NCBI GenBank assembly: GCA_039591655.1
Contig: JBDHDE010000055.1
Location: 1 to 16,851 of the forward strand
Source of the DNA: Gemmatimonadota bacterium
GTDB taxonomy: Bacteria > Gemmatimonadota > Gemmatimonadetes > Gemmatimonadales > GWC2-71-9
Direction: 5' to 3'
Length of the DNA: 16,851 nucleotides
Shown: piece by piece, positions 1 to 16,851 of the stretch
Position numbering within the stretch: the stretch's first letter is position 1
How the letters are laid out: the number at the start of each line of letters is the position of its first letter
The notes under the pieces: model-generated
Told to the model about the DNA's origin: nothing
What the model saw: only the letters and a program-made list of their open reading frames with translations
Database searches by the model: none
Made by a program: the position numbers and the translations under genes

Positions 1-1068
1 CCCCATGAAGAGGAGCAGCACCACCACGACGATGGCCACGGCCTGCAGCAGACTGACCAGAAAGCTGTTGATGGCGGTGGTCACGGCTCTCGACTGGAGG
101 GCGATGATCCCGACATCCATCCCCAGCGGGATCTGAGGCAGCAGCTCCCTGAACCTGGCGCCAACGGCGTCTCCCATCGTGACCACGTTGCCGTCGGGCA
201 CAGTTGAGATGCCGAGGCCGACGGCGGGCATTCCGTTGTACCGGATCAGCTGCTTCGCGGGGTCGCGGTAGCCCCGCCGGATGGTGGCGATGTCCCGCAG
301 GTAGATCTGAGCGCCGCCCGGATCGCCGGCAATCACCAGCGATCTGAAGTCATCCACGGAGTCGAACAGTCCGGTGGGGTCGATGGTGATGAAGTCGGGC
401 CCCACCTCGACGTGGCCGGCGTACGCGGCGAGGTTCCTGGACCGCAGGCCCTGCGCGACCGCCGCCATCGAGATGCCGAGCTGCGACATGCGGTCTCGGT
501 CCAACTCGACGTAGACTACCTCCGGCTGCATGCCGAAGAAGTCTATCTTCGCGACGTCCTGCACTAGCAGCAGCTCCCTGCGGAGCAGCTTGGCGGTCTC
601 GTAGAGCTCGGCGTAGCTGTACCCCTCGCCGTAGAGTGCGAAGAACACCCCGTAGACGTCGCCGAAGTCGTCATTGACGATGGAGGGCCCCGCACCGGGC
701 GGCAGCTCGCGCTGGGCGTCATTCACCTTGCGCCTGAGCTCATCCCATACCTGCGGGAGCGTCTCCTTGTCGAACCTGTCCTTGATCGTGGCGGTCACGA
801 TGGACAGGCCGCGCGTCGAGCGTGACTCCACCTCGAGGAGCTGCTTGAGCTTCTGCACGGCGGTCTCGATCACGTCGGAGACCTCCTCCTCGACCTCTGC
901 TGCAGATGCTCCCGGATAGGGGGTAATGATCAGAGCGTCTTTGATCGTGAACTCTGGGTCCTCGAGCCGGCCCATGCCACCGTACGAGATGATCCCGCCG
1001 ACGACCAGGACAACGGTCAGGACGAGCGTGGTAACGCGGTTCTCGATGCAGAATTGCGTGATCTTCAT
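1..1068 (-). CDS. RND efflux transporter permease subunit (AcrB/AcrD/AcrF family), N-terminal 356 codons; runs off the left edge of the window
   Basis: Not in the ORF track; translated by hand from ATG at 1068: MKITQFCIENRVTTLVLTVVLVVGGIISYGGMGRLEDPEFTIKDALIITPYPGASAAEVEEEVSDVIE...VWDELRRKVNDAQRELPPGAGPSIVNDDFGDVYG. This has TM1, the RLEDP and YPGAS.EVE motifs and DDFGD. It starts 3 nt after the MFP stop. Confidence 0.95.
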   Translation of the reverse strand, partial: MKITQFCIENRVTTLVLTVVLVVGGIISYGGMGRLEDPEFTIKDALIITPYPGASAAEVEEEVSDVIETAVQKLKQLLEVESRSTRGLSIVTATIKDRFDKETLPQVWDELRRKVNDAQRELPPGAGPSIVNDDFGDVYGVFFALYGEGYSYAELYETAKLLRRELLLVQDVAKIDFFGMQPEVVYVELDRDRMSQLGISMAAVAQGLRSRNLAAYAGHVEVGPDFITIDPTGLFDSVDDFRSLVIAGDPGGAQIYLRDIATIRRGYRDPAKQLIRYNGMPAVGLGISTVPDGNVVTMGDAVGARFRELLPQIPLGMDVGIIALQSRAVTTAINSFLVSLLQAVAIVVVVLLLFMG

Positions 1069-1071
1069 GCG

Positions 1072-2208
1072 CTAGGACCCGCCCTGGCGGTCCGTGAACC
1101 GCCGCACGGGATCGCCTTCCCGCAGGTTCGCGACACCGGTCACTGCAACCAGATCGCCGTCGGCGAGGCCTCCCACGATCTCAATCTCGGAGCCCAGCAT
1201 CGCACCCAGCTCGACCGGCGCGCGTGCAACGGTCATGGCCACCGGATCCACCTTCCAGACGGACGACTGGCCGTCGTCCGCGGCGAACACGGCGTTCGCC
1301 GGCAGACGCTGAACGGTCCTCCCTGGTTGACCAGTGCGCCGCACGATCATCCGAGCCGTCATGCCCGGGACCAGCGCGATGTCGCTCGGTGGCTCGAAGC
1401 CGAACGTCACCTCGAACGTGCGGGTGACCGGGTCCGCCTGCGTAGCTACCTCCGTGAGCCAGGCGGGGAACCGTAGGTCGGGGAACGTCGACACGCTCCC
1501 TTCGGCTTCGATCTCCAACGAACTGCGCGTCGCATCCGCGGCCTGCCGGGCCACCAGCGCGTCGGCCTCCGGCACTGCGATCACGATCTCCAGGTTGCGA
1601 TCGTCATTGAGCAGCAGCACCATCTCCTTGGCCAACACGTTCTGGAAGGCGTCGACGTAGGTCCGCGCGACACGTCCCGCGAAAGGCGCGGCGAGTCGGG
1701 TGTCATCCAGCGCCTTCTGTGATTCCCGCAAGCGTGCCTCGGCGACCTCGAACTGAGCCTGCTTGAGCTGAAGCTCCTGCAGCGTCACGGCATCAGCAGC
1801 GTACAGCTCCTGATAGCGCCGGAAGTCGGCACGGGCCGCATCGAGACTCGCGGCGTCGGCATCGCGCTGCGCTTCGTAGTTGCGCGCGTCGATCCGCGCC
1901 AGCATCTGGCCGCGCCGGACCCATTGGCCCTGCACCACGGGCATCTCGACGATGAGGCCCGGGACCTCGAACGCCAGCTCGGCCCGGTCCGCCGCCTCGA
2001 CCGTTCCCGGGTACTCGCGGACGCCGGACACGCCGCCGAAGCCGATCTCGACCATCTTTACCGGCCGCGCAACCACCTGCTCCGGCTGCGGCTCACTGCC
2101 GCAGCCAACTGCAAGCCCGCCGACCGCGGCGAGGAATGCGAGGGCGTGCGGTCTCGAGCACCTATGCAAATCCATTGGTCCGACCCGTGTTCGCGTTTGT
2201 CGTGCCAT
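1072..2208 (-). CDS. RND efflux periplasmic adaptor (membrane fusion protein), probable lipoprotein
   Basis: Lipobox-like LAVGC, lipoyl half-motifs (LAFEVPGLIVEMPVVQGQWVRRGQMLARID; LAAPFAGRV), an alpha-helical hairpin, ADPVTRTF, LVPGMTA and GLADGDLVAVTG. Start moved from 2361 to ATG 2208 (just after the channel gene stop at 2213); ATG 2175 is an alternative. Confidence 0.92.
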   Translation of the reverse strand: MARQTRTRVGPMDLHRCSRPHALAFLAAVGGLAVGCGSEPQPEQVVARPVKMVEIGFGGVSGVREYPGTVEAADRAELAFEVPGLIVEMPVVQGQWVRRGQMLARIDARNYEAQRDADAASLDAARADFRRYQELYAADAVTLQELQLKQAQFEVAEARLRESQKALDDTRLAAPFAGRVARTYVDAFQNVLAKEMVLLLNDDRNLEIVIAVPEADALVARQAADATRSSLEIEAEGSVSTFPDLRFPAWLTEVATQADPVTRTFEVTFGFEPPSDIALVPGMTARMIVRRTGQPGRTVQRLPANAVFAADDGQSSVWKVDPVAMTVARAPVELGAMLGSEIEIVGGLADGDLVAVTGVANLREGDPVRRFTDRQGGS

Positions 2209-2212
2209 CGCG

Positions 2213-4639
2213 CTACTCCATCCCACGCTGGTTGAGGTAGGCTTGCAAGCGCTGGACGAATGCCTCCCGCGAGGCCTCGTCGAGGAAGAGATCGATCTGT
2301 CCGGCGGCTCGCTGCACTGCCATGAAATCCGTGATGAAGTCGTACAGGACGTTGGCAGCATCGAGCTCGGCGATGAGGGCGGTGTTCTGAGCGTCGAGCA
2401 GACTCAGGATGCCCGCGACGCCGCCCGCATACGCCGTCCGCACCAGCTCGTAGTTGCCGCGCGCCGCCTGGGCGGCATCCCGCGCCAGTTCGAGGCGCAC
2501 CCGAGACGACAGCAGGCGCTGCAGCGCATCACGCATCGCCTCCTCCACGCGCTGCTCCATCGAGCTGCGCTGATACTCGAGGCTGAAGAGGCTCTGTTGG
2601 GCCTGCTGCTTGGCCGCCGCACGCGAGCCGCTGCCAAACAAGAGGTAGCGTGCGCTGAGAGAGATCGTCCAACGCCACGGGTCGGCCTCCCCTTCCGGCA
2701 CCAGGCCGGGCGGCAGTCCCTCGCCCGAGAAGTCCGAGCCTGCCCCTCCCTCCGCCAGAGAGTTCGTGAGCCGCGCGTTGAGGAAGAACTCAGGCAGCCA
2801 GAAGGCACGGTTGGCCGCCGTGATCGCCCTGTCCTGAGCTCCCATGAGCGCGTCGATCGCCCTCAGCTCCGGTGACGTCTCGAGCGCGTCTGTGATCATG
2901 AAGTCCTCGAAGCCGCCGAAGCTCTGTGGGTCGTCGAGGAGCCTCGCCAGGGCATCCTCCGCCCACTGGATCACAGGCTCCTCGAACTCGCCTTCCGGGG
3001 TGTAGACCTCCTCGTCGAGCGGTCGGTACAGCAGGCGCTTGAGCCTGTTCTCGGCAATTGCCTTCGCCGCCACCGCACCGACCACCCCTTGTCGGTCCTT
3101 TGAGACCTGCGCCTCCCAGCGCAAGACCTCACCGGGAGTTGCCGCGCCCGTCTGGCGCCGCACTTCGGCCAGGTCCAGGTTCGTTCGGGTGAGCGAGAGG
3201 TTTTCCCGGCGAATCCGCTCATCGGTCTTGCGGCGCAAGACCGTCAGGTACGCATCAGCGGCCTCGAACGACACGTCCAGCCGCAGTGACGCGTAATCCT
3301 CCTCCCGAGCCCGCTGCAGCGACTGTTGGATGGTACGATCCGCCCAAGCCCGGTCGGCGAAGACCACCTGGGAGAGCCCCACCGAACCGCGTAGCAGCCG
3401 CTCGGGCTGTACGCCCAGGCTTCGGGCGGCCCGCTCCTCATCGATGATGCGGCCGGAAAAGGCGAGGTCCAACTGCGGCAGGAGCCGCGACGTCGCCAGC
3501 TTCACGTCCTGGGCCGCAGCCTGCAGCGCCCGATCGAACGACGCCAGGTCCTGGTTCTGCTCCAACGCCTCCTGCACCACGCCAAGCAGCGATTGCGGCT
3601 CCGGCGCGGCACCGGCCGCTTCATCGACGAGCAGTGCGTCGATGAGCATGGTCCACGACGGATATACCCCGATGGCGCGCGCCGTCTGCATGTTGACGAT
3701 CACGCGCTCCTGCTGCGAGAACACCACCTGCAGCTGCCCGGGCTGCTCGCCCTCGAGGATCTGTTGCACGGTGAGTGCCGTGAGACGGGCGAGCTGGAAC
3801 ATGAAGGAGTCTGGACGCCGCGCCAGCAGGATGCCCTTGCGCACCTCGGGCTCGCCGAACCAGGAGATGCTCGGGAGCCCCAGCTCGATCAGTCCACCCG
3901 CCAGCCGCTCGAACTCGGGTCCCGAGACTTGTGATAGCGGCAGCACGTACACCGCGTCCGCCTCGGCCGCCTCGATGGCGCCGAGGGCGGCTGCGACATC
4001 GTCACCCACCGGAATCACCACAGCCCGTGCGCCGGCTAGCGCCGCTCGCCCCTCGATGCGGTCGGCCATTCCCGGCAGCTCGGCGACGGCGTACTCACTG
4101 ACCAGGACTGCGAGGCGTTCGAAGTCGACCACCTCGGCCAGTGTTGCGATGTCTCGGTTCTCGGGTCGCGTCAAGTACACGAAGTTGGCCACCCCCGAGG
4201 CCGCTCCCGCCCGGGGGATTTCCTGCAGCGGTGGGTCCAGCACGAACGGCGCAACTACCGGCTTGCCCAGTCCCGGATGCTCGGCGGCCACCCGTCCGGC
4301 CAGGGGACCGATGGCCACGACTAGGTCAACGTCCGCTCGGCCAAGGAGCCGCTCGAGCGCCGCTCCGATCCCCGCGAGGGTATAGTCCCCTTCCATCCTC
4401 GCATGGGCGCCCATCTGCACCTCGAACCTGTTCTCGAGGAGCACCGACGTCTCCTGCTCGAGCTGATCGACGAGCTCGCCGTAGCGCATGGGCGGGCCGT
4501 CAGTCACGACGCCGATCGTCACAGGCCGTCGCTGCTGTGCGGCGGCCGTCGAGGGGACCGCCCCGGCTGCGAGCGCAACCAACGCCGCCGCAAGGAGGAT
4601 GCGGGCCGACGGAGCTTCAGGGCACACGGGAACTCCCAT
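2213..4639 (-). CDS. TolC-family outer membrane efflux protein with an N-terminal ABC-type substrate-binding-like domain (fusion)
   Basis: Signal peptide ending PSTAAA/QQ. About 300 aa alpha/beta domain (VDLVVAIGP, ADAVYVLP, QQILEGEQPGQL, VIVNMQTARAIGV). Then two OEP repeats (ALEQNQDL...LLPQLDL; SPELRA...FWLPEF; AYAGGVAGILSLLDAQ). ATG 4639 is preceded by a GAGG SD-like sequence. Confidence 0.88.
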   Translation of the reverse strand: MGVPVCPEAPSARILLAAALVALAAGAVPSTAAAQQRRPVTIGVVTDGPPMRYGELVDQLEQETSVLLENRFEVQMGAHARMEGDYTLAGIGAALERLLGRADVDLVVAIGPLAGRVAAEHPGLGKPVVAPFVLDPPLQEIPRAGAASGVANFVYLTRPENRDIATLAEVVDFERLAVLVSEYAVAELPGMADRIEGRAALAGARAVVIPVGDDVAAALGAIEAAEADAVYVLPLSQVSGPEFERLAGGLIELGLPSISWFGEPEVRKGILLARRPDSFMFQLARLTALTVQQILEGEQPGQLQVVFSQQERVIVNMQTARAIGVYPSWTMLIDALLVDEAAGAAPEPQSLLGVVQEALEQNQDLASFDRALQAAAQDVKLATSRLLPQLDLAFSGRIIDEERAARSLGVQPERLLRGSVGLSQVVFADRAWADRTIQQSLQRAREEDYASLRLDVSFEAADAYLTVLRRKTDERIRRENLSLTRTNLDLAEVRRQTGAATPGEVLRWEAQVSKDRQGVVGAVAAKAIAENRLKRLLYRPLDEEVYTPEGEFEEPVIQWAEDALARLLDDPQSFGGFEDFMITDALETSPELRAIDALMGAQDRAITAANRAFWLPEFFLNARLTNSLAEGGAGSDFSGEGLPPGLVPEGEADPWRWTISLSARYLLFGSGSRAAAKQQAQQSLFSLEYQRSSMEQRVEEAMRDALQRLLSSRVRLELARDAAQAARGNYELVRTAYAGGVAGILSLLDAQNTALIAELDAANVLYDFITDFMAVQRAAGQIDLFLDEASREAFVQRLQAYLNQRGME

Positions 4640-4796
4640 GGGACCTCTAGGTAGATGTCTGCCACTCGAAGAGCGAGCGGGTAAGATCACCCGGTCCGCC
4701 AGGGTCCGTCAACAGGCCACGATGGCCGTCATGGGCGGGTGGCCAAGCGGTCCCCATCCGGCGATCTTTGTGCGGCACACTTCAAGGAGCCTTGGC

Positions 4797-5390
4797 ATGT
4801 ACTCCATTCGCGTTTCGGTTGTGGCGGCCATCGCCGCCGTCACGCTCACGACCACTGCACAGGCCCAGGACAGCAAGTTCGCCGGCATTTCCGGCGGCGC
4901 TTCGCTGAGCGACATGCGGAGCAATCTGACGAACACCAGTAGCCGCTGGGGCGGTATGGCGGGCGTGTTCGCCGGCTACCGCAGGTCCTACGCGATTGGC
5001 GTGCTCGAGGCCAACTGGGTCCAGAAGGGCGGCAAGGATGTCACGGGTGACGGCAGCACCCGGATCGACTACATCGAGATCCCGTTTCTCATCGGCGGTG
5101 GGACAGAGACCCCGAGTGGGATACTCTTCCGGGTCTATACGGGTATCGGCATCGGATTCTCCATCTCCTGCAGCTCCACATCGACCTCGGCGCAGCGGGA
5201 CTGCGACCGGAAGAACAGCACCGAGTGGTCCTGGCCCATCGGCCTGCTGATCGGGCGGTCCATCGGTGACGGGCCCATGTTCGCCGCCATCGACGGGCGC
5301 TACTCCATCGGGCTCTCCGACACGTTCGAGGGTGCCTCTTTGAAGAACTACTCCTGGCAATTCCGGCTGCTGGTGGGCCGGCGGCTCTAA
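4797..5390 (+). CDS. Outer membrane beta-barrel protein (porin/PorT-like, 197 aa)
   Basis: AAGGAG SD at 4784-4789 before ATG 4797. Signal peptide ending AQA/Q. Amphipathic beta strands, with LEANWVQKG, RIDYIEIPFL, IDGRYSIGLSD and a terminal strand WQFRLLVGRRL. Confidence 0.82.
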   Translation: MYSIRVSVVAAIAAVTLTTTAQAQDSKFAGISGGASLSDMRSNLTNTSSRWGGMAGVFAGYRRSYAIGVLEANWVQKGGKDVTGDGSTRIDYIEIPFLIGGGTETPSGILFRVYTGIGIGFSISCSSTSTSAQRDCDRKNSTEWSWPIGLLIGRSIGDGPMFAAIDGRYSIGLSDTFEGASLKNYSWQFRLLVGRRL

Positions 5391-5425
5391 CCCGCCGGCG
5401 CGGCACCCGCAGGGCGGCGTGAACG

Positions 5426-5458
5426 AGAAGGGCGAGCGCATTCAGCGCTCGCCCTTCT
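5426..5458. terminator. Perfect 14-bp hairpin between convergent genes; probable bidirectional intrinsic terminator
   Basis: AGAAGGGCGAGCGC-attca-GCGCTCGCCCTTCT lies between the stops at 5390 (+) and 5483 (-). The U-rich tails are short on both strands. Confidence 0.75.
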
Positions 5459-5482
5459 TGCAACAGCCCGCCGCCCGCAGCT

Positions 5483-6889
5483 CTAAGTTCTCAGCTGCGC
5501 CAGGAAGTTGTCCAACAACCCGCTGGGGAAGGCGTCTCCCGCCTCCAGGGTTTCCCGGTGCCTCGCCAGCGCATCGGCCACTTCGTAGAAGTCCCGCGGC
5601 ACGCGTTCGGCTCGTGCTGCCCCTCCCTTGCGTGCCTCTATAGCCGACGTCCGCTTGAGGAGGTCGTCGAGCGCCTCCGTGTCGCGGCCCTTGATTATTG
5701 CCAGGGCAGCGCCGGCCAGGAGCAGGTGCGGCAGCGCCGAGCCGTCGGGGAGCCGGAACTCCACCGTCGCCGGCGTCACCACCCGGCCGGCCTCATCGGT
5801 GGTCACCACCGGCAGCCGGATGAGCGCCTGCCGGTCGTACTCGCCCCACACGATGGCGCTGGGTGCTTCCTTGGCCTGACGAATCCTCACGAAGGATCCC
5901 TCCACCCGGTTGCCGAACGCCATGAGGGCGCCGCCCAACTGCGCCAGTCCGCCGATTAGCCAGCGCGCGGGGTCAGAGAGTTCGCCCTCCCCGGTCTTGA
6001 CGTTCACGACCTCGCCGTCCTTCACGGGCGCGAGGTGGAAGTGGAGCCCGTTGCCGGCGTGGCCCTCGAGCATCATCGGTCCGGTGGCGCACCGCATGCC
6101 TTTGCGGTGCGCCAGGTTCCGCAGCACCCATTGGGTGAGGAGAATGCCGTCGGCCGCGACAGGTAGCGGCGCCAGGGCGAGCTCGATCTCATGCTGCTCC
6201 CAGATCACTCCCTCGGGCTCGCGGGCCTCGATGTAGCCCACCTCGCTGTGGCCGTACTTCACCGGCACGCCGAGGTCGGCCAGCAGGGCAAGGGCCTTGC
6301 GCCGCAGGCCCTCACCGAACACGAAGGGGGAGCTGGCGTGGTAGCCGCGATCGTCGGCGCCGTAGATGTCCGATTCGTCGCGCCGCTTGCCGAGGAAGTA
6401 CTCGACCTCCCCCAGCGCGTAGAGGTCCACTCCCGTCACCTCACGTAGCTGGGCGCACGCTCGCCGCAGGATGGTGTCGGGCGAGGCGGGCAGCGGGTTG
6501 CCCTCCGGGTCCGCATGGCCGCACATCAGCACTAGGGTGGGGAGTGACGCGAACGGGTCGAGGAACGCCGTGCGCACCCGGGGCCGCAGCACGATGTCCG
6601 ACTTGTCGGGGGGGATCCCCGCCCGAGGGAAGAGGCTCGAGCCGTCGGCACGCTCGCCACCGTCGATTATGTCCTTGAGTTGCGACGTCGAGCGCGGGAC
6701 GAAATCCAGCGTTTTGAGCCAGCCGTCACCGCCCACGTGCATCAGGCTCACGATCTGGACGCCGCGGCTGCGTACCAGGTCGACAACATCGTCCGCCGAC
6801 CAGGCAGAGCGCGGCTTGCCAAACTCGTCCTCGAGGCTCGTTCCCCGCGGAACCGGCGTCCGCGACCGCGGTTGCTGATCATCACTCAT
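5483..6889 (-). CDS. glnA: Glutamine synthetase family protein (GS type I-like)
   Basis: Motifs ADGSS, GEVEYF, RGYH, HSEVG, QHEIE, GNGLHFH, SFVR...EAP, DRQALIRLP and VEFRLPDG. ATG at 6889 overlaps the gatD TGA (ATGA). Confidence 0.88.
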   Translation of the reverse strand: MSDDQQPRSRTPVPRGTSLEDEFGKPRSAWSADDVVDLVRSRGVQIVSLMHVGGDGWLKTLDFVPRSTSQLKDIIDGGERADGSSLFPRAGIPPDKSDIVLRPRVRTAFLDPFASLPTLVLMCGHADPEGNPLPASPDTILRRACAQLREVTGVDLYALGEVEYFLGKRRDESDIYGADDRGYHASSPFVFGEGLRRKALALLADLGVPVKYGHSEVGYIEAREPEGVIWEQHEIELALAPLPVAADGILLTQWVLRNLAHRKGMRCATGPMMLEGHAGNGLHFHLAPVKDGEVVNVKTGEGELSDPARWLIGGLAQLGGALMAFGNRVEGSFVRIRQAKEAPSAIVWGEYDRQALIRLPVVTTDEAGRVVTPATVEFRLPDGSALPHLLLAGAALAIIKGRDTEALDDLLKRTSAIEARKGGAARAERVPRDFYEVADALARHRETLEAGDAFPSGLLDNFLAQLRT

Positions 6890-8277
6890 CGCCACACCCT
6901 CCCCAGGAACTCCTGGATCTCCGGCACACCGCCCTGAAAGATGAGATAGCCGTCGTGGGGCTCGCGCTCCGTTGTCTCACCGGCGATTGGCTCCATCATG
7001 AGCCGCTTCACCGCCTCCGGATCGTCGGGGTGCACCCCCAGAGCCCAACCCAGTTTGATGAACGCCACCTCGGGGAGCATGTTGGCCAGCGGCAGGACCC
7101 CCAGCTCCAGGATCTCCCGCCCCGTCTCGTACACGTGCATCTGCACGAAGCCCCACAATGTCTGGAGCGTCATGTACATGTGCACGCCCGCCGCATGCGC
7201 CCGCTCCAACGCAGGATAGATGATACGGTTCACGTGCCCCAGGCCCGTGCCCGCAATCACGATCCCCTTGTAGCCCTTCTCCACCAAGGCATCCACCACG
7301 TCGGCCTGCATACCCGGGTAGTAGTACAGCATCGTGACCCGCTCGTCGTAGGCCGCCTGCACGGTGACGTCGCGGTCGTCGCGGCGGTGGCGCCAGTCGT
7401 CCTTGAGCGGAACTATCTTCCCCTTCTCCACCATGGCCAGCGGAATGTCACCCAGCGTGCGGAAGGTGCTGCGGTAGGAGCTGTGCATCTTGCGCACTCG
7501 GGTGCCGCGGTGCAGCAGGTTGTAGCGGTCCGAGGTGGGGCCGAACATGCACACCACCACCTCGGCGATGGGCCCGTGGGCCGCCGTCCAGGTGGCGTTG
7601 ATCAGGTTCTGTGCGGCGTCGGAGGATGGCCGGTCGGAGGAGCGCTGGCTCCCCACCATCACGATGGGCACCGGCGGCCGCTGTACCATGAAGCTCAAGG
7701 CCGCCGCCGTGTGGTGCATGGTGTCGGTCCCATGGCCGATGACGACGCCGTGCCACCCGTCTCGGATCGCCTCCCCCACCTTCTCTGCCAGGATCAGGTA
7801 CTGCTCGGGCCCCATGTTCTCGCTGAACACCCCGAACAGCTTCTCGGTCTCCAGGTTGCAGATGTCGGCCAGCTCGGGCACCGAGCCGTACAGCTCCCCC
7901 GGGCTGAAGGCCGGGATCACCGCACCGGTGCGGTAGTCCAGCCGCGACGCGATGGTGCCGCCCGTGCCGAACAGCTTGACGCGGGGCTTCTCGGGATCCG
8001 TGGGGAACTCCTTCTCCGGGATCTTGTAGTGGGCCTCGCGGTATCCCGTCTCCTCGAGCTGGAGCACGGTGTCGTAGCGCAGGCCCACGTTGTAACCGCT
8101 CCCCAGCTTGAGCACGAGGTGCGCGTCGTCGCTGGTCTCGGAGCGCGGCAGGATGAGCCCCTCGAAGTCACCGCGCGTCGTGCGGGCCTTCACTTCGGAC
8201 CACACCTTCACGTCGAAGCGCTTCATGACCTCGAGCGTGGGGCCGCGGTAGCCTTTGTACTGGTCGTTGCCGCTCAC
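6886..8277 (-). CDS. gatD: Glu-tRNA(Gln) amidotransferase subunit D (glutaminase, asparaginase fold)
   Basis: GatD-specific N-terminal domain (FEGLILPR...LVLKLGSGYNVG), then GTGGTIASRLDYRTGAV, HGTDTM, GSQRSSDRPSSDA, RKMHSS, GTGLGHV and MLPEVAFIKLGWALG. The GTG start overlaps the gatE TGA (GTGA). Confidence 0.96.
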   Translation of the reverse strand: MSGNDQYKGYRGPTLEVMKRFDVKVWSEVKARTTRGDFEGLILPRSETSDDAHLVLKLGSGYNVGLRYDTVLQLEETGYREAHYKIPEKEFPTDPEKPRVKLFGTGGTIASRLDYRTGAVIPAFSPGELYGSVPELADICNLETEKLFGVFSENMGPEQYLILAEKVGEAIRDGWHGVVIGHGTDTMHHTAAALSFMVQRPPVPIVMVGSQRSSDRPSSDAAQNLINATWTAAHGPIAEVVVCMFGPTSDRYNLLHRGTRVRKMHSSYRSTFRTLGDIPLAMVEKGKIVPLKDDWRHRRDDRDVTVQAAYDERVTMLYYYPGMQADVVDALVEKGYKGIVIAGTGLGHVNRIIYPALERAHAAGVHMYMTLQTLWGFVQMHVYETGREILELGVLPLANMLPEVAFIKLGWALGVHPDDPEAVKRLMMEPIAGETTEREPHDGYLIFQGGVPEIQEFLGRVWR

Positions 8278-10379
8278 ACTACCGCCTCCGGCACCGCGTC
8301 CTCCAGTGCCTGCGCCAGCCGCTCTCGCACGACCCGCGGATCGAGCCGCCCCAGGAATCCCGGCATGACCGCCCCCATTGCCCAGCGCAGCACACCGTCC
8401 CGATCGGTGGTGGAGAGCGACTGCGCCTCCACGACCACGTCGGTGAGCCGTCGGGTAAGGGTGTCCTCGTCCTCGGCACGACGCCGGTGTGGGGCGAGGA
8501 TCTCTGCCACGGAGGCGTCGGGACGCTCGATCAGCCGATCGAGCAGCCGATCCAGCGCCTCGGGCCGGATCTCGCCCCCTTCGATAGCCCGGATCGCCGG
8601 GGCGAGCCGCGCCGGGTCGGGCATGGACGCGGGATCGGGCGTGAGCCGCCCTTGGCGCCGGTGGAACGGCAGCCGCTTCCGGAGCGCGTTGGCTACGCGA
8701 CGGGCGACGTCACCGGGCTTTGGCTCGAGCGCGTCGAACAGGTCGGCCCACGCGGCACGGGCCAGACAGCGCGCGGCTGTGTGGGCCAGCCCCATTCCCT
8801 CGTAGCGCGCTTCCCGTGCCCAGGGCGTCTCGGACAGCCGGTCGCGCACTTCCGCGACCACCGTATCGGCGATCGGTAGCGGTGGCGTGTCCGTATCGGG
8901 ATACATCCGGTCCGGCCCCGGCAGGATCCGCTCGAAGCCGTTGGTCCCGTCGTCGAACGCCTGGCGGGTCTCGGATGGCACGCCGGCGAGTGCGTCCTGC
9001 CCCCGAATCAGCACCTCGCGGGCGGCCGTAGCCGCGTCCATCTCCTGGCCCCACACCACGACCACCACGTCGCCGCGCTCGGCCTTGAGTTGCTTCCTGA
9101 GGTCGCGCCACTCCCGGGGGTCGAGCCCGTAATCGGTGATGTCAGAGTGGATCATGAACGGCCGGTGCTCCGGGCACGCGATCACCCGCACCCGGTCGGC
9201 GATCTCCCGCGCGAAGGTCACCCCCGGCTGGGTGCGGTGGGCCAGCAGCCCCCCGAAACCGGGCAGCCGCACCGCCGCGATGGTCTCACCCCGCTCCAGC
9301 GCGTCGCGGATGGGTTGGAAGTCGGAGTGGGCCAGCGCCGGGCCAGCGTCCGCGACCTTCGGTGAGACGTCCCAGGGAAGTCCCACGTCGGGGACTGCCA
9401 GCATGCTCGCCGTCACTCCGCGCCGCTCGAGCTCCGCCTTCACGCGCAACAGGTTGAGCTGGCGGAACGCCTCGGTATGAACCAAGAGCGGCAGAAACTT
9501 GTGGTTGTCCACCCCCTTGAGCTCCACGCGGCGGCCGCCGGCCACCGAAACGTTCGTGTCCTGCCGTGCCGCGCCGGGGCCACGACGCACCTTCCCCGTC
9601 GCCCGGGCGATCGCCGCCAGCAGCCGCGCTCCGGCCTGGAGCTCCCAGGGGGTGAGCAGGTCAGGCTCGGTCACCGTCTCGGTGAGGGGCATCCCCAGGC
9701 GGTCGGTCTTGAACGTGATGCGGTGCCCGATGTCGGTCACCTCGCGGCAGGCGTCCTCCTCCAGGGAGAGCTGCCGGATCCTGAGCTCCCGGTCGACCCC
9801 CAGCTCGGGGACCTTGAAGGGGATGACCCCCGTGAGCCCCACCATGGCCGTGCGCTGGAATCCCGTGGGGATCGAGCCGTCCAGGTACTGCTTGCGCATC
9901 ACGTGGAGCTCGGAGACCAGGTTGAGGTTACACAGCTGCGCGATCTCGATGGCCCCGCGGATGGCCTCCTCGTCGACCTCGAACGGCGGCGTGTCGTCCA
10001 TCTCGTAGGTGCACACCGTGCCCCGCTCCAGCCGGTACACGATCTCCTTCTTGGTCTTGAACTCCATGAGCGCGGTGCCGTCGTACTCCCCCAGCTCGCT
10101 CAGGGTGGGCCGCATGTGTCGCAGCACCTCGGCGTCGTACGTGGTGACCCGGTGCCCCGCGGGGCAGCGGCAGAACAGCTTCGAGCTGGTGAGGAGTTGC
10201 TGGTGGACCTCGAGACCGGACATGAACCCAACGGCCTCGTAGTCACCGGGCGTCATGTCGCCGAGGTCCTTGTCCCGGAAGTCCAGCGCCGGCTCCCGGC
10301 GGGGGTTCAGGTCGGCCGGGGGCCTGGGGCCGGCGGGCGGCTGCTCACCGGCGGCTGGCTCGTTTCGGTCGTTGCTCAT
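8274..10379 (-). CDS. gatE: Glu-tRNA(Gln) amidotransferase subunit E
   Basis: Motifs GLEVHQQL, KLFCRCP, MRPTLSELGEYD, MRKQYLDGSIPTGFQRT, LEEDACR, DRLGMPLTE, KVRRGPGAARQDTNVSV and VELKGV. It has an AspRS-like insertion domain (LPGFGGLL...IHSD), then VPSETR, LPGPDRMYPDTDTPP and a YqeY-like tail (MGAVM...GRLDP). These features identify GatE rather than GatB. Confidence 0.96.
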   Translation of the reverse strand: MSNDRNEPAAGEQPPAGPRPPADLNPRREPALDFRDKDLGDMTPGDYEAVGFMSGLEVHQQLLTSSKLFCRCPAGHRVTTYDAEVLRHMRPTLSELGEYDGTALMEFKTKKEIVYRLERGTVCTYEMDDTPPFEVDEEAIRGAIEIAQLCNLNLVSELHVMRKQYLDGSIPTGFQRTAMVGLTGVIPFKVPELGVDRELRIRQLSLEEDACREVTDIGHRITFKTDRLGMPLTETVTEPDLLTPWELQAGARLLAAIARATGKVRRGPGAARQDTNVSVAGGRRVELKGVDNHKFLPLLVHTEAFRQLNLLRVKAELERRGVTASMLAVPDVGLPWDVSPKVADAGPALAHSDFQPIRDALERGETIAAVRLPGFGGLLAHRTQPGVTFAREIADRVRVIACPEHRPFMIHSDITDYGLDPREWRDLRKQLKAERGDVVVVVWGQEMDAATAAREVLIRGQDALAGVPSETRQAFDDGTNGFERILPGPDRMYPDTDTPPLPIADTVVAEVRDRLSETPWAREARYEGMGLAHTAARCLARAAWADLFDALEPKPGDVARRVANALRKRLPFHRRQGRLTPDPASMPDPARLAPAIRAIEGGEIRPEALDRLLDRLIERPDASVAEILAPHRRRAEDEDTLTRRLTDVVVEAQSLSTTDRDGVLRWAMGAVMPGFLGRLDPRVVRERLAQALEDAVPEAVV

Positions 10380-10528
10380 GGGGCGTGAAAGATATCGTCA
10401 CAACGGCGCAGCGGCAGGCCGTGACACGGGTTGACCATCAAGGCACAGCTGACGAGGTTTCCCGGCTTGATCGCAGGTGCGAGAACAGACCGGAGTGTCT
10501 TCATCACCACGCGAGAGGAGTAATCACC

Positions 10529-12088
10529 GTGAGGATCCCTAGTCTCCTGATCCGCCTTGGCGCCTCGGCGCTTGCGGTTGGAGTCGTAACGCTCGCCACC
10601 GCTGCACCAGCGGCCGCGCAAGACCGCCCCAACATCCTGGTCATCTGGGGTGACGACATAGGCTGGTTCAACATCAGCGCCTACAACATGGGCATGATGA
10701 GCTATGAGACGCCCAACATCGACCGCATCGGCCGCGAAGGAATGCTGTTCACCGACTTCTACGGACAGCAGAGCTGCACTGCGGGCAGAGCCGCCTTCGT
10801 GACGGGCCAGAGCCCGGTCCGTACCGGCCTGACCAAGGTCGGCATGCCCGGCGCCACGCTGGGCCATCAGCCCGAGGACGTGGGCATCGCCGAGCTGCTA
10901 AAGAACCACGGGTACCGAACCGGCCAGTTCGGCAAGAACCACCTGGGCGACCTGGACGAGTTCCTGCCCACGAACCACGGCTTCGACGAGTTCTTCGGCA
11001 ACCTCTACCATCTGAACGCCGAGGAGGAGCCGGAGGACCCCGACTATCCCCACCACATGCCCGAGTTTGTCGAGCAGTTCGGTCCCCGTGGCGTGATCCA
11101 CAGCTACGCGGACGGGCGGATCGAGGACACTGGCCCACTGACCAAGGAACGGATGAAGGTCGTGGACGAGGAGACGCTGGAGGCGGCGCTGGATTTCATC
11201 GAGCAGGCACACGCCGCCGGGGAGCCCTTCTTCGTGTGGTGGAACTCCACCCGGATGCACATCTGGACGCACCTGAAGGACGAGTCGGTGGGTGTCACGG
11301 GCCAGGGGATCTATGCCGACGGCATGGCGGAGCACGACGGCCACGTGGGCATACTGCTCGACAAGCTCGACGAGCTCGGCATCACCGACAACACCATCGT
11401 GATGTACTCGACCGACAACGGCGCGGAGACGTTCAGCTGGCCCGACGGTGGCACCGTCCCCTTCCGGGGCGAGAAGAACACCAACTGGGAGGGCGGCTAT
11501 CGGGTCCCCTCCATGATCAGATGGCCCGGGCACATTCCGGCCGGTGTGATCTCCAACGAGATCATGTCCCACGAAGACTGGGTCCCCACTCTCATGGCTG
11601 TCGTGGGAGAGCCCGACATCAAGGAGAAGCTCCTTGCCGGACATCGCGCCAACGGCAGGACGTTCCGTAACCACCTGGACGGGTACAACTTCCTGCCGTA
11701 CCTGACCGGGCAGGTTGATGAGGGTCCGCGGCGGGAGTTCTACTACTGGACCGACGACGGCGCGATGGCCGGCGTGCGATACAACGACTGGAAGGTCGTG
11801 TTCATGGAGCAGCGCTCGCACGGCTTCGACGTTTGGCAGGACCCCTTCGTGTCGCTCCGCCTGCCCAAACTCTTCAACTTGCGGCAGGATCCTTTCGAGC
11901 GTGCTGACCACGAGGGTATCGGCTACCCACGCTGGAGGGTGGAGAAGCTCTTCATGATGTACGGCGCGAGCGCGCTCGTAGCGCGGTTTGTCCAGTCGTT
12001 CGAGCAGTTCCCGCCGCGCCAGCGCCCCGCGAGCTTCTCGGTGGATCAGATCATGGAGAAATTCACGAAGGCGCACGGAGGGGGCTGA
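10529..12088 (+). CDS. Secreted arylsulfatase (formylglycine-dependent, Cys-type)
   Basis: GAGGAG SD at 10515-10520 before GTG 10529. Signal peptide ending APAAA/Q. Motifs RPNILVIWGDDIG, TPNIDRIG, CTAGRAAFVTG, GYRTGQFGKNHLG, HGFDEFFG, STDNG, GEKNTNWEGGYRVP and FNLRQDPFE. Confidence 0.95.
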   Translation: MRIPSLLIRLGASALAVGVVTLATAAPAAAQDRPNILVIWGDDIGWFNISAYNMGMMSYETPNIDRIGREGMLFTDFYGQQSCTAGRAAFVTGQSPVRTGLTKVGMPGATLGHQPEDVGIAELLKNHGYRTGQFGKNHLGDLDEFLPTNHGFDEFFGNLYHLNAEEEPEDPDYPHHMPEFVEQFGPRGVIHSYADGRIEDTGPLTKERMKVVDEETLEAALDFIEQAHAAGEPFFVWWNSTRMHIWTHLKDESVGVTGQGIYADGMAEHDGHVGILLDKLDELGITDNTIVMYSTDNGAETFSWPDGGTVPFRGEKNTNWEGGYRVPSMIRWPGHIPAGVISNEIMSHEDWVPTLMAVVGEPDIKEKLLAGHRANGRTFRNHLDGYNFLPYLTGQVDEGPRREFYYWTDDGAMAGVRYNDWKVVFMEQRSHGFDVWQDPFVSLRLPKLFNLRQDPFERADHEGIGYPRWRVEKLFMMYGASALVARFVQSFEQFPPRQRPASFSVDQIMEKFTKAHGGG

Positions 12089-12105
12089 GGCCTGCGTTCG
12101 ACAGT

Positions 12106-12131
12106 GGCGGGACCGCACTCGCGGTCCCGCC
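12106..12131. other. Intergenic GC-rich hairpin (11-bp perfect stem) between sulfatase and HAD genes
   Basis: GGCGGGACCGC-actc-GCGGTCCCGCC, 17 nt after the sulfatase stop. There is no U-tract, so it may be an mRNA-stabilising stem or a weak terminator. Confidence 0.6.
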
Positions 12132-12177
12132 GCAGCATCATCCGGCAGCGACTACCAGGCACCAGACAGGTGATCGT

Positions 12178-13173
12178 ATGACTAAGGCAACCACCGCCAT
12201 CGCGATGACACTGGCGTTGGCCGGGCCAATGGTCTCGGCCTGCGGCGGCCCGAGCGACCCCCTACCCTCCTGGGCCGATGGGCCTGCGAAGCAGTCCATC
12301 ACGGATTTCGTGGACCGCGTCACGGATCCGGCGAGCCCCGACTTCGTACCAGAGCCCGAGCGCATCGCCGTGTTCGACAACGACGGCACGCTCTGGGGCG
12401 AGCAGCCGCTCTACTTCCAGCTCCTATTCGCGCTGGACCGGGTACGGGCCCTGGCCGATGAGCGCCCCGAGTGGCGGGGACGTCAGCCGTTCCAGGCGAT
12501 TCTGGACGACGACCAGAGTGCCCTCAGGCAACTGTCGCTGCACGATGTGGTGCAGGTCGTGATGGCGACGCACGCCGGTATTACCACCAACGAGTTTGCG
12601 GGCCATGTCGCGGATTGGCTGGACGCCGCGCGACACCCACGGTTCGGCCAGCCGTTCCATCACATGACCTACCAGCCGATGCTGGAGCTGCTCGACTACA
12701 TGCGGGCCAACGGGTTCAAGACGTTCATCGTGTCGGGGGGCGGCATGGACTTCATCCGGGTGTTCGCCGAGGAGGTCTACGGCATTCCCCCCGAGCAGGT
12801 CGTCGGGTCGATGGGGCAGACAGCGTTCGAGGTGTGGGACCAGGGGCCCGTACTCGTGAAGCGGCCCGGCATCGACTTCGTGGACGACAAGGAGGGAAAG
12901 CCGGTCGGCATCCACCGCTTCATCGGGCGGCGGCCCATCGCCGCGTTCGGCAACTCGGACGGCGACCTGGCGATGCTGCAGTACACCGCCGCCGGTGAGG
13001 GCCCAAGCCTGATGGTCCTGGTGCACCACGATGACGCCGAGCGCGAGTGGGCCTACGACCGGGAGTCGCATGTGGGGCGCCTCGACGCAGCCCTGGACGA
13101 GGCGCGGCAGCGTGGCTGGACAGTGATCTCGATAAAGACCGACTGGAACCGGGTTTTCGCGTTCGATCAATGA
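12178..13173 (+). CDS. HAD-superfamily hydrolase (nonspecific acid phosphatase-like), probable lipoprotein
   Basis: Lipobox-like MVSAC; HAD motif I FDNDGTLW; motif II IVSGGG; motif III GKP; motif IV FGNSDGD; C-terminal HHDDAEREWAYD and ISIKTDW. Confidence 0.9.
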   Translation: MTKATTAIAMTLALAGPMVSACGGPSDPLPSWADGPAKQSITDFVDRVTDPASPDFVPEPERIAVFDNDGTLWGEQPLYFQLLFALDRVRALADERPEWRGRQPFQAILDDDQSALRQLSLHDVVQVVMATHAGITTNEFAGHVADWLDAARHPRFGQPFHHMTYQPMLELLDYMRANGFKTFIVSGGGMDFIRVFAEEVYGIPPEQVVGSMGQTAFEVWDQGPVLVKRPGIDFVDDKEGKPVGIHRFIGRRPIAAFGNSDGDLAMLQYTAAGEGPSLMVLVHHDDAEREWAYDRESHVGRLDAALDEARQRGWTVISIKTDWNRVFAFDQ

Positions 13174-13396
13174 GCTGCGGGGCCACCGAGTCATTGCCGT
13201 CGCCTTCTTCAAGTTGGGCACACGGCTGGCGCGGCTCACGGCACCGATTCTGTAGGGCATTCGCGCCAATATCGCCGAACAACTTGCCAGCGCCCGAGAA
13301 CGCTCCGTAGAGCGGCGTTTCGGTCCGGACCACGCCCCTCGTCGCTGCCACAATCCCCCGGATGACCCTCAGGCCGAGAACACACCCGATATGGGG

Positions 13397-13430
13397 TTGT
13401 GATATGACTAGTTATGACTATTATATGACC
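13397..13430 (+). promoter_or_regulatory. Putative TA promoter with overlapping operator repeats
   Basis: TTGTGA (13397-13402), a 16-nt spacer, then TATTAT (13419-13424). TATGAC occurs at 13403, 13413 and 13424. This is an AT-rich patch in otherwise GC-rich DNA. Confidence 0.6.
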
Positions 13431-13688
13431 ATGACGAAAGTCAGGATTGCGGAACTCAAGGCGAGGCTCAGCGAGTACCTGCGACGGGTTCGGCGGGGGC
13501 ACACTATCACCGTGCTGGATCGGGAAACGCCGGTCGCCCGCGTCGTTCCCTACACCGAGCCAGAGCCGCTCGGCGTGCGCGATCCTCTGGGACGACGGCG
13601 ACTTCAACAGGTACCGCTCCCACCACCCCTCAAACTGGACGTCGACGTCGTGGAGTTGCTCCTCGAGGAGCGGCAGGCCGAGAGGTGA
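13431..13688 (+). CDS. Type II antitoxin, Phd/YefM family (VapB partner)
   Basis: MTKVRIAELKARLSEYLRRVRRGHTITVLDRETPVARVVP is a typical Phd/YefM N-terminus, and the C-terminus is LLLEER. ATG 13425 and 13404 are alternative starts. Confidence 0.9.
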   Translation: MTKVRIAELKARLSEYLRRVRRGHTITVLDRETPVARVVPYTEPEPLGVRDPLGRRRLQQVPLPPPLKLDVDVVELLLEERQAER

Positions 13689-14101
13689 TCGCCTACCTCG
13701 ATTCGTCGGTGCTGCTGCGCATGGTGTTGGGCCAGCCACGCCGGCTGAAGGAGTGGTCGCGCATCAAGAGCGCGGTGTCGAGCGCCGTAGCCGAGGTCGA
13801 GTGCCTGCGAACCCTGGACCGACTTCGCCTGCGGGACGCCATTTCGGTTGAGGAACTCGCCCTGCGTCGAGAGGCCGTCTATCGCCTGACCGAGGAGATC
13901 GCCGTGGTAGAGCCAACGAGGACGGTGCTGCAGCGGGCTTCCCAACCACTCCCGACACCACTGGGCACCCTCGACGCGATCCACCTGTCCACCGCGATGC
14001 TCTGGCGCGAGACGAGGGCCCGGGATCTAGTGATGGCTACACACGACCAGGCGCTGGCGATTGCAGCTCGGGCCGTGGGCATTCCGGTGGTCGGCGCATG
14101 A
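13685..14101 (+). CDS. vapC: Type II toxin, VapC/PIN-domain ribonuclease
   Basis: PIN acidic residues in YLDSS, AEVE, TLDAIHLSTA and ATHD. The GTG start overlaps the antitoxin TGA. Confidence 0.92.
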   Translation: MIAYLDSSVLLRMVLGQPRRLKEWSRIKSAVSSAVAEVECLRTLDRLRLRDAISVEELALRREAVYRLTEEIAVVEPTRTVLQRASQPLPTPLGTLDAIHLSTAMLWRETRARDLVMATHDQALAIAARAVGIPVVGA

Positions 14102-14114
14102 AGCGCAGCTGAAT

Positions 14115-16412
14115 CTACTGCCTGCCCCGCCCCGCCAACTCCCCCTCCACGTACTCCTTCACCTGCCGCCCAATGGGGTTGTCGGGATGCAGCGCGATCA
14201 TGCGGTCGGCTAGCGTGAGCGCGCGGCGCAGCTCACCGCGCTTCACGTAGTGGTCGGCGAGGGCGAAGAGGAAGTCGATGTTCTCGGGCTCGACGTCGAG
14301 CGCCCGGCGCAGAGCGGCTTCCGCCTCCCGCATGCGCCCCGCCGACTGCAGCGCCAGTCCGTAGTTGTAGTGCACCCGGGCACGTTGCGGCATGCCTTCA
14401 GAAGCGCGTCCCAGGTAGTCGACCGCCTCGTCCAGGCGGTTCAACTCCGCCAGCAGCAGACCCAACGAATACGCTGCTTCGTATTGCTCGGGATACTCCG
14501 CTACGATCTCCCGGAGGAGCTGCTCGGCCTCCTCGTTCCGCCCCTGCGAGTTGAGCAGCACGGCGAGGTTCGCCTTGGCCGGGTAGAACAGATCGTCGAT
14601 CTCCACCGCCGCTCGGTAGTAGCGCTCCGCGCGCTCGGCGTCGCCCAGCCGTGTGTACAGGTTCCCCAGGTTGTGCCCCGCGAACGAGAAGTCGAGGGAG
14701 TACGCCATAGTGCGCTCGTACTCCGCGAGTGCCGCCGCGAGCTGCTCCTGCTGGTACACCTGGAGCATGCTGGGCGGCGCGTCGGCCAGGCGGGCGGCGG
14801 CCTCGATGCGCACCGCCTTCACCGGATCGAACAGCAGCGGCGAGACCAGCTCGACGTACCGCTCAGGTGTGGCCGCGCTCGCAGATGAGAGCGCAGTGTA
14901 GCGGATCAGTGCATCCTCGTCCTGCAGCGCCTGGTTGAATGCCTCGGTGCTCTCCTCGCCGGGGTAGCCGCTCAGGTAATCAAGGGCCGTGGCGCGGACG
15001 AGGGCCGGGTGCAGTGGGTCGCCCGCCATCCTGATCAGTTGATCCCGAGCCTCCAGCTGCCCCTGACGCGCCGCCGCGAACACCTGACCGTAGTGCGGTG
15101 TCCGCGCTTCGCCGTACCACTGGCGGTAGTAGCGCAGCGACCAGGCCAGCGGCTGGTCGTCGTGGCAGCCGCTCGCGGTGCAGGCGTTCGGCACGCCGAT
15201 CTCCTGCGACAGGTCCGGCCGCGGTAGCCGCATGCTGTGGTCGGCGCGCCAGTCCACCACCATGTACGGCTGCTCGACCATGTGGCACTTCACGCACAGG
15301 GCGCCGTCGCTGGGCTCGCCCTGATAAACCTTCTGGTGGAAATGGTGGTCGTAGCTGTCGTAGGTGTCGGCCCGGTGGCACTGCGTGCAGAGCGCGTTCC
15401 CCTCCTCGACGAGCTGCATGCTGTGCATGTCATGGCAGTCGCTGCAGCGCACGCCGTTCTTGTACATCTTGCTCTGCACGAACGACCCCCAGACGTAGAC
15501 CTCGTCGAGGATCTGCCCGTCGGCGTGGTACAGCCCCTCCCGCAACACGGCCGGCAGGACGTTGTCGAGCAGCCCGGGGCTGCGGTGGTCGTAGTCTCCC
15601 AGCTCGGTGCGCCGGGCGTGGCACGGGGCGCACAGCGCCACCTGCTCCGCATTGGTGACATCGGCCGTGGGGACCACGAGGTCGTAGTGCTCGACCTGCG
15701 GCCGGGCCATGGGCGGCAGCTCGGCCCACGCCACGTGGCGCGACCCCGGACCATGGCACGCCTCGCAGCTCACGTCGATCTCGGACCAGGTGGTGCTGAA
15801 GCTCCGCGACTCGGCGTCGTAGCCCTTGATCAGGTTGGTGGAGTGGCACTCGGCGCACATGCCGTTCCAGTTCTGGGCGCCGCGGGTCCAGTGCAGCCAG
15901 TCGTCGGGGGGGATATCCTGGCCGGGATAGAGGAAGAACCACTCCTCCCGCTCGGTATCCCACGCGACGGACAGCGCCTGCAACCGCCCACCCGGAAACG
16001 GAATCAGATACTGCTGCAGTGGCTCCCAGCCGAACGTGTGGGTGATCTCGTACTCCGCGCCTGCGCCGTCGGGGCCCTCGGCCCAGACGTAGTACTTGCC
16101 GTCCCGGCGGTAGAACCGCGTGGTGTCGCCGCGGTACACGAACACCGCATCGTCGAAGTCGCCCCGCACGGTGCTGTCGCTGGCCACCGTCATGGCGCGG
16201 TCGTGATCAGAGCCCTGCCAGGCTTCGTAGGCCGCCTCATGGCACGATATGCACTGCTCCCGGCCCACGAAGGTGGCCGGTTCCTCGACGACCGGTCCCC
16301 GCTCCGTCGCCAGCAACCGCTCCTTCACCAGATAGAGCGGCAGCGACAGCACGATCACCGCCGTGGCGACCACGCCGGCGGTGACCCAGCGGTCCAGGCC
16401 CTGGTCGCTCAC
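14115..16412 (-). CDS. Membrane-anchored multiheme c-type cytochrome with HEAT-like and TPR repeats
   Basis: N-terminal TM helix. Seven CxxCH motifs (CISCH, CAECH, CEACH, CAPCH, CSDCH, CTQCH, CVKCH) plus one CTASGCH. HEAT-like repeats (LVRATAL, LIRYTAL, AVRIEAA) and about five TPRs (NLGNLY, NLAVLL, SLGLLL, NYGLAL, ALADHY). The GTG start overlaps the Rieske TGA. Confidence 0.92.
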   Translation of the reverse strand: MSDQGLDRWVTAGVVATAVIVLSLPLYLVKERLLATERGPVVEEPATFVGREQCISCHEAAYEAWQGSDHDRAMTVASDSTVRGDFDDAVFVYRGDTTRFYRRDGKYYVWAEGPDGAGAEYEITHTFGWEPLQQYLIPFPGGRLQALSVAWDTEREEWFFLYPGQDIPPDDWLHWTRGAQNWNGMCAECHSTNLIKGYDAESRSFSTTWSEIDVSCEACHGPGSRHVAWAELPPMARPQVEHYDLVVPTADVTNAEQVALCAPCHARRTELGDYDHRSPGLLDNVLPAVLREGLYHADGQILDEVYVWGSFVQSKMYKNGVRCSDCHDMHSMQLVEEGNALCTQCHRADTYDSYDHHFHQKVYQGEPSDGALCVKCHMVEQPYMVVDWRADHSMRLPRPDLSQEIGVPNACTASGCHDDQPLAWSLRYYRQWYGEARTPHYGQVFAAARQGQLEARDQLIRMAGDPLHPALVRATALDYLSGYPGEESTEAFNQALQDEDALIRYTALSSASAATPERYVELVSPLLFDPVKAVRIEAAARLADAPPSMLQVYQQEQLAAALAEYERTMAYSLDFSFAGHNLGNLYTRLGDAERAERYYRAAVEIDDLFYPAKANLAVLLNSQGRNEEAEQLLREIVAEYPEQYEAAYSLGLLLAELNRLDEAVDYLGRASEGMPQRARVHYNYGLALQSAGRMREAEAALRRALDVEPENIDFLFALADHYVKRGELRRALTLADRMIALHPDNPIGRQVKEYVEGELAGRGRQ

Positions 16413-16851
16413 GCTCGAGTCACCTGCGCCGCCTCGAAGGCACGGCGCTTCCGCAGGTTCGCGGTGTTCACCTTCACGACACGGTTCTCGATGCGCACCT
16501 CGTAGAGATCCAGCGCCCGCGGCGCCGGCGGGTTCACCACGTCACCACGGATGTCGAACGCCGAGGAGTGGCAGGGGCAAACGAAGCGGTTGTCATCGGC
16601 CACCCAGGGCACCGTGCAGCCCAGGTGCGTGCACTCCCGGGAAACGGCGAGGAAGCCGCCGTCCTCGAGCCGCACGAGATAGAACCTCCCCTGCGGAAAC
16701 GCCGTCACGGAGCCCGGCTCGAACGCCCGCGTCGTCCGTCCGGGCCCGCGCCCGGCGGGGCCGGAGGAAGTCCACGAGGACCCACACGCCCTCGGCGACC
16801 ATGATGCCGAGTAGGCCGAGCCACGCCGTCCACAGGAAGCGGCGGCGCGGC
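16409..16851 (-). pseudogene. Rieske [2Fe-2S] protein of bc-complex type, 5'-truncated by the window edge and frameshifted near 16725 (pseudogene or assembly error)
   Basis: The downstream frame has ECTHLGC, CPCHSSAF and PPAPRAL. The Tat motif and TM helix (PRRRFLWTAWLGLLGIMVAEGVWVLVDFLRP) are in a different frame at 16850 to about 16727. Confidence 0.75.

What the first reader, a model, noticed from the sequence alone, without database searches (positions are those of the whole stretch)
6886..10379. Archaeal-type GatDE tRNA-dependent amidotransferase in a diderm bacterium
Seen: full-length gatE and gatD, coupled by a GTGA overlap. GatD keeps the catalytic Thr (GGT), Thr-Asp (HGTD) and Lys (RKMH). 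GatE keeps the metal/kinase motifs and the AspRS-like insertion. Flanking genes are clearly bacterial (TolC, RND pump, beta-barrel, lipoproteins), and I see no compositional break or mobile element. Established: GatDE is the heterodimeric Glu-tRNA(Gln) amidotransferase regarded as an archaeal signature, whereas bacteria use GatCAB or GlnRS. Inference: this is an old, ameliorated transfer, and the host either makes Gln-tRNA by the archaeal route or has repurposed GatDE. Bacterial homologues may already exist in annotations; I cannot check how well they have been described.
Basis: partly seen in the sequence, partly recalled or inferred. Interest (0 to 1): 0.9.

Follow-up and report, generated by a model that had tools for sequence, protein, structure and literature searches.

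The report
Bacterial GatDE operon beside glutamine genes
This bacterium really carries GatDE, a tRNA-repairing enzyme that reviews call archaea-only, but it belongs to a large bacterial branch and the cell already has the direct glutamine-tRNA enzyme, so GatDE is probably a second route or a stand-in for the missing GatCAB, and its true substrate is an open, testable question.

Summary
Observation confirmed. gatE (701 aa) and gatD (463 aa) pass the curated GatE and GatD cut-offs, keep all catalytic residues and overlap by GTGA. The contig is no chimera: it overlaps the contig carrying glnS, and relatives keep the order. The host looks like Gemmatimonadales. The locus is one member of a large bacterial-type GatE branch that databases already name; this scan found it before on other DNA, and my searches found no paper on it. 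It is not the host's sole Gln-tRNA route: the genome has true GlnRS and AsnRS, no GatCAB, and U1-A72 tRNA-Gln (archaeal GatDE reads A1-U72). Of 201 phylum genomes, 15 have GatE; 14 of these have glnS and only 5 keep GatB. In four relatives gatE-gatD-glnS is one string, near gltX. Best reading (0.5): an auxiliary Glu-tRNA(Gln) amidotransferase working on U1-A72 tRNA. Main rival (0.25): a dual Glu/Asp enzyme replacing GatCAB, also supplying asparagine. Activity is untested, and donor and direction of transfer are unresolved.

The parts
8274..10379 (-). gatE, kinase/amidation subunit of GatDE (bacterial-type branch), 701 aa, with GAD insertion and Yqey tail
   Evidence: TIGR00134 and NF003107 above cut-off; Pfam domains; PDB 1ZQ1/2D6F about 300 bits
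6886..8277 (-). gatD, asparaginase-like amide-hydrolysing subunit, 463 aa, GTG start overlapping the gatE stop (GTGA)
   Evidence: TIGR02153 and NF003217 above cut-off; PDB 1ZQ1/2D6F about 380 bits; the only GatD/asparaginase hit in the genome
5483..6889 (-). Divergent glutamine-synthetase-family gene, 468 aa, ATG overlapping the gatD stop (ATGA); lineage-restricted third gene of the operon
   Evidence: Gln-synt_C 133 bits, below all GS equivalog cut-offs; motifs align with the host's own GlnA; coupled to gatD in six genus genomes incl. this one, G190 and G139
1..91 (-). Contig end that overlaps contig C83 by 91 bases inside the RND gene; C83 carries glnS about 1.5 kb after the RND gene
   Evidence: Overlap; same gatE-gatD-GS-like-omp-tolC-mfp-RND-glnS order on single contigs in G002, G004, G008, G010

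Best explanation
A bacterial-type GatDE acting as an auxiliary Glu-tRNA(Gln) amidotransferase. Shown: both subunits are intact with catalytic residues and tRNA-binding domains; the host has GlnRS, one bacterial GluRS, no GatCAB, and U1-A72 tRNA-Gln. From known chemistry: GatE phosphorylates the tRNA-bound Glu with ATP, GatD releases ammonia from Gln or Asn, and a tunnel delivers it. Inferred: the host GluRS descends from non-discriminating GluRSs and still puts Glu on tRNA-Gln; GatDE, acquired with or next to glnS in this Gemmatimonadales subclade, converts that product and let GatCAB be lost. It thus clears mischarged tRNA and gives a second route to Gln-tRNA when free glutamine is low, using Asn as donor. 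The coupled GS-like gene would feed the same glutamine supply. It must accept U1-A72 rather than A1-U72; bacterial-branch substitutions around the first-base-pair loop are the candidates.
For: Family cut-offs and residues. gatE-gatD-glnS is one co-directional string in G034, G144, G145 (about 1 kb gap between gatE and gatD) and G066, with gltX directly beside it in three of them and about 8.5 kb away in G144, and tRNA-Ser(GCT) beside gltX in three; glnS lies head-to-head with gatE in a Myxococcota locus. In 201 phylum genomes, glnS is in 14 of 15 GatE genomes against 82 of 186 others; in the host family 9 of 10 against 16 of 89. GatB is in 5 of 15 GatE genomes against 151 of 186 others. In 50 distant GatE genomes: glnS 44, GatB 17. 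The host-clade GluRS nests with GluRSs of GatB-only genomes (G019, G137), which must be non-discriminating (logic as in PMC3927822, passages). The insertion predicted to clash with AspRS is kept (PMC2330236).
Against: No activity was measured. All 28 real tRNA-Gln genes in 30 loci, and the host's own, are U1-A72, whereas archaeal GatDE reads A1-U72. 34 of 35 phylum genomes with no GatB/GatE domain have GlnRS alone, so GlnRS needs no amidotransferase. The GluRS discriminator (Tth Arg358 position) is Arg in every group, including GatB-only genomes, so mischarging by the host GluRS is not shown. Kin are not independent: the association in the host family may be one event, and elsewhere in the phylum glnS is common anyway. 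G083 (one chromosome) and G109 have GatE and GatB without glnS; G225 and G076 have GatE with no glnS found. Only 4 of 80 distant loci have a synthetase or GS gene within 6 kb, and no third partner is conserved.
Confidence: 0.5

Rival explanations
1. Dual-specific or Asp-specific amidotransferase that replaces GatCAB and supplies asparagine through Asp-tRNA(Asn). Bacterial tRNA-Asn is also U1-A72, so a GatDE that accepts U1-A72 loses the first-pair filter by which archaeal GatDE rejects Asp-tRNA(Asn).
For: GatE and GatB largely exclude each other. Bacteria with both GlnRS and AsnRS keep GatCAB for Asn synthesis (PMC4206432, passages), and 62 of 66 GatE genomes have AsnRS. AsnA is in 0 of 44 GatE-without-GatB genomes. 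The host's only full AsnB-like gene scores best to an exopolysaccharide-type amidotransferase model. Host tRNA-Asn is U1-A72. The tail GXXAXG motif tied to rejecting Asp-tRNA(Asn) (PMC2811023) is absent in the host and in 121 of 124 bacterial-type GatE. The same GS-like gene follows asnA in G156. aspS precedes gatE in L046.
Against: AsnA is also missing in 23 of 26 genomes with no amidotransferase, so its absence says little. The AsnB-like gene passes TIGR01536 (387.8/267.1). The strict GXXAXG motif is found in only 17 of 78 archaeal-type sequences too. The insertion is kept. Linked genes are glnS and gltX far more often than aspS. Whether the host AspRS is non-discriminating was not decidable from sequence.
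Confidence: 0.25
2. Repurposed ATP-dependent amidation of a non-translational substrate, or GatD used mainly as the cell's asparaginase/glutaminase, coupled to the GS-like enzyme for nitrogen recycling.
For: GlnRS and AsnRS make it redundant for translation. GatD is the genome's only asparaginase homologue. The bacterial branch has its own near-invariant motifs. GS-like coupling in 8 genomes.
Against: The Yqey tail, insertion and basic loop are retained; linkage to glnS/gltX; no conserved extra partner in 80 distant loci; the GS-like gene is in only 5 of 201 genomes.
Confidence: 0.15
3. GatDE is the main route to Gln-tRNA here and the GlnRS is inactive or really a Glu-charging enzyme.
For: glnS and gatDE travel together; GatCAB is absent.
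Against: GlnRS scores 657 bits to E. coli GlnRS and keeps Tyr211, Asp212, Cys229 and Phe233 (their role in Gln selection is recalled; position 255 aligns ambiguously). No genome was found in which GatDE is clearly the only route: G072 and G098 lack even gltX matches, G225 has gatE at a contig end.
Confidence: 0.07
4. Assembly chimera or archaeal contaminant contig.
For: None found; the genome is a 149-contig bin.
Against: Conserved order in relatives at 80-95% protein identity; overlap with C83; run contigs bridge the GS-like/gatD, gatD/gatE and gatE/sulfatase junctions (these runs may be the source sample); contamination 0.68%.
Confidence: 0.01

Closest known systems
Archaeal GatDE (Pyrococcus abyssi 1ZQ1; Methanothermobacter thermautotrophicus 2D6F)
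   Same: Both subunits, domain order, metal ligands, Thr/Thr-Asp-Lys set, insertion, basic loop at the first base pair.
   Different: Bacterial host with GlnRS and bacterial GluRS; tRNA-Gln is U1-A72; branch-specific motifs (YLDGSIP, GAARQD, KGV-P/D for KGVQ); tail GXXAXG missing; third gene in the operon.
Bacterial GatCAB retained beside GlnRS and AsnRS (Bdellovibrio, Deinococcus, Thermus; PMC4206432, passages)
   Same: Same genomic situation: an amidotransferase kept although both direct synthetases are present; U1-A72 tRNAs.
   Different: Different enzyme: GatD instead of GatA/GatC, GatE with insertion, no K-M-E turn; below all GatB cut-offs.
Bacterial-type GatE branch already named in NCBI/JGI (e.g. 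MBI2892183.1 Deltaproteobacteria, MBN1551266.1; Zixibacteria, Ignavibacteria, Aminicenantes records)
   Same: The window protein sits inside this branch; gatE>gatD order in 84 of 93 loci.
   Different: The Gemmatimonadota sub-branch has a long stem, a His-rich variant of the KGV motif, and either glnS or a GS-like gene after gatD in 12 genomes. No biochemical study of the branch was found.

Membership tests
GatDE (sequence family) | GatE above the GatE cut-offs and below the GatB cut-offs | tested here: met
   422.7/319.55 and 473.2/456; GatB at most 149/338
GatDE (sequence family) | GatD with N-terminal GatD_N domain and Thr, Thr-Asp-Lys catalytic set | tested here: met
   TIGR02153 485/324, PF18195; T108, T184, D185, K263
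GatDE (sequence family) | Mg ligands His15/Glu157/Glu184 and AspRS-like insertion in GatE | tested here: met
   H59, E207, E234; span 163 aa vs 26-28 in GatB
Archaeal GatDE pathway | Substrate tRNA-Gln with A1-U72 | tested here: not met
   Host tRNA-Gln(UUG) and all 28 real tRNA-Gln in 30 loci are U1-A72; the host's full CUG gene is not assembled
Archaeal GatDE pathway | Host lacks GlnRS and uses an archaeal-type non-discriminating GluRS | tested here: not met
   glnS 706.9/425.8; the single GluRS is gltX_bact
Archaeal GatDE pathway | Tail GXXAXG motif | tested here: not met
   Absent in host; 3 of 124 bacterial-type vs 17 of 78 archaeal-type, so a weak marker; present in both PDB chains
Archaeal GatDE pathway | Amidates Glu-tRNA(Gln) and rejects Asp-tRNA(Asn) | not testable with these tools
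   Needs a transamidation assay
Archaeal GatDE pathway | A GluRS in the host that mischarges tRNA-Gln | tested here: inconclusive
   Arg at the discriminator position in all groups; host clade nests with GatB-only GluRSs
GatCAB | GatA amidase and GatB with K-M-E turn | tested here: not met
   No amidase, no GatB in the 95%-complete genome
Type I glutamine synthetase (third gene) | Above the GlnA equivalog cut-off | tested here: not met
   152/429; conserved Glu/His/Arg motifs align with the host's true GlnA; C-terminal tail is shorter

The most novel reading that the evidence does not exclude
Probability: 0.25. Interest if true: 0.8.

Novelty: new variant of a known kind. Interest (0 to 1): 0.55.

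Why it matters
Papers from 2008 to 2022 call GatDE an archaeal signature found only in archaea (PMC2330236, PMC2811023, PMC9499178), and build on that for LUCA scenarios and tRNA co-evolution. A large bacterial branch facing U1-A72 tRNAs makes first-base-pair recognition directly testable. It also undercuts the rule that GlnRS without gatCAB implies a discriminating GluRS (PMC3927822), since such genomes may hold GatDE. This particular copy is ordinary within the branch; its added value is the glnS/gltX/GS-like linkage and the near-exclusion of GatB.

Tried and rejected
GluRS Arg358 marker: uninformative, Arg in all groups except one of two G083 copies. AspRS motif: the host has the Leu form of the N-terminal motif, but I recall non-discriminating enzymes with Leu, so I did not use it. 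AsnA as a test of the Asn reading: 0 of 44, 3 of 26, 1 of 10; inconclusive. A GatDE-only genome: G171 and G017 proved not to be GatE; G072 and G098 lack gltX matches, G225 is cut at gatE. Rooting with GatB: FastTree put the root between the branches, IQ-TREE (-fast) inside the bacterial side at support 18 and 0; no donor can be named, and test_one_clade was not run. A conserved third subunit: none in 80 distant loci. First tRNA pattern was mistyped and found nothing. Expression: no RNA holder listed. No listed run contig spans the whole stretch, and the omp/GS-like junction is not bridged among the pieces shown. No fold or complex was predicted. Literature: searches listed no paper on bacterial GatDE; I judged most hits from listings only, and the library lacks most subscription papers.
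Full report
Observation. The window is the whole of contig C55 of a 3.31-Mb genome, 95.2% complete, 0.68% contaminated. gatE (10379-8274) and gatD (8277-6886) pass the curated GatE and GatD models and GatE fails all GatB models. The best solved structures are the archaeal GatDE chains of 1ZQ1 and 2D6F. The metal ligands (H59, E207, E234), the GatD catalytic set (T108, T184, D185, K263) and the insertion (163 aa against 26-28 in GatB) are present. A third gene, glutamine-synthetase-like, starts inside the gatD stop. GC and GC3 match the host.

Host and integrity. The closest named GatE is 82% identical and comes from a record titled Gemmatimonadales; others at 61-69% are mostly Gemmatimonadota. 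The host's aspS, gltX, glnS and glnA pass bacterial equivalog models. C55 overlaps C83 by 91 bases inside the RND gene, giving gatE-gatD-GS-like-omp-tolC-mfp-RND-glnS. G002, G004, G008 and G010 show this order on one contig; G007 has the same ends without matches to the efflux genes. Run contigs bridge three junctions, but may come from the source sample. A chimera is excluded.

How common. gatE precedes gatD in 84 of 93 loci; 9 had no gatD in view. 603 clusters at 50% identity match at 1e-30, GatB and archaeal GatE included. NCBI already names bacterial members GatE. Earlier notes of this scan report the same branch on other DNA.

Phylogeny. FastTree on 209 sequences (representatives outside 570-720 aa and loci under 560 aa left out; printed tree partly cut) split GatE into a 124-member branch holding every bacterial locus (0.976) and a 78-member branch holding the four archaeal-labelled clusters (0.879). 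IQ-TREE on a hand-picked 117 gave 100 for that split, but placed the GatB root without support. Heimdall- and Thorarchaeota-labelled proteins lie at the archaeal edge and share part of the YLDGS motif. Two Thermoplasmata-labelled proteins lie on the bacterial-type side, in the clade next to the archaeal branch, together with one labelled Bacteroidetes. So the branch motifs need not be adaptations to bacterial tRNA. An archaeal origin through such a lineage fits, as does older vertical descent; most tips have no taxon label and archaeal sampling is biased to the query.

Host inventory. GlnRS is present and typical. There is one bacterial GluRS, an AsnRS, one AspRS, a canonical GlnA, one AsnB-like gene, no AsnA, no GatA and no GatB. 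tRNA-Gln(UUG) and tRNA-Asn are U1-A72; the CUG isoacceptor appears only as three 3' fragments. In 30 loci from the pattern search (one per genome for 30 of 52 genomes searched), 28 were real tRNA-Gln, 24 of them from GatE genomes, and all 28 were U1-A72; two were chance matches. Archaeal GatDE reads A1-U72 and bacterial GatCAB reads U1-A72 through a K-M-E turn (PMC2330236 passages; PMC2811023 abstract and passages). The host has the GatE-type basic loop, not the turn; I located it by alignment to GatB, as the paper's figure is not held. Beside it the bacterial branch changes Thr-Ile to Ala-Ala and drops the Gln after KGV.

Co-occurrence. In 201 phylum genomes at least 92% complete, 15 have GatE (G040 is a partial match). 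glnS matches 14 of these, two of them cut at contig ends, against 82 of 186 others. GatB is in 5 of 15 against 151 of 186, two of the latter fragments. 35 have neither domain, and 34 of those have glnS (15 of them identified by comparing the two lists). In 50 of the 80 distant loci's genomes, of unknown completeness, glnS is in 44 and GatB in 17; asnS is in 62 of 66 GatE genomes. These tallies include genomes marked unpublished (G023, G142, G232, G257, G177); none of them is a GatE genome and no other claim rests on them. Kin are not independent. In the host family the GatE genomes fall in one GluRS clade, with G132, which has glnS and GatB but no GatE. After gatD comes glnS in G034, G144, G145 and G066, and the GS-like gene in six genus genomes, G190 and G139. 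The GS-like gene was found in 5 of 201 genomes; in the one without GatE it follows asnA.

Mechanism. The chemistry is taken from archaeal GatDE, which uses Gln and Asn about equally. I favour an auxiliary Glu-tRNA(Gln) amidotransferase (0.5): the linkage is to glnS and gltX, the insertion is kept, and the host GluRS nests with enzymes that must be non-discriminating. Against it: the first base pair differs, mischarging is not shown, GlnRS-only genomes are common, and G083 and G109 lack glnS. The dual or Asp-specific reading (0.25) draws on the near-exclusion of GatB, the precedent of GatCAB kept for Asn synthesis (PMC4206432 passages), U1-A72 in tRNA-Asn and the lost tail motif; the AsnA test was inconclusive. 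Repurposing (0.15) and GatDE as main route (0.07) are weaker.

Known versus new. It is a member of the GatD and GatE sequence families. It is not a member of the archaeal pathway as defined: A1-U72 substrate, absence of GlnRS and archaeal GluRS were tested and not met. PMC9499178 (passages) still says GatDE is only found in archaea. Searches listed no paper on bacterial GatDE. Oshikane 2006 and Sheppard and Soll 2008 were not read and are cited through these reviews; no supplements were read, and survey tables there could mention bacterial gatE. Verdict: real, a new variant of a known kind, ordinary within its branch; interest 0.55.

Noticed in passing
G000 C6:95441, C61:15539, C95:699: Three 3' fragments of tRNA-Gln(CUG) without the 5' half; they look like integration-site remnants, and the full gene is not assembled.
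   Followed up: partly
window 13362-14101 (+): Phd antitoxin and PIN-domain gene pair, an ordinary type II toxin-antitoxin module.
   Followed up: no
window 14115-16708 (-): Multiheme cytochrome with HEAT and TPR repeats, preceded by a small ORF with a Rieske-like motif (the Rieske label is recalled).
   Followed up: no
window 2213-4690 (-): 825-aa TolC-family protein with about 350 extra N-terminal residues that match no family; conserved in the genus.
   Followed up: no
L001 (C83) 1471-4542: The RND gene runs in frame into glnS as one 1023-aa ORF; relatives have separate genes, so probably a local assembly or frame error.
   Followed up: partly
L006 478-1800 and relatives: GluRS of the host clade, family f3 and Aminicenantes is about 430 aa, some 45 aa shorter than usual, with a gap in the catalytic domain.
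   Followed up: no
G083 C1:915987 and C1:2203392: Single-chromosome genome with two GluRS (one with Glu at the discriminator position), GatB and GatE, and no glnS: a good test case.
   Followed up: partly
P0201, P0239: Thermoplasmata-labelled GatE on the bacterial-type side of the tree.
   Followed up: partly
L242/L246 (G156): asnA directly followed by the same GS-like gene, in a genome without GatE or GatB.
   Followed up: partly
G098 C21:249022 and C31:18991: Two GatE-strength matches in one genome.
   Followed up: no

What the first reader, a model, noticed from the sequence alone, without database searches (positions are those of the whole stretch)
5483..10379. gatE-gatD-glutamine synthetase as one translationally coupled three-gene operon
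Seen: both junctions are 4-nt overlaps (GTGA at 8274-8277, ATGA at 6886-6889). The unit is bounded by a divergent intergenic region and a strong hairpin at 5426-5458. Established: GatD hydrolyses Gln or Asn to supply ammonia, and GS regenerates Gln from Glu and ammonia. Inference: this is a self-contained module in which a dedicated GS supplies or recycles the amide donor, possibly as a physical complex. Alternatively, the three enzymes serve a different amidation or glutamylation pathway. I do not know of this arrangement as a described system.
Basis: partly seen in the sequence, partly recalled or inferred. Interest (0 to 1): 0.8.

Follow-up and report, generated by a model that had tools for sequence, protein, structure and literature searches.

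The report
Bacterial GatDE operon that replaces asnA
This bacterium carries the 'archaea-only' tRNA amidotransferase genes gatE-gatD overlapping an extra glutamine-synthetase-like gene, and in close relatives an asparagine synthetase gene sits at the same spot instead, so the three enzymes likely turn ammonia into glutamine and then, on a tRNA, into asparagine.

Summary
In detail: gatE, gatD and a glutamine-synthetase (GS)-like gene are intact and joined by 4-nt overlaps; the gatD-GS overlap recurs in 27 of 31 linked loci. The genome (Gemmatimonadota by relatives) also has a canonical glnA, GlnRS and AsnRS, but no gatCAB or asnA was found (95% complete). The GS is not a dedicated partner: of 80 relatives, 31 follow gatD, 24 sit beside asnA, none both; of 80 distant gatE loci none carries it. 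Close relatives swap gatE-gatD for asnA between the same flanks, and the partner changes at least 11 times on the GS tree. No E. coli-type AsnB passed the cut-off in 42 GatE genomes, and this GatE branch lacks the tail motif implicated in rejecting Asp-tRNA(Asn). Best reading (0.45): GS supplies glutamine and bacterial GatDE makes asparagine on tRNA(Asn). Main rival (0.3): Glu-tRNA(Gln) proofreading. No complex could be tested. This scan has reported bacterial GatDE and this operon before on other DNA, including the asnA alternation; the in-place swap and genome-level census are tested here. No paper on bacterial GatDE was found.

The parts
8274..10379 (-). gatE, 701 aa, tRNA-dependent kinase/amidotransferase subunit of the bacterial-type branch
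   Evidence: NF003107 473 bits (cut-off 456), TIGR00134 423 (320); GAD domain E 8e-8; H59/E207/E234 align to the Mg ligands H15/E157/E184 of 2D6F; tail GXXAXG motif absent
6886..8277 (-). gatD, 463 aa, asparaginase-type glutaminase subunit; GTG start
   Evidence: TIGR02153 485 bits (cut-off 324), GatD_N domain; T108, T184, D185, K263 invariant in 20 of 20 aligned; aligned to 1ZQ1/2D6F
5483..6889 (-). GS-like gene, 468 aa; nearest named relatives are Bacteroidales 'glutamine synthetase family proteins' (34-39%); ends before the C-terminal stretch of canonical GlnA
   Evidence: Pfam Gln-synt_N/C; below GlnA cut-off; catalytic residues kept in 79-81 of 81; model pLDDT 83, GS fold TM about 0.76
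8274..8277 (-). GTGA stop/start overlap gatE-gatD (SD GGAGG at 8285-8289)
   Evidence: 22 of 24 related junctions
6886..6889 (-). ATGA stop/start overlap gatD-GS (SD GGAGG at 6898-6902)
   Evidence: 27 of 31 related junctions
5426..5458 (.). 14-bp hairpin between the GS gene and a convergent beta-barrel gene; no U-tract
10380..10528 (.). divergent intergenic region before gatE; no SD before the gatE ATG, no sigma-70 consensus found

Best explanation
The three overlapping genes likely form an amide-supply operon: the GS-like enzyme is predicted to make glutamine from glutamate and ammonia, GatD would release its amide nitrogen, and GatE would use it to turn aspartate on tRNA(Asn) into asparagine, doing the job that AsnA likely does in relatives carrying asnA at the same spot. 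Shown: gene structure, conserved coupling, intact active-site residues, the swap with asnA, and the gene census. Inferred: every activity, the Asn (or dual Asn/Gln) specificity of GatE, and mischarging of tRNA(Asn) by the single AspRS. The GS is an optional helper of GatDE, not a required subunit.
For: (1) Swap in place: in L042/L044, L039/L040 (flanks 87% identical) and L045/L044 the same flanking blocks enclose either gatE-gatD or asnA before the same GS; L069/L043 share both flanks more loosely. (2) Of 80 GS loci, 31 follow gatD, 24 adjoin asnA, 0 both; at least 11 changes of partner on the GS tree. (3) In the 22 genomes where the GS has neither neighbour: AsnA only 7, GatE only 10, both 0, neither 5 (one ambiguous) (Fisher p 0.005, overstated by kinship). 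73 of 80 GS genomes hold one or the other, against GatE 14 of 201 and AsnA 9 of 201, both 0, in the phylum sample. (4) E. coli-type AsnB over cut-off: 0 of 42 GatE genomes, 10 of 20 genomes lacking GatB, GatE and AsnA. (5) GlnRS in 11 of 14 GatE genomes in full and 2 more cut at contig ends, against 77 of 187 others, so Gln-tRNA needs no amidotransferase there. (6) G000: AsnRS, no GatB, GatA or AsnA found; tRNA(Asn) has U1-A72. (7) The GatE tail motif GXXAXG, implicated in rejecting Asp-tRNA(Asn) (PMC2811023), is in 0 of 34 proteins of this branch against 12 of 67 archaeal-like ones; RKQY matches the RK(N/H)Y of dual-specific GatB where the solved GatEs have V. (8) Precedent for the logic: B. 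bacteriovorus has GlnRS, AsnRS, GatCAB, no AsnA/AsnB, and its lone AspRS mischarges tRNA(Asn) (PMC4206432).
Against: GatE keeps the GAD insertion, which is predicted to block binding of archaeal GatDE to ND-AspRS (no association detected in PMC2943598). gatE-gatD directly precedes glnS in G059 and G060, with gltX divergent in G060, and glnS lies about 7.5 kb away in this genus, which points to tRNA(Gln). G000 and 21 of 22 GatE-only genomes hold AsnB-like paralogues below the cut-off that might make Asn; G263 has a 415-bit partial AsnB. 6 of 31 gatD-linked genomes also have AsnA, and locus L208 reads gatE-gatD-asnA, which fits AsnA as donor supplier equally well. 20 of the 42 GatE genomes also have GatB. 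7 of the 10 AsnB genomes are one genus. The tail motif is present in only 18% of archaeal-like sequences, so its loss is weak evidence. AspRS has Leu at the position recalled as His in non-discriminating enzymes, though GatB-only genomes share this. G211 has gatD-GS and no GatE hit. All genomes are bins.
Confidence: 0.45

Rival explanations
1. GatDE keeps its archaeal job: it repairs Glu-tRNA(Gln) made by a relaxed GluRS alongside GlnRS, and the GS (or AsnA) only supplies the amide donor.
For: Passes GatE and GatD equivalog cut-offs; GAD insertion kept; gatED-glnS and gltX neighbours; GluRS anticodon Arg is also in 5 of 5 GlnRS-lacking genomes, so G000 GluRS may be relaxed; GatB not found in 22 GatE genomes; a different, canonical-scoring GlnA precedes gatE in 5 of 80 distant loci and asnA follows gatD in 1.
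Against: [quoted passage not shown]
Confidence: 0.3
2. GatDE has become a tRNA-independent, glutamine-dependent asparagine synthetase acting on free aspartate, a direct analogue of AsnB.
For: Needs no mischarging AspRS; fits the asnA swap and AsnB absence; an Asp/Glu racemase lies between gatE and gatD in G060 and a Glu/Asp symporter follows gatD in G116.
Against: Helical and tail (YqeY-like) tRNA-binding domains are kept; archaeal GatD is inactive without aminoacyl-tRNA; no precedent found.
Confidence: 0.1
3. The GS-like protein is not a glutamine-forming enzyme in vivo; it is a gamma-glutamyl ligase or ammonia scavenger of an Asn/Gln turnover module.
For: Far below the GlnA cut-off; Ala or Pro at the position of the conserved Asn before GxGxH in 81 of 81, and no canonical C-terminus; recalled, not read (not held): the Bacteroidota-type GSI of Prevotella ruminicola showed transferase but no biosynthetic activity; GSIII-2 is its main assimilating enzyme (PMC5552732). 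That this GSI belongs to the subfamily is recalled, not tested.
Against: The ammonium-site and flap residues (D82, Y183, E341) and all metal and substrate ligands are kept, unlike amine ligases (recalled); its two partners both use ammonia or amides.
Confidence: 0.1
4. The adjacency is incidental.
For: 22 of 80 GS loci have neither neighbour; 0 of 80 distant gatE loci carry this GS.
Against: Conserved overlaps, linkage in four lineages, a second GS type linked independently upstream of gatE.
Confidence: 0.05

Closest known systems
Archaeal GatDE Glu-tRNA(Gln) amidotransferase (M. thermautotrophicus 2D6F, P. abyssi 1ZQ1)
   Same: Both subunits, domain order, Mg ligands, glutaminase triad, GAD insertion
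   Different: In a bacterium with GlnRS and U1-A72 tRNAs; separate branch of the GatE tree (support 0.986); tail motif lost; coupled to a GS-like gene; exchangeable with asnA
GatCAB + non-discriminating AspRS as asparagine route (B. bacteriovorus, S. aureus; PMC4206432)
   Same: Same genomic logic: GlnRS and AsnRS present, AsnA and E. coli-type AsnB not found, tRNA(Asn) U1-A72
   Different: The amidotransferase is GatDE, never shown to act on Asp-tRNA(Asn)
Type I glutamine synthetase (GlnA) and the Bacteroidales 'glutamine synthetase family protein'
   Same: Fold (TM about 0.76) and catalytic residues; 34-39% to Bacteroidales proteins
   Different: About 25% to solved GlnA; Asn-to-Ala change; shorter C-terminus, so likely a single ring (inference); the two Bacteroidales copies seen have neither gatD nor asnA beside them
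AsnA aspartate-ammonia ligase
   Same: Occupies the same slot before the same GS
   Different: Unrelated protein using free Asp and ammonia

Membership tests
GatDE amidotransferase | GatE and GatD family profiles over curated cut-offs | tested here: met
GatDE amidotransferase | GatE Mg ligands His15/Glu157/Glu184 | tested here: met
   H59/E207/E234
GatDE amidotransferase | GatD Thr nucleophile and Thr-Lys-Asp triad, GatD_N domain | tested here: met
   (residue numbers of the archaeal enzyme recalled)
GatDE amidotransferase | GatE-specific GAD insertion | tested here: met
   PF02938 E 8e-8
Archaeal-type Glu-AdT function | Tail GXXAXG motif | tested here: not met
   0 of 34 in this branch, 0 of 120 close homologues; only 12 of 67 archaeal-like have it strictly
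Archaeal-type Glu-AdT function | Host tRNA(Gln) with A1-U72 | tested here: not met
   U1-A72 in G000 and 4 of 4 genes from 3 of 5 relatives searched
Archaeal-type Glu-AdT function | Host lacks GlnRS | tested here: not met
Archaeal-type Glu-AdT function | Non-discriminating GluRS | tested here: inconclusive
   Arg kept also in GlnRS-lacking genomes
tRNA-dependent Asn synthesis (Asp-AdT) | tRNA(Asn) U1-A72; AsnA and housekeeping AsnB absent | tested here: met
   assembly 95% complete; one AsnB-like paralogue present
tRNA-dependent Asn synthesis (Asp-AdT) | Non-discriminating AspRS | tested here: inconclusive
   recalled His/Gly motif absent in all 29 AspRS seen, GatB-only genomes included
tRNA-dependent Asn synthesis (Asp-AdT) | Amidation of Asp-tRNA(Asn) | not testable with these tools
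   needs an assay
Type I glutamine synthetase (GlnA) | TIGR00653 over cut-off | tested here: not met
   152 vs 429 bits
Type I glutamine synthetase (GlnA) | GS fold and metal, ATP, glutamate and ammonium residues | tested here: met
   one conserved Asn replaced by Ala (roles of residues recalled)
Type I glutamine synthetase (GlnA) | Gln biosynthetic activity | not testable with these tools
   needs an assay
GS-GatDE physical complex | Fusion or predicted interface | not tested

The most novel reading that the evidence does not exclude
A widespread bacterial branch of GatDE has switched substrate and is a fourth route to asparagine (after AsnA, AsnB and GatCAB), acting on Asp-tRNA(Asn) or even free aspartate; it trades places with asnA as a cassette in front of an uncharacterised GS subfamily that feeds it glutamine.
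Probability: 0.5. Interest if true: 0.85.

Novelty: new variant of a known kind. Interest (0 to 1): 0.62.

Why it matters
Reviews to 2022 call GatDE archaea-only and Gln-specific (PMC2811023, PMC9499178). A large bacterial branch living beside GlnRS has no assigned job. The swap with asnA gives a specific, cheap test (rescue of an Asn auxotroph; Asp- versus Glu-tRNA assay). If GatDE makes Asn, it changes Asn prototrophy calls in many uncultured lineages, shows that amidotransferase specificity can flip despite the GAD insertion, and gives a context for an unstudied GS subfamily.

Tried and rejected
GS as sole housekeeping enzyme: rejected, canonical glnA on C20. GS as obligatory GatDE partner: rejected. 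GatDE as the only Gln-tRNA route: G070 and G176 seemed to lack GlnRS but hold pieces at contig ends; only G149 remains unresolved. AspRS and GluRS specificity motifs were uninformative. Neighbour clustering missed asnA because shadow frames merged clusters; a direct search found it. Clustering of distant gatE neighbours showed no shared pathway gene. No fusion found. Complex prediction of GatD with the GS was not available, and cluster-member names could not be looked up, so the taxonomy of the GatE representatives is not known; 'bacterial branch' rests on record titles, source names and Atlas clusters. Paper searches were swamped by unrelated words and show nothing.
Full report
OBSERVATION. 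The three frames and both 4-nt overlaps are as described, with GGAGG upstream of the gatD and GS starts. The hairpin at 5426-5458 is a 14-bp stem (z -4.07) without a U-tract, between convergent genes. In related loci the overlap is kept at 22 of 24 gatE-gatD junctions and 27 of 31 gatD-GS junctions. Co-transcription is inferred, not shown.

THE PROTEINS. GatE and GatD pass their equivalog cut-offs. The Mg ligands named in PMC2330236 align to H59, E207 and E234; the GatD Thr and Thr-Lys-Asp residues are invariant in 20 of 20 aligned. On a tree of 118 full-length representatives (of 150 returned) the query lies in a diverse branch apart from the archaeal-like sequences (support 0.986); the taxa of these representatives are not known, but source names and Atlas clusters of this branch are bacterial. 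The third protein has the GS fold (model pLDDT 83; TM about 0.76, 21-26% identity to solved GS), scores far below the GlnA cut-off, and is closest among named records to Bacteroidales 'glutamine synthetase family proteins' (34-39%). Catalytic positions are kept in 79-81 of 81 sequences; the Asn before GxGxH is Ala or Pro in all, and the canonical C-terminus is missing (residue roles recalled).

THE HOST. Relatives are Gemmatimonadota. G000 (95.2% complete) has a canonical glnA, GlnRS, GluRS, AspRS and AsnRS; GatB, amidase-family GatA and AsnA were not found. One AsnB-like gene sits beside an ArnT-like transferase and is below the E. coli AsnB cut-off. tRNA(Gln) and tRNA(Asn) both have U1-A72.

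IS THE GS DEDICATED? No. Of the best 80 of 147 GS relatives, 31 directly follow gatD, 24 adjoin asnA (18 tandem, 6 divergent; some partial), 22 have neither, 3 have no room, none has both. In a 201-genome phylum sample 14 have GatE and 5 this GS; 4 have the operon. Of 80 more distant gatE loci from metagenomes (best 80 of 570; many short), 69 show gatD, none this GS, 5 a different GS upstream (two checked pass the GlnA cut-off) and 1 asnA behind gatD. So GS linkage is optional and arose at least twice.

THE SWAP WITH asnA. In L042/L044, L039/L040 and L045/L044 the same flanking blocks enclose either gatE-gatD or asnA before the same GS; L069/L043 share both flanks more loosely; three further pairs share downstream blocks only. 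The partner changes at least 11 times on the GS tree. At genome level (all 80 genomes) 42 have GatE or gatD, 37 AsnA, 6 both, 73 at least one; these groups were partly chosen by adjacency. In the 22 genomes not so chosen: AsnA only 7, GatE only 10, both 0, neither 5, one of them ambiguous. The phylum background is GatE 14, AsnA 9, both 0 of 201. In 79 hand-picked genomes E. coli-type AsnB passed the cut-off in 0 of 42 with GatE, 10 of 20 lacking GatB, GatE and AsnA (7 from one genus), and 1 of 17 with GatB only. GlnRS is in 11 of 14 GatE genomes in full, 2 more in part, against 77 of 187 others. Fisher values overstate, since kin are not independent. The 201-genome tallies include four genomes flagged unpublished (G157, G182, G057, G097); no other claim rests on them.

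MECHANISM. Exchange in place with AsnA, and avoidance of AsnA and AsnB, is the pattern expected if GatDE supplies asparagine. GatCAB is accepted as such a substitute (PMC9026213; PMC4206432). Two sequence features lean the same way: the tail motif implicated in rejecting Asp-tRNA(Asn) is absent in 0 of 34 of this branch (12 of 67 strict, 32 of 67 loose in archaeal-like ones), and RKQY resembles GatB; both may be ancestral states. The GS would then turn ammonia into glutamine for GatD, so that either version of the operon yields both amide amino acids from ammonia. Against: the GAD insertion is kept and archaeal GatDE did not bind ND-AspRS; gatED adjoins glnS in G059 and G060 and glnS lies about 7.5 kb off here, since contig C83 overlaps the window start by 91 nt; 21 of 22 GatE-only genomes have AsnB-like paralogues; 6 genomes and locus L208 hold both gatD and asnA; 20 of 42 also have GatB; G211 has gatD-GS without a GatE hit; synthetase motifs were uninformative. 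Hence 0.45 for Asn on tRNA, 0.3 for Glu-tRNA(Gln) repair, 0.1 for free Asp, 0.1 for a non-biosynthetic GS, 0.05 for chance.

LITERATURE. Searches (40 of 49 listed) showed no paper on bacterial GatDE or this operon; two searches were swamped and show nothing; the library lacks most subscription papers. Read as passages: PMC2330236, PMC2811023, PMC2943598, PMC9499178, PMC9026213, PMC5552732; passages plus Discussion: PMC4206432. No supplements were read. The P. ruminicola GSI activity is recalled only. Databases already name these bacterial proteins GatE.

VERDICT. Real, conserved operon; a new variant of a known kind; seen before in this scan (12 findings match). The added value is a tested gene-displacement signal that makes the job of bacterial GatDE directly testable. 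Interest 0.62.

Noticed in passing
G000:C83 (L174:6460-10134, -), continuing left of window position 1: An AcrB-like efflux gene runs in frame into glnS as one 1225-aa ORF; the pump's last part lies in another frame, which looks like a break or assembly collapse. C83 overlaps the window start by 91 nt.
   Followed up: partly
L115:8113-8874 (G060): An Asp/Glu racemase gene lies between gatE and gatD, followed by glnS, with gltX divergent.
   Followed up: partly
L053 (G211, chromosome-level record): gatD-GS present but no GatE or GatB hit in the genome.
   Followed up: no
L208:5420-9574: gatE-gatD-asnA: AsnA in the slot that the GS takes here.
   Followed up: partly
L206, L209, L224, L237, L262: A canonical-scoring glnA directly upstream of gatE-gatD: a second, independent GS link.
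   Followed up: partly
window 6886-8277: GatD is unusually conserved (77-95% across four lineages) compared with GatE (60-86%) in the same loci.
   Followed up: no
P0176: A 969-aa record with both GatE and GatD domains: a fusion or a gene-calling artefact.
   Followed up: no
window 13362-14101 (+): Phd-family antitoxin overlapping a 138-aa PIN-like partner (partner by eye; no NCBIfam hit).
   Followed up: no
window 2213-4690 (-): An 825-aa TolC-type outer-membrane protein with a long N-terminal extension, upstream of an RND adaptor.
   Followed up: no
window 14115-16708 (-): Multiheme cytochrome with TPR tail behind a small Rieske-like gene (Rieske by eye).
   Followed up: no
G059:C10:33552-35358: Two near-identical tRNA-Gln genes 1.7 kb apart, both called UUG; one shows a different anticodon-loop flank.
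   Followed up: no
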